Shown here: positions 1 through 64,000 of the stretch, in pieces
How the letters are laid out: each line of letters starts with the position of its first letter
Numbering within the stretch: the first letter of the stretch is position 1
Virus record (IMG/VR): IMGVR_UViG_3300042509_002208
Location: 15,111 to 79,110 of that record
From: a virus
Length of the DNA stretch: 64,000 nucleotides
Reading direction: 5' to 3' (one strand)
Translations under genes and position numbers: made by a program
The notes under the pieces: model-generated
The model's database searches: none
Told to the model about the DNA's origin: nothing
What the model saw: the letters and a program-made list of their open reading frames with translations, nothing else

Positions 1-2
1 GG

Positions 3-215
3 CTACAAAATCGACTCCTCATTGGTTCAAACAGGGGCGTAAGCCTTCAAATGATGGCATCCGATATGCCATCTTATCCCTTTGAACCAATTAATATCTC
101 ACTAAGGGGTTACGTTGGTCAATATAGAACAAATGCACAAAGCTGGACTTTTGATTCTCAGGGAATTATAGCTAGTTGTGATGCCCTGTTCTGGGGAGCG
201 GTAGGGAAAGAATAA
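3..215 (+). CDS. C-terminal end of a virion structural protein (partial, begins before the window)
   Basis: Open frame LQNRLLIGS...DALFWGAVGKE* whose stop overlaps the next start (TAATG). Confidence 0.7.
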   Translation, partial: LQNRLLIGSNRGVSLQMMASDMPSYPFEPINISLRGYVGQYRTNAQSWTFDSQGIIASCDALFWGAVGKE

Positions 216-1441
216 TGAGTATCACTAACGCAAATATTATCACCAGAATCCGAGCATCAGTTTCTCGCTCAAATTCGAATGGATGTACTCCTCCGGTAGA
301 AGAGGCATGGTTCCCTTTGCCTCCAAGTATTACAGCATTTCCCGTTTCTCCTGGAGTGATAGACCTGCCTCCTGTCCCCGCCGAGACGATAAACGTAGAA
401 CCGATTCCGGCCGAATCTGCAATACTACCAATAGACTTTGATTTAGACAATCCAGATATCTGCGCTTTGTTTACATCTATACTTAGCGAAAGTAATGATC
501 CTGTTTACGCGAGAGAGCTTGAGGTTCAAACGTTAATTCTCCCATTTAACGAAATCATCGTTCACACAGCATTGCTTAGAGCGTATTTGAATTTAAATAG
601 ATATTACTATAGCCTGAAACCAAGGCTACAGGATGCTCCGTTGGATTTGAGGGTTTTATATTATATCACTAGATTGTATAAGTTCAAGAAAACTAATATA
701 AATTATGATATAGTTAGTCAAGATGCAGTAACAAGGAAAAGCTGGAAATTAGCCGCAGCAAGTGGAAGCTTGCTGATGGAATTCCCTAATTCCGCGATAA
801 GACCAATTAAACTGTTTGGAGAGGCCGGTTCACTAGCTCTTAGTTTTGCAAACGCCTCAGTTGGAATACCTGGAACATTTTCGTATGGCTGGGAAAGTAC
901 CCTAGAAACAGGTGTTGGCAGTGCAAGTCCTGTCAATGTATCCTACAGGCGAAACATTCATTTGACGGTTTATCCAGCATCTATTCTGCTTGCAAATGGA
1001 GCCAGGGCCGGCGCAAGGTTCATCAACCTGCGTTGGTATGTCGTCAATTCAGTTCCCGCTGGTAACTCCATACTTGGCATGAATATTCGATTATACCATA
1101 CAACCTCAACAACCGCAAACTCTGCTGTCAATGCAGTCAATGGTATTAAGACCACCGTTTATAGCGATTCTAGCACCACGCCATTCCTTAAAGCAGAAAG
1201 CCTTGGCGTTCTACAAGTTGATTTCAGTACGCCATTTGTGTGGGACGGTGTTAATTCACTGGTTGTGGAAACCTGTACTTCGCAAAATGAAACCAACTAC
1301 ACTTCCAGAGGAAGCCTTCGTGCAATCGGAACCGCAACAGTAAGAAGATATAACTGGACAGACAGCGCTGGAAGCAGTTGTAGTACAACGCCAAGCGATA
1401 CCGCTCAGGCTTATATATCAACTCAGATGGATTACGAGTAA
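215..1441 (+). CDS. Virion structural / fibre-associated protein with a C-terminal beta-rich domain
   Basis: 408 aa, Pro-rich N-terminus, Thr/Ser-rich C-terminal domain (FSTPFVWDGVNSLVVETC), in the structural module. Confidence 0.6.
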   Translation: MSITNANIITRIRASVSRSNSNGCTPPVEEAWFPLPPSITAFPVSPGVIDLPPVPAETINVEPIPAESAILPIDFDLDNPDICALFTSILSESNDPVYARELEVQTLILPFNEIIVHTALLRAYLNLNRYYYSLKPRLQDAPLDLRVLYYITRLYKFKKTNINYDIVSQDAVTRKSWKLAAASGSLLMEFPNSAIRPIKLFGEAGSLALSFANASVGIPGTFSYGWESTLETGVGSASPVNVSYRRNIHLTVYPASILLANGARAGARFINLRWYVVNSVPAGNSILGMNIRLYHTTSTTANSAVNAVNGIKTTVYSDSSTTPFLKAESLGVLQVDFSTPFVWDGVNSLVVETCTSQNETNYTSRGSLRAIGTATVRRYNWTDSAGSSCSTTPSDTAQAYISTQMDYE

Positions 1442-1447
1442 AAACTT

Positions 1448-1457
1448 GGAACACTAG
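1448..1457 (+). promoter_or_regulatory. Putative late promoter element GG-N4-CTAR (GGAACACTAG)
   Basis: Same motif recurs upstream of many structural genes. Confidence 0.6.
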
Positions 1458-1486
1458 CGCATTGTTGACTTAAGTCAGTTCATTCG

Positions 1487-1930
1487 ATGGCTGCCTTTAA
1501 TAAGTTTCATTGTTTCTCGAAAGATCTTGCTCATAAAAAGCACAATCTTTCTAGCGATGTATTGAAGGTCTATTTGACCAATAGCGCTCCAGTAGCGGCA
1601 ACGAATACTGCCTATGATGGCACGACTGGAGTCACTGGTCCTGCTGAGATTGCTGCTGGTAATGGATATACGGCTACTGGATCTAGTGCTACTGTAAGTA
1701 GCAGTGATCAATCCAGCGGTACTTATCGATTAATTCTGCAAGATCCCCCAACCTGGACTGCAACAGGCGGCACAGTTGGCCCTCTGAGATATGCTGTTTT
1801 ATACAATTCGTCAAGTACTGGTAAAGAATTAATTGGATGGTGGGACTATGGCGCCAGTGTCACACTTCAAGACACTGAAACGCTTGCAGTTGACCTCGAT
1901 CAAGTTAACGGCGTTCTGACGATTGCCTGA
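1487..1930 (+). CDS. Conserved phage virion/tail-fibre subunit protein
   Basis: MAAFNKF...LKVYLTN...EIAAGNGYTATG...LIGWWDYG family, common in phage structural modules. Confidence 0.7.
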   Translation: MAAFNKFHCFSKDLAHKKHNLSSDVLKVYLTNSAPVAATNTAYDGTTGVTGPAEIAAGNGYTATGSSATVSSSDQSSGTYRLILQDPPTWTATGGTVGPLRYAVLYNSSSTGKELIGWWDYGASVTLQDTETLAVDLDQVNGVLTIA

Positions 1931-1932
1931 TT

Positions 1933-2607
1933 ATGGCTTTAACAATCTCTTTTAGTCCCAGAGAGCTTGAGCGAGTCGCTTTAGCGGCTTATGCTGGCAA
2001 ACGTCTGAGAGTATTCTTGGCAATCGTCAATACAGAGACATACAATAGCTCCACCGCTGTAGCGACGTGGGAAGCGTTGGAGGTTGTCGGTAATGGCTAC
2101 AGCAGTTACAAAGAAATCATTGATCTAGGGTTGTATGATGGGACAGATACTCGGTACGAGCTTGGCGGGATTGACACGGCAGGAGGATATATTGATGCAG
2201 AATTTAATGCAACTCCTGGCGGTGTTGGGTTTACATATAACAGAGTTGTAGTGGTAGTGCAAGACGAGTCTTCCTCTAATTTAATTACATATACTGAGCT
2301 AACTTCTGACGTAGCAACTGTTACCACGGCCTCTAGTCATGGTCTAACCACTGGTGACGAAGTAGTAATTTCCGGAGCAACAGACAGCACATACAATGGT
2401 GTTTATGTTGTTACTGGTACTCCTACAGCTACCAGTTTTACTTTTGATAAAATTCACGCTGACATCACTTCCGCAATAAGTGTTGGCACAGTGAAGACCT
2501 ATGCTGACACTGCCTATCCTCATTCCGTCTTAACGGAAGGTCCTGACATAACTCTGGCTCCCGGTCAAGTCATTACATACAGGATTCAGATCATCGTTGA
2601 TGATTAA
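1933..2607 (+). CDS. Virion structural protein
   Basis: Related to the preceding gene (EVVGNGY), with an inserted HGLTTGDEVVISG..YNGVYVVT..TATSFTF beta domain. Confidence 0.65.
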   Translation: MALTISFSPRELERVALAAYAGKRLRVFLAIVNTETYNSSTAVATWEALEVVGNGYSSYKEIIDLGLYDGTDTRYELGGIDTAGGYIDAEFNATPGGVGFTYNRVVVVVQDESSSNLITYTELTSDVATVTTASSHGLTTGDEVVISGATDSTYNGVYVVTGTPTATSFTFDKIHADITSAISVGTVKTYADTAYPHSVLTEGPDITLAPGQVITYRIQIIVDD

Positions 2608-2618
2608 GTTGTGTATTT

Positions 2619-4835
2619 ATGACAACAGAAATAACCGTTGAAATAAAAGGTGGCGAAACCATACTGGACGCTGCTAAGACGGTACAAGCTAATGCAAGGG
2701 CAGATTACGAAGAACAGAAAAAGGAAAAGAAAGCTAAAGATACTGCAGAAGCTGCAGAAACACAACGGCAAGCAGATGAAGACGATGAATACAAGGGTGG
2801 CATCCGCGAAGATGAAGAGGAAGATAAACCTGAGAACAGACCAAAATCAAGAAAATGTGGTTTTTGGATTTTTAAAGATTACTTAATAGGTCGGCCTGAC
2901 TACGGAGAAACGGGAACTGATGTCCCTGAGGAAAGAGTCGATCTTGATTATGACACTTTCCAGTTAAGCGTAGGAACAGGTGATGGTAAAAAATGGGCTA
3001 CTCATTATTTTCAGGGGCCTGCAGGCAAGCCAGCTACTGAAACCAATGTAACAGGAAGTGCCACATTCATTGGCTACTTAAGTTATATACAATTTTACAC
3101 TCAGAGTTTCGGAACCGTTTACACGCTACCAGAAGGCGCGACCGTCGTTCCGTATGACCCAGCGTATTATTTAAATCCTTTGAGTCCTCCACCGTCTGGC
3201 ACTTGTCCGGATGGCTTTTGCTGGACGCTATTTTTCCCTGATGAGCTGAATTCGGGTCCTGGAAGATCCCGAAAAAATGTAACTGTGGTAAAGAAAGGAA
3301 AACCTGTTAATGCGTATGAGCCCACAGTTGCCAACCAGGCTATTTTCAATTTTCCGATCAATAACAAGAAAACTATCGTAGTAGCCGCAAATTGGCTTGG
3401 CTGGAGTATGGGTACCGGCGGCGAGATATACGATGGCGTATTGCCGGATGAATACTTTTTACATCCCCAGAATATTACTCAGCCCAGTATTAGAAGTACT
3501 GTATATTATAAGTATCCAGGAGGCGAGGAGACCGGATGGCAGCCAATCTATGGTTATTACTGGTTGATGGATCCGACAGACGAAACGAGTATCATGAACT
3601 TGAGCCGTTTAGGTCAGTTACTTCCCCTTGATAGCTCTATTATTCATAATTATCAAGGCCAAAGTGAGACAGAAGTAGTTGGCTTTGCTGTCGGCCCTAA
3701 TAATGTCAAAAAGCTAGACAGCATTCCGGCTGAAGTCGAAGCAAAAGTAAGAGCAAGATGTCCGGCTCCTTTCTGGGATGAATCGAATATTTATTGGGGC
3801 AGATGGAATTTCCGCGATGTGGTTGATAACATACCTGGATACCCACAGCAAATTGATGACATCTACAATAATGCTAGCTGGGAAATGAATCCAGATGCAC
3901 ACTGCATGGGGATTGCCAGAAATATTTTTTACAGATGGGTTGAATTTAGCTCGCAGGACTTGCCCTATGACTACTGGAATCGAGCAGAATCATTTGATGC
4001 TGATTATCTAGATAGAAGTTCTGTTATGACGAAGCAAATTCTCGGAGCTTCTCCTGGTATATATGATTCTTATGATCTAGATTTGCAGGATCATGCTTTT
4101 TATAATCACTTTGGAAAAGGATCCTGGTATGATAGCTGGAGTTTTACGTATTCAGTCAGAGATTCTTGGCTGTCTGATTATGGAGATGTTAGAATTCATG
4201 CGGGAGACATCAGAGAAGGCGCATGGCAGTGGATGAGAAATATAGATGAAACCGATACTGACGACAATCCACCCTGGCATATAACCGTAAACGATCTTGC
4301 CTGGTTATATCTAAGACCGGATGACAGGCAAGCGTTTATCGATAATTATAAGCAATACAATGCTGTAAATACTTACGATTTCACCCCGGCTCAAATTAGT
4401 TATCTTAACAGTGCTCCCGAAGATCCTGTTTTTAGTTATATATATTATGCAAGAAATGTTGATGCAGAGAAGTTGATTGATGGAGTCAAATGGGCAACGG
4501 ATGGATACGGCGGAGCCTGGACCGATGCGAATTCACCAGCGTTCGATTACAATGATGATCCATTCTATGATGTCCCTTACATGGATATTGAAGATCCACA
4601 CTGGATGAAATATAGATTGAAGACAAAATTATCTAATCAAAGAGTTTGGCCGCCTAGCATCAGCAGTGGTTTCGATGATCCAGTCCCAGCGAATGTCCCG
4701 GCTTCCTCAAAAAGCAGTCATCCACTTGCAAGAGGTGGTCTTAATCTTAGCTATGTTATCAATACCGCTTGGGATAATGATTACTCTCAAGTTTTGTTGG
4801 CTATGGGATTCCAGGCTGGAGACTTGAATGTTTAA
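2619..4835 (+). CDS. Large virion structural protein (tail/baseplate or receptor-binding candidate)
   Basis: 738 aa, charged helical N-terminus then a Trp/Tyr/Asp-rich body. Confidence 0.55.
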   Translation: MTTEITVEIKGGETILDAAKTVQANARADYEEQKKEKKAKDTAEAAETQRQADEDDEYKGGIREDEEEDKPENRPKSRKCGFWIFKDYLIGRPDYGETGTDVPEERVDLDYDTFQLSVGTGDGKKWATHYFQGPAGKPATETNVTGSATFIGYLSYIQFYTQSFGTVYTLPEGATVVPYDPAYYLNPLSPPPSGTCPDGFCWTLFFPDELNSGPGRSRKNVTVVKKGKPVNAYEPTVANQAIFNFPINNKKTIVVAANWLGWSMGTGGEIYDGVLPDEYFLHPQNITQPSIRSTVYYKYPGGEETGWQPIYGYYWLMDPTDETSIMNLSRLGQLLPLDSSIIHNYQGQSETEVVGFAVGPNNVKKLDSIPAEVEAKVRARCPAPFWDESNIYWGRWNFRDVVDNIPGYPQQIDDIYNNASWEMNPDAHCMGIARNIFYRWVEFSSQDLPYDYWNRAESFDADYLDRSSVMTKQILGASPGIYDSYDLDLQDHAFYNHFGKGSWYDSWSFTYSVRDSWLSDYGDVRIHAGDIREGAWQWMRNIDETDTDDNPPWHITVNDLAWLYLRPDDRQAFIDNYKQYNAVNTYDFTPAQISYLNSAPEDPVFSYIYYARNVDAEKLIDGVKWATDGYGGAWTDANSPAFDYNDDPFYDVPYMDIEDPHWMKYRLKTKLSNQRVWPPSISSGFDDPVPANVPASSKSSHPLARGGLNLSYVINTAWDNDYSQVLLAMGFQAGDLNV

Positions 4836-4838
4836 ATT

Positions 4839-4961
4839 ATGGATACCAATATCTACGAAAAGGCCAAGATCGTTCAGATGATAGCCAGGATTCAGGCCAA
4901 GAAGAAAGCCTCCCAATTGGCGATGCTTCGCAAGTTAAAGGATAAGCCAAAGAAGCGATAG
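4839..4961 (+). CDS. Small basic protein, 40 aa (MDTNIYEKAKIVQMIARIQAKKK...)
   Basis: ATG-TAG ORF filling the intergenic gap; not in the supplied track. Confidence 0.6.
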   Translation: MDTNIYEKAKIVQMIARIQAKKKASQLAMLRKLKDKPKKR

Positions 4962-5000
4962 GCATACTAACGCGCAATTTAGGCGTGATGCCTGCTCCCA

Positions 5001-5738
5001 ATGTCCGACGACAATCAGCAAGCACCTGAGACGGGTGCCATTCAAGGCAACGAAAATACTTTTAGCGGAAACGAAGACAACAAAAGCTATAGCGAAGAAG
5101 AGGTTCAAAACCTGCTGAAAGCGCTAAAAGCTGAGCGTGAATCGCGTAAGATTTACGAAAAAGAAGTCAAGGAAAAGGCGGCCCAGCTAGAAAAGTTCGC
5201 CCAGATCAACCCTGACGAATATCGAAAGCTTCAAGAAGAAGCTGCTATTGCTGCACGAGAGAAGGCGGCAGCGGATGAACGCACCTCTTTACTTGAAGAG
5301 AAGTACGGCGCTCAGGCCGCTGAGGCAGTCAAGAAAGCTGATCTTGCACAGCAAGAATTGCTTGAATTCCGCAAGCGGTACGCTCTCGAAAAGGTGTTCT
5401 TTGCTGCTGGCGGTCGTACTGATTCCGCTGATGGGATTTCATTCTTTGATATGATCTTCAATCAGATCGGAACTCAGTTCAGGCTTGAAAGCAATGGTAA
5501 CGTAACCGTTGTTGACGCCAGTGGTGATCCTGTGTTGGATTCTGATTCCGGGAAAAGGATCAATCCTGAGGATTACTTGTCCGGCCTGAAGAATCATCCA
5601 ATTTATGGAACCTTCTTCAAGGGCAACAAAGGCTCTGGCGCTGGCATTGGTTATGGCGGCACTGACGCCAATGGTGTTACTGGTGAAGATCTTGCCGGCC
5701 TAAGTCGAGACGAAATTTTCCTTCGGGCGTTTGGTTGA
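5001..5738 (+). CDS. Capsid scaffolding protein
   Basis: Coiled-coil acidic protein ending G-S-G-A-G...SRDEIFLRAFG, directly upstream of the capsid gene. Confidence 0.85.
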   Translation: MSDDNQQAPETGAIQGNENTFSGNEDNKSYSEEEVQNLLKALKAERESRKIYEKEVKEKAAQLEKFAQINPDEYRKLQEEAAIAAREKAAADERTSLLEEKYGAQAAEAVKKADLAQQELLEFRKRYALEKVFFAAGGRTDSADGISFFDMIFNQIGTQFRLESNGNVTVVDASGDPVLDSDSGKRINPEDYLSGLKNHPIYGTFFKGNKGSGAGIGYGGTDANGVTGEDLAGLSRDEIFLRAFG

Positions 5739-5745
5739 GCAGACG

Positions 5746-5770
5746 AAAACCGGCTTCGGCCGGTTTTTTT
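5746..5770 (+). terminator. Intrinsic terminator
   Basis: AAAACCGGC-TTCG-GCCGGTTTTTTT. Confidence 0.9.
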
Positions 5771-5785
5771 GTGATCAATTATCTT

Positions 5786-5828
5786 TATTGCGATTCTCAA
5801 TAACTTAATATTATTGAGAATCGCAATA
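5786..5828. repeat. Perfect 18-bp inverted repeat with 7-nt spacer
   Basis: TATTGCGATTCTCAATAA-cttaata-TTATTGAGAATCGCAATA. Confidence 0.95.
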
Positions 5829-5830
5829 TT

Positions 5831-5840
5831 GGTATTCTAA
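5831..5840 (+). promoter_or_regulatory. Putative late promoter of the major capsid gene (GGTATTCTAA)
   Basis: GG-N4-CTAR motif between the terminator and the structured capsid leader. Confidence 0.65.
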
Positions 5841-5963
5841 GGTGAAGTACCCAGCCCTGAACTGGTTGTGATGACCTATCGGGGAGGGTCTAGCGCAATC
5901 GGAACGTGATGTTCTAAAGGCGATTTACCTTTCCTCAAATAGTTATCATCAACTAGGAGAAAC

Positions 5964-6866
5964 ATGGCTCTTACTCTTGCAGAGGCTAAAAAGCACGCCT
6001 CTAACCCCCAAGAACTGGCGATCGTAACCGAACTCGCCGCCGGTCCTCTGCTTCAGAATCTGCCTTTCCGCGAAGTGCAAGGCAACGGTCTGTTCTGGAA
6101 GCGTGAGGAGTCCCTCGGCGACGTGGGCTTCCGTGCCTTCAACGATGGCTATGCCGAAAGCTATGCCACCGTCAAGCAGCAAAGCGAAGCGCTGAAGTTG
6201 TTCGGTGGTGACATCAAGGTTGACCGTGCCATCGTCGACCTGGAAGGCCCCGAAGCTCGCGCTTACCAGATCCAAGCCAAGACCCGCGCAATGCGTCTGG
6301 CTTTCGAGGCTCTGTTCATCAATGGCGACTCCAACAGCACTGGCGCTGAGTTCGACGGTCTGGCAACCCGCCTGCCCGCTGGCGACTACGCTACCAACTC
6401 CCAGGTGATCCGCAACGCTTCCAGCGCTGCTGCTCTGGATCTGGGCAAACTGGACGAAGTGATTGACGCCGTGGACGCCCAGGGTGGCACCAAGTACATC
6501 GTGTGCTCGAAGTCCGCTCGCCGCGCTCTGACCAAGGCCGCTCGTAACAGCAGCCAGATCGACATCATGCGTGATGAATTCGGCTATCAGCAGACCGTGT
6601 ATGGTGGCCTGCCCGTGCTGGAAATTGACCGCGACCACCAGAACGTGGCAATCCTGGACAGCAACCCTGCTGATCAGTCCCTGTATGTCGTGTCCTTCGG
6701 CAACGATCTGCTGACCGGCCTGCAGAACGGTGGCCCTCAGGTGCGTGATCTGGGTGAAGCAACCGACGCCCCCGTCCTGGTGACCCGCGTTGAGTGGTAT
6801 TGCGGCCTGGCTCTGATCAACGGCCGTGCTGCTGCTCGTCTGACCAACGTGAATGCAACCGCCTGA
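5964..6866 (+). CDS. Major capsid protein (HK97 fold)
   Basis: 300 aa; FINGDS...EFDGL and TRVEWYCGLAL...AAARL motifs; strong SD (AGGAG); highly biased codon use; follows the scaffold gene. Confidence 0.93.
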   Translation: MALTLAEAKKHASNPQELAIVTELAAGPLLQNLPFREVQGNGLFWKREESLGDVGFRAFNDGYAESYATVKQQSEALKLFGGDIKVDRAIVDLEGPEARAYQIQAKTRAMRLAFEALFINGDSNSTGAEFDGLATRLPAGDYATNSQVIRNASSAAALDLGKLDEVIDAVDAQGGTKYIVCSKSARRALTKAARNSSQIDIMRDEFGYQQTVYGGLPVLEIDRDHQNVAILDSNPADQSLYVVSFGNDLLTGLQNGGPQVRDLGEATDAPVLVTRVEWYCGLALINGRAAARLTNVNATA

Positions 6867-6887
6867 ACCTAGGCGCTAGCTAAGATT

Positions 6888-6914
6888 AAGGGGTCCTAAA
6901 AAGGGCCCCTTTTT
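6888..6914 (+). terminator. Intrinsic terminator after the capsid gene
   Basis: AAGGGGTCC-taaaaa-GGGCCCCTTTTT. Confidence 0.85.
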
Positions 6915-6947
6915 CGTATGGAAAACTAGTCAGACTAAGGATTGTCT

Positions 6948-8147
6948 GTGATTTTTTCGTCGTCCGATATTGAACGCTTAATCGGCGACGATCCGATTAT
7001 CAAGGCAATTTGCGATATCGAAATAGTCGACGCAAAGCCTGCCCTGAAGGCCGGTAGTGGTGTTGTTATTTATATTAAACGATATCCTGAGCTGTCCGAA
7101 TTTGAAGCAAGGTGGGATATCTGGATTATTGACTATGACAACGAACCAGTTGATGTTGTTATCCGTCAACTGAGAAAATTACTGCCTCGATTTACACTTA
7201 TTGAAGAAGGCGTAATCATAAAAGCCAGCACAACAGAACTTAGATCTGAGCGAACCGAAACTGAGATAAAGATCGAGCCAGTTGCAGTTACAGAAGATCC
7301 TTATGAAGAGAAGTTCCAGGATCTCCTTCAATCCATAGAAGACAGGATGCTGCTCGTTGGTCCTGGCAGATCAGGACGTGACGGCAGAGATGGTAAAGAT
7401 GGCATTAATGGTAAAGATGGCATAGACGGCAAAGATTTAGAAGTTACTGAAGTTGAACTTGGCGATCTCAACGATGTCTTTATTTCTGACGCAAATCGTG
7501 GCCAGTTCCTCATGTTTGATGGAGCTGGTTGGATTCCACGCTTTGTTCCTCAGGTATTCTCAGGTGGCGGTGGAGGTTCCAGTGAAGGCGGTGGAGGAGA
7601 CGGCACAATGCCGGAACCACCAGATGATGGCAGATTCTATCTTCGACAAGTCAACAATGGCGCAGGCCAGTGGGTTGATTTACTGACTGCACTGAATGCA
7701 TTGTATCTTGATGGTGGTGATTTTGACGGAAGAAGAGTTAAGACTTCTACTGGTAATTACGTTGTTACTGGATATAGTTCATCTCGTTATATCATCAAGA
7801 CGCTTCCTGCGGATAGAGGAACGTTTATTGCATCGGGCGAAAATGGTTCGTTCTTGTTTGATCGGATACTTAAAGCCGATAGCGTTGACTTAATCGTTGC
7901 CGGTTCACCTGCAACAATATCAGCTTCTCGTATTGTAACGGCTGATGCAGCCAGCTTTACTGTAACAGGTCAATCAGGAGATGATATTATTGGTTATCGT
8001 ATTCTTGGAGCAGTTGGCAATATTGACCTGACTGGCTCAGATGGTCAGATTCGTTACAACGAACCCGATGTTCAGTTTTATGGAGATTGGGCTGCTCAAA
8101 ACTATGGTTACCTAAGTGAAGTCTACCCTGACGGATGGGCTGGGTAG
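6948..8147 (+). CDS. Mosaic virion protein with a short collagen-like (GXD) stretch
   Basis: GRSGRDGRDGKDGINGKDGIDGKD, LGDLNDV..GQFLMFDG..W repeat, internal LDGGDF; GTG start chosen from SD spacing (track starts at 6942). Confidence 0.65.
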   Translation: MIFSSSDIERLIGDDPIIKAICDIEIVDAKPALKAGSGVVIYIKRYPELSEFEARWDIWIIDYDNEPVDVVIRQLRKLLPRFTLIEEGVIIKASTTELRSERTETEIKIEPVAVTEDPYEEKFQDLLQSIEDRMLLVGPGRSGRDGRDGKDGINGKDGIDGKDLEVTEVELGDLNDVFISDANRGQFLMFDGAGWIPRFVPQVFSGGGGGSSEGGGGDGTMPEPPDDGRFYLRQVNNGAGQWVDLLTALNALYLDGGDFDGRRVKTSTGNYVVTGYSSSRYIIKTLPADRGTFIASGENGSFLFDRILKADSVDLIVAGSPATISASRIVTADAASFTVTGQSGDDIIGYRILGAVGNIDLTGSDGQIRYNEPDVQFYGDWAAQNYGYLSEVYPDGWAG

Positions 8148-8174
8148 GTAACCTAGTTGGAATAACTGAGGCGC

Positions 8175-8528
8175 ATGACAGCTCCAAATTTGTTGTCGCC
8201 AACAACAGTAACTGGTAAGACAGCAATTGCTGAGCTGACCACTTCCTTGGTTGCGATCATCGATAATCCATCGGCTAGCGGCAAGGTTTTTAAGATTAAT
8301 ACAATTAGGGCAGCTAATATCACGGGCAGTGCTGTTACTATCAGCGTTTGCCACCATAGAGGTCAGCATAATTATCTGCTGAAGGATGGAGCCCTTGATG
8401 GGGCAAAAACAATAATTGTGACCGACAAGAACGAATATGTTTATCTTGAGGAGGGCGATCAGTTAATGGCCTCTTCGTCTTCTGGTTCCAGTGTTCATTT
8501 AACCATCAACTACGAGGAGATTAACTGA
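8175..8528 (+). CDS. Small conserved virion protein (fibre/spike base-like)
   Basis: MTAPNL...KVFKINTIRAAN...YLEEGDQL...INYEEI family of phage structural proteins. Confidence 0.65.
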   Translation: MTAPNLLSPTTVTGKTAIAELTTSLVAIIDNPSASGKVFKINTIRAANITGSAVTISVCHHRGQHNYLLKDGALDGAKTIIVTDKNEYVYLEEGDQLMASSSSGSSVHLTINYEEIN

Positions 8529-9448
8529 TGACTTGGTCTATTTCCCACACGATTACTTACAACACCAATGCAGATAATCACACTGCACTAACTTATTTGT
8601 TTGACACTTATTTACCAAGCAAGGGTTGGACGACTGCCGCTCATCCAACAAACCCAGCCAGCTTTAGAAGAAAAGCCAAGTTCACTTGTCTTAATGTATT
8701 AACAAATACCAACTATTCCATGTATCATTGGGTGGACTGGTCGAGCACGTCCCCCACCAGCTTGTATTGGTACGAAGATGCAACGTATACAACAACTCCT
8801 GGCGATTTGTGCAATGACAGCACTAACAGTCAATCGTCCCAATATCCAATGACACTTGCTGGCGAGAACTGGAAGTTCTGCACTAGCACAGAGAATGCAA
8901 ATACGGCATTAGTGCTCAAGGGTGGAAAGGTTGCTTTTTACTGGCCTGGAATTACGGAAGGTTTATTTTGGCCCGACCCGGCATGGGCTGCAGGCTCCAC
9001 CGACAATAAGGGCACCTGGATTTGTCCAGTGATGGGCTGGTATTACAATAGTTTTGGTGTGGCCAACTCTCCCGTTACCACTAATACAGGAACTATATAT
9101 TACATGGTGCCATCAGTGGGAATGCACCCCAGTGCCAGTGCGTCTGGCCATAGACTTGGTGGCAATTATATTGGGACCAATTTTTCTTGGATGTATAGCC
9201 AAAATAGCACCAGTAGTTTTTATCCTGATTCCAGTAGTCATATTGGTTTCACGAATGGTGGACATACTGATGTAGGCGTTTGGCAGCCCGCCTCAATTTA
9301 CAACAGTAGCGATTGCCGCCAACCGTTTGCATATAGCACAAACGGGGTTACATTGCAGATCGGGTCTAATTACTGGTATAAATCATTTACTGATTTAGGC
9401 AGGCAAGATGTAATCTTTAATTTTGGCACAGTTGATCCTCTGGCGTAA
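8528..9448 (+). CDS. Thr/Ser/Tyr-rich virion protein (possible receptor-binding or decoration)
   Basis: 306 aa, translationally coupled (TGATG) in a late operon. Confidence 0.55.
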   Translation: MTWSISHTITYNTNADNHTALTYLFDTYLPSKGWTTAAHPTNPASFRRKAKFTCLNVLTNTNYSMYHWVDWSSTSPTSLYWYEDATYTTTPGDLCNDSTNSQSSQYPMTLAGENWKFCTSTENANTALVLKGGKVAFYWPGITEGLFWPDPAWAAGSTDNKGTWICPVMGWYYNSFGVANSPVTTNTGTIYYMVPSVGMHPSASASGHRLGGNYIGTNFSWMYSQNSTSSFYPDSSSHIGFTNGGHTDVGVWQPASIYNSSDCRQPFAYSTNGVTLQIGSNYWYKSFTDLGRQDVIFNFGTVDPLA

Positions 9449-9672
9449 TGGCTACCCCTGTTACGGTTGATGGGATCTTCGAGGATACAAGCATCGTTCC
9501 AGGAATGATGCTTGTAAGTGCTGTTAGCATAAGGCCACAGTATAATACATTCCAGTCTCCTGGCACTGTCGGCGATTTTGTTGATGTTGCAGCAATAAGA
9601 CCGTTTCAGGCTCCACCTGGGACAGGAACAGTTAACCCCGACTGGCGTAGACCTGATAGAGAGATCGGTTGA
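9448..9672 (+). CDS. Small virion-associated protein
   Basis: 74 aa, TAATG coupling to the previous gene. Confidence 0.55.
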   Translation: MATPVTVDGIFEDTSIVPGMMLVSAVSIRPQYNTFQSPGTVGDFVDVAAIRPFQAPPGTGTVNPDWRRPDREIG

Positions 9673-9722
9673 TTTACCTAGGAATTCTAGTTCAGTACTG
9701 ACTCTGCCGGACTGGAGCCGAT

Positions 9723-12356
9723 ATGCCGATCCCTAGCCCTCGTGTAAGGTTTCAGGTCGCACGAGGCGTTTACGCTAACTTATTAGCAGGGCTCGGGGAG
9801 TTTGAGGATGGCGAGCTTTGCTATGCCAGGGACCAAGACAGCTTATATATCAAGGAAGAGAATGAGTTAATTAAATTAAGCTCGGGCCTTGATAGCGAAC
9901 TGGCAAATTACATCAGGGAGATCACAGGAGTAAATTACACCAACGAGCCCATGGGGCACGTTGACAAAAATGAAAGTGTAATCTCTTTCGATGCCGATAA
10001 TCGTATATTTTCTATTGCTCCTGTTGCTGCCAGCTTTACTGTATGGTGCGCTGGTTTTAAGGTAGTTTTCGTAGGGACTGAATCAGTTACACTTCCCGAC
10101 GAGACTGGTTTATATTATATTTTCTTTGATGAGAATGGTGACCTTGGATACCAAGATGGTTACTTTAACTGGGAACTGCAGGCGCCTACCGCTTATGTTT
10201 ATTGGAATGCAGAAACAGCTCAGGCTGCATATTTTGGCGATGAGAGGCATGGTATCACTCTAGATTGGCAGACGCATGAATATCTTCACAGAACAAGAGG
10301 TGCCGTTTTTGCTGATGGCTTTGATATTGGTGGCTATACACTTTCTGGCGACGGTAGTCTTGATGCTGACGCGCAGTTCAGTCTGGATAATGGAAGCTTT
10401 TTCGATGAAGACTTACAGGTTGATATAAGTCACTCAGAAACTCCTGCTCTTAATACCTGGCAGCAGCATATTACGAGCCCCTGCAGAGCGCCTGTACTTT
10501 ACCGTTCTGGCGCTGGATATATACTTGATTCTCCGACTGATTTTCCGGTAAAGGCAGGTGTTTCGTATCCGTTGTACAATTCTGCAACTGGAGGTGCCTG
10601 GTCTACGGTCGAGGCTAGTGCAAACAAATATATTGTAGCATTTGTAATTGCTACAAACAATCTAAACTATCCCGTCATTAGCGTGATGGGACAATCTGTT
10701 TACAATAATATTGCGGACGCCAAGGCTGTATCATTTGCTTCTTTAAATTTAGAGAATTTTCCATCTCTAGAGTTTAGGACTCTTTATCGGTTAATACTCC
10801 AGACTGGCAATTATGGTAACTCTATCGGCGCCAGATTAAGAGAAGTTCAAGATTTGAAATATGCGACGATTGGCTCCATCAGCCCTGTTGAACTTAGTTC
10901 CGAACAAATTCAAGACTATGCCTCTCAGTTGTTTATAAATGGAATACATTCGGGCTTAAGTTTTTCTTATGACGATGATAACGATAGAATTAACGCCACA
11001 GCAGATGTCAGGTCTGTCAATAACCAGATTGGCGATGTTTCCCTGGATATGCTGGACGCTTCTGATGCGGCTTTAAGTTTCAGTGATATATCGCAAGGCT
11101 CCTGGACCGCTACTGGGACCAGCGATCTTCCTGCTATTGCTCAATTCTCTCAATCTGGCAATACTTTAACTTTTCATTCAAATCCGATTGATATTGCTGG
11201 TCAGTTGACTCAGGGTGACATCATATTACTAAATGCCGTTATAGCAACAGTAGAGAGTACTTCGTCTGTTCCCGCAGAGGACTACTGGACTTTAACGGCA
11301 AGCGGAGTAACTCTGCCCATCTATTCGGCAGGTGAGACCTTGCAGTTATTTATAAGAACAGACAACCTAATTGCTGATAAAGATGTTTGGACCTACAACT
11401 TGTCTAGACAGAAATGGGAGCCAAAATCCGCGCTTCAGGCAGAAGACGTACCAGCACTAGTCACTCCTTTGTTTGCTCATGGTTATCATACCGGAATTAC
11501 ATTTGAGTACGACGAAGCGAATGCGCATATTGACGCGACTGTTTTAGCGCAAAACATAGAAAGTATCGACGATATTGGAGACGTTGACACTTCGACCACT
11601 ACACCTTCTGACGGACAAGTGCTTACATGGAATGCGATTACCTTAAGGTGGGAGCCGACTACGGTCAATATTGGCGTTACTAGCGTCGACATAATTGGTG
11701 GCACTGGACTAACAGCTTCTGGAGGTCCTATTACGAGCAATGGCTCTATTGCGATTGACTTAGACAATACTACTGTTAGCCCTGGTTCATACACGAATGC
11801 AGATATTACTGTTGATGCTCAGGGACGTATTACGGCTGCATCGAGTGGCACTCAAGCGAGTACTGCTCTTGATGATCTAACTGATGTAGATACATCTACT
11901 ATTCCGCCTGTTAATGGACAAGCTCTTATTTGGAACCAGACTTCCTCCCAATGGGAGCCAGGAAATGTAGAGACTTCTGGCTCGATTAGCAGAAGTTCCG
12001 CTTCAGCAATTCTCGCTATTGCCGCTGGCGCAACAACCATATCTTCAATTTCACTCTCGAAAAGTTGCATAATATACAAAATTACAGTAGATAAGGCTTG
12101 TTGGCTGCGGCTTTACAATTCTTTGGCTTCAGCCAATAGTGATAGCACAAGATTGCGCACAGAAGACCCCGAAGCGTCAGGTGGTGTAATATGTGAGATC
12201 ATAGCAACAGGAGCTGATTCTTACGTACTAACGCCAACGCCAACAGCAATGAACGCAGAGTCGCCCGTATCATCGTATTATCAACTTAGAGTTACAAATG
12301 ATGATTCAGTTTCAGATGTTCAAGTTACGATCGAATACTTAACCCTGGAATCCTAA
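9723..12356 (+). CDS. Tail fibre-like protein
   Basis: N-terminal RFQVARG..DGELCY module; repeated DD(L/I)xDVD..GQxLxWN..WEP; GSYTNADITVDAQGRITAA. Confidence 0.75.
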   Translation: MPIPSPRVRFQVARGVYANLLAGLGEFEDGELCYARDQDSLYIKEENELIKLSSGLDSELANYIREITGVNYTNEPMGHVDKNESVISFDADNRIFSIAPVAASFTVWCAGFKVVFVGTESVTLPDETGLYYIFFDENGDLGYQDGYFNWELQAPTAYVYWNAETAQAAYFGDERHGITLDWQTHEYLHRTRGAVFADGFDIGGYTLSGDGSLDADAQFSLDNGSFFDEDLQVDISHSETPALNTWQQHITSPCRAPVLYRSGAGYILDSPTDFPVKAGVSYPLYNSATGGAWSTVEASANKYIVAFVIATNNLNYPVISVMGQSVYNNIADAKAVSFASLNLENFPSLEFRTLYRLILQTGNYGNSIGARLREVQDLKYATIGSISPVELSSEQIQDYASQLFINGIHSGLSFSYDDDNDRINATADVRSVNNQIGDVSLDMLDASDAALSFSDISQGSWTATGTSDLPAIAQFSQSGNTLTFHSNPIDIAGQLTQGDIILLNAVIATVESTSSVPAEDYWTLTASGVTLPIYSAGETLQLFIRTDNLIADKDVWTYNLSRQKWEPKSALQAEDVPALVTPLFAHGYHTGITFEYDEANAHIDATVLAQNIESIDDIGDVDTSTTTPSDGQVLTWNAITLRWEPTTVNIGVTSVDIIGGTGLTASGGPITSNGSIAIDLDNTTVSPGSYTNADITVDAQGRITAASSGTQASTALDDLTDVDTSTIPPVNGQALIWNQTSSQWEPGNVETSGSISRSSASAILAIAAGATTISSISLSKSCIIYKITVDKACWLRLYNSLASANSDSTRLRTEDPEASGGVICEIIATGADSYVLTPTPTAMNAESPVSSYYQLRVTNDDSVSDVQVTIEYLTLES

Positions 12357-12403
12357 TTGTAGACGGGCCTTTGCTCGGTATCCTTAATAGAGGTGTCTAA
12401 GCT

Positions 12404-12727
12404 GTGCAGCCTGCTGTATACGATATTACGATATATCAGCGAGCCACGTTTAGGCGTCAGGTGAATTTGCCATTGTCATTAATCGGTCATACGGTTACAG
12501 CGCAAGTTTGGGATGAAAAGCGGAGAAGCAAGATATTTGATTTTGACATTGAATGGATCAACAGAGGAAATGGAACCTTCTATTTAGTTGCTGATTTCGA
12601 TAAGACAACTAGAATGAAGAAAGATGGAGAATGGGACCTGATGGTTTCCTATCCAAATGGAGATCGTTTTTACTGGGTAGAAGGAAAAGCTATTTTTGAT
12701 CCCGGCTACACTGACCCGGATGATTGA
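12404..12727 (+). CDS. Virion adaptor protein (BppU-N/Ig-like)
   Basis: YDITIYQRATF...WDLMV...WVEG..IFDPGYT, typical fibre-anchor protein. Confidence 0.6.
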   Translation: MQPAVYDITIYQRATFRRQVNLPLSLIGHTVTAQVWDEKRRSKIFDFDIEWINRGNGTFYLVADFDKTTRMKKDGEWDLMVSYPNGDRFYWVEGKAIFDPGYTDPDD

Positions 12728-12729
12728 AT

Positions 12730-12975
12730 ATGGCTGACGACCCGATTGTCATATCAGATCCTATAACAACTGTAATTACAGTTGAAGTTCCTGGTCCAGA
12801 AGGACCGCCCGGCCCACAAGGCGAGCCTGGGCCAAGTGAACTTAAATTGTTAACAGACGTAGACTCGACAAATATCACAAACAAATCAATGTTGATATAT
12901 GATGCCGCTTTAGAAAAATGGATAGCAAGTCCAGATACTACTGTTGATGAAGTTTTAAATGGTGGAAACTTCTAG
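12730..12975 (+). CDS. Short collagen-repeat fibre adaptor
   Basis: GPEGPPGPQGEPGP; ends LNGGNF. Confidence 0.7.
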   Translation: MADDPIVISDPITTVITVEVPGPEGPPGPQGEPGPSELKLLTDVDSTNITNKSMLIYDAALEKWIASPDTTVDEVLNGGNF

Positions 12976-13017
12976 AATCCAAGGAAAACTAATTCGGGTT
13001 CCCTTTATTTTACTCTG

Positions 13018-14598
13018 ATGGCCAATACCATCCGCATTAAACGCCGCGCTAGCGGCAATGCCGGCGCTCCTGCGAGCCTGAAAAACGCAGAATTAGCATA
13101 TAATGAAGTAGATGATGTACTTTATTATGGTCGTGGTGCGGATGGTAGTGGCGATGCATTAACGATCCCCGCCATTGGCGGCTTTGGTGCGTTCGTTGGT
13201 CTCGCCGGTAATCAAACAATCACCGGCACTAAAACTTTTACGGGCAGTCTAGCTCTAACTGCCGCAACGATTGATGGTTTTAGTACCACTGGCAACATTA
13301 CAGTTGGTGGTAATTTAATCGTCCAAGGCACCACTACTACAGTTTCTTCGACGACAATTGAAGTCGCCGATAAGAATCTCGAACTCGGCAAAGTAGATAC
13401 TCCGACCGATTCTACTGCCGATGGTGGTGGTATCACACTGAAAGGTACTTCGGACAAGACCTTCCAGTGGTATGATACTACAGACGCCTGGACTAGTTCG
13501 GAGCATATTGATCTTGACTCTGGCAAGTCTTACTACATTGACGGCAATTTAGTTTTAAGCGCCACTGGTTTGGGTTCTGGTGTTACCGACTCCAGTCTCA
13601 CTAGCGTTGGCACTTTAACCGGTGGCACCTGGCAAGCAAATACTATTGGTACCGGCTATGGCGGTACTGGTTACGCTGGTGGCTATGCCAATGGCGAACT
13701 TCTGATTGGTAACAGCAGTGGCGGTCTGACCAAGTCAACCTTGTCTGGTGGCACTGGCATCCAAATCACTAACACCAGTGGCGGAATCGAGATCTCGTCT
13801 ACCGGTGTTCAGTTTAGCGCTGGTGACGGCCTTGATCTTACTGATGCAATTCTGACTGTTACTCCAAAAGCAAATAGCGGTATTGTTATTGATTCTGGCG
13901 AAGTTTCGCTCGATCTTGGCGCTAGCGCTATCACTGGCACTCTCGCCATTGGCGACGGTGGTACTGGTGCTACGAGTGCAGCAGATGCACGCACAAATCT
14001 TGGTCTTGTAATTGGTTCTGACGTTCAAGCGTATGACGCAAACATCGTTAGCGATGCCAGCTACGTCCATACCGACAACAACTTTACTACCACTCTCAAG
14101 AACAAGCTTGATGGTATTGAGGCTGGCGCCGAAGTCAATGTCCAGGCTGACTGGACCGAGTCCGACTCGAATAATGACGCCTACATTCTGAATAAGCCTA
14201 CGCTTGGCACTGCTGCGGCTACGGATGCTACTGACTACGCAACCGCTGCTCAGGGTAGCCTGGCCGACAGTGCTCTGCAACCTGGCGATATTGGCGTCAG
14301 CGTTCAGGCTTACGATGCCGAACTGGCAACACTGTCTGGCATGACTTCGGCCGCAGCAACTTCACTTGCTGCCCTGACTTCTGCCGAGATTGCCATACTG
14401 GATGGTGCAACTGTCACGACGGCAGAGCTTAACATTCTTGATGGCAACGCTTCCGCGACTGCAACAACCCTTACCGCAGCAGATAAGTTTATCGTAAACG
14501 ATGGCGGAACGATGGTTCAGGTCGCTCTTAGTGACCTTGTGACCTTCTTCGAGAATGGTAGTGTTTCTGGATTCGATCTCGACGGCGGCGAGTTCTAG
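13018..14598 (+). CDS. Tail fibre protein
   Basis: MANTIRIKR..NAELAY N-terminus, GNLIVQGTTTTV..DKNLEL repeats, ends LDGGEF. Confidence 0.8.
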   Translation: MANTIRIKRRASGNAGAPASLKNAELAYNEVDDVLYYGRGADGSGDALTIPAIGGFGAFVGLAGNQTITGTKTFTGSLALTAATIDGFSTTGNITVGGNLIVQGTTTTVSSTTIEVADKNLELGKVDTPTDSTADGGGITLKGTSDKTFQWYDTTDAWTSSEHIDLDSGKSYYIDGNLVLSATGLGSGVTDSSLTSVGTLTGGTWQANTIGTGYGGTGYAGGYANGELLIGNSSGGLTKSTLSGGTGIQITNTSGGIEISSTGVQFSAGDGLDLTDAILTVTPKANSGIVIDSGEVSLDLGASAITGTLAIGDGGTGATSAADARTNLGLVIGSDVQAYDANIVSDASYVHTDNNFTTTLKNKLDGIEAGAEVNVQADWTESDSNNDAYILNKPTLGTAAATDATDYATAAQGSLADSALQPGDIGVSVQAYDAELATLSGMTSAAATSLAALTSAEIAILDGATVTTAELNILDGNASATATTLTAADKFIVNDGGTMVQVALSDLVTFFENGSVSGFDLDGGEF

Positions 14599-14666
14599 TC
14601 ATCGGAAAACTAGTGGGCCCCGTACATACGGGGCCTTTCCTTGCTATATAGCAAACAAGGAGCCAA

Positions 14667-15098
14667 ATGGCGAACACAATTAAGATAAAACGGAGTGGGG
14701 TACCCGGAAAAATACCATCCACATCCGACCTCCAGCTTGGCGAGTTAGGAGTTAACTTTTTTGACGGCAAATTGTTCTTAAAAAAGAACAATGGAGCCGA
14801 AAGTATTGTCCAAGTTGGAGCTAGCCAAGGCGATCTGGCAGCAGATTCCAGTGTCGCCGATGTCTTAAGTGTCGCCGGAGGCGTTCTTAGTAGCACTGAT
14901 CCAGGTGTTACTAAGATTGTTTACTGGGATGATACATCAGGAAAGCTGTCGTATCTTTCTATCGGTTCTGGCCTTTCGATTGGCAGTGGTTCGCTAAGTT
15001 CTACAGGCGGAAGCGGTGGTACTGGCGCGTTTGCTGATTTTGGCCTCATTACCGAAAATATATTATCATCTGAATATGATCTAGGAGGTGTCGTGTAA
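14667..15098 (+). CDS. Short fibre/adaptor protein
   Basis: MANTIKIKRS..LQLGELGVNFFDGKLF N-terminus. Confidence 0.7.
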   Translation: MANTIKIKRSGVPGKIPSTSDLQLGELGVNFFDGKLFLKKNNGAESIVQVGASQGDLAADSSVADVLSVAGGVLSSTDPGVTKIVYWDDTSGKLSYLSIGSGLSIGSGSLSSTGGSGGTGAFADFGLITENILSSEYDLGGVV

Positions 15099-15661
15099 TG
15101 GCTAGCCAGGTTAAATTCAGAGGGGGAACAACTTCCCAGCATTCTTCTTTCACTGGCGCCGAAAGAGAAGTTACGGTCGACACTACCCTGAAGACCCTCA
15201 GGGTACATGATGGGTTAACCGCAGGAGGTTTCAGGCTTGCTAAATATAGCGAGCTTTTTTCTGGATCTTATGACGATTTAGCCAATAAGCCCTCACTGTT
15301 TTCCGGGGCGTACAACGATTTATCCGGTAAGCCCTCGCTGTTTTCCGGATCATATAATGATTTAACAAATAAACCATCCCTTTTCTCCGGGTCCTACTTA
15401 GACTTATCTAACAAGCCGTTTATCCCATCCGACCTTGGAGACTTAACTAATACACCAGGATATCTGACCGGTAGCGACCTGCCTGCTGCCGGAGTTGGCA
15501 CTGGTGGCAACACCGATCAAATATTTCACTTGAGCGACGCCGTAGCAACTACGAATTATTCGATTCCGGTTGGGAAGAATGCTCTTGTAGCCGGTCCGCT
15601 GGAAATTCAAGCTGGCGTTGAAATCACTGTCCCTGCAAACTCCCACCTCCTGATCCTCTAA
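15098..15661 (+). CDS. Fibre protein with Mtd-N-like domain and 4 tandem LFSGxYxDLxNKP repeats
   Basis: QVKFRGGT..HSSFTGAEREVTVDT..LRVHDGLTAGG; 39-nt tandem repeats at about 15254-15420. Confidence 0.75.
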   Translation: MASQVKFRGGTTSQHSSFTGAEREVTVDTTLKTLRVHDGLTAGGFRLAKYSELFSGSYDDLANKPSLFSGAYNDLSGKPSLFSGSYNDLTNKPSLFSGSYLDLSNKPFIPSDLGDLTNTPGYLTGSDLPAAGVGTGGNTDQIFHLSDAVATTNYSIPVGKNALVAGPLEIQAGVEITVPANSHLLIL

Positions 15662-18600
15662 TGACTTACGGAACTCTTAAGGTTGACCATCTGCAGTCCA
15701 GCGACGGCACAGTCTTTGCTATCAATGAGATTGGCGGACCTAAAGCCGATCTGGTTAATGGCAAGATTCCGGCTGGTCAACTCCCTAGTATCGCGATTTC
15801 GGACTTCCTTGGCGAAGCCGCAGACGGCACAGAGCTGGTTGCGCTGGCTGGGGAGAAGGGTGACTGGGCCATCAGGACGGACACCGGCTCTACATGGGTG
15901 ATCGTCGACAACGACGGGTCGTCCTTGGCCGACTGGGTAGAAATTGCATCGCCTGCAAGCCCCGTTACCAGCGTCAATGGGCAGGTTGGGGCTGTCGTTC
16001 TGGCCGCGTCGGACGTGAACGCTGCCACAGCGGCCCAGGGCGCTTTGGCCGATAGCGCAATTCAGCCCGGCGATAACATCAGTGCTCTGACGAACGACGC
16101 TGCTTTTATCACCTCAGCTCAGGCCCCTGTCCAGTCGGTGGCAGGTAAGTCGGGTGCAGTCACCTTGGTGAAGGCAGATATCACTGACTTTGCAGATGGT
16201 GACTACGCGACGGCGGCCCAAGGCGCTCTTGCGGACAGTGCATTGCAGGCCGGAGATATTGGCAGCTCAGTGCAGGGCTATGACGCCAACACCGTGGTGG
16301 ATGGTACCTACGTCCACACCGACAACAACTACACCAGCGCAGAGAAGGCGAAGCTGGCGGCGATTGAAGAAGGCGCCGAAGTCAACGTCAGTGCTGACTG
16401 GAATGCCACTTCAGGCGATGCTGCAATTCTGAACAAGCCGACGCTTGGGACCGCCTCGGCCCAGGACGTGGCCTATTTCGCGACTGCGGCACAAGGTGCT
16501 CTTGCTGATACTGCGCTGCAGCCAGCGGCCATCGGCGTGAGCTTGCAGGCCTTTGATGCGAGTCTCGTTTCTGACGGCGCCTACGTCCACACCGATAACA
16601 ACTACACCACGGCAGAGAAAGACAAGCTCGCTGGCATAGAGGCTGGTGCCGAGGTCAACGTCAACGCCGATTGGAGCGCTGCCAGCGGTGATGCTGCGAT
16701 CCTGAACAAGCCCGCACTTGGAACTGCTGCGGCTGAGGATATTGAGGCGTTTGCCACCGCAGCCCAGGGGGGACTGGCTGATAGCGCCCTCCAGCCTGGC
16801 GACGCAGTGAGTGACCTCACCAACGACGCTGCCTACATCACATCCGCTGAGGCCCCAGTCCAGTCTGTGGCTGGCAAGACCGGCGCTGTCACTCTGGTGA
16901 AGGCTGATGTTGGCCTGAACAACGTCAACAACACCGCTGACGCCAATAAGCCCATCAGCAACGCCACGCAAGCGGCTTTAGACGGCAAAGCGGATCTTGA
17001 AAACGGCAAGCTGAAGGCCGATCAGATCCCGGATCTGGCCATCAGCAGCTTCCTGGGTGAGGCCGCGAGCGAGGCAGCGATGCTGGCGCTCTCCGGTCAG
17101 CGCGGCGACTGGGCCGTGCGCACTGACACCAGCGAGAGCTACATCCTTGTTGCCGACGATGCATCGCAACTCGCGAGCTGGCGCAAGCTGTTGACCCCCG
17201 TGGACGCCGTCCTGAGCGTCAACGGTGAAACCGGTGCGGTCTCGCTCGATGCGGCTGATGTAGGCGCAGCCACCAGCGCCCAGGGTGCTCTGGCAGACAC
17301 TGCCGTTCAGCCTGGTGACGACATCAGTGACCTCGTTAATGATGCCGGTTACATCACTTCTGTCGAGGCTCCGGTCCAGTCCGTAGCCGGCAAGACCGGC
17401 GCTGTCTCGCTGGTCAAAGCAGACATCTCTGATCTGGTTGAAGGCGACTACGCCACTGCTGGACAAGGCTCGCTGGCCGACTCGGCTCTGCAGCCTGGTG
17501 ACATTGGGGTCAGCGTCCAGGCCTTCAGCGCTGACACCGTTGTGGACGCATCTTACGTCCACACCGACAACAACTACACCAGCGCAGAGAAGAGCAAGCT
17601 CGCTGGGATCGCCGATGGGGCTGAAGTCAACGTCAATGCTGACTGGAGTGCCTCCAGTGGGGATGCTCAGATCCTGAACAAGCCTACCCTGGGTACCGCT
17701 GCTGCGCAGGACTCAACCGCGTTCGCGACTGCAGCGCAAGGAGGCCTTGCCGACAGCGCCATTCAGCCTGGCGACAACATCAGCGAGCTGACCAACAACG
17801 CCAACTTCATCACCGCAGCAGGTGCTCCGGTCCAGTCCGTAGCCGGCAAGACCGGAACCGTCACTCTGGCCAAAGGTGATGTGGGGCTCGGGAATGTCGA
17901 CAACACCAGCGACGCCAACAAGCCTGTGAGCACCGCTGCCCAGGCAGCTCTCGATCTGAAGGCCCCGCTCGCGTCCCCAGCTCTGACTGGTACGCCCACG
18001 GCGCCTACAGCAGCCGCAGATACCAACTCCACGCAGGTGGCGACTACGGCCTATGTGGTGGGCCAGGGCTACCTGAAGTCGGCAGCCGCCGCCTCGACCT
18101 ACGCGCCGATCGCAAGCCCGACTCTGACCGGAACGCCGGCAGCCCCGACTGCCGCTGCAGACACCAACTCCACGCAGATCGCCACAACCGCCTATGTGGT
18201 GGGCCAGGGCTACCTGAAGTCAGCAACAGCTAGCAGCACCTATGCCCCGCTCGCCTCTCCTGCACTGACGGGCGCTCCGACTGCTCCGACAGCAGCCGCA
18301 GGGACCAACACCACCCAGATCGCAACCACGGCCTTCGTCCAGGCTGCGACCGACGCAGCCAAGCAAGGGCTCACGGTTAAGCAAAGCTGCCGGGTAGCCA
18401 CAACAGCAAACATCACGCTGAGTGGCACGCAGACGATCGACGGAATCTCCGTCGCGGCTGGTGAACGGGTCCTGGTGAAGAACCAGACGACTGGATCCGA
18501 GAACGGCATCTACGTCGTCGCGTCTGGCTCCTGGGCTCGGGCCACAGATTTCGATGCCTCTGCGGACGTTGCTGACGGCGCCTTCACCTTTGTGGAGGAG

Positions 18601-19986
18601 GGATCGAGCAACGCCGACTCCGGCTGGGTTCTGACCACAGACGGCGCGATCACCGTCGGCACCACTGCCTTGAGCTTCACTCAGTTCAGTGGCGCCGGTC
18701 AGATCACCGCCGGCAATGGCCTGACCAAGACCGGCAACCAGATCGATGTGGTCGGCACCTCCGGCCGGATCGTGGCCAATGCCGACTCGATTGATTTGGC
18801 CTCTGGTGTGGCGACTGCCGGCACCTACAAGTCGGTCACCGTGGATACCTACGGACGGGTGACGGCAGGCACTAACCCCACCAGTCTTTCGGGGTATGGC
18901 ATCACTGATGCCCAGCCACTGGATGCTGATCTCACCGCCATTGCCGCTCTGGCCGGCACCTCCGGCCTGCTGAAGAAAACAGCGGCTGACACCTGGAGCC
19001 TGGACACCAGCACCTACTTGACCGGCAACCAGAGCATCTCCGTGACTGGTGATGCAACTGGTTCAGGAACCACCTCAATCAGTCTCACACTGGCCAACAG
19101 TGGCGCCACGGCCGGCACCTACCGCTCGGTCACGGTTGACGCCAAAGGTCGGGTGACTGCAGGGACCAACCCGACCACTTTGAGTGGTTACGGCATCACT
19201 GATGCAGCTAGCAGCACCCACGCCCACGGCAACATCACCAACGCTGGCGCGATTGGCAGCACCGCCAACCTGCCGATCATCACGACCACCAGCGGGGTCC
19301 TGACCACTGGCAGCTTTGGCACTGCAGCCAACACCTTCTGCCAGGGCAACGACAGCCGGCTGAGCGACACCCGTAACACCAGCAATTCCGTCACCTTCAA
19401 CAACGGAGGAACTGGTGCAGCATCGGGCGGCACCTTCAACGGCAGTTCTGCCGTCACAGTCAGCTACAACACGGTCGGCGCCCCGTCCACCACTGGCACA
19501 AACGCCAGCGGTACCTGGGGAATCAGCGTCACCGGCAGTGCCGCATCCGCCACTTCTGCCACCACCGCAAGCACGGCCAACGCGCTCAATACGGCCAACA
19601 ACTATCAGGTGAACAGCCTGGGCGTTGGTACAGCAGCATCTGGAACGGCAGGTGAGATTCGCGCCACCAACAACGTCACCGCGTACTACTCAGACGAACG
19701 TTTGAAGACCCGGCTGGGCGAATTTGAAGACCCCCTAGGGATGGTGGAGAAGCTGTCTGGCTTCTACTACGAGGCAAACGAGACAGCTCAAGCTCTCGGC
19801 TACACCCCCGTTCGCGAGGTCGGCGTCTCGGCCCAGGAAGTTGAGGCGGTGCTGCCGGAAGCAGTGGCCCCTGCACCGATTGATGAGCAGTATCTGACGG
19901 TGCGCTACGAGCGGATCGTTCCACTGCTGATCGAAGCGGTTAAGGAGCTATCCAAGCGGGTCCAGCAACTCGAAGGAGGCAACTGA
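15661..19986 (+). CDS. Long tail fibre with C-terminal S74 intramolecular chaperone
   Basis: 1441 aa of internal repeats; YYSDERLK...GVSAQEVEAVLPEAV...VRYERIVPLLIEAVKEL. Confidence 0.9.
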   Translation: MTYGTLKVDHLQSSDGTVFAINEIGGPKADLVNGKIPAGQLPSIAISDFLGEAADGTELVALAGEKGDWAIRTDTGSTWVIVDNDGSSLADWVEIASPASPVTSVNGQVGAVVLAASDVNAATAAQGALADSAIQPGDNISALTNDAAFITSAQAPVQSVAGKSGAVTLVKADITDFADGDYATAAQGALADSALQAGDIGSSVQGYDANTVVDGTYVHTDNNYTSAEKAKLAAIEEGAEVNVSADWNATSGDAAILNKPTLGTASAQDVAYFATAAQGALADTALQPAAIGVSLQAFDASLVSDGAYVHTDNNYTTAEKDKLAGIEAGAEVNVNADWSAASGDAAILNKPALGTAAAEDIEAFATAAQGGLADSALQPGDAVSDLTNDAAYITSAEAPVQSVAGKTGAVTLVKADVGLNNVNNTADANKPISNATQAALDGKADLENGKLKADQIPDLAISSFLGEAASEAAMLALSGQRGDWAVRTDTSESYILVADDASQLASWRKLLTPVDAVLSVNGETGAVSLDAADVGAATSAQGALADTAVQPGDDISDLVNDAGYITSVEAPVQSVAGKTGAVSLVKADISDLVEGDYATAGQGSLADSALQPGDIGVSVQAFSADTVVDASYVHTDNNYTSAEKSKLAGIADGAEVNVNADWSASSGDAQILNKPTLGTAAAQDSTAFATAAQGGLADSAIQPGDNISELTNNANFITAAGAPVQSVAGKTGTVTLAKGDVGLGNVDNTSDANKPVSTAAQAALDLKAPLASPALTGTPTAPTAAADTNSTQVATTAYVVGQGYLKSAAAASTYAPIASPTLTGTPAAPTAAADTNSTQIATTAYVVGQGYLKSATASSTYAPLASPALTGAPTAPTAAAGTNTTQIATTAFVQAATDAAKQGLTVKQSCRVATTANITLSGTQTIDGISVAAGERVLVKNQTTGSENGIYVVASGSWARATDFDASADVADGAFTFVEEGSSNADSGWVLTTDGAITVGTTALSFTQFSGAGQITAGNGLTKTGNQIDVVGTSGRIVANADSIDLASGVATAGTYKSVTVDTYGRVTAGTNPTSLSGYGITDAQPLDADLTAIAALAGTSGLLKKTAADTWSLDTSTYLTGNQSISVTGDATGSGTTSISLTLANSGATAGTYRSVTVDAKGRVTAGTNPTTLSGYGITDAASSTHAHGNITNAGAIGSTANLPIITTTSGVLTTGSFGTAANTFCQGNDSRLSDTRNTSNSVTFNNGGTGAASGGTFNGSSAVTVSYNTVGAPSTTGTNASGTWGISVTGSAASATSATTASTANALNTANNYQVNSLGVGTAASGTAGEIRATNNVTAYYSDERLKTRLGEFEDPLGMVEKLSGFYYEANETAQALGYTPVREVGVSAQEVEAVLPEAVAPAPIDEQYLTVRYERIVPLLIEAVKELSKRVQQLEGGN

Positions 19987-19987
19987 G

Positions 19988-20959
19988 ATGCCACTTAATT
20001 CCACAGGCCCTATCAGCATTGGCGGATCAACATCCGGCCAATCCATCAACATCGAACTGGGTCGTAGCGCGACGGCCCAGTCGTCAATGAACGATGCAGG
20101 CCTAAGAGGTCTTGCGGGAGTCGCGAGTGGAGCAATCAGCTTGTCGAATTTCTACGGCAAGTCCAATGCTCAGCCACTGAGCCTGAACATCTTGCTGCTT
20201 GGAGGTGGTGGCGGGACTTCGTCAACTTATACCACCAACATCGCTGACGATGATTTTCTTATGCCCTATCATTTCCCTGGCGGCGGCGGTGGTGGTGGCG
20301 GTCTTAGCATCGCTAACTACACAATGAACCCTGGATCGACAATCTATTTGACTGTTGGTGCCGCCGGTTCAGGCGCATCCAATGGTGCGTCGACATCGGC
20401 TGGCACAACGAGTGCTGGCACGCAGATCGGCTCTGTTCTTGGGGGCGGTTCTGGTTCCAGATCTGCCACTGGCTCGCGCGCCTCAGGCGGCGGTGGACCA
20501 GCGTCGGCCGGGACCTGGCCTGGCTATACAGGCACAGCGGGTCAAGGCAATACCGGCGGCAGTGGTAATTATCAAAGTTCAGGTGGCGGTGGCGGATACG
20601 GTTCTGTTGGAGGTAACGCTGGGTATTACGCAGGCGGCACCGGAGGCTCTGGTTACAACCAGAGCACTTTTGATGCTGGGGCGACTAACTGGCTAGCCGC
20701 AGGCGGCGGCGGGACCGGCTCTAGTACACAGGGCTCAAATGGCAATAGCGTAACGGCCGGACTTGCTAATTCAGGCGTTGGTGCCAAAGCAGGTACATGG
20801 AATACAAACCACTCCAATGCTGGTGGTTCAGGTCTTGTTATTGTTCGCTATCCAGGAACAACTGTGAAAATGACTGGTGGCTCCACTTACACAGCCACGG
20901 TAGGCGGTACGGCTTATGTCTTCCATAGGTTTACCGGCACCGGTACACTTGTTTATTAA
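19988..20959 (+). CDS. Glycine-rich fibre tip / receptor-binding protein
   Basis: MPLNSTGPIS..INIELG..ISLSNFYGKS N-terminus; GGGGG repeats; GGSGLVIVRYP. Confidence 0.75.
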   Translation: MPLNSTGPISIGGSTSGQSINIELGRSATAQSSMNDAGLRGLAGVASGAISLSNFYGKSNAQPLSLNILLLGGGGGTSSTYTTNIADDDFLMPYHFPGGGGGGGGLSIANYTMNPGSTIYLTVGAAGSGASNGASTSAGTTSAGTQIGSVLGGGSGSRSATGSRASGGGGPASAGTWPGYTGTAGQGNTGGSGNYQSSGGGGGYGSVGGNAGYYAGGTGGSGYNQSTFDAGATNWLAAGGGGTGSSTQGSNGNSVTAGLANSGVGAKAGTWNTNHSNAGGSGLVIVRYPGTTVKMTGGSTYTATVGGTAYVFHRFTGTGTLVY

Positions 20960-20967
20960 GATTTTCC

Positions 20968-21255
20968 ATGGCACACTTTGCACTGCTCGACGCAAACGAC
21001 ACGGTCGTCAACGTTTTGGTCGTTGACAATATCGTACTAATGGAACCAGACGGCTCCGAAAATGAAGCCAAAGGCATTGCACATCTAGAGCATGTCTGCG
21101 GCCCTGAATTCAAGTATGTCCAGACCAGTATCAACGCAAACTTTCGCGGAGAATATGCCACGATTGGCGGTACCTATGACAGGGCCAATGATGTCTTTAG
21201 GTCAATCGCTGATAGCCAGCCCAGTCAACCGCAAGAGGGATTTGAGTGGAACTGA
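20968..21255 (+). CDS. Conserved partner of Gly-rich fibre proteins
   Basis: MAHFALLD..VVNVLVV..QTS.NANFRG.YA.IG.TYD...DVF family. Confidence 0.7.
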   Translation: MAHFALLDANDTVVNVLVVDNIVLMEPDGSENEAKGIAHLEHVCGPEFKYVQTSINANFRGEYATIGGTYDRANDVFRSIADSQPSQPQEGFEWN

Positions 21256-21860
21256 TCTTTTATGATGACCCCTTCCCTCATATTGCCGCGCAAGATTGTC
21301 TGAGCCCTTCTCAGCTTGAGCTGATATGGTATGAGATTCAGTTCTTATCCTCTCCAGCTAAGTTGCATCGCCCTGGCATCGACCACGGTGCATACGGGCT
21401 TAATGGGCTGACCAGTAGCCGTGCGGCAATCCTCGAAAGGATTTACGCGCGGCCTGAGGTATCCGACATCATTTGCACCATGACTGAACTCACGTTCATG
21501 CTAGGTCGCAAGGCAGCAGAGCACTGGCCTGAATTTGTGGGAGCCGGGAACATAGAGCGTCTCACAACGAAGCTGCGCTACTACCACGACGGGGATGAGT
21601 ACGCGACCCATACTGACAGCTCGAAAGAATATCTGATGTTTTTTTATCTGCACAAAGAACCAAAAGCTTTTACCGGTGGAGAACTCTTCTTTGAGCCCCA
21701 TAGCTATATATTCCCGGCTCATAGCAATACCGCCATCTTTATGGCGGCCAATACCCCTCATGGGGTCAATCGGGTCAGTATCCCTGAGAATGATTACTGG
21801 GCCGGTAATGGTAGATATGCCCTTACCCAGTTTGTGAACGGGATACATCTCCCCTTGTGA
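21246..21860 (+). CDS. 2OG-Fe(II) oxygenase (prolyl-4-hydroxylase-like)
   Basis: YYHDGDEYATHTD (HxD), FTGGELFF, PHGVNRV (distal H), GRYALTQF. Confidence 0.88.
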   Translation: MELIFYDDPFPHIAAQDCLSPSQLELIWYEIQFLSSPAKLHRPGIDHGAYGLNGLTSSRAAILERIYARPEVSDIICTMTELTFMLGRKAAEHWPEFVGAGNIERLTTKLRYYHDGDEYATHTDSSKEYLMFFYLHKEPKAFTGGELFFEPHSYIFPAHSNTAIFMAANTPHGVNRVSIPENDYWAGNGRYALTQFVNGIHLPL

Positions 21861-21879
21861 GTTTTAGCCCCATTCAACA

Positions 21880-22572
21880 ATGGTATCTGTGTACTCGATT
21901 CATCATTCTGCACGTTGCGGCTCAACACTTCTTGTTTCGCTGCTGTCGTCGATCGCTCCAGCGTATGCCGAGCCAGGTTGGTGTCGTCAGTACTGGGAAG
22001 ACGGAGCCGACATCCCAGAAAGCCGAGATGGCGCAATCGTCAAGCTCCCGTCCTTCGCGCTATTTCATCATATTCTCCCAGGCCCTCAAATATTTCTCTA
22101 CAGGCCACTTGCCCAGCATTTGCTGAAGTACAAGGGTCTGCCAGCAAATTGGCTGGCACCGAGACTCAACAGAATTGGCGATTGCATCGACGTTTCTGGA
22201 TTGTCGGGCACTACACAAGTATTTGCTGCGTTCTGGGCCAAGCAAATAGCACTGGCCATCGACATTGATGCGCTGTTTATCAAGTCAAACTCACTTTTTT
22301 CCGAGCCAGAGACTGTTGCCAATTCTGCCCTGCGGCACTTTGGTCTGAATGGTCAACCTGACCTCAGATTCCTTGACTATGATGTTAAAGCCGCTCGATT
22401 GATTGGCCAAAATGATCCGATCAGCTTTGGCAGCTTTCGCTCTGTCCCTTTGCGCAGCAAGTCCGACTATGGGGTCTGTACGACAGAGGACGCTTTGGCA
22501 GACCCGCTAATCAAGGCAACAGTGGAATGGGCTGAAATGGAGTTTCCTCAGTGCAGGCCATTCACGCGATAA
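21880..22572 (+). CDS. Sulfotransferase-like P-loop protein
   Basis: N-terminal HSARCGSTLL..LL motif, IVKLPS, IFLYRPL. Confidence 0.6.
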   Translation: MVSVYSIHHSARCGSTLLVSLLSSIAPAYAEPGWCRQYWEDGADIPESRDGAIVKLPSFALFHHILPGPQIFLYRPLAQHLLKYKGLPANWLAPRLNRIGDCIDVSGLSGTTQVFAAFWAKQIALAIDIDALFIKSNSLFSEPETVANSALRHFGLNGQPDLRFLDYDVKAARLIGQNDPISFGSFRSVPLRSKSDYGVCTTEDALADPLIKATVEWAEMEFPQCRPFTR

Positions 22573-23117
22573 CACGGCGCGCCTCTTTCCTGCCTGTAAA
22601 GCCTCATAACCTGCCAATCAAGTTTGCGGCCTGTTCTGAGCGCCGCGAATGTTTCAGCCACGAATTCGATTGGGTCTCTTGATGCGTAACGACTGACTCT
22701 CTGCGCTATCCGCTGATCCTCATCATTGCTCCAGGTGACGAGCCCTAACGCGACGCGACGCCGATTGTATTGATCTCTCGTGTGCGCTATCTCGTGATAC
22801 AGGAAGGCGACAGGATCCCCAGACGACAGGTACCCCTTCAGTCGTGATTCACGAGATACAGTCCATGGATCGCCCCAGAAGCGGTGCGCAGCGTTCAAGT
22901 CCACGTACCGATAGCCAGGTGACGTGTTCGCACGTATACCTGAAGCGTAAGACTCAATGCGGACAGTGAGTCCGTAACCCTCTAGGAAGAATCTTGCGAT
23001 TGCCAGGTTGTGATCGACATCATCCTTGATCCAGTTCAGCATCGCTGCCCTGGGTACTGGCTTGCAGATCGTGTGCGGCGGCCTGAAGTTCCCTTTTATA
23101 AAAATTTTTGAATGCAT
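22548..23117 (-). CDS. Stand-alone zincin metallopeptidase
   Basis: FLYHEIAH (HExxH) plus VSRYASRDPIEFVAETFA. Confidence 0.65.
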   Translation of the reverse strand: MHSKIFIKGNFRPPHTICKPVPRAAMLNWIKDDVDHNLAIARFFLEGYGLTVRIESYASGIRANTSPGYRYVDLNAAHRFWGDPWTVSRESRLKGYLSSGDPVAFLYHEIAHTRDQYNRRRVALGLVTWSNDEDQRIAQRVSRYASRDPIEFVAETFAALRTGRKLDWQVMRLYRQERGAPCYRVNGLH

Positions 23118-23224
23118 TTGCGGAAAAGATACTACATAGTGTCCCGCCAGTTTTGCAATAGGAATCTTATTATTGACTGGATCTAATCTCTACGAGATCA
23201 GTCTATTCAAAACAGGAGACTAAC

Positions 23225-23575
23225 ATGGCTCAACGTTCTGCTGGAGTGTTCCCCCGCGAGAAGTTTGATCTCGATGCTGCTTTCGAGGTTACCGCTACTT
23301 CCGCCGCTGCTCCTATCCCCCTGACCAGTATTGGCACCATCCGTGTGGTTGTGCTCGATGCAGGCGGCATCGACGATGCTGGTACTAATAAGATCACTGT
23401 TAACGTGGGTGGCAAGTCCGTGGTGTTTGCTGCTGCTGACCTGGACAAGAACGGCGTGGGTATTGCCCATATCCGTGGCTCCCTGTGTGACGCCAACAAC
23501 AACATGGATTACGACCTGGGTGGTACCGCCACCGTGGGTGCTGTGTACCTGGACGTTGTGGACAACGTGGGCTGA
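23225..23575 (+). CDS. Abundant small virion protein, probable capsid decoration/cement protein
   Basis: Own late motif, AGGAG SD, capsid-like codon bias, own terminator. Confidence 0.6.
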   Translation: MAQRSAGVFPREKFDLDAAFEVTATSAAAPIPLTSIGTIRVVVLDAGGIDDAGTNKITVNVGGKSVVFAAADLDKNGVGIAHIRGSLCDANNNMDYDLGGTATVGAVYLDVVDNVG

Positions 23576-23603
23576 GCCTAAGCCAACCACATCGGCAAAC
23601 TAT

Positions 23604-23624
23604 GGGGCGGTAACGCCCCTTTTT
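23604..23624 (+). terminator. Intrinsic terminator
   Basis: GGGGCG-GTAA-CGCCCC-TTTTT. Confidence 0.9.
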
Positions 23625-23627
23625 ATT

Positions 23628-23930
23628 ATGTACCTTCGTAATCGTCCAGCATATTACACAAACGGCGAGCAGACCATTGCCGTAAACTACAGTGCTCACG
23701 CAAGAGACCTTGAGCAGACTGGCTGGACGCTTGTTGAGAAGGTCGAAGTAAAAGTGGAACCCAAGATTGAGTCTGCTCCAGAGCCTGTGTCTGAAGCTGT
23801 TACCAGCGATACTGATCTCCCTTCTTTGACCAAAAGTGAACTGCTTGCTTACGCAGAAGCCATGGGTCTAGAGGCGAAGTCTACTTTTACTAAATCTGAA
23901 ATCATCAGCTTGATCGAAGCAAATGATTGA
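23628..23930 (+). CDS. Protein with C-terminal Rho-N/HeH-like helical domain
   Basis: LPSLTKSELLAYAEAMGL..FTKSEIISLI; ATG after the terminator. Confidence 0.7.
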   Translation: MYLRNRPAYYTNGEQTIAVNYSAHARDLEQTGWTLVEKVEVKVEPKIESAPEPVSEAVTSDTDLPSLTKSELLAYAEAMGLEAKSTFTKSEIISLIEAND

Positions 23931-24108
23931 ATTTGAGCACGTCAAGGGGCCACGGATCCTTGAAGATGGCACGAATATTGATGCCGATATCATTGCTTAT
24001 GAGCCGGTAATTCAGCGTCGAAATATTACAGATCCCGTCTCTGATGGATCTCTGGGCACCCCTGGCTATCAACCAGGACAAAAGAACAGAGACGGCTCGC
24101 CGCTGTAA
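23923..24108 (+). CDS. Hypothetical protein
   Basis: 61-aa ORF overlapping the previous stop. Confidence 0.6.
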   Translation: MIEFEHVKGPRILEDGTNIDADIIAYEPVIQRRNITDPVSDGSLGTPGYQPGQKNRDGSPL

Positions 24109-24139
24109 GCAGGTAACCTAGTTGGTAACGGGATTTACC

Positions 24140-24226
24140 ATGGCAATGCCATTAGCTATTGCAAAGCAATTTGGCAAGAAAGGTAAGCCTAAGAAAGGTA
24201 AGGGCAATGGCACCAAAAAAGCGTAG
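24140..24226 (+). CDS. 28-aa Lys/Gly-rich peptide (MAMPLAIAKQFGKKGKPKKGKGNGTKKA)
   Basis: First ATG downstream of late motif GGTAACCTAG at 24112. Confidence 0.5.
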   Translation: MAMPLAIAKQFGKKGKPKKGKGNGTKKA

Positions 24227-24500
24227 CACCGCAGATTTTTACGCCAAAAATCCTGAGGCGTATAAGAAGAAGCTTGCTTATGACAAGAAGCGCAATGCCC
24301 GACCCGACCGTAAGGATTATAGAGCTGAATTAGCACGGGAACGTCGTGCCAGGGGTATTATGGGCAAAGGTGGCCCTGATGTCAGCCATACCAGCGATGG
24401 CAAGTTTAAACTGGAAAACCCGAAAACTAACCGGGCTCGCAATGGTCATGGCAAGAACGCACGCTTAGCACCTGGCAAAGGTACAAAGAAATCAAAGTAG
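24207..24500 (+). CDS. Basic HNH-like protein
   Basis: GPDVSH...ENPKTNRARNG degenerate HNH motif. Confidence 0.6.
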   Translation: MAPKKRSTADFYAKNPEAYKKKLAYDKKRNARPDRKDYRAELARERRARGIMGKGGPDVSHTSDGKFKLENPKTNRARNGHGKNARLAPGKGTKKSK

Positions 24501-24560
24501 TGAATTGTTTGAGTAAACTAGATAAGTATTAGGGCACTCTATAGCAGATGCTCAATAGAG

Positions 24561-24749
24561 ATGACTGGTATCGTAGCTTATCTGGTTGCCCACGGCCCTG
24601 AAATCCTTGCTGCATTGATTGCAGTTCATGCTGCAGCAGTTGCTATTGTCAACCTAACTCCCACCCCTAAGGATGACGCTGCAGTTGCTAAACTTTATCG
24701 TGTAATCGAAATCCTGGCAGGCATTGTCACCAAACTGTCAAAGGGCTGA
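24561..24749 (+). CDS. Holin
   Basis: Hydrophobic 62 aa, IVNLTPTPKDD..KLYRVIEILAG family; upstream of the endolysin. Confidence 0.75.
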   Translation: MTGIVAYLVAHGPEILAALIAVHAAAVAIVNLTPTPKDDAAVAKLYRVIEILAGIVTKLSKG

Positions 24750-25027
24750 GTCGATCGGATACCCGTTGGCTTCTTCGTTTCTCTACTAGAAGCCAGCGGG
24801 AAGAAGTTGAACGGTTGATCTCAAAAGTTAGATTCTATCAAACATTAAATAGTAAGGTAACTCTTGAAATTAATCGCGTAAAAGAAGAAATGGCCGAGAT
24901 GGAACAAGCCTCTCAGCCGACAACAGTTAATCATCCGATCGACGACAATTTACAGACTGGTGACTCTAGACTACTTGGCGGTGGGATGAGTATTCATGCC
25001 CCTTGGTCAAAGGAATCGGAAGAATGA
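24746..25027 (+). CDS. Probable -1 frameshift extension of the holin (track ORF 24815..25027)
   Basis: Frame open from slippery A_AAG_GGC at the holin end; only a TTG start without SD otherwise. Confidence 0.55.
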   Translation: MSRSDTRWLLRFSTRSQREEVERLISKVRFYQTLNSKVTLEINRVKEEMAEMEQASQPTTVNHPIDDNLQTGDSRLLGGGMSIHAPWSKESEE

Positions 25028-25047
25028 CAATAGGGTTAATTTTTTAG

Positions 25048-25320
25048 ATGGCACCTCAGGAACCTACCCCATACGGGGGTGACATCTATCATATTTTAGG
25101 TAACCTTGAAGGAAAAATGGACGCCCTGATTGCGCGCACTGCAGAGTACCGCGCAGACTTGCAGACTGCATTTGAAAGAATATCTAAACTGGAGAATAAG
25201 CAAGCTTGGATCATGGGTGCTGCCGTTGTTGTCAGTCTGGTGATGCCGACGATTGTCGGAATTGCATCTCGTAACTTTGATATCAAAATAGACCCGATCA
25301 TAGAGAATCAAGCGAAATAA
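25048..25320 (+). CDS. Coiled-coil plus C-terminal TM lysis accessory protein (XhlA-like)
   Basis: LGNLEGKMDALI..ERISKLENKQAWIMGAAVVVSLV. Confidence 0.6.
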   Translation: MAPQEPTPYGGDIYHILGNLEGKMDALIARTAEYRADLQTAFERISKLENKQAWIMGAAVVVSLVMPTIVGIASRNFDIKIDPIIENQAK

Positions 25321-25345
25321 ATTCAGGTAGACTACATCGCATTAA

Positions 25346-26506
25346 ATGCGATTCATGAGTTATGTAACCTGGGGGCAGGTTTCTCGGTGGGCGAGTGAAG
25401 CCGGCTCAAAGTTCCCCGAGCTAACTGCTGCTCAGTTTGCGCTAGAGAGCAATTGGGGCTCTCAAGTAAGCGGAAAAAATAATCTGTTTGGGCTTAAAGG
25501 TGCTGGCAGCACTGTTAAGACAACGGAGTTTATAAATGGCAAAGAAGTTATTGTCTATGATGACTTCATTGACTTTGATACACCGGAAGAGTCTGTTCAA
25601 TATCTGGTTGATAGATGGTACAAAGATTATGAATATGATGGTTTGACTTATCGCGGTGTAAACAATGCCGCAACAAGAGAGGATGCTGCAAAGATGCTGG
25701 TCTCGGAAAAATATGCCACTGACCCTTTGTATAGTAGCAAACTAATTGACATAATGAATAAGAATAGCCCTCCAGTTGCCACTCCAGTTTCACAACCTAG
25801 GTCGATCAACTTAGAAGATGCAGCGAGATGGTATTCGGCTCAGCCACACCAAATCGAGGCCTGGCGCAATCTGCAGGAGACGTTAACACCAGAGCAGTTA
25901 AGCACCTTTGCGGCTGATTACCGGGCCTCCAGGAAGCCTCTAGGAGCCCCTACGATTGTATCTTTTCCTTTAAAGGTTCCATACTTCTATCAGCGGGACA
26001 GCAAGACAGGACATGGCGAAAGATCCTGTCAGTCTTCTGCGATTGCCATGGTTGTGGAATTCTTGAATCCCGACCTGATTAAAGATGATGATGATTATCT
26101 AAATCTGGTACTCAGATTCGGCGATACCATTTCGCAAGCGGCTCAAGCCAAAGCTCTTAATGCTTTGGGTTTAAAGTATCAATTCAAACAAAACGGAACA
26201 GAAAGTGAGCTTATCCGAATTCTTAATTTAGGGTATCCCGTACCGATTGGAATCTTGCACAAAGGAAATATTCAGAATCCTACTGGTGGAGGCCACTGGA
26301 TTACTCTGATTGGTTATGATGAAAAATACTTCTATGTGCATGATCCGTTTGGTGAACTGGATCTCATCAATGGAGGATATCCGAAGACTGGACCGACTGA
26401 TGGCAAGTCCAAGAAATACACCAGAGCAAATCTGCTTAAGCGTTGGCTAATCCACAGCAAGAGCGATGGCTGGCTTTGGGATCTTAGCGAGAATAAGCGG
26501 CAATGA
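25346..26506 (+). CDS. Endolysin: GH73 glucosaminidase + C39-like peptidase
   Basis: AAQFALESNWG..NNLFGLKG..YATDPLY; VPYFYQRD..SCQSSAIAM..GGGHWITLIGYD..VHDPFG. Confidence 0.9.
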   Translation: MRFMSYVTWGQVSRWASEAGSKFPELTAAQFALESNWGSQVSGKNNLFGLKGAGSTVKTTEFINGKEVIVYDDFIDFDTPEESVQYLVDRWYKDYEYDGLTYRGVNNAATREDAAKMLVSEKYATDPLYSSKLIDIMNKNSPPVATPVSQPRSINLEDAARWYSAQPHQIEAWRNLQETLTPEQLSTFAADYRASRKPLGAPTIVSFPLKVPYFYQRDSKTGHGERSCQSSAIAMVVEFLNPDLIKDDDDYLNLVLRFGDTISQAAQAKALNALGLKYQFKQNGTESELIRILNLGYPVPIGILHKGNIQNPTGGGHWITLIGYDEKYFYVHDPFGELDLINGGYPKTGPTDGKSKKYTRANLLKRWLIHSKSDGWLWDLSENKRQ

Positions 26507-26724
26507 GACAACAAATTTTATTGCCGTTCTTGCCAGGCTATATGTTCGATGGAAACAGGGTTGTGTCCACGGGCGTGGCCCTCCCTCCTACTCAGCACAT
26601 CCACCCTGAAACGGGTGAGATCGTCTATTATCTGAAACCGATCTTCGATATCGGCGGCGCGTCAATCGGTTTATTCATTCGGCACAAGGGAATCACTGAT
26701 TGGGTGGATGCACTGGGGGAGTAG
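26503..26724 (+). CDS. Hypothetical protein
   Basis: ATGA overlap with the endolysin. Confidence 0.55.
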   Translation: MRQQILLPFLPGYMFDGNRVVSTGVALPPTQHIHPETGEIVYYLKPIFDIGGASIGLFIRHKGITDWVDALGE

Positions 26725-26733
26725 ACTCCCCCA
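26714..26733. terminator. Hairpin between convergent modules
   Basis: TGGGGGAG-TAGA-CTCCCCCA. Confidence 0.55.
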
Positions 26734-26761
26734 ATACAGGTTCCCCCGAACCAATTACAGT

Positions 26762-27223
26762 TTAACGGTCCTCTAGGGGAATTCCTTCGTCTTCGTCGTC
26801 AGCATCGTCACTGGTTGCGTAGGTTAGGCCTGGGATGCTTTCGACAACCATCCGCATGTAACGATGAATATCTTCCTCTTCCCAATCGCATTCGTTATAC
26901 AGGCGGGAACCAAGTTCGTTGAGTGCCATTGAATGGTTCTCACGCCAGAAGCCGATATTTAAAGCGTCTTCTTTTACCTTGGATACCATCATCAATATTT
27001 CTAATTCTGTGCTCATGTCTGACTGGAGGACGACCTGTTCTGTGTAATTGGTCCGCTTCCTGTCAATCAGCCAGAGGACAAATTTAAAAGAATGAGCAAC
27101 GCCGCGTAACGCTAAATCTGATAAGGTAACGTGAACATTCACAAAGAATTCAAATATAATCCTCAGTCCTTCTATAAAGTTCTCGCCGAATGAGCCAACT
27201 AAGTTGTAGAGCTTGTTTCTCAT
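26762..27223 (-). CDS. Hypothetical protein
   Basis: 153 aa, coupled to the helicase gene. Confidence 0.7.
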   Translation of the reverse strand: MRNKLYNLVGSFGENFIEGLRIIFEFFVNVHVTLSDLALRGVAHSFKFVLWLIDRKRTNYTEQVVLQSDMSTELEILMMVSKVKEDALNIGFWRENHSMALNELGSRLYNECDWEEEDIHRYMRMVVESIPGLTYATSDDADDEDEGIPLEDR

Positions 27224-28992
27224 CGTCTGATCCTGGAACTTTTGACAACATCAATGTTTTGCATCGTGTCATCATTTTTCAGACTTGAGGTCTGATAGTC
27301 CAATTGTATCAGCGACATCGAAACAAATCCCTGGACAGTTAAGATTTGCTCGTTTGGAGGTTGACCTTCCCAGAAAGCTTGCCTGCCGCGTACCTTAGAG
27401 TGCCAAACCTCAAGTTTTCGATCGTTAGGTTCTCCTTCCGCAGCCTTATGTTTACGAATGAGCCAGACCGCATGGGAGACATGCGACAAGGCGTCAGTGC
27501 CACGAATCTGATCAAGCTCTGGTGGTCTTGGTTGGGCCTTCATATCTTGTTGTTCATTCTTGATTCCTACTTGGTTCATCTGAGCCAGGACAAACAGATC
27601 GATGTCCAGTTCCTTGGCTGCGGTCATCAGCTTGTAGGCTCTTTCTTCCAGCATTGAAGGATTATCGCGAGGAGCCTTTTGGTGTCGCGACAGGACGTGG
27701 AAGTGATCGAGAACAACTGCTCTCAGTTCCGGATTCTGTGCTTTCATTGCACGCATCGAATTAACAACAGTGTCAACACATGCGCCCCATGGAGCCTCAA
27801 TCAACAACTTGCCATGCTGTTGTTCAAGTTCAAAAGCAAGCATCCCAATCAGATTAGCTAGGCTCTCTTTGTCATTCAGATTAGGACTTTCAAGTTCACC
27901 CACTGTGACGTAACCAATTCCATCTTCAGTGGCTTTCCAGTGGTAGCCATGCTTTGCCAGCAGCTTTCGACTAAGGCTTGCCATCAGCCTTGCTTCGATA
28001 GCCGGATAATCAAGTTCTGCTGAAATAAATCCAACTGTCAGTCCTTTGGTGCATAACGAAGCTGCTATCTGACAGCCAATTGCCGTTTTGCCCACAGAGG
28101 TTCTGGCGGCAACGGTCATAAGACGCCCACCACAAGACTTGCGGGTATCGGGATAGGCGACACCACCTTCAATATCAATATCAAAAGCATCAATACCAGT
28201 AGATGCTGGTCTTGTGATTCTGGAGAGCGCAGACAGACGATCAATCCAGTTCTGTCTTTGTGCGCCTGGATTACCGATAATAGCATCAATCAATCCAACT
28301 GCCTGTCCCTGGTTGCCAATACTGCCGCGCATCATCCCAACGCCTTCCATAGCGCGTTGCTGTAAATATTCAAGCGCTTCTTCTAATTTTGTATCAGCTT
28401 TTATGTTTTGTTTTGCATTATGAAGAGTCTCAAGATACAGCGCTCTAACTCGTACTTGTTTTAGTACGTCTAATGCTGTCTCCCACTCCGATATTTCGTC
28501 ACCGTATCTTTCTATTGTTTCTGGATCGGCGAGTTCTGTTATCGTTTGATTAAAATCAATTAGCGATACACTTCTGGATGATTGATTGAGATTAGAATAG
28601 TTCGCAATCAAAGATTCACGGGAAATTACCTGACCGGTTCTTTCTCCTATGAATGTTAGATCTATTTCTTTGGCGATAGCTCGAAAGCATTCGTCAGACC
28701 AAAGAGATGAGGGTATTAGTTGATTATGACCAATACCAAATCCAGTCCTAAGCTGAGACCACAATTCTCTGGCGAGACCGCTCCTTGACGACAAGACGCG
28801 GCTAAGAACAATCGCTTCCTGACTGATTGTTTCTTCTCGTTCTTGTACGCTTGTTGGCTGAAGCTTGTCTACGGTACGCGCAACTTCCATTGCACGATGG
28901 ATGACCTCTGTATTGGTTGAGACAATACGGTCCCCTTCGGACTGGAGTAGCCCGAGGTCTACGGCTTTCTGGAGGTAGAAAGGTAAGGTCAT
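27220..28992 (-). CDS. dnaB: DnaB-like replicative helicase
   Basis: AARTSVGKT Walker A, FISAEL, VVLDHFH, LAQMN, IRGTDAL, KVRG. Confidence 0.9.
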   Translation of the reverse strand: MTLPFYLQKAVDLGLLQSEGDRIVSTNTEVIHRAMEVARTVDKLQPTSVQEREETISQEAIVLSRVLSSRSGLARELWSQLRTGFGIGHNQLIPSSLWSDECFRAIAKEIDLTFIGERTGQVISRESLIANYSNLNQSSRSVSLIDFNQTITELADPETIERYGDEISEWETALDVLKQVRVRALYLETLHNAKQNIKADTKLEEALEYLQQRAMEGVGMMRGSIGNQGQAVGLIDAIIGNPGAQRQNWIDRLSALSRITRPASTGIDAFDIDIEGGVAYPDTRKSCGGRLMTVAARTSVGKTAIGCQIAASLCTKGLTVGFISAELDYPAIEARLMASLSRKLLAKHGYHWKATEDGIGYVTVGELESPNLNDKESLANLIGMLAFELEQQHGKLLIEAPWGACVDTVVNSMRAMKAQNPELRAVVLDHFHVLSRHQKAPRDNPSMLEERAYKLMTAAKELDIDLFVLAQMNQVGIKNEQQDMKAQPRPPELDQIRGTDALSHVSHAVWLIRKHKAAEGEPNDRKLEVWHSKVRGRQAFWEGQPPNEQILTVQGFVSMSLIQLDYQTSSLKNDDTMQNIDVVKSSRIRR

Positions 28993-28998
28993 AATCGA

Positions 28999-30000
28999 TT
29001 ATAGCTCGTCATCGTAACGCCAGAAGCGCTCGCGTGACTCCTCAGGTTCAGGGATATTGCTAGGCCAGCTTGGTAGCTGGTACTTCATTCTAAATTTAGA
29101 CGGATCAAGTTTTTCTTTGATGAATTGTTCTTCTACTTCCAGGATTTGATCCGATAATGTATCTATGCTACCGGGATCATTTCTGAGCATGTTAAAATAT
29201 AGATAATGGAGTTCATCATATCGATCAATTAGTTTCCTAAGCCTTGCTGGTAGTGTTACTTGATCTGTTCGATCTTCCTCGTTAACAGCTTCTGCTTCGT
29301 CATAATTTAATCCTTCATTGTAAAGCGAATATACATTTTGATATTTCTTTTGCATCGGAGCGCCAATCCCGATAATACTTTGAAGTGTCTTACTGGTGTT
29401 CTCCTTTGACCAGAACGGTGAATGGTCAACTCCGGCTTTGAGTATAGAGAAGAAGTGTTCATAGTCGTGTGGAGTTATCTCAAGCGCTTTGATATGAAGG
29501 TCTAATGATTTCATGAGCTGATCGCTCATTTTATTAATCTTAGCGTAATCTTTGGGCCGATAATTATTCCAAGCAATTCTTGCTTGTTCTAGGTAGTTTA
29601 CTTTTTGCTTTTGTTCTTTTGGTTCTGACTTGGGCGCTTTTTCATAATAAGATGGATCAAGGATTTCCGTATCAACTATCTCTCGGCTTCTTATATCTGC
29701 AACTCTAAGTTTTCTCAGAACAGGAATTGGGTCTTTTAATATAATATGTTCGTTGGTACCAGAGATAAAACCTAGTTCTCTAAGTTCTGCCATACATCTA
29801 ATCCTGGTGGCACGATGTATACCAATTCTTCTATCCAGAACTCCTTTGTCTACGGGCATGTAATCAGCCTGGCTGGCCAGGATCATCCAAAGAAGCTTGG
29901 TGTTCGCCTGCAAATCATCGCAATAAAGCAACTCAAATGGAGCCTTTGCGAAGCGCCCTACTGCCCAGTCGTGGCTTTTTGAGATCGAAATCTTAGTCAT
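28999..30000 (-). CDS. Replication initiator-like protein (N-terminal winged HTH)
   Basis: FAKAP..LL....L..NTKLLWMIL..RIGIHRATRIRCMAELRELGFI, directly upstream of the helicase. Confidence 0.7.
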   Translation of the reverse strand: MTKISISKSHDWAVGRFAKAPFELLYCDDLQANTKLLWMILASQADYMPVDKGVLDRRIGIHRATRIRCMAELRELGFISGTNEHIILKDPIPVLRKLRVADIRSREIVDTEILDPSYYEKAPKSEPKEQKQKVNYLEQARIAWNNYRPKDYAKINKMSDQLMKSLDLHIKALEITPHDYEHFFSILKAGVDHSPFWSKENTSKTLQSIIGIGAPMQKKYQNVYSLYNEGLNYDEAEAVNEEDRTDQVTLPARLRKLIDRYDELHYLYFNMLRNDPGSIDTLSDQILEVEEQFIKEKLDPSKFRMKYQLPSWPSNIPEPEESRERFWRYDDEL

Positions 30001-30021
30001 GGCGGGGGAACCAACGTCGAC

Positions 30022-30049
30022 AGGCTAGCCGCTTTTGGATTCTTGTCAA
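30022..30049 (-). promoter_or_regulatory. Sigma70-type promoter of the replication operon
   Basis: TTGACA-16-TAGCCT on the minus strand. Confidence 0.55.
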
Positions 30050-30290
30050 ATTATTACGATTTACAACGAAACAATTTGCAACAATGCTGATAAATGCAAC
30101 AAAACAGGTTGCTTCTTGAAACACAATATGTTGACTCGTGAAACGATGGCGTGTTGTGTTTTGCTACAGGGGGCAGAGGAGCGCGTTGCAAAAAACAACC
30201 CTATACTAGAATAGTATTTAAGCTTCTTACAGAGGCTTAAGGTTTTTGTTTAAACCACTAGAACAAAAACAACAACTAGAACAACTAGAT
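30050..30290. other. Candidate replication origin
   Basis: AT-rich divergent intergenic region with TGCAACAA repeats, a 15-bp imperfect inverted repeat and ACTAGAA repeats. Confidence 0.5.
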
Positions 30291-30329
30291 TGGCTGCAGC
30301 GCTCCGCGCCAGGTCGTTATGGTGGTGGC

Positions 30330-30620
30330 ATGGAGAAGCAACCAACCAAGCGATCGGCCAAGGAGGTCCAGGCGGCAGAGGAAGCCTGGGAGGAAATCGG
30401 CGCTGCCCTGGCTGCAACGGTTGTGGAGGGCGGGAAGAGCCGTTCCTGGGTTTGGGACTTGATAAAACCGCTTGGTTTGTACAAGCGTTGGATGGTCGGT
30501 TATTGGATTGAGAAATACGAGACTCTTAATGCGGCCCGTTTAGAAGCTCTTAAGAAAAACAAAAGATCCCGGAAAAAAGTCCTGGAATTGGTTCCGGTAT
30601 TTGACGAACGGACGGATTAG
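30330..30620 (+). CDS. Hypothetical protein
   Basis: ATG within track ORF 30246..30620. Confidence 0.55.
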   Translation: MEKQPTKRSAKEVQAAEEAWEEIGAALAATVVEGGKSRSWVWDLIKPLGLYKRWMVGYWIEKYETLNAARLEALKKNKRSRKKVLELVPVFDERTD

Positions 30621-30658
30621 TGGTATCTGTTATCCTGAATAGACACCCCATCTAAACC

Positions 30659-31375
30659 ATGGCCGAGATTCCGAACCTTGCTGGAGTAGCAACAACTGAT
30701 CTTGTCGAAACCATTGGCTCCGGCAGTTTTAAAGCTAGTTATATCAATTGGTCGCGAACCTTAAATCTGCTACGTCAGAACGCGCCTGGCTGGAACGTTG
30801 AAGCTGTAGCTTCCATCGATGGCGGACTGATCCATCGAGATCCGGTTGGCGGTCACCTGATGATTTGCTATCGACACATCGATGGCACAGTGACTCCTCA
30901 GGTTCCGCAGGCGATCATGGATCACCGGAACCAAGCGATTCCTTACGAGAAGATTACGGCCAGAGACGTGAGTGATACGCATCGTCGCGGAGCTTGTCTC
31001 GTGGCTGCAATGCAGTTTGGCCTTGCTCATGAGCTGTGGGCCAAGATGCCCCTTGAGAGCGGTTACGGCTCTGATGTGGATAAAGACGCGCCGCGCATCT
31101 CAGAGGCCCCCAGAACAGCCTCTGAGCCGCCTCAGAAGGCGGTAACGAAGGAAGACTTCCTGGAAGCCGCCCTGGAGAAGGGGCTCCATACAAAAGCTGC
31201 AGAGGCGCTGCTAGAAAAAGTTGGCACAAACTACGCTGGTGGCGTCAAAACATTGGCAGCCAAAGACCTGGCCTGGGTTGACCAGCAAAACGCTCCTTTC
31301 TTGGAGGAAGCTGCCCCAAAGCAATCGAAGCCAGCGGCAAAGAAAACTACCAAGCCAGACCCCAGCGAGTACTAG
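30659..31375 (+). CDS. Sak3/DUF1071-like single-strand annealing protein
   Basis: SYINWSR...IMDHRNQAI..ARDVSD..RR..L.AA..FGL..ELWA. Confidence 0.7.
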   Translation: MAEIPNLAGVATTDLVETIGSGSFKASYINWSRTLNLLRQNAPGWNVEAVASIDGGLIHRDPVGGHLMICYRHIDGTVTPQVPQAIMDHRNQAIPYEKITARDVSDTHRRGACLVAAMQFGLAHELWAKMPLESGYGSDVDKDAPRISEAPRTASEPPQKAVTKEDFLEAALEKGLHTKAAEALLEKVGTNYAGGVKTLAAKDLAWVDQQNAPFLEEAAPKQSKPAAKKTTKPDPSEY

Positions 31376-31492
31376 AGAAACAAGATTTCCCCAGACTGCT
31401 GGACTACCAAGAACTTCCCCAAGCGGAGTTCATCGATGTAGCAGCCAGCAGCTTGGCGAAATATTTCTCTGGAGAAATTATTAAAGATTACG

Positions 31493-31516
31493 AGGGGCCT
31501 GTCTAAGCCCCTTTTT
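31493..31516 (+). terminator. Intrinsic terminator
   Basis: AGGGGC...GCCCCTTTTT. Confidence 0.7.
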
Positions 31517-31550
31517 CTCTGTTAGATTGATTTTGCTAATTCCTTTGACG

Positions 31551-32363
31551 ATGGAACTCAACCAGGACAGCCTGACCCACTGGATGAACAGAGCCGGGTC
31601 TAAGCCCCTGTTGGATCAGGTTGAAATTGATAATATCGCCAGGATTATCCAGTCATCCGAGCCTGGCTCTAAGAAATATAAAAAATATGTCAACAAGATT
31701 GTCGAGCACAACCTTCGCCTTGTCGTGAAGTTTGTCCATGCGTTTATGACGCATAAGACGATGAACAATTGGGGATCGCCAGATACCCTTGACTATCTTC
31801 AAGTTGGTTCACTTGGCTTGTATCGGGCAGCAGAAAAGTACGACCCAGATAGAGGATATAAGTTTTCTACTTACGCAACACACTGGATTCGTTCATTTGT
31901 CGGCAGGTATAACCTGAAAACAATGAGCACTTTTACGATACCAGAGCACGCCTCTCGTAATGCTCATTATTTTGAGGCTCACGGGACTCCAAAGAGACGC
32001 AAAAGTGGCGTCATGCCAACCGATGGCGAAACAGTCGAAATGGTCAAGCTATTGCGTAATGCGCAACGGCCTATGTCGCTGGATGTAACCATTGATGCCT
32101 GTGGCGTTACATTGCTTGACACCATAGATAGGCAATACGAGGCGCCGGATGCTTTTGTTGAAGGGTGCTTCGATACAGAGACTGAAGACCTCTTCGTTAA
32201 AGCCGGGCTCAGCGGAAAACAGATCTTCATCCTTCGAGGACTCTTCGTTGATAACGCCAAAGCAGGTGACATCCAAAAGGATCTATGCATCTCCCAAGGG
32301 CAGTATCTGAAACTAAAGAAGCAGGCTTTGGACTCGCTAAAGTCTGTATTAGAACCGGTATAA
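31551..32363 (+). CDS. RpoD/group-2-like RNA polymerase sigma factor
   Basis: HNLRLVVK..DYLQVGSLGLYRAAEKYDPDRGYKFSTYATHWIR. Confidence 0.92.
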   Translation: MELNQDSLTHWMNRAGSKPLLDQVEIDNIARIIQSSEPGSKKYKKYVNKIVEHNLRLVVKFVHAFMTHKTMNNWGSPDTLDYLQVGSLGLYRAAEKYDPDRGYKFSTYATHWIRSFVGRYNLKTMSTFTIPEHASRNAHYFEAHGTPKRRKSGVMPTDGETVEMVKLLRNAQRPMSLDVTIDACGVTLLDTIDRQYEAPDAFVEGCFDTETEDLFVKAGLSGKQIFILRGLFVDNAKAGDIQKDLCISQGQYLKLKKQALDSLKSVLEPV

Positions 32364-32390
32364 TGTACTGTAAACCCTTTTTGGGGAACG

Positions 32391-32741
32391 ATGGCTACGA
32401 TTGCAATTGCAGGAACTGTTACTGGAAAGGCAGGCGAATCTCCTGTCACTCTAAAGACGTTTGATAACGGGGATACTGTCGCAAGCTTCTCGGTTGCTGA
32501 CCGGGCATATGTATATGCCAAGCCAGGCGAAGATCGCCAAGGTCAATTCTATCGCTGCGAAGTGCGCGGCAAAGCTGCCGAAATCGCTGCAGAGCGGATC
32601 AACCGTGGTGACAAAGTGGGTGTTTCTGGGCAACTGGTTCAGCGAACCTATAACGACAAGCTGTATCTTGACGTGAAGAACGCCTCGATTACTTTCCTGG
32701 AAACTCGCAACCAGGACTCCAAGGGCGAAATGCCGTTCTGA
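32391..32741 (+). CDS. ssb: Single-stranded DNA-binding protein
   Basis: VASFSVA..FYRCEVRGKAAE..GDKVGVSGQL; C-terminal EMPF. Confidence 0.9.
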   Translation: MATIAIAGTVTGKAGESPVTLKTFDNGDTVASFSVADRAYVYAKPGEDRQGQFYRCEVRGKAAEIAAERINRGDKVGVSGQLVQRTYNDKLYLDVKNASITFLETRNQDSKGEMPF

Positions 32742-32787
32742 TCTAGAGCACCGGGCCGGCGAAAGTCGGCCCTAGCTATTTAACATA

Positions 32788-33243
32788 ATGGAAAGCGCCA
32801 AACACGAATTGCCAGGAGGTATCGGCCTTTTCATTGATGAAATGCCATTGTTGACGACGGCTCAGGTGCGGCCTTATGTTATTGCTACATTGCTGCATCG
32901 TGGAGCTGTTCGATACGGAGAAGTGCTTAGTAGTTTGACTCCTCACTGCTCTACTTCTGATCTTAAAACAGGCGGATGGGATCCGCTTGATGGAGAATGG
33001 TGTGAAGGAACTCGTCTAGAGAAGTTAGTAGACGAAGTGCTTGGTGAATTCACCTCTGAAGGAGTAGTTCGTTATAATGAGGAGCAGGAGCTTTGGGTGC
33101 TTACATCAAAGCATTTATCAACAATTATCTCGTGGGTTGCTGCACTTGGAGCAAAAATGCCGAGTCATCTCTTGATGGAGATGAGTAGAGATCAGCTTTG
33201 TCGAATACCTGATTACATCAACATCGAAAATGAGAACACTTAA
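32788..33243 (+). CDS. Hypothetical protein
   Basis: 151-aa ORF in operon. Confidence 0.7.
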   Translation: MESAKHELPGGIGLFIDEMPLLTTAQVRPYVIATLLHRGAVRYGEVLSSLTPHCSTSDLKTGGWDPLDGEWCEGTRLEKLVDEVLGEFTSEGVVRYNEEQELWVLTSKHLSTIISWVAALGAKMPSHLLMEMSRDQLCRIPDYINIENENT

Positions 33244-33481
33244 GGACGGAACCGTCAAGTACAAGAAAAGTTCATACAAAGAATCAGAAAGGCTGTCGAT
33301 GCCTTCTTTCCCTTTGCCTCGTTTTACGAAAGGGTCAAAGGTGCAAGTTTACCTTGGTGCCGGGTGGGGTTCTGGTTATGTCGTCGATAGTTACCAGGAT
33401 CGTTGTGTCGTTAGGCTTTCTATGGGCAATCGAATCATCACAGTATTCGATGCTCGTTCGGTCCGCGCTGCCCAGGAATGA
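33230..33481 (+). CDS. Hypothetical protein (SH3/KOW-like beta barrel)
   Basis: FTKGSKVQVY..GWGSGYVV..CVVRL. Confidence 0.65.
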   Translation: MRTLKDGTVKYKKSSYKESERLSMPSFPLPRFTKGSKVQVYLGAGWGSGYVVDSYQDRCVVRLSMGNRIITVFDARSVRAAQE

Positions 33482-33936
33482 AAACTCAAAAGCAAATTGA
33501 GTCTGTATGTGACTCCATCAAGAACATGCTTCTTGAAAAGAACAAGAAGTATGGAGACTCTGCACTGTCGCCAGTCAGAATCTTCAGCAAGGCTGATGCT
33601 GTCGAGCAGATCTTGGTCAGGATTGACGACAAGCTCTCTCGTATTTCTAAGGGAGTGGGACTTGTTGCTGCTGATGAGGATGTAGTCAATGACTTGATTG
33701 GCTATCTGATCTTGCTGAAGATTGCTAAACAGCAAGACTCTTCTCAGTGGGATGGTAGTGACATTGAACCCACCCCTGGCAAGCAATCGGCGACCATGTA
33801 CGACGACATCATTTCTTTCAACACTAACTCCGTCGAACAATATTTCGGGAACAATATGGCTAATTCCTGGATCTCTTGTAGTCAGGAGGACGCTACTCTT
33901 GCCGATGTCTACTCCTCGGGAGATCGTTTCGCCTGA
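33478..33936 (+). CDS. DUF1599 / nucleotide-modification-associated domain 1 protein
   Basis: LLEKNKKYGDS..VRIDDKLSRI..DLIGYLIL. Confidence 0.75.
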   Translation: MKTQKQIESVCDSIKNMLLEKNKKYGDSALSPVRIFSKADAVEQILVRIDDKLSRISKGVGLVAADEDVVNDLIGYLILLKIAKQQDSSQWDGSDIEPTPGKQSATMYDDIISFNTNSVEQYFGNNMANSWISCSQEDATLADVYSSGDRFA

Positions 33937-34300
33937 TTACGAAATCGTAATTCAGCAGCCATTATTCTCTAAGGCACGCCCAAGGCTGACGAGAACTGGA
34001 CACGCTTACATGCCTGCTCCGTACAAAGCGGCGCAGGCTGTAATGCGAAAACAAATCAAGCAGCAATGGAAGCAGGGTCCACTAGAAGGCCCTGTTTCCT
34101 TGTGTATGTATGTCTCCGGCGAAGGGCGCGGTGATCTGGATAACATTGCTGGCGCCTTTATGGATGCCGCTCAAGGGATACTGTTTGTCGATGACAGGGT
34201 AAGCGTCATACCGGAACTGTATATCTCATGGACAAAAGCAACCAAGCTGAAGTCAGAGTGGATCATCCACGTATACCATCTGACGGGGTCGTTAGAATGA
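33905..34300 (+). CDS. RusA-like Holliday junction resolvase
   Basis: SKARPR..GDLDNIAGAFMDAAQGILFVDDR. Confidence 0.85.
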   Translation: MSTPREIVSPDYEIVIQQPLFSKARPRLTRTGHAYMPAPYKAAQAVMRKQIKQQWKQGPLEGPVSLCMYVSGEGRGDLDNIAGAFMDAAQGILFVDDRVSVIPELYISWTKATKLKSEWIIHVYHLTGSLE

Positions 34301-34318
34301 GCAATATAACCATGGCAA

Positions 34319-35170
34319 ATGGCAAGCGTCGCTTATAACCAGCCAGATCCTGCCTATCGCAGAGAGATAGGTGAAAATCAAAGCTCGTTAAAAAGCATCC
34401 TCGTCAGCCCGGCTCATTACCAGGCCGCTAAGAAAAGGCGCTTCGCTCCAACGATCAACATGGAGATTGGCTCGGCCCTTCACTGTAAAGTTTTAGAAGG
34501 TGACGAAGAGTTCGACAAAAGATATATCATGCGTCCTGATGGTATATCATTGAACACCAAGGAAGGAAAAGAGTGGAAGGCAGAAAATTCTGGGAAAACC
34601 GTTCTTACTAACTCAGAACGAGAAAGAGCCTGGGATAGTGTTCTCGGAATGGCAGAGTCGCTAAGAAAGCTTGACTGGTTTAAAGAAGATCAGATTGATT
34701 ACCGTAAGTTCAACGAACTTTCGATTTACTGGGATGTCGACGGTATTCCCTGCAAGGGCAGGCTTGACAGGCTTGTCGATACCGGAGAAGAATTACTTGT
34801 CTTGGATTTGAAGACAACGGACTCCGTTGATCCTTCTACATTTAACAAGAAAGCAGCAGGTGGAATGAATTATATATTTCAGGCTGCCTGGTATGCGGAA
34901 GCGGCTTCTGTTGCTTACAACAAGCCAGCAAAGTTTATTTTTGTTGCTATCGAACGAGCCTGTCCTTGGAGCATTGGCATCTTCGAGGTATCAGAAGAGA
35001 CAATGGCTGAGGGCTACAGGCAGATCAACCAAGCAAGAACAATTTTAAAGGAATGCTTAAAAGAAAAAAGGTGGCCGGGTCCAGAAATCCAGTATAATAT
35101 GCTTGATCTACCAACTTGGTATCGCTCTCCCCTTAAGGTTGAGACACCCGGTTTCGATGACCTCTTCTGA
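34319..35170 (+). CDS. RecE/ExoVIII-like PD-(D/E)xK exonuclease (DUF3799)
   Basis: SPAHY..GSALHCKVLE..ELSIYW..CKGRLDR..DLKTT..QAAWY. Confidence 0.88.
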   Translation: MASVAYNQPDPAYRREIGENQSSLKSILVSPAHYQAAKKRRFAPTINMEIGSALHCKVLEGDEEFDKRYIMRPDGISLNTKEGKEWKAENSGKTVLTNSERERAWDSVLGMAESLRKLDWFKEDQIDYRKFNELSIYWDVDGIPCKGRLDRLVDTGEELLVLDLKTTDSVDPSTFNKKAAGGMNYIFQAAWYAEAASVAYNKPAKFIFVAIERACPWSIGIFEVSEETMAEGYRQINQARTILKECLKEKRWPGPEIQYNMLDLPTWYRSPLKVETPGFDDLF

Positions 35171-35376
35171 TGAGCAACTCTACGACAACCTCTAGCTCTA
35201 CCGGCATCAGTACCACGGGACTGCTTGGCGTCCTGTTTGTTGGTCTGAAGCTGACAGGGGTGATTAACTGGCCCTGGTTATGGGTTCTTGCTCCTTTCTG
35301 GATTCCAGTCGCGATCCTGCTGGCGATCTTACTGGTCCTTGCCGCTATCTGGGTAATTGCCAAAATCACTGAGTGA
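35170..35376 (+). CDS. Small membrane protein
   Basis: LFVGLKLTGVINWPWLWVLAPFWIP widespread phage family. Confidence 0.8.
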   Translation: MSNSTTTSSSTGISTTGLLGVLFVGLKLTGVINWPWLWVLAPFWIPVAILLAILLVLAAIWVIAKITE

Positions 35377-35380
35377 CCTA

Positions 35381-36037
35381 ATGCACGACGCTAAACTCAT
35401 CGCCATCACCCCAGACGCAGAGAAGATCTGCATTCATTGCGCCAGGGTTAGCAATCCCGCGAACCAGGACAATCCTGAATATGCAAGGCTGGTTAAGTAT
35501 CTGATCAAGGAGCGCCACTGGAGCCCATTTGAAATGGCAAATATGGTAGTAGAAATTAATACTACCAGAGCAATTTCGCCACAAATTCTTCGTCACCGTT
35601 CATTTTCATTCCAGGAATTTAGTCAGCGTTACTCGAAAAGCACCGAACTAGCAGGCGAGTTTCCTTTGCCTCATCTTCGCCGGCAAGATAACAAGAACAA
35701 GCAGGCCAGCCATGATGACCTGGATGAAATCCTTAAAAGAAACCTTGAGTTCGAAATCGACTCGCTTTATGAGCACGCAACGTCTGTCTATAAGAGTCTC
35801 CTCGACAGCGGCGTGGCTAAAGAGTGCGCCAGAGAGGTTCTTCCTCTGGGTGTACCTACTCGTTTATACATGAATGGCAATCTTCGTAGTTGGATCACTT
35901 ACATTGCTCTTAGAGAGAAGAACGGGACGCAGTTAGAGCACCAGAACATTGCTTTGTCTTGCAAGAAGATCCTGAGCGAACATTGCCCTGTTATCGCTGA
36001 AGCTCTTGGTGGCCCAGACGCCCCATGGGAGCTATAA
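35381..36037 (+). CDS. thyX: FAD-dependent thymidylate synthase
   Basis: HWSPFEM, QILRHRSFSFQEFSQRY, KECAREVLP. Confidence 0.96.
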   Translation: MHDAKLIAITPDAEKICIHCARVSNPANQDNPEYARLVKYLIKERHWSPFEMANMVVEINTTRAISPQILRHRSFSFQEFSQRYSKSTELAGEFPLPHLRRQDNKNKQASHDDLDEILKRNLEFEIDSLYEHATSVYKSLLDSGVAKECAREVLPLGVPTRLYMNGNLRSWITYIALREKNGTQLEHQNIALSCKKILSEHCPVIAEALGGPDAPWEL

Positions 36038-36059
36038 GTTGGAACAATAGGTAACGCAT

Positions 36060-36695
36060 ATGGCGAGAAGCCCCGTGTCAGAATGGCGTGAAGCCAAGCC
36101 GCCTAAAGGTGAGCCAGGTCCAATTTACGGTTTCAGAAGAGGCTACAGGGTCAGAGATGCTGGTCGCCATGAAACAGCGGATCAATACTCCGCGTTTCAA
36201 AAGTTTCTTCTGTTACAAGGGAACAGAACCTTCACTGCCTTAGAGCAGGCAACTGGCTATTCGACGCCAACACTTTCTTCTTGGGCAGAAAATTATAACT
36301 GGCAAAAACGCGCTGCAGCTTATGATAAAAACCAGATGGCTATCGTCTGGAAAGAAGCGCAAAGGATGCAGCGCAATAGCCATCGCGACGCCATTGTAGA
36401 ATTCAGGGAATCTTCAGAGCGTCAAGCCAAGATGATGGCTCGCGTCTCTGAAGATCTTTTGCGTATTCTTGGCAAAAGAATTGAAAGAGCTGACCAGGAA
36501 GGGGAAGATGTCCCCATGAACCTTGTTTCTGGTCTACTTAGGGCTGCGGCCAACATCAACGAGCAGTCAAGGCAGTCGTGGGCCACATCTCTTGGCGTTA
36601 ACGAGATGTTGGATATGATTGATACTGAAGTAACCAAGGTAAACGTTGAGGATGTTACTGAAGTTGATGCTTATGACATCCCCTTAGACGAATGA
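36060..36695 (+). CDS. Terminase small subunit (putative)
   Basis: ET...YSAF..F..WAENYNWQKRAAAYD HTH family, upstream of terL, late motif at 36041. Confidence 0.7.
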   Translation: MARSPVSEWREAKPPKGEPGPIYGFRRGYRVRDAGRHETADQYSAFQKFLLLQGNRTFTALEQATGYSTPTLSSWAENYNWQKRAAAYDKNQMAIVWKEAQRMQRNSHRDAIVEFRESSERQAKMMARVSEDLLRILGKRIERADQEGEDVPMNLVSGLLRAAANINEQSRQSWATSLGVNEMLDMIDTEVTKVNVEDVTEVDAYDIPLDE

Positions 36696-36865
36696 CGTAT
36701 CCTGATTTCCCAATGACCGTCACCCAAGAAGAAGACGGCAGTTTTACTATTGAATGGGATCAAAACCATCCCGTTACATCTTACTTCAATGATTTCACCG
36801 AAGAAGATTTCATTGAAATGATTATGGCTCGTTGCAAATTAGTATTGGGTGAAGAGATAGAGTAA
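36692..36865 (+). CDS. Small acidic cyanophage protein, 57 aa
   Basis: EEDGSFTIEWDQNHP..FNDFTEEDFI; coupled to both neighbours; not in track. Confidence 0.7.
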   Translation: MTYPDFPMTVTQEEDGSFTIEWDQNHPVTSYFNDFTEEDFIEMIMARCKLVLGEEIE

Positions 36866-38391
36866 TGGCCATTAAACTCGGCAAGGATTTCCTGGAGAGG
36901 TCAGCTTCCGACCGGGAGATGGTCCGCAAGCTGCGGGAAATTAAGACTGAAAGGAAAGAAGGTGCCAAGAAGGTAATCCTTTATAAGTTCATTAAGGAAG
37001 TTTGTGCCAGTTATAAGTTCTACAAGGTTCACGCAGAGCTGACTAGACAGCTTCAAAGGGTTATTGACGGAGACTGCAAACGACTAATTATCCAGATCCC
37101 TCCCAGAACTGGAAAGTCGATGCTGTCATCAAAGTTGCTGCCGGCAGCTTATCTACTTGCACATCCTGATCGTTACGTCGGCATCAGTTCCTACAGTGCG
37201 GAATTGGCAGAAGGTTTTTCACGCGCAGCCAGGGACTACTACAGGGAAGCTGGCGGGCTATTCGACCCTCACAAGCAGGCTGTGAACGACTGGGGTACCC
37301 AAGGTGGCGGTGGCCTGTGGGCTGCTGGCGTCGGCGGCGCCATCACCGGTCGTTCTGGTCACTTGTTGATCATCGACGACCCGGTGAAAAACAGAGAAGA
37401 TGCAGACAGCCCCAGAGTCATGGAGAAGCTGTGGGATTGGTACACATCTACTTTATATACACGACTTGAACCGGTGGTTGGCTCTATTGTCGTCATTCAG
37501 ACTAGATGGAGCGAGAACGATCTAATTGGCAAGCTTCTTGAGTCTGAGATGAATGTCTCAGAGAAAGGCCGAGAGAATTGGACAATCCTGGATCTTCCGG
37601 CAATCTCGGAAGATATGGGTTCACGTCCGCCTTTGCCATCTCATTGTGATGTTGTAGAAGATTGGAGAGAGAAATCCGGGGAAGCGCTTTGTCCGCAACG
37701 CTATGGGATCGATGAATACGAACGCATCAGAGAAGCAATTGGTACTCGCGACTTTGCTGCCTTGTATCAACAAAGGCCAGCTCCTGTCGGCGGTAACATG
37801 TTCGATCCTAGCTGGTGGCAATATTATGAACATGACACGGTAATGCCTGAATTCCAGCGCATCATGCTCAGTGTCGACTGTACTTTCACCAGCAACAACA
37901 ATAGCGACTATGTTGTTGGCAGCGTCATCGGACAAGCCGGAAACAGGTTCTATGTGATTGACATGGTCAGAGAAAGACTCGATATCGTCGGAACAATCAA
38001 CATGATTTCAAGGATGTATAACAAGCACTCCTTGAGCGGTACGATTATCGAACTTGCAGCTTCCGGCTATGCCGCTTACCAAATGCTGCAACAGCGGGTT
38101 CCAGGACTGATTGGCTTCAAGCCGGAGAAATCAAAATCAGCTAGAGCTGCCGGTATCGTGCCAATTGTTGAGGCTGGAAATGTCTTCCTGCCAGCCAGTG
38201 CCACATGGCTCGATTCGTATATAAATGAATTCAGCCTGTTTCCTGCTGCAAAGAATGATGACATCGTCGACTCTATTACGATGGCGATTAATTATATGGC
38301 GCAAAGATCTGCGCCTGTCATGACCGAAGTGACATGGGGGCGCACTGCTTTTGTTCCTGGGGCGACCGCTAGAATAGAAATAAACACATAA
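36865..38391 (+). CDS. terL: Terminase large subunit
   Basis: IPPRTGKS, GVGGAITGRSGHLLIIDDPVK, IQTRW, LYQQRP, SVD, NDDIVDS. Confidence 0.96.
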   Translation: MAIKLGKDFLERSASDREMVRKLREIKTERKEGAKKVILYKFIKEVCASYKFYKVHAELTRQLQRVIDGDCKRLIIQIPPRTGKSMLSSKLLPAAYLLAHPDRYVGISSYSAELAEGFSRAARDYYREAGGLFDPHKQAVNDWGTQGGGGLWAAGVGGAITGRSGHLLIIDDPVKNREDADSPRVMEKLWDWYTSTLYTRLEPVVGSIVVIQTRWSENDLIGKLLESEMNVSEKGRENWTILDLPAISEDMGSRPPLPSHCDVVEDWREKSGEALCPQRYGIDEYERIREAIGTRDFAALYQQRPAPVGGNMFDPSWWQYYEHDTVMPEFQRIMLSVDCTFTSNNNSDYVVGSVIGQAGNRFYVIDMVRERLDIVGTINMISRMYNKHSLSGTIIELAASGYAAYQMLQQRVPGLIGFKPEKSKSARAAGIVPIVEAGNVFLPASATWLDSYINEFSLFPAAKNDDIVDSITMAINYMAQRSAPVMTEVTWGRTAFVPGATARIEINT

Positions 38392-39020
38392 TGGCCCGTA
38401 AATCTCTGGATTTTCAGCTCACGCCTGAGCAACAGAAGATGGCCGCTGATAATATTAATCTAGCAAGAAGAGAGGCTTGGCGGATCCAGAGAACTACAGG
38501 CATAGATTATTCAACACTTGAAGGCGCGGCGTTTCTTGGTCTGTGCAAGGCTTGCCATCGATATGATCCGGATTCCGGATACAAGTTTTCTAGTCTGGCT
38601 ACGCCGACAATTAGAGGTGAATTGCTGCACTGGGTCAGAGACAGGACTTACGCAATGCGGTTATCTCACAAGATGAGAGAAAACTGGATTAAAGGTAGGA
38701 AGATGCTGTATTCCGGATCTAGCGATATCGAGGTTGCAGACGAGCTTGGCCTGAGCTTGCAGGAATGGCAAGAGACAAGATCCGCTTGCTCCGGCCCTCC
38801 ATTAGAATTAAAGGATCAGTCTATGCCGACAGATCCACTTGAAGCTGAAGAGATCAATTTCAGGGAGATATATCAGGAAAAGGCTACTGATATCATAGAA
38901 AGCTTAAGCGAAGAAGATAAGGAATTCCTGGATGACTATTTCAATAGCCAGGGAGTCAAGCCTCCTGTTAGAAAATTTCAAGTGCTCTGGGAAGAGCTGT
39001 CTAAACGTAAACTAACGTGA
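38391..39020 (+). CDS. SigF/group-3-like sigma factor with truncated region 4
   Basis: GLCKACHRYDPDSGYKFSSLATPTIRGELLHWVRD; EVADELGLSLQEWQE. Confidence 0.88.
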   Translation: MARKSLDFQLTPEQQKMAADNINLARREAWRIQRTTGIDYSTLEGAAFLGLCKACHRYDPDSGYKFSSLATPTIRGELLHWVRDRTYAMRLSHKMRENWIKGRKMLYSGSSDIEVADELGLSLQEWQETRSACSGPPLELKDQSMPTDPLEAEEINFREIYQEKATDIIESLSEEDKEFLDDYFNSQGVKPPVRKFQVLWEELSKRKLT

Positions 39021-39076
39021 AATACCCTTGCTAAGCGCGATCTGGGTTCTAAGATGCTTCCATCAGCTCATAGCGC

Positions 39077-39196
39077 ATGACCTGGCTTGGCCACCATCTA
39101 GCTGATGTCTTGGTTATGGTAGCGCCATTGCTGCCACTTTCTTTGGCATTGCTAATTTTGTACCTCATCGCTACGGCTCCAGATGATCATAAGTGA
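39077..39196 (+). CDS. 39-aa membrane peptide
   Basis: MTWLGHHLADVLVMVAPLLPLSLALLILYLIATAPDDHK. Confidence 0.45.
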   Translation: MTWLGHHLADVLVMVAPLLPLSLALLILYLIATAPDDHK

Positions 39197-40763
39197 CACA
39201 ACGCTGACAGCCATACGCGAAATACCTTTCACTACGATTCTGCAAAAAGAGAATATATCATTTAAAAAGATCGGCAAAGAAGCAGTTACATTATGTCCAT
39301 GGCACAATGACAGTAATCCGTCGATGACGGTTAGCGATGAAAAGAACTTGTGTTATTGCTTTGTCTGTCAATATGGCACTGATACTATTGGGTTCCTGCA
39401 GCAAAAGCTAGGGCTTGACTTCAGTGATGCAGTTCATCGCATAGCTAATTGCGGCGATCTTGTCGTAGAATATGACAACATCGACCCCAAGCTTGCCGTC
39501 CAGGAAGCCAAGAGAAGAGCGGAGCTGTTTGACAAAACCAACAGACAACAAGAGAATTTCCGTAAAAATATAACCGATGCGAGAGCTATTCGTATCCATC
39601 AAATCTTAGAAGAGAGAGATATAGCTCCCTCGACAAGTCGTCACTTTGGGCTTGGGTATGCAATCGATGGCTTTTTTGCTGATCGCATTACTGTTCCAAT
39701 TCATGACCATCAAGGTTACTTAGTTGGATTCACCGGACGGGCAACAAGAGATGAAGCAAAGCCAAAGTATAAGAACTCTGAAAACGGTGAGATATTTGAC
39801 AAATCAAGAATTGTTTATAATGAATACAGAGCGAGCGAAGCTATCAGGGAAGCTGACAGCGTTATCTTTGTTGAAGGGCATTTTGACGTTATTAGCTTGT
39901 GGCAGCACGGGATCCGTAATGTTGTAGCAATGCAGGGGACCGCCCCACCCAGTGAAGCTATCCTGAAAAGACTGTCTAGAAAGACGAAACGATTCATCTT
40001 ATGCTACGACAGCGATGAAGGTGGAACTAAAGCTATCGAGAACTTCATCAAGGTAGCCGGACCCGCCGCTTGCAGAGGTGAGATAACAATATCTGTGGCT
40101 GAGTTGCCTGATGGAATGGATCCCGATGAGTGCATCAGAGATGAATCTATCGATTTCTTTTCTATTATCGAGAATTCGGTTTCATGGCTTGACTGGCAGT
40201 TGGATGTATGGCTTGCCAACGTAGATAGGACAGATACGGCAAAGTTCATTCAGATAGAAACTAGTGTCAGGCAGTTGGTTGAATCTATCAATTCGCCTAG
40301 TTTGCGTCAATACTATATTGACAAGGCCTCCAAAATTTTGGCTGCAAATCAAAAGTCTGCCGCAAAAATTGCTAAGGAGTGGTCCGAGAATATTAAAGTA
40401 GTCAGATTAAAAAGAACATGGACAAAGCCAACACCTGCGGAAACAAGGATTGGGGCTGAAAAGAAGTTGCTGCGGATGTACATCCACATACCAGAACTGC
40501 GGGAAGAGTGCCGCAAGTTGATGGATCGACTGCAATCCCCTAGTCATAGGTGGCTGTGGCAGAGGATCAATGAATTGGAGGAGCACGACACCAGACCGCT
40601 AGAGCCAGAAGCTGTAATGGCGGTCTTGGCGGTATGCGAGCCCTATTACACCAGGCAGTTGCGACCTATAGCGGTTCCTACAATAAAAGTGCTGAATAAC
40701 TCAGGCATCCTTAAACACATTCAAAAAACACTGAGTGAGGAGTTGACGATCAATGGCATCTAG
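39183..40763 (+). CDS. dnaG: DnaG-type DNA primase
   Basis: CPWHNDSNPS..CFVC zinc ribbon; PKYKNS; VEGHFDV; CYDSDEGG; DPDE. Confidence 0.95.
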   Translation: MIISDTTLTAIREIPFTTILQKENISFKKIGKEAVTLCPWHNDSNPSMTVSDEKNLCYCFVCQYGTDTIGFLQQKLGLDFSDAVHRIANCGDLVVEYDNIDPKLAVQEAKRRAELFDKTNRQQENFRKNITDARAIRIHQILEERDIAPSTSRHFGLGYAIDGFFADRITVPIHDHQGYLVGFTGRATRDEAKPKYKNSENGEIFDKSRIVYNEYRASEAIREADSVIFVEGHFDVISLWQHGIRNVVAMQGTAPPSEAILKRLSRKTKRFILCYDSDEGGTKAIENFIKVAGPAACRGEITISVAELPDGMDPDECIRDESIDFFSIIENSVSWLDWQLDVWLANVDRTDTAKFIQIETSVRQLVESINSPSLRQYYIDKASKILAANQKSAAKIAKEWSENIKVVRLKRTWTKPTPAETRIGAEKKLLRMYIHIPELREECRKLMDRLQSPSHRWLWQRINELEEHDTRPLEPEAVMAVLAVCEPYYTRQLRPIAVPTIKVLNNSGILKHIQKTLSEELTINGI

Positions 40764-40992
40764 GAACAACAATCGCCCCGTCGAGTATGTTATGTACACC
40801 ATGAACGGGTGCCCTTTTTGCAATCAGGCAAAGGCGCTGTTTGAATATTATGGCGTGAATTATGAGACTAAATACGAGAAAGCACCTGATTGGGATACTT
40901 TTCCAGGTATCTATAAGGTCACAGAAGAGGGGCCAAAGCTGATCGGTGGCTTTACCGAATTGGCAAAGTATTCATATGACAATGGCTTATAG
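40753..40992 (+). CDS. Glutaredoxin
   Basis: GCPFCNQAK..TFPGI..IGGFTEL. Confidence 0.9.
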   Translation: MASRNNNRPVEYVMYTMNGCPFCNQAKALFEYYGVNYETKYEKAPDWDTFPGIYKVTEEGPKLIGGFTELAKYSYDNGL

Positions 40993-40995
40993 GTA

Positions 40996-41226
40996 ATGGA
41001 CGCCGGTCTCCTGGCAGTACTAGTCGCAATTCTCGCATTCTACCTAGTCCTGCCAGTTGACTTTTACCTGTTGACAGAGACTTGCTTGGTTACGCTGAGA
41101 CTGGTGGTACTTAACTACTACCTAATGTTTCAGGCGTGGCGGTTGCATCGTCTAATCTGCAAGGATCTGGCTAGAATTGGAATGGCTAAGCCGGCATTTA
41201 AGTTCACCCCGATCTGGGAAAGGTAA
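40996..41226 (+). CDS. Membrane hypothetical protein
   Basis: Hydrophobic; ends PAFKFTPIWER. Confidence 0.65.
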   Translation: MDAGLLAVLVAILAFYLVLPVDFYLLTETCLVTLRLVVLNYYLMFQAWRLHRLICKDLARIGMAKPAFKFTPIWER

Positions 41227-41357
41227 TGGCAACCAAGAAGACCCTCACTGGAAACAACCGCCCAATGGAGCGGATCGGCAAAATTACCCACCAAGGAAGC
41301 GGCTTAAGATCCCGCCCAAAGCGTGGTAAGAAACGCTACAGGGGCCAGGGGCGCTGA
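41226..41357 (+). CDS. Small basic protein ending KKRYRGQGR, 43 aa
   Basis: Common aquatic-phage family; coupled on both sides; not in track. Confidence 0.75.
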   Translation: MATKKTLTGNNRPMERIGKITHQGSGLRSRPKRGKKRYRGQGR

Positions 41358-41638
41358 TGTCACAAGGATCCGTCTCTAATTATCAAATTCAAGAAGCAGT
41401 TGATTCAATCTATGCAATGATCAAAGAGGGGAAGCTTGCTCAAGCTTTATCTCTTTTGTATTTCATGCATAAATTGAATTTATTAGAATGGGTCCTAGTT
41501 AAAAGAGAATTGATTTCTTCTGCTAATACTGTAAAAAAACTGCAGTTAATAGCAACGCTACTAGAAGCATCAAAGAAATCAACACTAGCAGAATCAAGTG
41601 TTTTGGTCCCAGGTTTAATCTGCGATCCAAGGGACTAA
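41357..41638 (+). CDS. Hypothetical protein
   Basis: TGATG coupling. Confidence 0.6.
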   Translation: MSQGSVSNYQIQEAVDSIYAMIKEGKLAQALSLLYFMHKLNLLEWVLVKRELISSANTVKKLQLIATLLEASKKSTLAESSVLVPGLICDPRD

Positions 41639-41694
41639 AATTAGCCTAACAACGCTGTTAAAAGCGGCAGTCTATCTTCGCATCTCCAAAAACA

Positions 41695-44049
41695 ATGGCA
41701 GAATTTAGTTCTTTTGCCCCGTCTGCTCCTGCTGTTTTTTACCGCTCTTATTCTCGCAGAAAAGAGGACGGAACTCGGGAAAATTTCGCTGAAGCGATTC
41801 ATCGGACTATTACAGATATTGCTGATATTGGTCATTTCACCAAAGAGCAGCTCGACATGGCCCTTGAGATGGGCCTCAAGCAGCATTGCTTCCCCAGTGG
41901 TCGATCTCTTTGGGTCGCGGGCACAGAGTGGGGCAAGAAGCCGGAAAATTTCCCCGGTTACTACAACTGCTGCTCGATGCACGTCGATGACGTTTCCATC
42001 TTTGGCTTGCTCATGGAGCTTGCAATGATGGGTACTGGCACGGGCGCTGTGCTGGAACTTGATGTGATTCGCAGGCTTCCTGAAGTCAAGCGTGGCCTGC
42101 ATTGCGAAATTGTCAAGCAAAACGAAGGAGCGAAAGGTGGTCGTGCTCAGACTGAAATTAAACTGATTGGGATTAAAGACGAGAATCCAACCATTCTGGT
42201 CTCCGTTGGCGATTCCCGTCAGGGCTGGGCTTCTGCCTACCAGGGCTTGATCGAGCTTGCGATGGGCACTCCTGCAGAAGGAGAAGAGGAAGAGACGACT
42301 TGCATTGACGCTAATATCGTCCTGGACTTGAGCCAGGTACGTCAGGCCGGTGAGCCCCTCAAAGGCTTCGGTGGAACCGCGAACCCTGTTCGCTTACAAG
42401 ACACCATGGAGCGAGCCATGGCGATCCTTACAAAAGCAGTAGGACGCAAGCTCACTTCGATCGAATGTTGTCTGTTGATCGACGAAGCGGCTAGCGCAGT
42501 TGTGGCCGGTAATATCCGTCGCAGCGCCGGGATGCGTCAATTTACCGCTGAAGACAAGGCGGCAGCAGTGGCTAAAGACGGTCTTTATAAGCAAGACGAA
42601 GAGGGCAACTGGAGCGTTGATCCAGAGAAAGAAGCTCTGCGGATGGCTAACCATACGCGCTGCTTCCACCAGAAGCCCATGCTGCAAGACATCAAGGACG
42701 CTGTTACGAAGCAGTTCTGGTCTGGCGAAGGCGCTATCCAGTATGTGCCTGAGATGGTTGCCAGATCCAATGCGGACCTGCTGGATTCGCCGGAGAAAAA
42801 GGCTAATTTCCTTGATATTTATGTGAAGTTCAGCAAGAATCACGCTGCTGAATACTTGCGGACGCTTGCTACGGAAGCGGGCGAACCGACTGATGATCGG
42901 ATTATTCAGCATCGGATTGAGCGTTATGGTTTGAATCCCTGCGGTGAAATCAGCCTCCGGGATAATTTGTGCAATCTCTCCGAGATTCATTTGAATACAA
43001 TTGATCCGAAGGATCTTGAACTTCAACGCAAGGCTTTCTATGTAGGCGGTTTACAGGTTGCGGCTCTGCTGAACCATAAATTTGTCCCTGAAAGGCTTGC
43101 CTATAGCCGTGAGAATGATCCCATCGTCGGCGTATCATTCACTGGCCTGTTTGACTTCTTCGTTCATGCATTTGGGGCTGAATGGCTTGGGTGGATGATG
43201 AAAGGTCGTCCAACCGGTCAGGCATTCAAAAAGTTCACCCAGAAGGAAGAAGCCTTCCTTAAACTCTGGAAAGAAGCCGCCGAGCAAGGCGTTAAGGACT
43301 ACTGCCAGCAACAAGGGCTCCGACTCCCGAACCGCTACACCACTGTGCAACCCGCCGGCTCCAAGAGCTTGTTGACTGGTGCTTCCCCTGGCTGGCATCC
43401 TCCTAAGGCACAACGCTTCATTCGCCGGATCACCTTTGGTGTCAACGATCCCCTTGTTAGCGCATTGCGTGATTATGGATACAACGTCATCCCAGCCCAA
43501 AGCGCACGAGACGAAGAAGGGAATCTCCTGGACGACATCTCTGATCCCAGGGTTCAAGAGGTTTTGGTTGAGATTCCAACTGAAGTTTCTTGGGCGAATT
43601 TACCTGGCTGTGATGAGCATGATCTGAGCCAGCTTCCTGTTAGTGCTCAATGGGGCCTGTATATGCAAGTCCAAAATCACTACACAACCCACAACACCTC
43701 TGCCACTCTTGAGTTCCGGGAAGCTGAAATCCCTGTCCTTAGTCAGCTAATCTATGACAATATCAGGCAGGATGGTGGATACATCTCTGCTGCACTCTTG
43801 GCTCGCTTCGATGCGAACGAGACATTCCCTCGTTTGCCATTTGAACCAATCAGCAAAGAAACGTTCCAACGAAGAATGGCAGCAGTCGCGGCTGTTCGGA
43901 GTGGATTAGCTGAACATGTGACGATGCTTGACCTGCTTCAGCAGTACGATCGCCCTGATTATGAGCTGAAAGGGGCCGCTGGTTGCGATTCCGCGAAATG
44001 CTTAAGTGAATCTGACAAAGACAAGGATCAGATTGGGCAACTGATCTAA
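41695..44049 (+). CDS. nrdJ: Class II (adenosylcobalamin-dependent) ribonucleotide reductase, cyanobacterial type
   Basis: PSGRSLWVAG, YNCC, VVAGNIRRSA, GLNPCGEI..CNLSE, TTVQPAGSKSLL, C-terminal GCDSAKC; no beta subunit nearby. Confidence 0.93.
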   Translation: MAEFSSFAPSAPAVFYRSYSRRKEDGTRENFAEAIHRTITDIADIGHFTKEQLDMALEMGLKQHCFPSGRSLWVAGTEWGKKPENFPGYYNCCSMHVDDVSIFGLLMELAMMGTGTGAVLELDVIRRLPEVKRGLHCEIVKQNEGAKGGRAQTEIKLIGIKDENPTILVSVGDSRQGWASAYQGLIELAMGTPAEGEEEETTCIDANIVLDLSQVRQAGEPLKGFGGTANPVRLQDTMERAMAILTKAVGRKLTSIECCLLIDEAASAVVAGNIRRSAGMRQFTAEDKAAAVAKDGLYKQDEEGNWSVDPEKEALRMANHTRCFHQKPMLQDIKDAVTKQFWSGEGAIQYVPEMVARSNADLLDSPEKKANFLDIYVKFSKNHAAEYLRTLATEAGEPTDDRIIQHRIERYGLNPCGEISLRDNLCNLSEIHLNTIDPKDLELQRKAFYVGGLQVAALLNHKFVPERLAYSRENDPIVGVSFTGLFDFFVHAFGAEWLGWMMKGRPTGQAFKKFTQKEEAFLKLWKEAAEQGVKDYCQQQGLRLPNRYTTVQPAGSKSLLTGASPGWHPPKAQRFIRRITFGVNDPLVSALRDYGYNVIPAQSARDEEGNLLDDISDPRVQEVLVEIPTEVSWANLPGCDEHDLSQLPVSAQWGLYMQVQNHYTTHNTSATLEFREAEIPVLSQLIYDNIRQDGGYISAALLARFDANETFPRLPFEPISKETFQRRMAAVAAVRSGLAEHVTMLDLLQQYDRPDYELKGAAGCDSAKCLSESDKDKDQIGQLI

Positions 44050-44093
44050 GGCGTTTATGGATCGTTAGACTGGACAAGATCCAGGCTACCCCT

Positions 44094-44342
44094 GTGCCAA
44101 GTCGCAGAGATCCACCTAAGTGCCATAAGCATTACAGCCCGGAAGTCCAACAGGCTGTAATGCATTTTCAAGATATGTGGGCTGTTTATACGAATTCTAC
44201 TTTCTATGAACTGAAAGAGAATGACTACCGGGTAGTCGCCGTACAAACAGCCTTCAATCAACTTGTTAGAGCGCGTAAACGCGAAACAGGTACTGGTTTT
44301 TACTTGACAGCACAGGAGTACAAAGATGTCAACAATCTGTGA
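44094..44342 (+). CDS. Hypothetical protein
   Basis: 82-aa ORF between nrdJ and dcd. Confidence 0.55.
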   Translation: MPSRRDPPKCHKHYSPEVQQAVMHFQDMWAVYTNSTFYELKENDYRVVAVQTAFNQLVRARKRETGTGFYLTAQEYKDVNNL

Positions 44343-44943
44343 TTATCAGATTGCTCAATATGCAAAGAAAGGGCTCATTGAACCCTTCAATGAGAAACAG
44401 GTTAATCCTGCATCTTATGATGTCAGACTGAATGGCTGCTTGCTGCTTGAGCACGAGCCGGACAAAGATTACCCAGAAGAATCGCTAAAGTGCGATTGTA
44501 GATGGGTCAAGCATATCTGTGATGAAGGTGGTTACCTTCTGAAGCCTGGTGAGTTTGTACTGGGCTGCACGGAAGAGTTCTTCAGTGTACCACCAGAACT
44601 CGAAGCTGTGTTTCAGCTCAAATCTTCCCGTGGAAGAGAGGGATTTGAACATGTGCTGAGTGGTTACATTGACCCAGGATTCTCTGGTAGATTGACATTG
44701 GAATTAGTAAATGTCAACAGATACCATGATTTACTATTGCTTCCTGGAATGCTAATTGGGCAAGTCCGTTTTATGAAACTGGACGAACGTCCCAGGAGAG
44801 ACTACTCACAAACTGGTCATTATCAAAATGACACAAATGTGCAGTATTCAAAAGTAGATGTCTTTGGTAATCAGGCTCAAGACCAAGAGCGAGGCTCGTT
44901 TGGTGTGTCGATTGCCGAGGCTGGTGTATTCCCGGAATCCTAG
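44326..44943 (+). CDS. dcd: dCTP deaminase
   Basis: VNPASYDVRL, LKSSRGREG, GYIDPGFSGRLTLEL, IGQ. Confidence 0.92.
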   Translation: MSTICDYQIAQYAKKGLIEPFNEKQVNPASYDVRLNGCLLLEHEPDKDYPEESLKCDCRWVKHICDEGGYLLKPGEFVLGCTEEFFSVPPELEAVFQLKSSRGREGFEHVLSGYIDPGFSGRLTLELVNVNRYHDLLLLPGMLIGQVRFMKLDERPRRDYSQTGHYQNDTNVQYSKVDVFGNQAQDQERGSFGVSIAEAGVFPES

Positions 44944-44987
44944 ATGAGTCAAGGCGAGATGCCGGCCAGTAGTAGGCGCTATGCCCC

Positions 44988-46475
44988 ATGCATATTGTGC
45001 ATCCAGTTAACGATCCTGCTCTAGTCAGTTATCACCGGCCTGAGCTGGTCGATTTGCTGCCAGGCCTAGAGCTGGCTTTAGATTGCTGGAATCTGCTGAG
45101 CACAACAGGTCGCGGCTCCGTAAAAGGCAAGTATCTAGGCAAAGAACCTGGCGAGCCCTCCAAGGCGTATGAAGCACGTCTTGGTAGATCGACATATACA
45201 CCGATTTATCGCGATTCAATCAAGGCCTATGCAGGGTTATTGAATCGCTTTCAACTGGTCGATGTTCCGCCTAGCCTGCTGAATTCTGAGACCAATGTAG
45301 ACCTGCAGGGCTCAAGCGTCCAGAGTTTTTGGAATCGCTGTGACGAAAACGCCATCAGAGACGGTGGCGTTTATGTCATGGTTGACATGATGCCGGAAGT
45401 TGCGGATAAAACTAACTTCTTTGATCAACAGCGTGACGGAAGGCATCCCTATCTAATCATGGTAGAACGGAAGGATGTCATCAACTGGTCTGTCGAATAC
45501 AAGAACGGCAGAGAATCAATACAACATGCGACAATCCGCCAGGTTAAGTCGTTTCCGATTGAAAACGGATACGGCACCAAGCTTGAGCCTGTCTACTACG
45601 TATTGAAGCCAAATCTGGTAGAAGAGTACCGTCTTCAGAAAAAAGATGGCAAGTGGTTCCAGGTTTTAACTGACAGGGTACAGACAACGCTGCCTGTTGT
45701 ACCCCTTGTTTGGTACGGTGCCTCCTCCAGCAGATTTGCTCAGGGCGACATCCCGATGAATGGACTTGCCGAATTAAGCATCCAGCACTTCCAGATGAGG
45801 TCCGACCTGACCGAGCTGCTGCACAAGTGTGCCATGCCCGTGCCTGTCAGGAAGGGCGCCCCTGTTGGACCTGATGGGCGGCCTGCACCCTTGGTGCTTG
45901 GTCCGAATACTGCGGTTGATCTTCCTGGTGAAGGTGGTGAATTCAGCTTTGCTGAGCCAACTGGCAAGAGCCTTGAGCGCCATCAGGCCGAAATCAATCA
46001 TATCGAATCCTTGATGGATCGGTCTGGATTGAACTTCCTGTACGGTGCCAATATCAAGACGGCTACGGAGGCTTCTCTGCGTGCGTCCCAGGTCGCCTCA
46101 CAGGTTTCGGCTATCGTCCGCAACAAGACCAGTGCTTTCTCTACGGTGATGAGGCTTTGGGCCGCCTATGCGGGTGAGATTGACTCGATCAATCCAGAGT
46201 CCGGTATCGCAATCAATGATTCGCTAATTAACCGCCCGATTGATCCTAGTGGTATCGCTCAATTAGTAAACCTGTTTAATGCAGGTCTGCTGAGCCGCGA
46301 AACGGTTCTTAGTGAGCTGCAGAGAGGCGGGGTTCTTGATCCTGATATCAAAATTGTTGAAGAACAGAACAGAATCACCGAGGAAGAGCAGAAGAGACTG
46401 GATGAGCAAGTCGCTGTCGCTGAAGCTGCCAGGAATACCGAACCTGTAACTCAGAATCCGTTGGCAAACCAGTAA
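44988..46475 (+). CDS. Portal protein (DUF4055 type)
   Basis: YL.KEPGE...YEARL.RS, VINW, VPLVWY, KTATEA, LSRETVLSELQRGGVL; late motif at 44934. Confidence 0.88.
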   Translation: MHIVHPVNDPALVSYHRPELVDLLPGLELALDCWNLLSTTGRGSVKGKYLGKEPGEPSKAYEARLGRSTYTPIYRDSIKAYAGLLNRFQLVDVPPSLLNSETNVDLQGSSVQSFWNRCDENAIRDGGVYVMVDMMPEVADKTNFFDQQRDGRHPYLIMVERKDVINWSVEYKNGRESIQHATIRQVKSFPIENGYGTKLEPVYYVLKPNLVEEYRLQKKDGKWFQVLTDRVQTTLPVVPLVWYGASSSRFAQGDIPMNGLAELSIQHFQMRSDLTELLHKCAMPVPVRKGAPVGPDGRPAPLVLGPNTAVDLPGEGGEFSFAEPTGKSLERHQAEINHIESLMDRSGLNFLYGANIKTATEASLRASQVASQVSAIVRNKTSAFSTVMRLWAAYAGEIDSINPESGIAINDSLINRPIDPSGIAQLVNLFNAGLLSRETVLSELQRGGVLDPDIKIVEEQNRITEEEQKRLDEQVAVAEAARNTEPVTQNPLANQ

Positions 46476-46494
46476 GTAGCTTATATAAATAAGC

Positions 46495-46731
46495 ATGCTA
46501 TATTTAGTTAGAGATGCTCGTCCCGTGATTTTAGCTCGTTTTGAATTTAGACCCGAAGAAGCGCATCGCTTTATAGAGTCTTCAGATTCTTCTCAAAATA
46601 TCATAGAGCAGATTTTTGTGTCGGTCGACGACCTGATCGAAACGACCAAGGAATTTGAGCCCTATCTGCTTGACTGCACGGCGCTTGTCAATGGTAGAAT
46701 GCTTTGCCTAAGCTCTTTTAAGACTACATGA
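46495..46731 (+). CDS. Hypothetical protein
   Basis: 78-aa ORF, ATGA overlap with next. Confidence 0.6.
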   Translation: MLYLVRDARPVILARFEFRPEEAHRFIESSDSSQNIIEQIFVSVDDLIETTKEFEPYLLDCTALVNGRMLCLSSFKTT

Positions 46732-47096
46732 GCCATCCAATGCCGCAAGGCAAATGGATAAAATCACCGGGTGGTAGTTTCGCTTACCAAGTCATAGGTC
46801 CTGTCTGTCGGCTTTATGACAGGGAAGAGCTTCCTTGGCCCTGTTGCCGGCTTGGTTGGAAAACGAAAGAACCAAGCTGGAACAGAGTAGGCAAAAGATT
46901 TGTTGCGGACATTGCTGCGTCCAGGTGTCCAAGCTACGCTGTAATGGCTATAGACCAATGGGGGAACGAATGGGAGCAGGTGCTGACCCTTTACAGCCAC
47001 AGGCTGAGCCAGAACGAGAAGGACTGGTGGATAACGAAGAAGCCCCAGGACAAGCCGTTCCCAGAATTAGAGGTCTTAACTGGACGGAAATTTTAA
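46728..47096 (+). CDS. Hypothetical protein resembling conserved cyanobacterial proteins
   Basis: GPVCRLYDREELPWPCCRL.WK.KEPSWNR.GKRFV.D. Confidence 0.7.
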   Translation: MSHPMPQGKWIKSPGGSFAYQVIGPVCRLYDREELPWPCCRLGWKTKEPSWNRVGKRFVADIAASRCPSYAVMAIDQWGNEWEQVLTLYSHRLSQNEKDWWITKKPQDKPFPELEVLTGRKF

Positions 47097-47173
47097 GAAA
47101 AACTGGGCTGGAGACACCTGGATACCACGAAACAATAGCTAAGATGAAGAAAGAAGGAAGGATCAAAGGCTGA
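47027..47173 (+). CDS. Small protein overlapping the upstream gene (NWTEILRKTGLETPGY)
   Basis: GTG with AAGGA SD; stop coupled to next ATG. Confidence 0.5.
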   Translation: MDNEEAPGQAVPRIRGLNWTEILRKTGLETPGYHETIAKMKKEGRIKG

Positions 47174-47604
47174 TGGGGCTCTATTCGACTGTCTATAGTT
47201 CATTCGAAAGGCTCGGCACTGAATTCCTCGGTGAGTTCCAAACCAAGGACTTGGAATCATTGATGGAAGAATATTGGCTATCGCCAAACGGGGAACTGTT
47301 CTTCCTGAACTATTCAAACTGCTTTGAGGCTTTTGTTAACGATTTCCCGAAGAACTTTCTTGACCATATTAGGTATGAGCCCACTGGGTCTCATGCCAAA
47401 ATGGAGCCGTGTGCTTACAATGGCTTGCTGACAATTTATACAGGTCGCAACAACGAGTGGATTGAAGCCGATCTTTACCTTCAAGACGGCATTGTCTCGT
47501 TAATATTAGACAAGAGACACACTCCATCAAAACGTGAGCGATCTGCTGCAGGATCAGTACAACCGCTATCGTCGGGCTGGGCAGCTAATAGCGGCCTATC
47601 TTGA
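47173..47604 (+). CDS. Hypothetical protein
   Basis: MGLYST..EFQTKDLE..YWLSPNGELF phage family. Confidence 0.7.
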   Translation: MGLYSTVYSSFERLGTEFLGEFQTKDLESLMEEYWLSPNGELFFLNYSNCFEAFVNDFPKNFLDHIRYEPTGSHAKMEPCAYNGLLTIYTGRNNEWIEADLYLQDGIVSLILDKRHTPSKRERSAAGSVQPLSSGWAANSGLS

Positions 47605-47752
47605 GCGCCCTGGTAGCGACTTCCTAAGAAAAGCTGAAGATGCTGGTGTCCTAGATGAGGCAGAATTCCTGCTGGAGGAGACCCGTGCCTGGCTGGATGA
47701 CGACGACTACTACGAGGATCTGGCCTGGAATAGGGTCAATGGAACCCTCTAG
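47534..47752 (+). CDS. Hypothetical protein
   Basis: 72-aa acidic ORF. Confidence 0.6.
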   Translation: MSDLLQDQYNRYRRAGQLIAAYLERPGSDFLRKAEDAGVLDEAEFLLEETRAWLDDDDYYEDLAWNRVNGTL

Positions 47753-47767
47753 CCTTTTGCCTCGGGG

Positions 47768-47796
47768 TTGACAGAAGCAGGCTCAGGGGTTATGGT
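47768..47796 (+). promoter_or_regulatory. Sigma70-type early promoter
   Basis: TTGACA-17-TATGGT. Confidence 0.75.
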
Positions 47797-47822
47797 ATGG
47801 GAGTAATTGGCGGGTTTCACCC

Positions 47823-48332
47823 ATGACTGCTACCATCCAACGCCGTTCCAACCGGCCCCTGACTAAATATGCCTGCGATTTCCTGGATGATTTCCTGAAG
47901 GGTAAATTAGAGTCATTCCAAGACTTCAACGAAAATACTGCAGTCAAATGCAGTATCACGAAGTCGTCTGCTGGTGAGGTTGCCTCTTTCAGTGTCTTCC
48001 TGTATCACGCCGAGGTTCTCCAGGTGATCATGGTCAATGAAGACGCTGCTTCGGTCAAGGTCAGCATTGGTGACCACTTCACTGATGAGGGCTATCCGAA
48101 AAAGACAACCATCGAACGCCTCAATGGCCTGCTCGATGAGCTTGGCTGCCATGGGATCATCCCTGAAGGCGTTCGGATCTTCAAGGACAGGATCGAGAAC
48201 TTGTTTTACCTAGGCAAAGGTGACAACAAGGTTGCGGTTGGCAAAGGTCTTGCTACCAGGGTAATGTTGGCTCCAGACTCCGAAGAATTTATCATACAAG
48301 CAACTGACTTGAATTTTGGCAATGGAAGGTAA
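47823..48332 (+). CDS. Hypothetical early protein
   Basis: 169 aa; KTTIERLNGLL motif. Confidence 0.75.
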   Translation: MTATIQRRSNRPLTKYACDFLDDFLKGKLESFQDFNENTAVKCSITKSSAGEVASFSVFLYHAEVLQVIMVNEDAASVKVSIGDHFTDEGYPKKTTIERLNGLLDELGCHGIIPEGVRIFKDRIENLFYLGKGDNKVAVGKGLATRVMLAPDSEEFIIQATDLNFGNGR

Positions 48333-48561
48333 TCCTAGGGAATATCCAATCTGGATCTGTCATGACTGCGGCCTAAGGTATTGCAAGGGCATTACCGAAA
48401 GGCATTATGCCACGTACCATACTGGCACATGTCAATGCTGTATGACTTCTGGGGTACCGGTGACAGAACCAAGGGATTACGGGCACTTCGTAGAATGGCC
48501 TGTAAGAACTGGCTCCGCAAATGTCAAATCGTTCGCGAATCAAGACTTGGGGGAAATTTAA
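48322..48561 (+). CDS. Small zinc-finger protein
   Basis: WICHDCG..H.GTCQCC..VTEPRDYG. Confidence 0.75.
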   Translation: MEGNPREYPIWICHDCGLRYCKGITERHYATYHTGTCQCCMTSGVPVTEPRDYGHFVEWPVRTGSANVKSFANQDLGEI

Positions 48562-48742
48562 AAACAGGGCTATCTTTGACTTTCTGTTCATAGAGCAAGA
48601 ACCGATTGTTCCTTTAGATCCCCAAGTCACATTTAGTCTTGGACGTTATTACGGCATTGGATTCAGCTTCCTTTGCCGTAATTTTTTGATTGAATTTAAT
48701 TTGCTGCCTTTGCTGGAGTACACCAACGATGGATTCTTTTAA
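48521..48742 (+). CDS. Hypothetical protein
   Basis: 73-aa ORF in the gene chain. Confidence 0.5.
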   Translation: MSNRSRIKTWGKFKNRAIFDFLFIEQEPIVPLDPQVTFSLGRYYGIGFSFLCRNFLIEFNLLPLLEYTNDGFF

Positions 48743-48935
48743 GATGTCAACAATAAGGACACTTCCGGACTCTCTCCATTTGTACGAAGTCTTTTACCAG
48801 GACGGAACTTCGCGATTCCTGTATGGCAATGGCGGAGCGCATGCTTGGGCTCAATCAAGAGAAATTTGGCCGGCTCAGCAAATACAGGAGGTGGTACAAC
48901 TGGATGACGCCTGGAAAGAAAAAGGACTCAACTGA
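48729..48935 (+). CDS. Hypothetical protein
   Basis: ATG inside track ORF 48690..48935. Confidence 0.55.
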   Translation: MDSFKMSTIRTLPDSLHLYEVFYQDGTSRFLYGNGGAHAWAQSREIWPAQQIQEVVQLDDAWKEKGLN

Positions 48936-49072
48936 ATTGTTAAAATTTCCTAACAAGGAAGCCTAACCGGATAGCTCTGCTAGCCTGGCTGTCAACCAGC
49001 CATTTTTTTATGGCTCCGTTTCCAACGGGCTTGACCACTAAGCGGTAGTGGTGTTGAGTTCTGTATTAACCA

Positions 49073-49441
49073 TTGCTTAAATCATTCAAGAGTCTCGCTG
49101 CCCTCGCCCTGTTGTTCTCTGCATTCTCCCCAGGGCCCGCAGCAGCAAGACAATGCACCGTGGCATCGCACTACGGCGTTGGTGACGGTTATCATGGCCG
49201 CACAACCGCCAATGGCGAACGCTTCAATGCCTATGGCGTTAGTGCAGCCCATCCAAACCTGCCATTCGGTTCTCAGTTACTTGTTTCTAATCCAAGCAAC
49301 GGGAAAGTCGTTGTAGTTAAGGTTAATGACCGTGGTCCTTATGTTCATGGAAGAGGTATTGACCTCAGCTATGGTGCATTTTCCAAGATCGCAAGTCCAG
49401 GTCAAGGAGTCGCAACAGTTTGCTACTCACGGGTTGTCTAA
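49073..49441 (+). CDS. rlpA: Secreted RlpA-like (DPBB) lytic transglycosylase
   Basis: Signal peptide; ASHYG..GRTTANGERFN..AAHPNLPFGS..VNDRGPY..IDLS. Confidence 0.92.
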   Translation: MLKSFKSLAALALLFSAFSPGPAAARQCTVASHYGVGDGYHGRTTANGERFNAYGVSAAHPNLPFGSQLLVSNPSNGKVVVVKVNDRGPYVHGRGIDLSYGAFSKIASPGQGVATVCYSRVV

Positions 49442-49483
49442 TTCTAGGGAGCCGTTACACTGGGGGCACTAGCCCCCTTTTGT

Positions 49484-49978
49484 ATGGTTGAATTCGTCTT
49501 TACGAACGACCAAAGGACAAGAGCCCATCAAGAAGGTCTTCGTCGACAGCAATTCAACGAAACGAAGAACCTCAGAGGTCGTAACAGGGCACCTGCTAAA
49601 GGTAAGCGTGCAGAGCAAATGCATCTGCTTGGTGCAGCAGCAGAAATGGCAGTTGCTGTTTACCTTGGGCTTGAAGATCATTTATACTTGCAAGAAAAGC
49701 CCGTTCGCGGATCTTGTGATCTACCTGGTATTGATGTTAAATGCCGCTCCAGGCATTATTATGATTTATTGATTCAATTAGATGATGATCCAGATAAAAA
49801 CTTTGTGCTGGTAACAATCGAGAACCACAGAACAATTATCCATGGTTGGATTAGTGGTTATGAAGGGATGAAGAAGGAATGGATCAAGGAGTTCGTTCCC
49901 GGCAGAGCGTGCTATGCTGTCCCTCAAGACAACCTGCGTCCTTTGGAGCATTTAAAATGTCTAGCGGTTGCTGCATAG
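49484..49978 (+). CDS. PD-(D/E)xK nuclease-like protein
   Basis: GAAAEMAVA..DLPGIDVK. Confidence 0.6.
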   Translation: MVEFVFTNDQRTRAHQEGLRRQQFNETKNLRGRNRAPAKGKRAEQMHLLGAAAEMAVAVYLGLEDHLYLQEKPVRGSCDLPGIDVKCRSRHYYDLLIQLDDDPDKNFVLVTIENHRTIIHGWISGYEGMKKEWIKEFVPGRACYAVPQDNLRPLEHLKCLAVAA

Positions 49979-50193
49979 ACAGAGAAGATTGCTGGATTTC
50001 ATGGGAAGAAGAGGCCGGTGAGTCCGTGCCAGTGCTTAATTTCTCCCCAGGGCTAGTAGAACAATTAGGCTGGGATGTCGGCGACGAACTTTATTGGGAA
50101 CAAATAAAAGAAGACCCCGTTGTTTACAGTTTAAGGAAGATTGAAGATGGACCAGCCTCTGACAGCTTTGGAATTAAGGACCCGGATAGCTGA
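49957..50193 (+). CDS. AbrB/MazE-like small protein
   Basis: VLNFSPGLVEQLGWDVGDELYW. Confidence 0.6.
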   Translation: MSSGCCIDREDCWISWEEEAGESVPVLNFSPGLVEQLGWDVGDELYWEQIKEDPVVYSLRKIEDGPASDSFGIKDPDS

Positions 50194-50350
50194 AAAGGCT
50201 TGGAGAATTTATTCTGGCGAAAGCGTAGATGATATGCCGATTGATTTCTATAGAATTGCTGAAATGGCAATAGTAGAAGTTCACACTAATGTAGATCGAA
50301 TGCTGGGACAGCAGATCAGACACAGACTTGAAAAGCTACTAGATGACTAA
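50147..50350 (+). CDS. Hypothetical protein
   Basis: ORF in coupled chain. Confidence 0.55.
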   Translation: MDQPLTALELRTRIAEKAWRIYSGESVDDMPIDFYRIAEMAIVEVHTNVDRMLGQQIRHRLEKLLDD

Positions 50351-50501
50351 GATGGATCTTAATGAAATCCATAGAATTATAGACGCTAAGATTCGCGACC
50401 ACGAGCGCAGGGTGGCATTGGTTTCCGGTATTATTGGTATGTCAGTGATAATAGGCATCTTCCATGCCATTCGACTCAACAATTCTCTCCTCGGACAGTG
50501 A
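50343..50501 (+). CDS. Small membrane protein, 52 aa
   Basis: IDAKIRDHERRVALVSGIIG cyanophage family; not in track. Confidence 0.65.
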   Translation: MTKMDLNEIHRIIDAKIRDHERRVALVSGIIGMSVIIGIFHAIRLNNSLLGQ

Positions 50502-50646
50502 TTTATCACCAGAGGAGTGGGAAGAGTTGTGTTCATTGAAAGATGCAATCTCTGATTCAATTACCAGTGTGCATCCACTGAAAATGGAGCGCTTTACGGA
50601 ACTCTTCGCCAGATCGCTCGCTGGCAAGGGCGATCCCTTACGCTAG
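50464..50646 (+). CDS. Conserved cyanophage hypothetical protein
   Basis: LSPEEWEEL..LK.AI..SVHP.KME.FTEL. Confidence 0.65.
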   Translation: MPFDSTILSSDSDLSPEEWEELCSLKDAISDSITSVHPLKMERFTELFARSLAGKGDPLR

Positions 50647-50675
50647 AATGGACAGACCCCTCGGCCCGTCCTGCT

Positions 50676-50924
50676 TTGGATAGCGATGCTGACATCTCCT
50701 GTTATGGCAGGGAAAGTGGATTTAGTTTCACTTACAAAATGGGCACTTATCAAACATCGCTTAGCATTAAAGATAATACATGCGATGAAGTTATTGATGC
50801 TTTTTCGAGATTCCTTCTTGGCTGTGGTTTCGCGCCGCAAAATGTCATAGAAAACTTGGTCGAGGTATCAGAGAGACTACAGGAAGCATGGTTCCCAGAG
50901 TCGATCAAGACTGACGACGAATAG
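50676..50924 (+). CDS. Hypothetical protein
   Basis: EVIDAFSRFLLGCGF motif. Confidence 0.65.
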   Translation: MDSDADISCYGRESGFSFTYKMGTYQTSLSIKDNTCDEVIDAFSRFLLGCGFAPQNVIENLVEVSERLQEAWFPESIKTDDE

Positions 50925-51041
50925 GTCCCTGGCTGGAGCTACTCTCGGCAGAAGAAGGCCGAGTCTGGTCGCGGACGCGTCGAGGCGGGGAATCTATGCC
51001 TGACGTGCAAGTTGCCTCTGTAAGTCCAGGAAGTGCAAACC

Positions 51042-51064
51042 GCCTCCTAATAGGAGGCTTTTTT
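51042..51064 (+). terminator. Intrinsic terminator
   Basis: GCCTCC-taata-GGAGGC-TTTTTT. Confidence 0.85.
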
Positions 51065-51097
51065 GCTGATAAGGAATCTTTACTAATCCTTTAAGTC

Positions 51098-51127
51098 TTG
51101 ACATGGGTCGCCTAGGATGCTTATCGT
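51098..51127 (+). promoter_or_regulatory. Sigma70-type promoter
   Basis: TTGACA-18-TATCGT. Confidence 0.6.
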
Positions 51128-51178
51128 TAAGAGGTACCAGGGGACTCCCCTACCCCTTAGCCCTACCCCCGAACCACC

Positions 51179-51655
51179 ATGGAAAGATCTATCCATTTCT
51201 CTGAGGTCACCAATTACGACTTCAATGTCACAGGAGCGGACCTTGTCCTGAAGCTGTTCCAGGGTGACGATATTGTCACTTATATCAGGGTTTTCACTGA
51301 TAATGTGGCAAATTCTGCGACCAGTATTCTGCCTAAGAAGACCCTGGTAGCAGCCAGGACTGCTCCTGTTGCGTCGGAATCAGTCGCTTCTCCTCCCATC
51401 GAGTCGGCCGATGCCGTGGTGGTCGCTACGCTTCCTGCCGTAAGCGCTCCGGCCAAGTCCGCTACCAAATTCAAGTCTTCTAGCTTGACTCGCCTGACGG
51501 CAGATCAGGTCAGAGAGATCAGAGCGAACTGGGAAAGAACCGTAAAAGCCTGCGGCACCAAGAACGCTGCAGCGATCCAATTGGCAAAAGTTTACAACTG
51601 TAGCCCTAAGAACATTTACGCAATTATTTACCGCTATTCGTGGTCCCATATCTAA
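51179..51655 (+). CDS. Protein with C-terminal HTH DNA-binding domain
   Basis: RLTADQVREIR..QLAKVYNCSPKNIYAII..SWSHI. Confidence 0.75.
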   Translation: MERSIHFSEVTNYDFNVTGADLVLKLFQGDDIVTYIRVFTDNVANSATSILPKKTLVAARTAPVASESVASPPIESADAVVVATLPAVSAPAKSATKFKSSSLTRLTADQVREIRANWERTVKACGTKNAAAIQLAKVYNCSPKNIYAIIYRYSWSHI

Positions 51656-51705
51656 GCCCGATATACTGTCAATGGACGAGCGTCCATTGTGTGTGAGGGT
51701 CTTGG

Positions 51706-51730
51706 GCACCGGTCAAGCCGGTGCTTTTTT
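51706..51730 (+). terminator. Intrinsic terminator
   Basis: GCACCGG-tcaag-CCGGTGC-TTTTTT. Confidence 0.85.
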
Positions 51731-51768
51731 GTGCTATCGGAAAAATGACAAGAGCGGGATCAAGACAA

Positions 51769-51987
51769 ATGTCAAGAACTCATAGAGAAAGAGCTGGGAA
51801 ATGGTACCGCAGACCAAAAACTTACAATCTCAGAAAACAGTTGAGTGAGATACAGAATAACGAAGACTTGCAGGACTTGAACTTGGGAAAGAGAAATCGC
51901 ATTGAAGGGATGAATCCGCCCAGCTCCTGGGATGACATTAAAATTTCTGCCTGTGGAGAAAGCAAGTATCAAAAGAAACAAAACTAG
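51769..51987 (+). CDS. Basic hypothetical protein
   Basis: MSRTHR..YRRPKT..PSSWDDIKIS. Confidence 0.65.
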   Translation: MSRTHRERAGKWYRRPKTYNLRKQLSEIQNNEDLQDLNLGKRNRIEGMNPPSSWDDIKISACGESKYQKKQN

Positions 51988-52031
51988 GCAAACTTGTGCA
52001 TGGGAGTCAATAAGATTCCCGTTCGGGAAAA

Positions 52032-52244
52032 ATGGAACCGAATCAGTCCCGAAGAACATGGAATACTCCCGTTCGGGAACGATGGAATGCACCGATACAT
52101 CAATGCCTGAAAGCTGTTGATGCCCATGTTGATCTGTATCTGAAGACTGGCGATGAATGGCATCTCCAGAAAGCTAACTCCTTAAGACTGTACCTGACTG
52201 AGCTGAAAACTTGGATTCATTCAGAAGAATCTAAGCTTGATTAG
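52032..52244 (+). CDS. Conserved cyanophage hypothetical protein
   Basis: WNTPVRERWNAPIH..LKA.D.H..Y..TGD.WH. Confidence 0.75.
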   Translation: MEPNQSRRTWNTPVRERWNAPIHQCLKAVDAHVDLYLKTGDEWHLQKANSLRLYLTELKTWIHSEESKLD

Positions 52245-52507
52245 CTGTACCAGTCATTCATTCTTCGAAAATATCGAAGTCCAGAGGTGACGGTATGACT
52301 CTCTGGTCGAGTTGAGTCGCTACCCTTGTGCTTGATGATCATATCTTGGCGAATCGGCCCCCTATCAAAGTACACGTTGAAATTATGTTTGCTGGCTATA
52401 TCTATGATTTCACGGACTGTTCCGCTGTTTTTCAAGCGTTCATGTATGATCAGCTCAGGGCGCTGGTCATACAATTCACCGTAGGCGTTATATTCCGACA
52501 TAGTCAA
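52241..52507 (-). CDS. Hypothetical protein
   Basis: 88-aa ORF ending the minus-strand cluster. Confidence 0.5.
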   Translation of the reverse strand: MTMSEYNAYGELYDQRPELIIHERLKNSGTVREIIDIASKHNFNVYFDRGPIRQDMIIKHKGSDSTRPESHTVTSGLRYFRRMNDWYS

Positions 52508-52519
52508 TGTTAGTCTCGA

Positions 52520-52666
52520 CTATTTTGCCGATTTCTTCTTTTTCTTCTTCATTCCTGCTTTGGACATCGCAATTGCGATTGATTGCTCTTGGGATTTGCC
52601 TTCATGCATTAGCGTAGAAATGTTCTTGCTAACTGTCTTTTGGCTGCGGCCTTTCTTTAGTGGCAT
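52520..52666 (-). CDS. Small basic protein, 48 aa ([38 protein letters not shown])
   Basis: Widespread phage family; GGAG SD; not in track. Confidence 0.8.
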
Positions 52667-52772
52667 GAGACTTCTCCAGGTGATCTAGACACAAGATGTA
52701 GCAGATTGCTACGAGGGTACCCAGTAATACAATTCCAAGGCCAATTGCTACACCCCAAGGGAATACATCCAT
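52629..52772 (-). CDS. Small membrane protein, 47 aa
   Basis: [27 protein letters not shown]. Confidence 0.6.
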
Positions 52773-52775
52773 TGG

Positions 52776-53063
52776 CTACCACTTAACGCGATCTGCCCAA
52801 TAAGCTGCCGACATTTTACCCTTAGCTATATTCTCGGCATGTCTCGCCTTGAAAGAAGCTCTTTTTGCTTTGTCGGCAGCGCTTTCTCCTTTACGAGGAG
52901 GCTTCGTCTTAGCGCCTTGTTCGCCAAAACGGATCGTTTTAATGTTATCGCCTTCTTTCGCGACAACAATATGGCTTTTGGTAGGGTGACCAGGAGTACG
53001 CTTAGGCTTGTTATAGCCGTCAACGCCTGCTCTTTCAAGCCTGGGATCTTTCTTCTTGGCCAT
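52776..53063 (-). CDS. Basic conserved phage protein
   Basis: YNKPKRTP.HPTKSH.V.AK.G..IRFG.QG..SFKARH..SAAYWAD.VKW. Confidence 0.85.
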   Translation of the reverse strand: MAKKKDPRLERAGVDGYNKPKRTPGHPTKSHIVVAKEGDNIKTIRFGEQGAKTKPPRKGESAADKAKRASFKARHAENIAKGKMSAAYWADRVKW

Positions 53064-53064
53064 C

Positions 53065-53220
53065 TCAACCTCTTTTCTTAGCAGTCTTGGCTGCAGCTTT
53101 GAAGTCAGAAGCCTTGGGGGCATTCTTGGACTTCGGGCTTCTCATTCTTTCTTTGCTACCAGCCTTGATTCTTTCGCGCTTTGCGTGAATATTGTCATAA
53201 AGACCTTTCTTGGCAGCCAT
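53065..53220 (-). CDS. Small basic protein, 51 aa (MAAKKGLYDNIHAKRERIKAGSKERMR)
   Basis: Widespread phage family; late motif GGAAAGCTAG upstream; not in track. Confidence 0.8.
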   Translation of the reverse strand: MAAKKGLYDNIHAKRERIKAGSKERMRSPKSKNAPKASDFKAAAKTAKKRG

Positions 53221-53254
53221 CTTTAACTGTCATATCTTCTAGCTTTCCTGCTAG

Positions 53255-53337
53255 TACCACGGACGGGACTTGAACCCGTACGAGCGATGCTCGACGCATT
53301 TTAAGTGCGTTCTGTCTACCAATTCCAGCACCGTGGC
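53255..53337 (-). tRNA. tRNA-Leu(UAA), intronless, CCA not encoded
   Basis: Cloverleaf; ACGCA-CT-TAA-AA-TGCGT; long variable arm; GGTTCAAGTCC. Confidence 0.95.
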
Positions 53338-53340
53338 AGG

Positions 53341-53413
53341 TGCTCCCTGCTGGGATCGAACCAGCCTAAGGTCGATTATGAGTCGACTGCATTCGCCAGA
53401 TTGCTAAGGGAGC
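53341..53413 (-). tRNA. tRNA(CAU), probably Ile2 (lysidine) type, otherwise elongator Met
   Basis: GTCGA-CT-CAT-AA-TCGAC; G1-C72; body resembles ileX-type tRNAs. Confidence 0.85.
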
Positions 53414-53421
53414 GCCCTCTG

Positions 53422-53450
53422 ATCATAGGGGGTCAGGCGGTTATTCGCAA
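53422..53450 (-). promoter_or_regulatory. Sigma70-type promoter for the tRNA pair
   Basis: TTGCGA-17-TATGAT, 8 nt before the tRNA. Confidence 0.7.
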
Positions 53451-53834
53451 CCGGTTAGCAAAGCTGAACGGATAGCGACCACTGGATGTATCGTCGTCGC
53501 AGGGATTCTTGTAAGTCCTGCCAGTACAGATTTTGTTAATAGAAGTTGCATCAACATCGAAATCTTTCGCAATGTTGAGCTGCGTCTCTCCCATCCGATT
53601 ACGCAGACGAATTTCATCAATCTGGGCGTCACTAAAGAAGCCAGCACGGCGACCGCGCTTGATGGGGTCTAATTCCAGTGGAGGACGCCTCCTGACGCGC
53701 CTAACAACCTTAGAAGGTGTTGTGGGCGAGACATTCGTGATCCTGGCAATGGAATCCATGTCATAGCCCTGGCAACGCAGATTCCAGATTCGGTCTTCCT
53801 TGGGGATGGAAACCCTACCTCGCGGCCGTCTCAT
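53433..53834 (-). CDS. Double-HTH DNA-binding protein
   Basis: GYDMDSIARITNVS and GETQLNIAKDFDVDATSINKI. Confidence 0.75.
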   Translation of the reverse strand: MRRPRGRVSIPKEDRIWNLRCQGYDMDSIARITNVSPTTPSKVVRRVRRRPPLELDPIKRGRRAGFFSDAQIDEIRLRNRMGETQLNIAKDFDVDATSINKICTGRTYKNPCDDDTSSGRYPFSFANRLRITA

Positions 53835-53849
53835 CAGTCTTAGAAGGGG

Positions 53850-53879
53850 TTGACAGCTAACCTTCTTGCTGCGTATTAT
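53850..53879 (+). promoter_or_regulatory. Sigma70-type promoter
   Basis: TTGACA-18-TATTAT. Confidence 0.7.
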
Positions 53880-54002
53880 ACGTCCGGATCAGCTATAGGC
53901 AACGCGGTACCACCTATCCTGATCTTTTTTACGTTTTCTTAAGGATCCGCAAACTCCCCAACCTGCATGGCATCATTGCTGTATAGGCTCGCACTTTACA
54001 AA

Positions 54003-54278
54003 ATGTTACGTTTAATCGCCGGCATCGGCCTTACGGTCCTCGCCTTCCTTCCCAGTTCTGTTCTCGCCCAATGGGCTACCACCTGTACTCGTGAGTACAA
54101 CTCCTCCGTAAACCTGAGGAATGGTCCAAGCAAGGGCAATCGAGTGATCGCCTCGATCCCTAACGACACATACATCCGCACCCTGGATTGGGTTTACGGC
54201 GGAGATGGCATGCGCTGGTATCGCGTTGAGTACAGCGGTCTCGTCGGGTGGATGCGCTCTGATTACATGTGCCGCTGA
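54003..54278 (+). CDS. Secreted bacterial SH3 (SH3b) domain protein
   Basis: Signal peptide; VNLRNGPS..WYRVEY.GLVGWMRSDY. Confidence 0.9.
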   Translation: MLRLIAGIGLTVLAFLPSSVLAQWATTCTREYNSSVNLRNGPSKGNRVIASIPNDTYIRTLDWVYGGDGMRWYRVEYSGLVGWMRSDYMCR

Positions 54279-54757
54279 TGGGTGACATCACAAAGTGGGA
54301 GCAACCCAAAGATCAAATGCCACCAAGAGAAATCCGGATAACGCTTCCTCGCATCCCTCAGATGCCGAAGGATAAGTTGCCGATGTGGATCGCTATTGCC
54401 TCCGGTACTGTTAGCTGCATTTTTGTCACGCATCTTTTAAGTCAAATTAACGATTTAAAAAAGCAGCAAAACTCCGCAGAGCAGCGCATCAAAGATGAAG
54501 TCTTGATGCCTGGTGGTACAAATAGCTATAAGACTGAATTCAAGCCTGATCCAAATGTTGATACGGCGAAGGATAAGGTCACAGTAGTGGCTGAGCCCGC
54601 TGTCGCACCTGTCCCAGAGCCTGCTGCTGTTACTGCTCCGGCACCTGCGCCTGCTCCTGCTCCACCGCCGCCCCCACCGGCCAGGGGGCCTGGAAACTTG
54701 GATTCCGGTTACAGCCCATCCTATAGCCCTGGCCCTTCTGGTCCCGGCAACATGTGA
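54278..54757 (+). CDS. Single-TM protein with Pro/Ala-rich C-terminal tail
   Basis: TM WIAIASGTVSCIFVTHLL; APAPAPAPPPPP; GPGN repeated twice. Confidence 0.75.
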   Translation: MGDITKWEQPKDQMPPREIRITLPRIPQMPKDKLPMWIAIASGTVSCIFVTHLLSQINDLKKQQNSAEQRIKDEVLMPGGTNSYKTEFKPDPNVDTAKDKVTVVAEPAVAPVPEPAAVTAPAPAPAPAPPPPPPARGPGNLDSGYSPSYSPGPSGPGNM

Positions 54758-54764
54758 TCTAATC

Positions 54765-55553
54765 ATGAAAATCCCAAAATTGCCGAGGTCAACTGTGTTT
54801 GGTTTAATTGCTTTTGCTGCTGGTGCAATCGGCTTCAGCGCTGTGTCGATCAATAATGATCGAATTGAGAAGCAGGAAGCCAGGTATCGCGACATCATGT
54901 ATCGAACCATGATGGCAGATCCTGCTCAGCAAAGTCCAATTGAGCAGGTTGATTCGTGGGAAATTGCACAGGAAGCGTCTGCTGATCAATTGCCTCTTGA
55001 TGCTCGCCCAGAACCAGGCATGACACCAGAACCTGGCTCGCTGCAAAAGCGAATTGTATTCAAGGATCCTCCGATGCCTCCTCCGGTATCTCCAGCAGTA
55101 CGCCCTGGTTACGCCTTGGTTCTTGAGAAGACCAAAGAACTTGTTCCTCAAACCAAAGATCCTATTTGGAAGCTTGCTTTAGTAGATCAAACAGGAAAAG
55201 AACTTGGCACTCTTAAAGCCTTATCTGGACGAGCCAATCGGCAAGCGTCAAATCGTAACCAAGGGGGCAACAAATCTCCTTTACCTACTGGCGTTTACAC
55301 CATTGACCATTATGGCATTGAACGTGGGCCTTTTGGCGATCCTGAACTCGGCAAAGGTTTCTGGGTGCCAATCACGCCCATGTTCTCAACAGGACGATCG
55401 GACCTTGGCTTTCACCAAGATCCTTCGTGGGGCAAATTGAATGGAGAATCTGGCACCAGCGGTTGTGTCGGTCTGGAAAATGCCGAGGCGACTTCTCAAC
55501 TGGTTCAATGGATTAAGCGTTATCACATTCGAAAGGTAATAGTCCTTTCTTAA
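54765..55553 (+). CDS. Membrane-anchored L,D-transpeptidase (YkuD-like)
   Basis: N-terminal TM; ALSG..SPLPTGVY..LGFHQDP..GTSGCVGL catalytic His/Cys. Confidence 0.85.
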   Translation: MKIPKLPRSTVFGLIAFAAGAIGFSAVSINNDRIEKQEARYRDIMYRTMMADPAQQSPIEQVDSWEIAQEASADQLPLDARPEPGMTPEPGSLQKRIVFKDPPMPPPVSPAVRPGYALVLEKTKELVPQTKDPIWKLALVDQTGKELGTLKALSGRANRQASNRNQGGNKSPLPTGVYTIDHYGIERGPFGDPELGKGFWVPITPMFSTGRSDLGFHQDPSWGKLNGESGTSGCVGLENAEATSQLVQWIKRYHIRKVIVLS

Positions 55554-55783
55554 TTGTAGCCTCTAGGATACACTTGCCCTGTCGTTGGTCTGGTTGGGCC
55601 AACTGCAGGGCAATAGGCGTTTATGAAAAGTGGGTTGGCGTAAATTTGAGTCAAGTTTTGAGTATTTTCAAAGGCAGCCCTAGTGTCATTATTGTTACTT
55701 GAAATTGGATTTGATATATTTGAAACCGCAAATCTTGTATCATCCGAATTGGATGATATTCCTAGCGAAGTGATAACTGCCAT
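55550..55783 (-). CDS. Small virion-associated protein
   Basis: 77 aa ending RPTTGQVYPRG; follows a ~300-aa partner. Confidence 0.6.
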   Translation of the reverse strand: MAVITSLGISSNSDDTRFAVSNISNPISSNNNDTRAAFENTQNLTQIYANPLFINAYCPAVGPTRPTTGQVYPRGYN

Positions 55784-55785
55784 TG

Positions 55786-56670
55786 CTAGCTTGTCTTAAC
55801 CCATAAGTTGGTGCTTGAGCCAAAGTTTCCCATGCAGGTATAATTAATCCCGTTGATTGTAGTTGTATCTCCAAATTGTCCGGTATTTGTATTGCTTGTC
55901 AGCATGTCTTGTGTCACGTTCCCCAGATAATGAGAATCTCCGTATTGGGAAGCAAACTTGAAGAAATAGTTGGTTCCGTATGTTCCGTTTGGCGTTGGAT
56001 GTCTCATTGTTCCGGATCCACTATTTATACCTTTATAAGGAGCCAAGATGCTAGCTTGTGGCGTGTTTGTATACCATGCACCGCCACTGGAGTAAGCATA
56101 TATCCATTTTCCTAGGCCTGACGATGGGTAATAGGATCCCACATCCATTCCGCTCGTATCACACCGGAATAAGGCGTTGGCATAACGGGCAGATCTTGCT
56201 GAGTTTTCCCAGACATAAATAAACCAAGGAGTAGAGCCAGTCGCTTCGTAAGCAATAAAAACAGTTCCGTCTGATGTGAAAGTCTCATTACCAACTGCTG
56301 TAACAATATTGGTGAACGTGCCATAACCGTTATTGGATGTACTGGTACTTCTTGCGTAATAAGTGCCGTGCAATGATGATGTGGATGTATTCGCCGTTCC
56401 AGCATTTCTACCTTTAAACAATATGCCATAATCACCATTCCCTGTATCTCCTTCTCTCATTTGCAACACCCAAGGAACGAAGCTGCTAGTACTTCTAGAT
56501 GTTGCATTCCCAGGATTCATTAATATCGAGATCTTGCTTGGATCATTAATCGCATTAACAAAATCCGTCAACTGTAAATGAAGCTTATATGATGGGTCTG
56601 TTACTGCCCAAGTTGTACTTGCCCAGTTCGTGTTAGCAGGGATAGAAAACGTAGTTGTAACAACAGCCAT
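55786..56670 (-). CDS. Thr/Ser/Gly/Tyr-rich virion protein (possible receptor-binding or decoration)
   Basis: 294 aa; late-like motif GGAATACTGA upstream. Confidence 0.6.
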   Translation of the reverse strand: MAVVTTTFSIPANTNWASTTWAVTDPSYKLHLQLTDFVNAINDPSKISILMNPGNATSRSTSSFVPWVLQMREGDTGNGDYGILFKGRNAGTANTSTSSLHGTYYARSTSTSNNGYGTFTNIVTAVGNETFTSDGTVFIAYEATGSTPWFIYVWENSARSARYANALFRCDTSGMDVGSYYPSSGLGKWIYAYSSGGAWYTNTPQASILAPYKGINSGSGTMRHPTPNGTYGTNYFFKFASQYGDSHYLGNVTQDMLTSNTNTGQFGDTTTINGINYTCMGNFGSSTNLWVKTS

Positions 56671-56897
56671 TATCTGGACCCTGAAAGTTGACGCTCTTTC
56701 ATGTCAGTATTCCATCGTGGTTCCGTGTATTCGATATCATTCCAGTGTCGAACAACGCCAGCAATAATGAACACATTCGTTATTAAGTAACTGACAAAAA
56801 TAAATGTACGTATCAGTGCGACCTTATCAGCTTCTCTATGGTCATGGCTTGCCTTTTCACCGAGGGCCTTAGCCCATAGCCGAAATATCTGCTTCAT
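56670..56897 (-). CDS. Conserved cyanophage membrane protein
   Basis: WAKALGEKA..EADKVA.IRT.IF..Y.ITN.FI.AGV.RHWN. Confidence 0.8.
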   Translation of the reverse strand: MKQIFRLWAKALGEKASHDHREADKVALIRTFIFVSYLITNVFIIAGVVRHWNDIEYTEPRWNTDMKERQLSGSR

Positions 56898-56898
56898 A

Positions 56899-57000
56899 GC
56901 GCCCAGGAAGGATTCGAACCTTCATCGTCATATCCTCTGAAGACATTGTATCCAATGTCCAGGCTGGTGACCGTCTTGTCCAATTAGCTCGAACTGGGCG
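56899..57000 (-). ncRNA. tRNA-like RNA with the anticodon loop replaced by a 37-nt hairpin
   Basis: CGCCCAG/CTGGGCG acceptor stem, GAAGG-TTCGAAT-CCTTC T arm, GTCA/TGAC stem. Confidence 0.7.
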
Positions 57001-57077
57001 TGGCACTCCCTACAGGATTCGAACCTGTGACCGACCGCTTAGAAGGCGGTTGCTCTAATCCGCTGAGCTAAGGGAGC
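57001..57077 (-). tRNA. tRNA-Arg(UCU) with encoded CCA
   Basis: ACCGC-CT-TCT-AA-GCGGT; canonical cloverleaf. Confidence 0.96.
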
Positions 57078-57108
57078 ATGGCGTCGCCAGTAGCCGTTCT
57101 TGCCTCCC

Positions 57109-57149
57109 TGGCGGAAGACGCAGGTATCGAACCTGCAAAGGCCAGTCCC
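57109..57149 (-). ncRNA. Minihelix-like tRNA remnant (T arm + acceptor strand + CCA)
   Basis: GGGAC-8nt-GCAGG-TTCGATA-CCTGC-GTCTTCC-G-CCA. Confidence 0.55.
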
Positions 57150-57151
57150 GA

Positions 57152-57220
57152 TGGAACTGCCGGGAATTCCACCCGGAACGCTGCTTATATATTAGCAGGT
57201 ATTGGCTGTTTGCAGTTGCC
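57152..57220 (-). ncRNA. D-armless tRNA-like RNA
   Basis: GGcAACTG/CAGTTCC-A, CTGCT-8nt-AGCAG, CCGGG-TGGAATT-CCCGG. Confidence 0.5.
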
Positions 57221-57233
57221 AGTTAATATTACA

Positions 57234-57303
57234 GGGCATCTCTAGGAATTGAACCCAGTACTCTAGGCTCCATGGCCTAGCGTGTTCCGTACACCAAGAT
57301 GCA
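57234..57303 (-). tRNA. Atypical tRNA with 8-nt anticodon loop (CCAUGGAG), isotype undetermined
   Basis: GCATCT/AGATGC, GTGT/ACAC, CTAGG/CCTAG, CTGGG-TTCAATT-CCTAG. Confidence 0.7.
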
Positions 57304-57394
57304 GGGCCCCTCCTGTTTGTGCATCATCCCTAGAAACCATTTTGTTGGCGCCAACAATATGGTCTCTGTCTGGGAGCTAAGCATGGAGGGGTTC
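57304..57394 (-). ncRNA. Rod-shaped structured RNA
   Basis: Nested stems CCCCTCC/GGAGGGG, TCCC/GGGA, AGAGACCAT/ATGGTTTCT, TTGTTG/CAACAA. Confidence 0.6.
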
Positions 57395-57452
57395 GAGGAA
57401 GGTTAACCTGCATGTTTAATCGTGATTTAAAATCACGCGGCTGATTTCCCTC

Positions 57453-57534
57453 CCCATTTCCGGTTAGTACTGGGACACTGCCTACGCACCGGCAACCTTT
57501 AGCAGTGAACAGTCCGTCAAGCTTGCCAAATGGG
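57453..57534 (-). ncRNA. Structured RNA with possible pseudoknot
   Basis: CCCATTT/AAATGGG, CACTGC/GCAGTG, loop CCGGT complementary to ACCGG. Confidence 0.5.
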
Positions 57535-57555
57535 TCGAGGGCTCAACCGTGGACC

Positions 57556-57731
57556 AAACGGGCGGGGGTGATCAATCCCCCGGCCTGGAAACCCAGGACT
57601 TAGCACACAGACCAAGTGTTAGAGGACTTGGCTGTCCCCTACCGACAGAGCAGTAGGGGTAGTTAGATAGATGACTTAAGCGTGACCGGCCTACCGACAA
57701 TCGGGCTGGAAAACCAGGCGTATCCGAACAG
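57556..57731 (-). ncRNA. manA-like structured RNA
   Basis: Multi-hairpin RNA with CTGG-TTTT-CCAG, CCTGG-GTTT-CCAGG, CCAAGT..ACTTGG, GGGG-ATTGATCA-CCCC; resembles cyanophage manA RNAs as recalled, needs a covariance-model check. Confidence 0.55.
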
Positions 57732-57753
57732 AGGCTTAAGCTCTATCTCTTGC

Positions 57754-57762
57754 ATTATACCA
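57754..57762 (-). promoter_or_regulatory. Extended -10 promoter for the ncRNA array
   Basis: TGGTATAAT overlapping the phosphoesterase stop codon. Confidence 0.7.
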
Positions 57763-58279
57763 AGTCTTTGATACGATTGCGGACCTCCTCCCAGTCAATC
57801 GGCTTGTAGTTCGTATGTTCTACGCATACATTCTGGTATCTTTCGTCAATTACACCTTCTTCGTCTGCTACTCTTCTGTAATGTAAATGCCCATGAATAT
57901 TCGCTTTATATCTAGCCAGGTTAACGGGATGCACCGGGATGTGAGTTAAGATGCATTTGTCAAGGTAATGACAACCTCGGATGTCGTCAAAATATTCCAA
58001 GTAATCATTAAGCTTGAAAATATCATGATTCCCCTTGATCAGAATTTTGCGGCCATGTAAATTCTGCAAAATTTTCAGCCCGCGCCTTGGAATCGCTACA
58101 TCCCCCAGGTGGTAAACCTTATCTTCTGGACGGACAGTCTCGTTCCACGCTTGAGCCAATGCCTCATCCATCTCATCCGAGTCGTTCCACGGCCTGAGCT
58201 TAGTGCCGTCATCACGCAGGAACTGACAAACGCCCCTGTGGCCAAAGTGCGTATCGGATGTCAGGAAGGTGCGACTCAC
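57755..58279 (-). CDS. Calcineurin-like metallophosphoesterase
   Basis: TSDTHFGH, VYHLGD, KGNHD, LTHIP, NIHGHLH. Confidence 0.92.
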   Translation of the reverse strand: MSRTFLTSDTHFGHRGVCQFLRDDGTKLRPWNDSDEMDEALAQAWNETVRPEDKVYHLGDVAIPRRGLKILQNLHGRKILIKGNHDIFKLNDYLEYFDDIRGCHYLDKCILTHIPVHPVNLARYKANIHGHLHYRRVADEEGVIDERYQNVCVEHTNYKPIDWEEVRNRIKDLV

Positions 58280-58331
58280 AGCCCAGGCACAGGTCTACTG
58301 CCTTATAGTCTAGGTGGTTCCCCTCATTTTC

Positions 58332-58694
58332 ATGATCTCACTTCCTGTAGACGAAAGAACCCAAAGGGTTGAAGTTGTAGACGGAGAGTTGCTGGTCTGT
58401 CCCTCCTGCAAGGATTCGTATCTTCACCATGCCAACGTTCACATATGGCAAAGGAATGAAGATCAAAAAGAAGGTACGTTCATTGTTTCCACCAGAGACG
58501 AGACGATAACAAGCAACAATTATCCAATGGATGACTGTCCAAGCTCAAGACGCAGCGCTGTTGCGATTCAGTTTTGGTGTGAATCTTGTCATAACATTAA
58601 TCAACTCAATATATGTCAACACAAAGGTCAAACCTTTATGGAATGGCAGTGGATTTCGCAAATTAATTCTGAAGAGAATACCCCAGGGTCGTAA
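58332..58694 (+). CDS. Zinc-binding hypothetical protein
   Basis: CPSC..YLHH..PSSRR..FWCESC..QHKGQT. Confidence 0.75.
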   Translation: MISLPVDERTQRVEVVDGELLVCPSCKDSYLHHANVHIWQRNEDQKEGTFIVSTRDETITSNNYPMDDCPSSRRSAVAIQFWCESCHNINQLNICQHKGQTFMEWQWISQINSEENTPGS

Positions 58695-58868
58695 CTCCCT
58701 GGGGCCTTCCTTCCTGCTCAACAACGGGCCTTGGGCCTTGCGCTGAGGTTTACAGTCCACCCCGCCATATAGCAGGGTGGATTTGTTTTATGAAGAGCGA
58801 CTTCATAAAACATTACAAGACCCCCGGATGAGGGCCTTCGGTTCGCGAACCAAAACAATTCTAATAGG

Positions 58869-58897
58869 TTGACACTGCCTAATGGGCGGACTACCGT
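58869..58897 (+). promoter_or_regulatory. Sigma70-type promoter
   Basis: TTGACA-17-TACCGT. Confidence 0.55.
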
Positions 58898-58921
58898 ACC
58901 AAGGTTGTTCTAGGTAGCCCT

Positions 58922-59236
58922 ATGACCTCAGAGCTGACGCCGGTTGAGATCTTGTCTAATGACGAGATAATTGAGACTCATGTTCCTGACAGGCCTTTCA
59001 TTGGATTTTTCATCGTGTCAAACGATCTGCTGGAAGCTGTCATTATTTCCAATTCCGGAGAATCTCGTTCACCAGAACAGAAGGCTCATTCAATCTTGAA
59101 AGCAATCGCTGCCGTGCTTCGGCACCAAAGCATGGATCCAAAATATGACGCTTCACCACTGCGAGCCGCATCCTGGATGGTGGCCCAATATATTGAAGCA
59201 CAAGCATGCGCCAGGGAAAATGAATATCACAAATGA
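58922..59236 (+). CDS. Hypothetical protein
   Basis: 104-aa ORF after promoter. Confidence 0.65.
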   Translation: MTSELTPVEILSNDEIIETHVPDRPFIGFFIVSNDLLEAVIISNSGESRSPEQKAHSILKAIAAVLRHQSMDPKYDASPLRAASWMVAQYIEAQACARENEYHK

Positions 59237-59585
59237 CCACAAGAGGATAATAGAGTCGCCCGAATCATTTGCAGACGAACTCGCCGAAGCAATTGAATTA
59301 AAGCTGCTTGGTGCAGAAACTGTTGATGGTGTTGACTGGCACTCATATGCCTCTAAGCTCCTGTCCGACTACCACGAGGCATTGACTAGTACATACCTGA
59401 ACCAAAAGCCGCTATGGCGTGAGCTACATGAATCAAGCTCAAAGCTTGATCATTCTACTGGCGTTCATATCGTTTACGGACACCTCATTAGCGCCATTGG
59501 TGACCGAATCGAGGTTGAATTCGGTAATTCAGAAGTTACTGACTTTCTGAAGTCAGAAACCAAGAAGGCGTTAATATGTGAATAG
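59220..59585 (+). CDS. Hypothetical protein
   Basis: ATG inside track ORF 59145..59585. Confidence 0.65.
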   Translation: MNITNDHKRIIESPESFADELAEAIELKLLGAETVDGVDWHSYASKLLSDYHEALTSTYLNQKPLWRELHESSSKLDHSTGVHIVYGHLISAIGDRIEVEFGNSEVTDFLKSETKKALICE

Positions 59586-59684
59586 ATAAACAACTCTCAT
59601 GGGATTGGCCCTTACTGTCTATCTGGCAATCGCCTGGGTAGTCTTTATGCTGATTCTACTTTGGATTGCCAGCAAAATTCTTCC

Positions 59685-59900
59685 ATGAAAGACGACTCCC
59701 TGCAAACTACAGAAGACTGCTGCAATGTTTGGCCTGAGATTCGCGACTCTTTCGCGTGGTTTCAGCTACAAGATGCTAAAGGCGTCTACATGATGCCTTG
59801 CATCGAGGATATTGAATTAGACCCAAGATGGCGCGTTAACTTTTGCCCATCTTGTGGAAAAACTCGTCGAATGGTTGTCTGGAACACGAACAATGACTGA
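59685..59900 (+). CDS. Small Cys-rich protein
   Basis: CC..W...MPCI..RVNFCPSCGK. Confidence 0.65.
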   Translation: MKDDSLQTTEDCCNVWPEIRDSFAWFQLQDAKGVYMMPCIEDIELDPRWRVNFCPSCGKTRRMVVWNTNND

Positions 59901-60264
59901 TTTCAACGGCTCAATTGTCCCGACTCCTGAGGAAGTCGAGAATTGGTACGAAGAAGCTCCTATTTATGCTCGCGACGATGCAGACTACGAAGAGTTTATT
60001 GCCAGAAAAGCTGCAAAATGGGGAGCTGATCGGGAATTAGAAGCTTGCTGCAGGCTCCTAGAAGAAGTTTCCCATGGAGATTTTGATCAAATGTCCGATG
60101 TAGCCGGTTTCTTACAGGTAACTAGGCGTCCCACTATCCCTAGCTCCCTGAAGGAGCAAGCAATGAAGCTATTGGACAAGATCGAAGAAGGCAAACAGTG
60201 GTGGGATGTTTCGGAGCTGAAAGTAATCCGCCGTGCCTTAAGCGAGGTTCCCGGTGATGACTAA
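59893..60264 (+). CDS. Cyanophage hypothetical protein
   Basis: AAKWGADRELEACC..RRP..SLKEQA motif. Confidence 0.7.
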   Translation: MTDFNGSIVPTPEEVENWYEEAPIYARDDADYEEFIARKAAKWGADRELEACCRLLEEVSHGDFDQMSDVAGFLQVTRRPTIPSSLKEQAMKLLDKIEEGKQWWDVSELKVIRRALSEVPGDD

Positions 60265-60404
60265 TCATCGCAGAAGACATGGAAAGCTTTAATGATGACG
60301 ATTGATTCATGTCATGACTATTGTCGAAGCACTAGTGGCTATTACGGTAATCGTCTGCATTACCATTATTTGCATGGCTGAGATCTGATTTTCCACAATC
60401 GTCT

Positions 60405-60683
60405 GTGGAAATTAATTATTTCTTAATGTTTGATATGCCTTACAGAAGATTCGACGCCTTCAGGGATTACGTCACCATAACAATCCTGGCAATGGGATTG
60501 GTTTTTATCGTATCTATCTTTGTGATCGACATCACCAGCCCTTCTGTCCCCCAGAAGCGTTTTGAAGTCGTCGACAAATACGAGAGCTGTGACGTTGTCC
60601 GCTACACCACTCCATCTAATGAATGGGTTTATTTCTTGGATTGCTCACCGACTAAGCCAGCAGCCCGAAAAGCCTTAGAATAG
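60405..60683 (+). CDS. Single-TM cyanophage protein
   Basis: TM then FEVVDKYESCDVVRY..YFLDC; exact start uncertain. Confidence 0.7.
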   Translation: MEINYFLMFDMPYRRFDAFRDYVTITILAMGLVFIVSIFVIDITSPSVPQKRFEVVDKYESCDVVRYTTPSNEWVYFLDCSPTKPAARKALE

Positions 60684-60705
60684 CCGCGTTCCCCACTACC
60701 TCCTA

Positions 60706-61086
60706 ATGCGATCCCCCAGCAAGCGAAAAACCTATCGGTGCTTGCTCGGCAATGAGCTGATGAAGCACGTCCCGCAGCATCACCTGATAGCAGGTGACAT
60801 CGTTCCGGTGACCGCCGCTCGTCAGTTTGTCGCAAAGCATCAAATCAAAGCCCCCGCCTTGATTTTGGTAAAGCGCACTGAGCACACCACAGATCGCTTC
60901 TACTGGTCAGCTAAAGGTATGTACGGCGCACTATACGCCGAGCATAATTACTTCAACTTCTCCTGTCTGCGAAATCTGCATTCAGAACTCTGCAAAAAGG
61001 GCATTCTGGAAATGGACTTCAGTGCAGGACTACTATCGGCAGAGGCTGAAGTCGAAGATTACAGATACGAATTTGCCTTTATTTAA
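60706..61086 (+). CDS. Hypothetical protein resembling conserved cyanobacterial proteins
   Basis: PVTAAR.F..PALILV.R.EHTTDRFYW..KG..GA.Y.E.N.F. Confidence 0.7.
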   Translation: MRSPSKRKTYRCLLGNELMKHVPQHHLIAGDIVPVTAARQFVAKHQIKAPALILVKRTEHTTDRFYWSAKGMYGALYAEHNYFNFSCLRNLHSELCKKGILEMDFSAGLLSAEAEVEDYRYEFAFI

Positions 61087-61119
61087 AAAGGCGAAAAATC
61101 TGGAAAATTCTGGCGGTCC

Positions 61120-61245
61120 TCACAGGCCGCCACTATTGTTGAAACCAGCAATGTAACCAATAATCAACCCGCACATAAAAGCAATTAGCATATACAGCAA
61201 ATCCGAGACGAACTCGATAAACTCCAGTACTTCCAAGCTTGTCAT
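61120..61245 (-). CDS. 41-aa membrane peptide
   Basis: LYMLIAFMCGLIIGYIAG; divergent from the riboswitch. Confidence 0.55.
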   Translation of the reverse strand: MTSLEVLEFIEFVSDLLYMLIAFMCGLIIGYIAGFNNSGGL

Positions 61246-61266
61246 CAACCTAGGCAAAATAGGTTA

Positions 61267-61366
61267 CGTTCATCCTCATTATAGAGGACGGAAGTAAGCC
61301 GACGCGGAACGTATTCGTTCATTCGCTATTTGGAAATAGCGAACGGAAACGCCGACTGAAGGAACG
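61267..61366 (+). promoter_or_regulatory. Tandem glutamine riboswitch (glnA-type) aptamers
   Basis: Two CGTTCA-hairpin-CGGAA...GCCGAC..GGAACG units upstream of a YRG-motif peptide. Confidence 0.8.
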
Positions 61367-61393
61367 CCTTAACCCACGTTAAGGAAGACCATC

Positions 61394-61552
61394 ATGTCTA
61401 TCGCAGTGTATCGCGGTGTTGCTTATAACACCGACACCCCCAAACAGGAGTACATCCGCTGGTGGAACCTGATCCATCATGATGCCTCGCGGCACCTGAT
61501 GTATCGCGGTCAAGATTACAGGCCCTGTCAGACCAGCGAGACTCATTCTTGA
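61394..61552 (+). CDS. DUF4278-like peptide, 52 aa
   Basis: AVYRGVAY and LMYRGQDY motifs; downstream of glutamine aptamers; not in track. Confidence 0.8.
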   Translation: MSIAVYRGVAYNTDTPKQEYIRWWNLIHHDASRHLMYRGQDYRPCQTSETHS

Positions 61553-61594
61553 GCTTCGTATAATCTGCTACAATCCAATCGCTTGTAAAACACC

Positions 61595-61738
61595 ATGGCC
61601 GAACTGGTTCTGATCCAGCGACAACTGAAAAGACAGCAACAGCTCAAGAACCACGCACTGGTACGCTGGAACCACCAGCAGGAGCGTAACCATGCCGCTA
61701 TTAAAGCGCTGGGAGAGGCCCTCGAAGCCTCGAAATAG
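61595..61738 (+). CDS. Small helical protein, 47 aa
   Basis: MAELVLIQRQLKRQQQLKNHAL...; before terminator. Confidence 0.6.
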   Translation: MAELVLIQRQLKRQQQLKNHALVRWNHQQERNHAAIKALGEALEASK

Positions 61739-61806
61739 AAACACCAAGAGCCGTCAGGCATCAGCCCGCTTGAGGCAGCTCAAGAAAGCCACCAAAATGC
61801 AAACCA

Positions 61807-61835
61807 AGCGACTCCAAGAACGGGGTCGCTTTTTT
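61807..61835 (+). terminator. Intrinsic terminator
   Basis: AGCGACTCC-aagaac-GGGGTCGCT-TTTTT. Confidence 0.85.
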
Positions 61836-61864
61836 ATTGGCATCTTAAATGCAGCGCAAACATA

Positions 61865-62017
61865 ATGAATCCAGAAAAGCAACGCACCAAAATCAAAGAA
61901 GCATTGCAGACTGCTTATAATGCCACCACACGCGAGATCGCACAGAAGGCAGTCAAGAAATACGAAAAGGCCATGAGGAAGCTATCAGGCATTAGCAAAG
62001 AAGACAAACAAAAATAA
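61865..62017 (+). CDS. Small basic protein, 50 aa
   Basis: MNPEKQRTKIKEAL..TREIAQKAVKKYEKA. Confidence 0.55.
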   Translation: MNPEKQRTKIKEALQTAYNATTREIAQKAVKKYEKAMRKLSGISKEDKQK

Positions 62018-62053
62018 CCATATTGGGAAACTGTTAGGCGTGAACTGATAATC

Positions 62054-62377
62054 ATGCTTTCAACTGCAATGCGTCTCAAGATGGAGTTCATTTGTGAACG
62101 CATCGCAAAAGGAGCACCGGTTGAGTTCACGGATATGACCTGGATACAAAAATTAGCAGATCGCAATCCCTCGGTGGCTACGGCCTTGCGCAAAGCACGG
62201 CGGGCTGCTATAAATACCGATGTTCCAAGTGATGGCTTAGACGCTTTCATGGCTGATCTGGACATTGGTGATCCAGATCCATCCAACCATCTATCCGGTC
62301 CACAGGATCCAACCACATTGGCGGAATGGTTCAGCAATCGTCAATCATGGTTCCGTGGACAATCCAATCTAGAATGA
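62054..62377 (+). CDS. Conserved cyanophage hypothetical protein
   Basis: MLST..RL..E.IC.RI..G..V...W..KLA..LD.F...LD.GDPDPSNH. Confidence 0.8.
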   Translation: MLSTAMRLKMEFICERIAKGAPVEFTDMTWIQKLADRNPSVATALRKARRAAINTDVPSDGLDAFMADLDIGDPDPSNHLSGPQDPTTLAEWFSNRQSWFRGQSNLE

Positions 62378-62380
62378 AAC

Positions 62381-62557
62381 ATGATTGTCATCCCCGAAAG
62401 CAATTTGAATGATTGGAAGCAGTCTTATTTGCAATTAACAAAAGCAGAAAAGACGACACAATCGTACATAGATTATGTTGCTCATTGTGCAGCACAGTGG
62501 GCGTATCGACAAGGGATGATTGACTTACAGCGTCTAATCGACCAGGATTATCATTAA
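62381..62557 (+). CDS. Hypothetical protein, 58 aa
   Basis: ATG-TAA ORF, YVAHCAAQWAYRQG. Confidence 0.5.
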   Translation: MIVIPESNLNDWKQSYLQLTKAEKTTQSYIDYVAHCAAQWAYRQGMIDLQRLIDQDYH

Positions 62558-62672
62558 GTTATACAACAAACCGTAGATTAGCTTAAATCAAAAGAAAAGC
62601 AGTAGAAGTGCTGCATGTAGTTGCACTGAAGCAGATCTGTAGCTACTTTGGTGTGCCAGCGCTTTAACGGCC

Positions 62673-62882
62673 ATGCACGATCCAATCATGGAACTCAGAG
62701 AAGATATTTTGAACTTCATCGATGCAACGGTTGAAGGAACCGACAGCGAAATAGCACGAGTCGGTCATCGTTTCGCCCGATTGATCAAGGAGTATGCAGA
62801 AGAGTGTGCATTGGATGATGCACGAGATTTCTTCGAGCATTGTTTAGCAGCAACCAATGAAGTCCAAAATTCCAACCGGTAA
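62673..62882 (+). CDS. Hypothetical protein
   Basis: 69-aa acidic ORF. Confidence 0.6.
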   Translation: MHDPIMELREDILNFIDATVEGTDSEIARVGHRFARLIKEYAEECALDDARDFFEHCLAATNEVQNSNR

Positions 62883-63220
62883 AAAATTCCGGAAAATTCC
62901 CGGTTCATTGTAACGGTTGGATTGGTGTCAACAAAAAGAAAGTGGACAAAGAAAAATAGATTATATATTATTTATAAATAAACATTACTAGAAATATCCT
63001 TTCCAAAAACAATCATCATAATATACATAGCCGGTGTTTTATGGTAACGGAGTGTAACGTAGTTACTATAAAACCCGGAGTGGGTTTAGCGGAATGAACG
63101 TAGTGAATGAAGCGTATAAAACCCACGGAAGGATTTAAGACTCAGGTGACTAGCTTCTAGTACCTAGGGTATTTCACTAAAGGTTAGTTAAGATGCTAGA
63201 GATATATATTATTTATAAAT

Positions 63221-63448
63221 ATGGCTGGCAACCGCAACCATCCCTTGGACGCCATCGATCAACCCGGTCAGACATCCGTTGCTTTGGCGCAACGCACCAA
63301 GACCATCCTGGAAGCTGAGCTGCTGCGGTTGATTCAGCAATGGGAAGCAGAGACGGGCTGTGTGGTGCGAGATGTGAACCTGACGCATTCGTTGTCGATG
63401 GGTGAATCACGCAAGACGTATTCGGTCCTGGTGACTGCTGAGCTGTAA
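63221..63448 (+). CDS. Hypothetical protein
   Basis: LE.EL..LI..WE.ETG..V..V family; followed by terminator. Confidence 0.65.
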   Translation: MAGNRNHPLDAIDQPGQTSVALAQRTKTILEAELLRLIQQWEAETGCVVRDVNLTHSLSMGESRKTYSVLVTAEL

Positions 63449-63459
63449 CGCTGTCAGTG

Positions 63460-63498
63460 GCCTCTAGAAGCGCCTAGAAGACGCTTCTGGGGGCTTTT
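63460..63498 (+). terminator. Intrinsic terminator
   Basis: GCCTCTAGAAGCG...CGCTTCTGGGGGC-TTTT. Confidence 0.7.
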
Positions 63499-63575
63499 GG
63501 CTGTCTGTGTACCATCAGGGGTGTTAGAAGCCCTCTCTAGGGCCTTACAGAGCTAGGTTGCAATAAGCGTTATCC

Positions 63576-63603
63576 ATTCTCAATAACTCGACTTATTGAG
63601 AAT
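63576..63603. repeat. 11-bp inverted repeat, second copy of the motif at 5786-5828
   Basis: ATTCTCAATAA-ctcgac-TTATTGAGAAT. Confidence 0.9.
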
Positions 63604-64000
63604 AACTCGGTGCTCACGCGATATGTGGGTATCGATTTTTACAAATAAACAGCGAATTACCGCTTTTCGGGGGGAAGGGGTAGCCCGGCCGCTTAACACA
63701 TCGAGATCCCAGGTGTCAAGGGCGATTTGCGGATTGTAACGTTAGGTCCAGAGTACCTGTGTGAGGTGCAGATACGCAGGACACGCTTAACCACTAGTTT
63801 GCCGAAGATTTTGAATGGATGATAAAAACGCGCAGATTTTACCACCTGTGCGCAAAAATGTATCGCACTGCACAAAAATCGCTGAAAATCTTAATGAAAC
63901 CTAGAAAAAGTTCCCGCCGCCCGCCGGGCGGGGCATGGGCATGTAACGAAATATTACAAATCCGGCCCGGATCCGGCTCGGGTGCGCCGGCTGGCGCGAT

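Follow-up and report, generated by a model that had tools for sequence, protein, structure and literature searches.

A probable programmed -1 frameshift in the last codons of a small membrane-protein gene from a cyanophage lysis cassette

Two overlapping reading frames near an endolysin gene

We analyzed a 64,000-nucleotide stretch of DNA (the window) that is part of a 79,110-bp phage genome (IMG/VR record IMGVR_UViG_3300042509_002208). An initial annotation, made from the letters alone, had singled out a 62 amino acid ORF that ends TCA AAG GGC TGA, labeled it a holin, and proposed that ribosomes slipping by -1 at its stop codon produce a 155 amino acid extended form alongside the short protein. 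This ORF lies ~600 nt upstream of an endolysin gene. The features of the locus are:

24561..24749, + strand: 0-frame ORF for a small membrane protein, 62 amino acids, ending TCA AAG GGC TGA
24740..24743, + strand: A_AAG slip tetramer, in which AAG (24741-24743) is the candidate shift codon
24740..24746, + strand: A_AAG_GGC, an alternative tandem-slip heptamer in X XXY YYZ register
24743..25027, + strand: -1 frame extension, 94 codons plus stop, giving the predicted 155 amino acid long form
24747..24749, + strand: TGA stop of the short form, within the open -1 frame
24747..24823, + strand: two-tier element, an outer stem around the core hairpin (-35 kcal/mol, z -3.5)
24762..24800, + strand: core 13-bp hairpin, a candidate frameshift stimulator (by folding, z -5.99)
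25048..25320, + strand: 90 amino acid protein, coiled coil at the N-terminus and transmembrane (TM) segment at the C-terminus (phrog_6324; weakly XhlA-like)
25346..26506, + strand: endolysin with glucosaminidase and C39-like peptidase domains (phrog_10051, E 1.5e-108; PF01832, PF13529)

The anatomy described initially was borne out on re-examination. A_AAG_GGC sits in X XXY YYZ register at the end of the ORF, and the -1 frame, open from 24692 to 25027, has TTG 24815 as its first ATG, GTG or TTG. Among the 319 mechanically called ORFs of at least 50 amino acids in the window, 53 have a -1 frame that stays open for at least 80 codons past the stop, and the 24561-24749 ORF is the only one of those 53 to end in an in-register heptamer. 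The combination of a heptamer and a long open -1 frame exceeds chance.

The endolysin is closest to endolysins of Synechococcus and Prochlorococcus siphoviruses and podoviruses. The 90 amino acid gene, which in the window sits between the candidate frameshift gene and the endolysin, matches PF10779 with an E value of 0.018, below the Pfam cut-off. Related loci instead have, ahead of the small TM ORF, a gene for an 82 amino acid protein with TM and coiled-coil parts (phrog_26178). Elsewhere in the window, ARAGORN called four tRNA genes between 53254 and 57302 (Leu-UAA, Met, Leu-CAG and Arg-UCU) and an odd tRNA-like gene at 57234-57302 with a four-base anticodon call; it called no phage tRNA-Lys in the window.

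Frame offset and candidate slip site across relatives

Using the -1 ORF as a tblastn query, we identified homologues in four cyanophage isolates – KBS-S-2A, S-CBS1, S-CBS3 and S-EIVl. In all four, the homologue occupies the -1 frame relative to a small TM ORF of ~46-50 codons, whose 3' end carries A AAA AAG or G GGA AAG followed by a single codon and the stop. Amino acid similarity extends right to the in-register heptamer. In KBS-S-2A, S-CBS1 and S-CBS3, the ORF pair directly precedes the endolysin and shares its strand; in S-EIVl, the neighboring lysin-like genes are on the opposite strand.

The GenBank records misannotate this locus in KBS-S-2A, S-CBS1, S-CBS3 and S-EIVl (L001:2505-2708, L003:2516-2728, L004:2438-2605 and L002:2319-2459, respectively). 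In the KBS-S-2A record, a gap of 204 nt is left without annotation, S-CBS1 gp23 is given a TTG start that lies inside a conserved motif, S-CBS3 gp22 is annotated from an internal ATG, and the small TM ORF is missing entirely from the S-EIVl record. If the reading developed below is right, all four records would need a joined (frameshifted) CDS.

We then assembled a broader set of relatives. Searches with single-protein queries of the four isolates, IMG/VR, JGI metagenomes and GTDB genomes (including metagenome-assembled genomes, MAGs) yielded 115 loci with both parts, which reduced to 81 distinct 180-nt contexts; the two ORFs of each locus were anchored separately by tblastn. The downstream ORF is at -1 relative to the small membrane-protein ORF in 81/81 contexts. 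In each of the 70 contexts scored for it, and in 12 further loci, the 0-frame stop falls within the open -1 frame (81/81 contexts overall); three different stop codons are used across the set. An AAG codon is invariant, one codon before the stop in 78/81 contexts and directly before it in the other three. This stop-to-AAG spacing is strict whichever stop or intervening codon is used, the intervening codon being mostly CGC or CGT.

In 75 of the 81 contexts, the AAG closes a canonical heptamer: A AAA AAG (36), G GGA AAG (34) or C CCA AAG (5). Two further contexts have G GAA AAG, and four – the window, L005, L006 and L039 – have the non-canonical G TCA AAG at the family heptamer position (24737-24743 in the window). 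Of the two features whose conservation in related phages the initial annotation proposed to check, the frame offset is conserved and A_AAG_GGC is not: it is present in the window and L005 only, with AGC in place of GGC in L006 and L039. The family-wide shift codon, judged from these alignments, is AAG and not A_AAG_GGC. In the window clade, TCA occupies the P site at this position and is unable to re-pair, and the A_AAG tetramer alone is conserved there. Slips on A_AAG and on A_AAG_GGC would give the same 155 amino acid protein, because GGC and GGG both encode glycine.

Codon choice around the heptamer follows the slip motif. The codon preceding AAA AAG ends in A in 36/36 contexts even though eight different codons are used, and proline is encoded by CCG in 34/34 G GGA AAG contexts and in both G GAA AAG contexts. 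In L105, whose heptamer has become A AAA AAG, proline is encoded by CCT (one locus seen). This pattern indicates that synonymous positions are fixed for the slip motif.

These observations bear on two explanations in which ribosomes play no part. The first is that a single gene has been broken by a 1-nt indel – as a pseudogene or through sequencing error – and that nothing here is programmed. Runs of A are prone to indel errors, and one-piece homologues and in-frame fusions do exist (P0022, P0115, P0145). Against this, the same -1 offset at the same codon recurs in 81/81 contexts from isolates, viromes, MAGs and different projects, four different heptamers and three stop codons share it, the site in the window has only three A's, and both frames are under selection. 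We give a broken gene very little credence. The second is that RNA polymerase slippage on the A-run, rather than the ribosome, changes the frame, as might be imagined for the 36/81 contexts with at least six consecutive A's. Transcriptional slippage needs runs far longer than three A's (reviewed in PMC5009743), and three is all that the window (AAA), the G GGA AAG sites and the C CCA AAG sites have; such sites make transcriptional slippage implausible. The conserved X XXY YYZ register relative to the 0 frame, moreover, matters to ribosomes only. We therefore regard polymerase slippage, too, as highly improbable.

The tetramer-only site of the window clade has precedent in bacteria. In E. coli, A_AA.G is the most shift-prone tetramer given a strong downstream structure, though tetramers shift at most ~5.6% even with the IS3 pseudoknot, and A_AAG is made slippery by the presence of tRNA-Lys(UUU) without tRNA-Lys(CUU) (PMC4066793). 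In a Prochlorococcaceae MAG that contains a related locus, tRNA-Lys(UUU) is present and tRNA-Lys(CUU) is absent among 33 typed tRNAs, the same tRNA-Lys set as in E. coli; this is one possibly incomplete MAG from a presumed host.

Coding constraint and RNA structure downstream of the stop

The main alternative to a ribosomal frameshift is that the downstream ORF is a separate gene that is translated from its own start – TTG 24815 (giving 70 amino acids), the non-canonical CTG 24746, or re-initiation after the TGA. We compared substitutions over the 69 nt that separate the 0-frame stop from TTG 24815. The window and L005 differ here by 12 bases in 10 codons. Read in the -1 frame, these amount to 10 synonymous and 0 non-synonymous changes, as against 0 and 9 in each of the other frames. 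Over 144 nt, the differences between L006 and L039 are 19 synonymous to 2 non-synonymous when read in the -1 frame; the corresponding figures for the other two frames are 2/19 and 1/20. This substitution pattern indicates that the 69 nt upstream of TTG 24815 is under purifying selection in the -1 frame.

The distribution of start codons in relatives points the same way. The first in-frame ATG, GTG or TTG lies up to 231 nt downstream, at a distance of at least 60 nt in 31/69 contexts, and many relatives have no possible start codon for 140-231 nt. A separate gene can claim that TTG 24815 exists and that gene callers and GenBank annotators have picked such internal starts, that a CTG overlaps the stop wherever TGA is preceded by C, and that a small number of homologues in databases start at an ATG close to the junction (P0125, P0129, P0059). 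However, the 23 codons upstream of the TTG are both constrained in the -1 frame and homologous across clades, relatives with TAG or TAA stops have no CTG, and the IMG/VR relatives found with P0125 all have A AAA AAG and none has the ATG. A separate gene would also explain neither the synonymous fixation of the heptamer nor the invariant -1 offset, and many relatives lack any ATG, GTG or TTG over the distances given above. We consider it unlikely. The initial annotation had named homologues with a conserved start of their own and no slippery site as the finding that would count against a frameshift; the relatives we examined point in the opposite direction. On these sequence comparisons, none of own initiation, re-initiation at a conserved codon, a broken gene or sequencing error can explain the whole set of observations.

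We next examined the RNA structure downstream of the slip site. Folding supported the 13-bp hairpin proposed initially (24762-24774 paired with 24788-24800) at -25 kcal/mol, and 0/200 dinucleotide shuffles fold as well. The proposed extension of this hairpin also held, with an outer stem in which 24747-24757 pairs with 24812-24818 and 24820-24823. At -35 kcal/mol over 87 nt, the whole element is more stable than every other 75-nt window within 1.2 kb on either side (z -3.57). Its spacing is unusual, as the initial annotation had remarked: the core hairpin starts 15 nt after GGC and 18 nt after AAG. The outer stem starts 3 nt after AAG. Slip sites and stimulatory structures are usually separated by 5-9 nt. 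No upstream Shine-Dalgarno-like stimulator is visible in the window.

The core stem is kept in L005 despite a synonymous change in nearly every codon. Across four clade members, the pair 24772/24790 is U-A, G-C or C-G, and the proposed register pairs in 79% of cells, versus 23-44% in slid registers. The covariation score for these four sequences was reached by 15/500 shuffles. These comparisons are suggestive, not conclusive, given four sequences, that the hairpin has been retained through compensatory changes. RNAalifold, run on the four clade members, returned a different, weak consensus that includes the slip site; we discounted this fold as a stimulator, since the slip site would lie under the ribosome.

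Downstream structure is enriched in the family as a whole (mean z -1.15), and 31% of contexts rank in the bottom 5% of local windows. In keeping with the need of a tetramer site for strong structure, the downstream elements of the window and L005 are among the most stable in the 78 contexts tested (z about -3.5). Three of the six non-canonical heptamers are followed by structures among the strongest (the window, L005 and L040); those of L006 and L039 are not. About half of relatives, many with canonical heptamers, have no unusually stable downstream structure.

Predicted products, proposed mechanism and relation to known systems

Hydropathy analysis of the short protein revealed one clear hydrophobic segment at about residues 12-35, followed by an amphipathic helix and a basic tail. 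The holin label of the initial annotation has no family support: the product is a small TM protein with a charged C-terminus, encoded near an endolysin, but neither it nor its relatives match a described Pfam holin family. The short protein matches phrog_9685 (unknown function; E 6e-7) and the TM proteins of relatives match phrog_22542, also of unknown function. The sole holin match, to phrog_1356 at E 0.007, came from one relative, and protein Atlas searches returned 'hypothetical protein' clusters only.

The N-terminal modules of the window and of other relatives differ (24561-24746 in the window versus, for example, L007:2852-2989), while the junction and the extension are homologous. A comparison of TM-protein profiles between the window clade and relatives was not significant (hhalign, E 0.03, probability 1.6%). 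The N-terminal module would either have been swapped at the junction or have diverged beyond detection.

The extension belongs to a small family (112 clusters among 1.84 billion representatives). An AF2 model (pLDDT 75) predicts a short helix, a ~37-residue helix and a small C-terminal strand-helix-strand motif, and the most conserved residues of the extension fall within this C-terminal motif, which is present in 43/43 diverse extensions. Foldseek searches with the model returned cyanophage hypotheticals only in BFVD and nothing in the PDB, and a sequence profile of the extension gave nothing meaningful against the PDB.

Some database proteins join the two parts without a frameshift. P0022 and P0115 are predicted proteins that are identical to the expected trans-frame product as in-frame fusions, and P0045 is an in-frame fusion that keeps the codon preceding the stop. 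These three protein sequences may be natural long-only variants or homopolymer indel errors; an IMG/VR search from P0022 returned only frameshifted relatives. A model of P0022 places the junction in a predicted loop between helices. Such fusions, which suggest that the long form can stand alone, together with the low efficiency predicted by the tetramer-only motif of the window clade, are what favors a further alternative – that the slip is real but is low-level noise, and that only the short (or only the long) protein matters. Noise would not be expected to leave the extension under purifying selection or its C-terminal motif conserved across every diverse extension; the stop, in turn, is retained in 81/81 contexts, which implies that the short form is kept as well. 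We consider noise very unlikely.

More distant homologues are encoded in one piece. Proteins of phrog_3316 (e.g., S-PM2p161) have an N-terminal TM segment or signal and the same C-terminal motif, with E values of 6e-23 for P0145, 4e-4 for the L007 extension and, weakly, 0.036 for the window extension. Because these one-piece homologues carry a membrane segment of their own, the extension is normally attached to a membrane segment or signal at its N-terminus; in the frameshift group, this segment would be supplied by frameshifting. Judged from these homologues, an accessory lysis protein anchored in the membrane is as plausible as an antiholin. The predicted layout of the long form fits an N-terminal TM segment followed by a helical domain, and its charge does not clearly place the C-terminus in the periplasm. 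An antiholin, an anchored endolysin partner and a spanin-like protein are all candidates for its role.

In S-PM2, the phrog_3316-type gene directly follows an annotated lipoprotein precursor gene and is near a 'putative lysin' (L157:3608-4399); by its sequence, the lipoprotein looks RlpA-like to us rather than like an o-spanin. In S-SRM01, the one-piece homologue is ~2 kb from two endolysin genes (L158:894-4414). Such neighborhoods may represent an unrecognized lysis module in cyanomyoviruses. For the window itself, we considered a spanin pair in which the long form is the i-spanin and rejected it, having found no ORF with a lipobox signal in any frame between 22500 and 28000.

Taken together, these analyses make it very probable that a programmed -1 ribosomal frameshift operates at the 3' end of this small membrane-protein gene in the lysis cassette, and conservation strongly supports the production of 62 and 155 amino acid forms that was proposed initially. 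We infer that ribosomes slip here in vivo, and the efficiency and function discussed below are likewise deduced. Under this model, most ribosomes would read TCA AAG GGC and stop at TGA 24747-24749, releasing the 62 amino acid protein. A fraction would slip back one base as tRNA-Lys decodes AAG 24741-24743, re-pairing with AAA 24740-24742 – or, alternatively, would slip in tandem on A_AAG_GGC – presumably with help from the two-tier stem-loop at 24747-24823 (core 24762-24800). Slipped ribosomes would continue in the -1 frame to TGA 25025-25027, producing a 155 amino acid protein predicted to comprise the common N-terminal membrane segment, a linker, the ~37-residue helix and the conserved C-terminal motif. 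One anchor would thereby serve two proteins. The short one would be holin-like or simply an anchor; the long one would be a stalk tethered to the membrane, with a C-terminal motif that acts with the cell-wall lysis machinery.

More tentatively, and along the lines of the fixed ratio and holin/antiholin timing raised in the initial annotation, the frameshift may be a lysis-timing device of a new type, in which a fixed fraction of ribosomes converts a holin-like protein into a tethered partner – an antiholin or an endolysin-linked anchored factor. If this possibility were true, slip frequency, rather than dual starts or a separate gene, would set the time at which the cyanobacterial host bursts. 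The persistence of one junction beside differing N-terminal modules (phrog_9685 versus phrog_22542) would, on this view, suggest that the recoding site itself is the conserved functional unit.

Cyanophage lysis genes are poorly understood, with holins, antiholins and spanins mostly without assignment. The locus described here represents a conserved, endolysin-adjacent, apparently two-product gene in a cyanophage group that includes S-CBS1/3, KBS-S-2A and S-EIVl relatives and many uncultured contigs. Recognizing it corrects annotations – truncated ORFs, starts within conserved motifs and uncalled genes – and gives a testable entry to lysis organization in phages that control marine and freshwater picocyanobacteria. 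Full-text literature searches returned no description of this frameshift, and we found no mention of holins or cyanophages in the accessible part of a recoding review (PMC5009743).

Several known systems resemble parts of this arrangement. Within lysis, lambda S105/S107 and phage 21 S68/S71 are likewise two isoforms of a small membrane protein from one lysis-cassette gene, with a ratio set by translation, as is presumably the case here. Unlike S105/S107, where alternative starts change 2-3 N-terminal residues, frameshifting here would add a 93-residue C-terminal extension; the proteins share no homology, and the holin role of the window protein is putative. In MS2, lysis-gene expression is tied to frameshifting in the coat gene, a precedent listed among the references of the same review (PMC5009743). 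That case differs in that early termination is followed by re-initiation in an RNA phage, and it lacks both a fusion protein and a conserved heptamer. The phrog_3316 proteins of T4-like cyanomyoviruses are homologous in their C-terminal half and have a similar layout and genes near cell-wall hydrolases, but each is a single ORF without a frameshift; their function is likewise without assignment.

The closest mechanistic parallels come from outside lysis. Lambda G/GT (G GGA AAG) has the heptamer found in 34/81 relatives. There, as proposed here, ribosomes slip shortly before a short first ORF ends, so that a single mRNA also yields a version lengthened at its C-terminus, and the site is conserved across phages by position rather than sequence. 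It serves tail assembly, whereas the present locus is in a lysis cassette near an endolysin, and the two are not homologous in sequence. In our case, the stop of the 0 frame also lies exactly one codon past the slip codon, and the window lacks a full heptamer. E. coli dnaX tau/gamma (A AAA AAG) shares its heptamer with 36/81 relatives, as well as AAG decoding by tRNA-Lys(UUU) and a downstream hairpin, but its shift truncates the product whereas the shift here would extend it. The IS3-family orfA/orfB frameshift uses the same minimal A_AAG after a non-slippery codon, with a strong pseudoknot or hairpin downstream and the 0-frame stop close by (PMC4066793); its product is a transposase, in contrast to the membrane-protein isoform predicted here, and the structure here is a two-tier stem-loop. 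The mechanism – bacterial-type -1 programmed ribosomal frameshifting – is thus a known one, and the setting is new: a lysis cassette, with short and long isoforms of a membrane protein. For the recoding field, these loci offer many natural examples of X_XXA_AAG, G_GAA_AAG and tetramer-only sites in non-enterobacterial hosts, with the 0-frame stop at a tightly fixed position.
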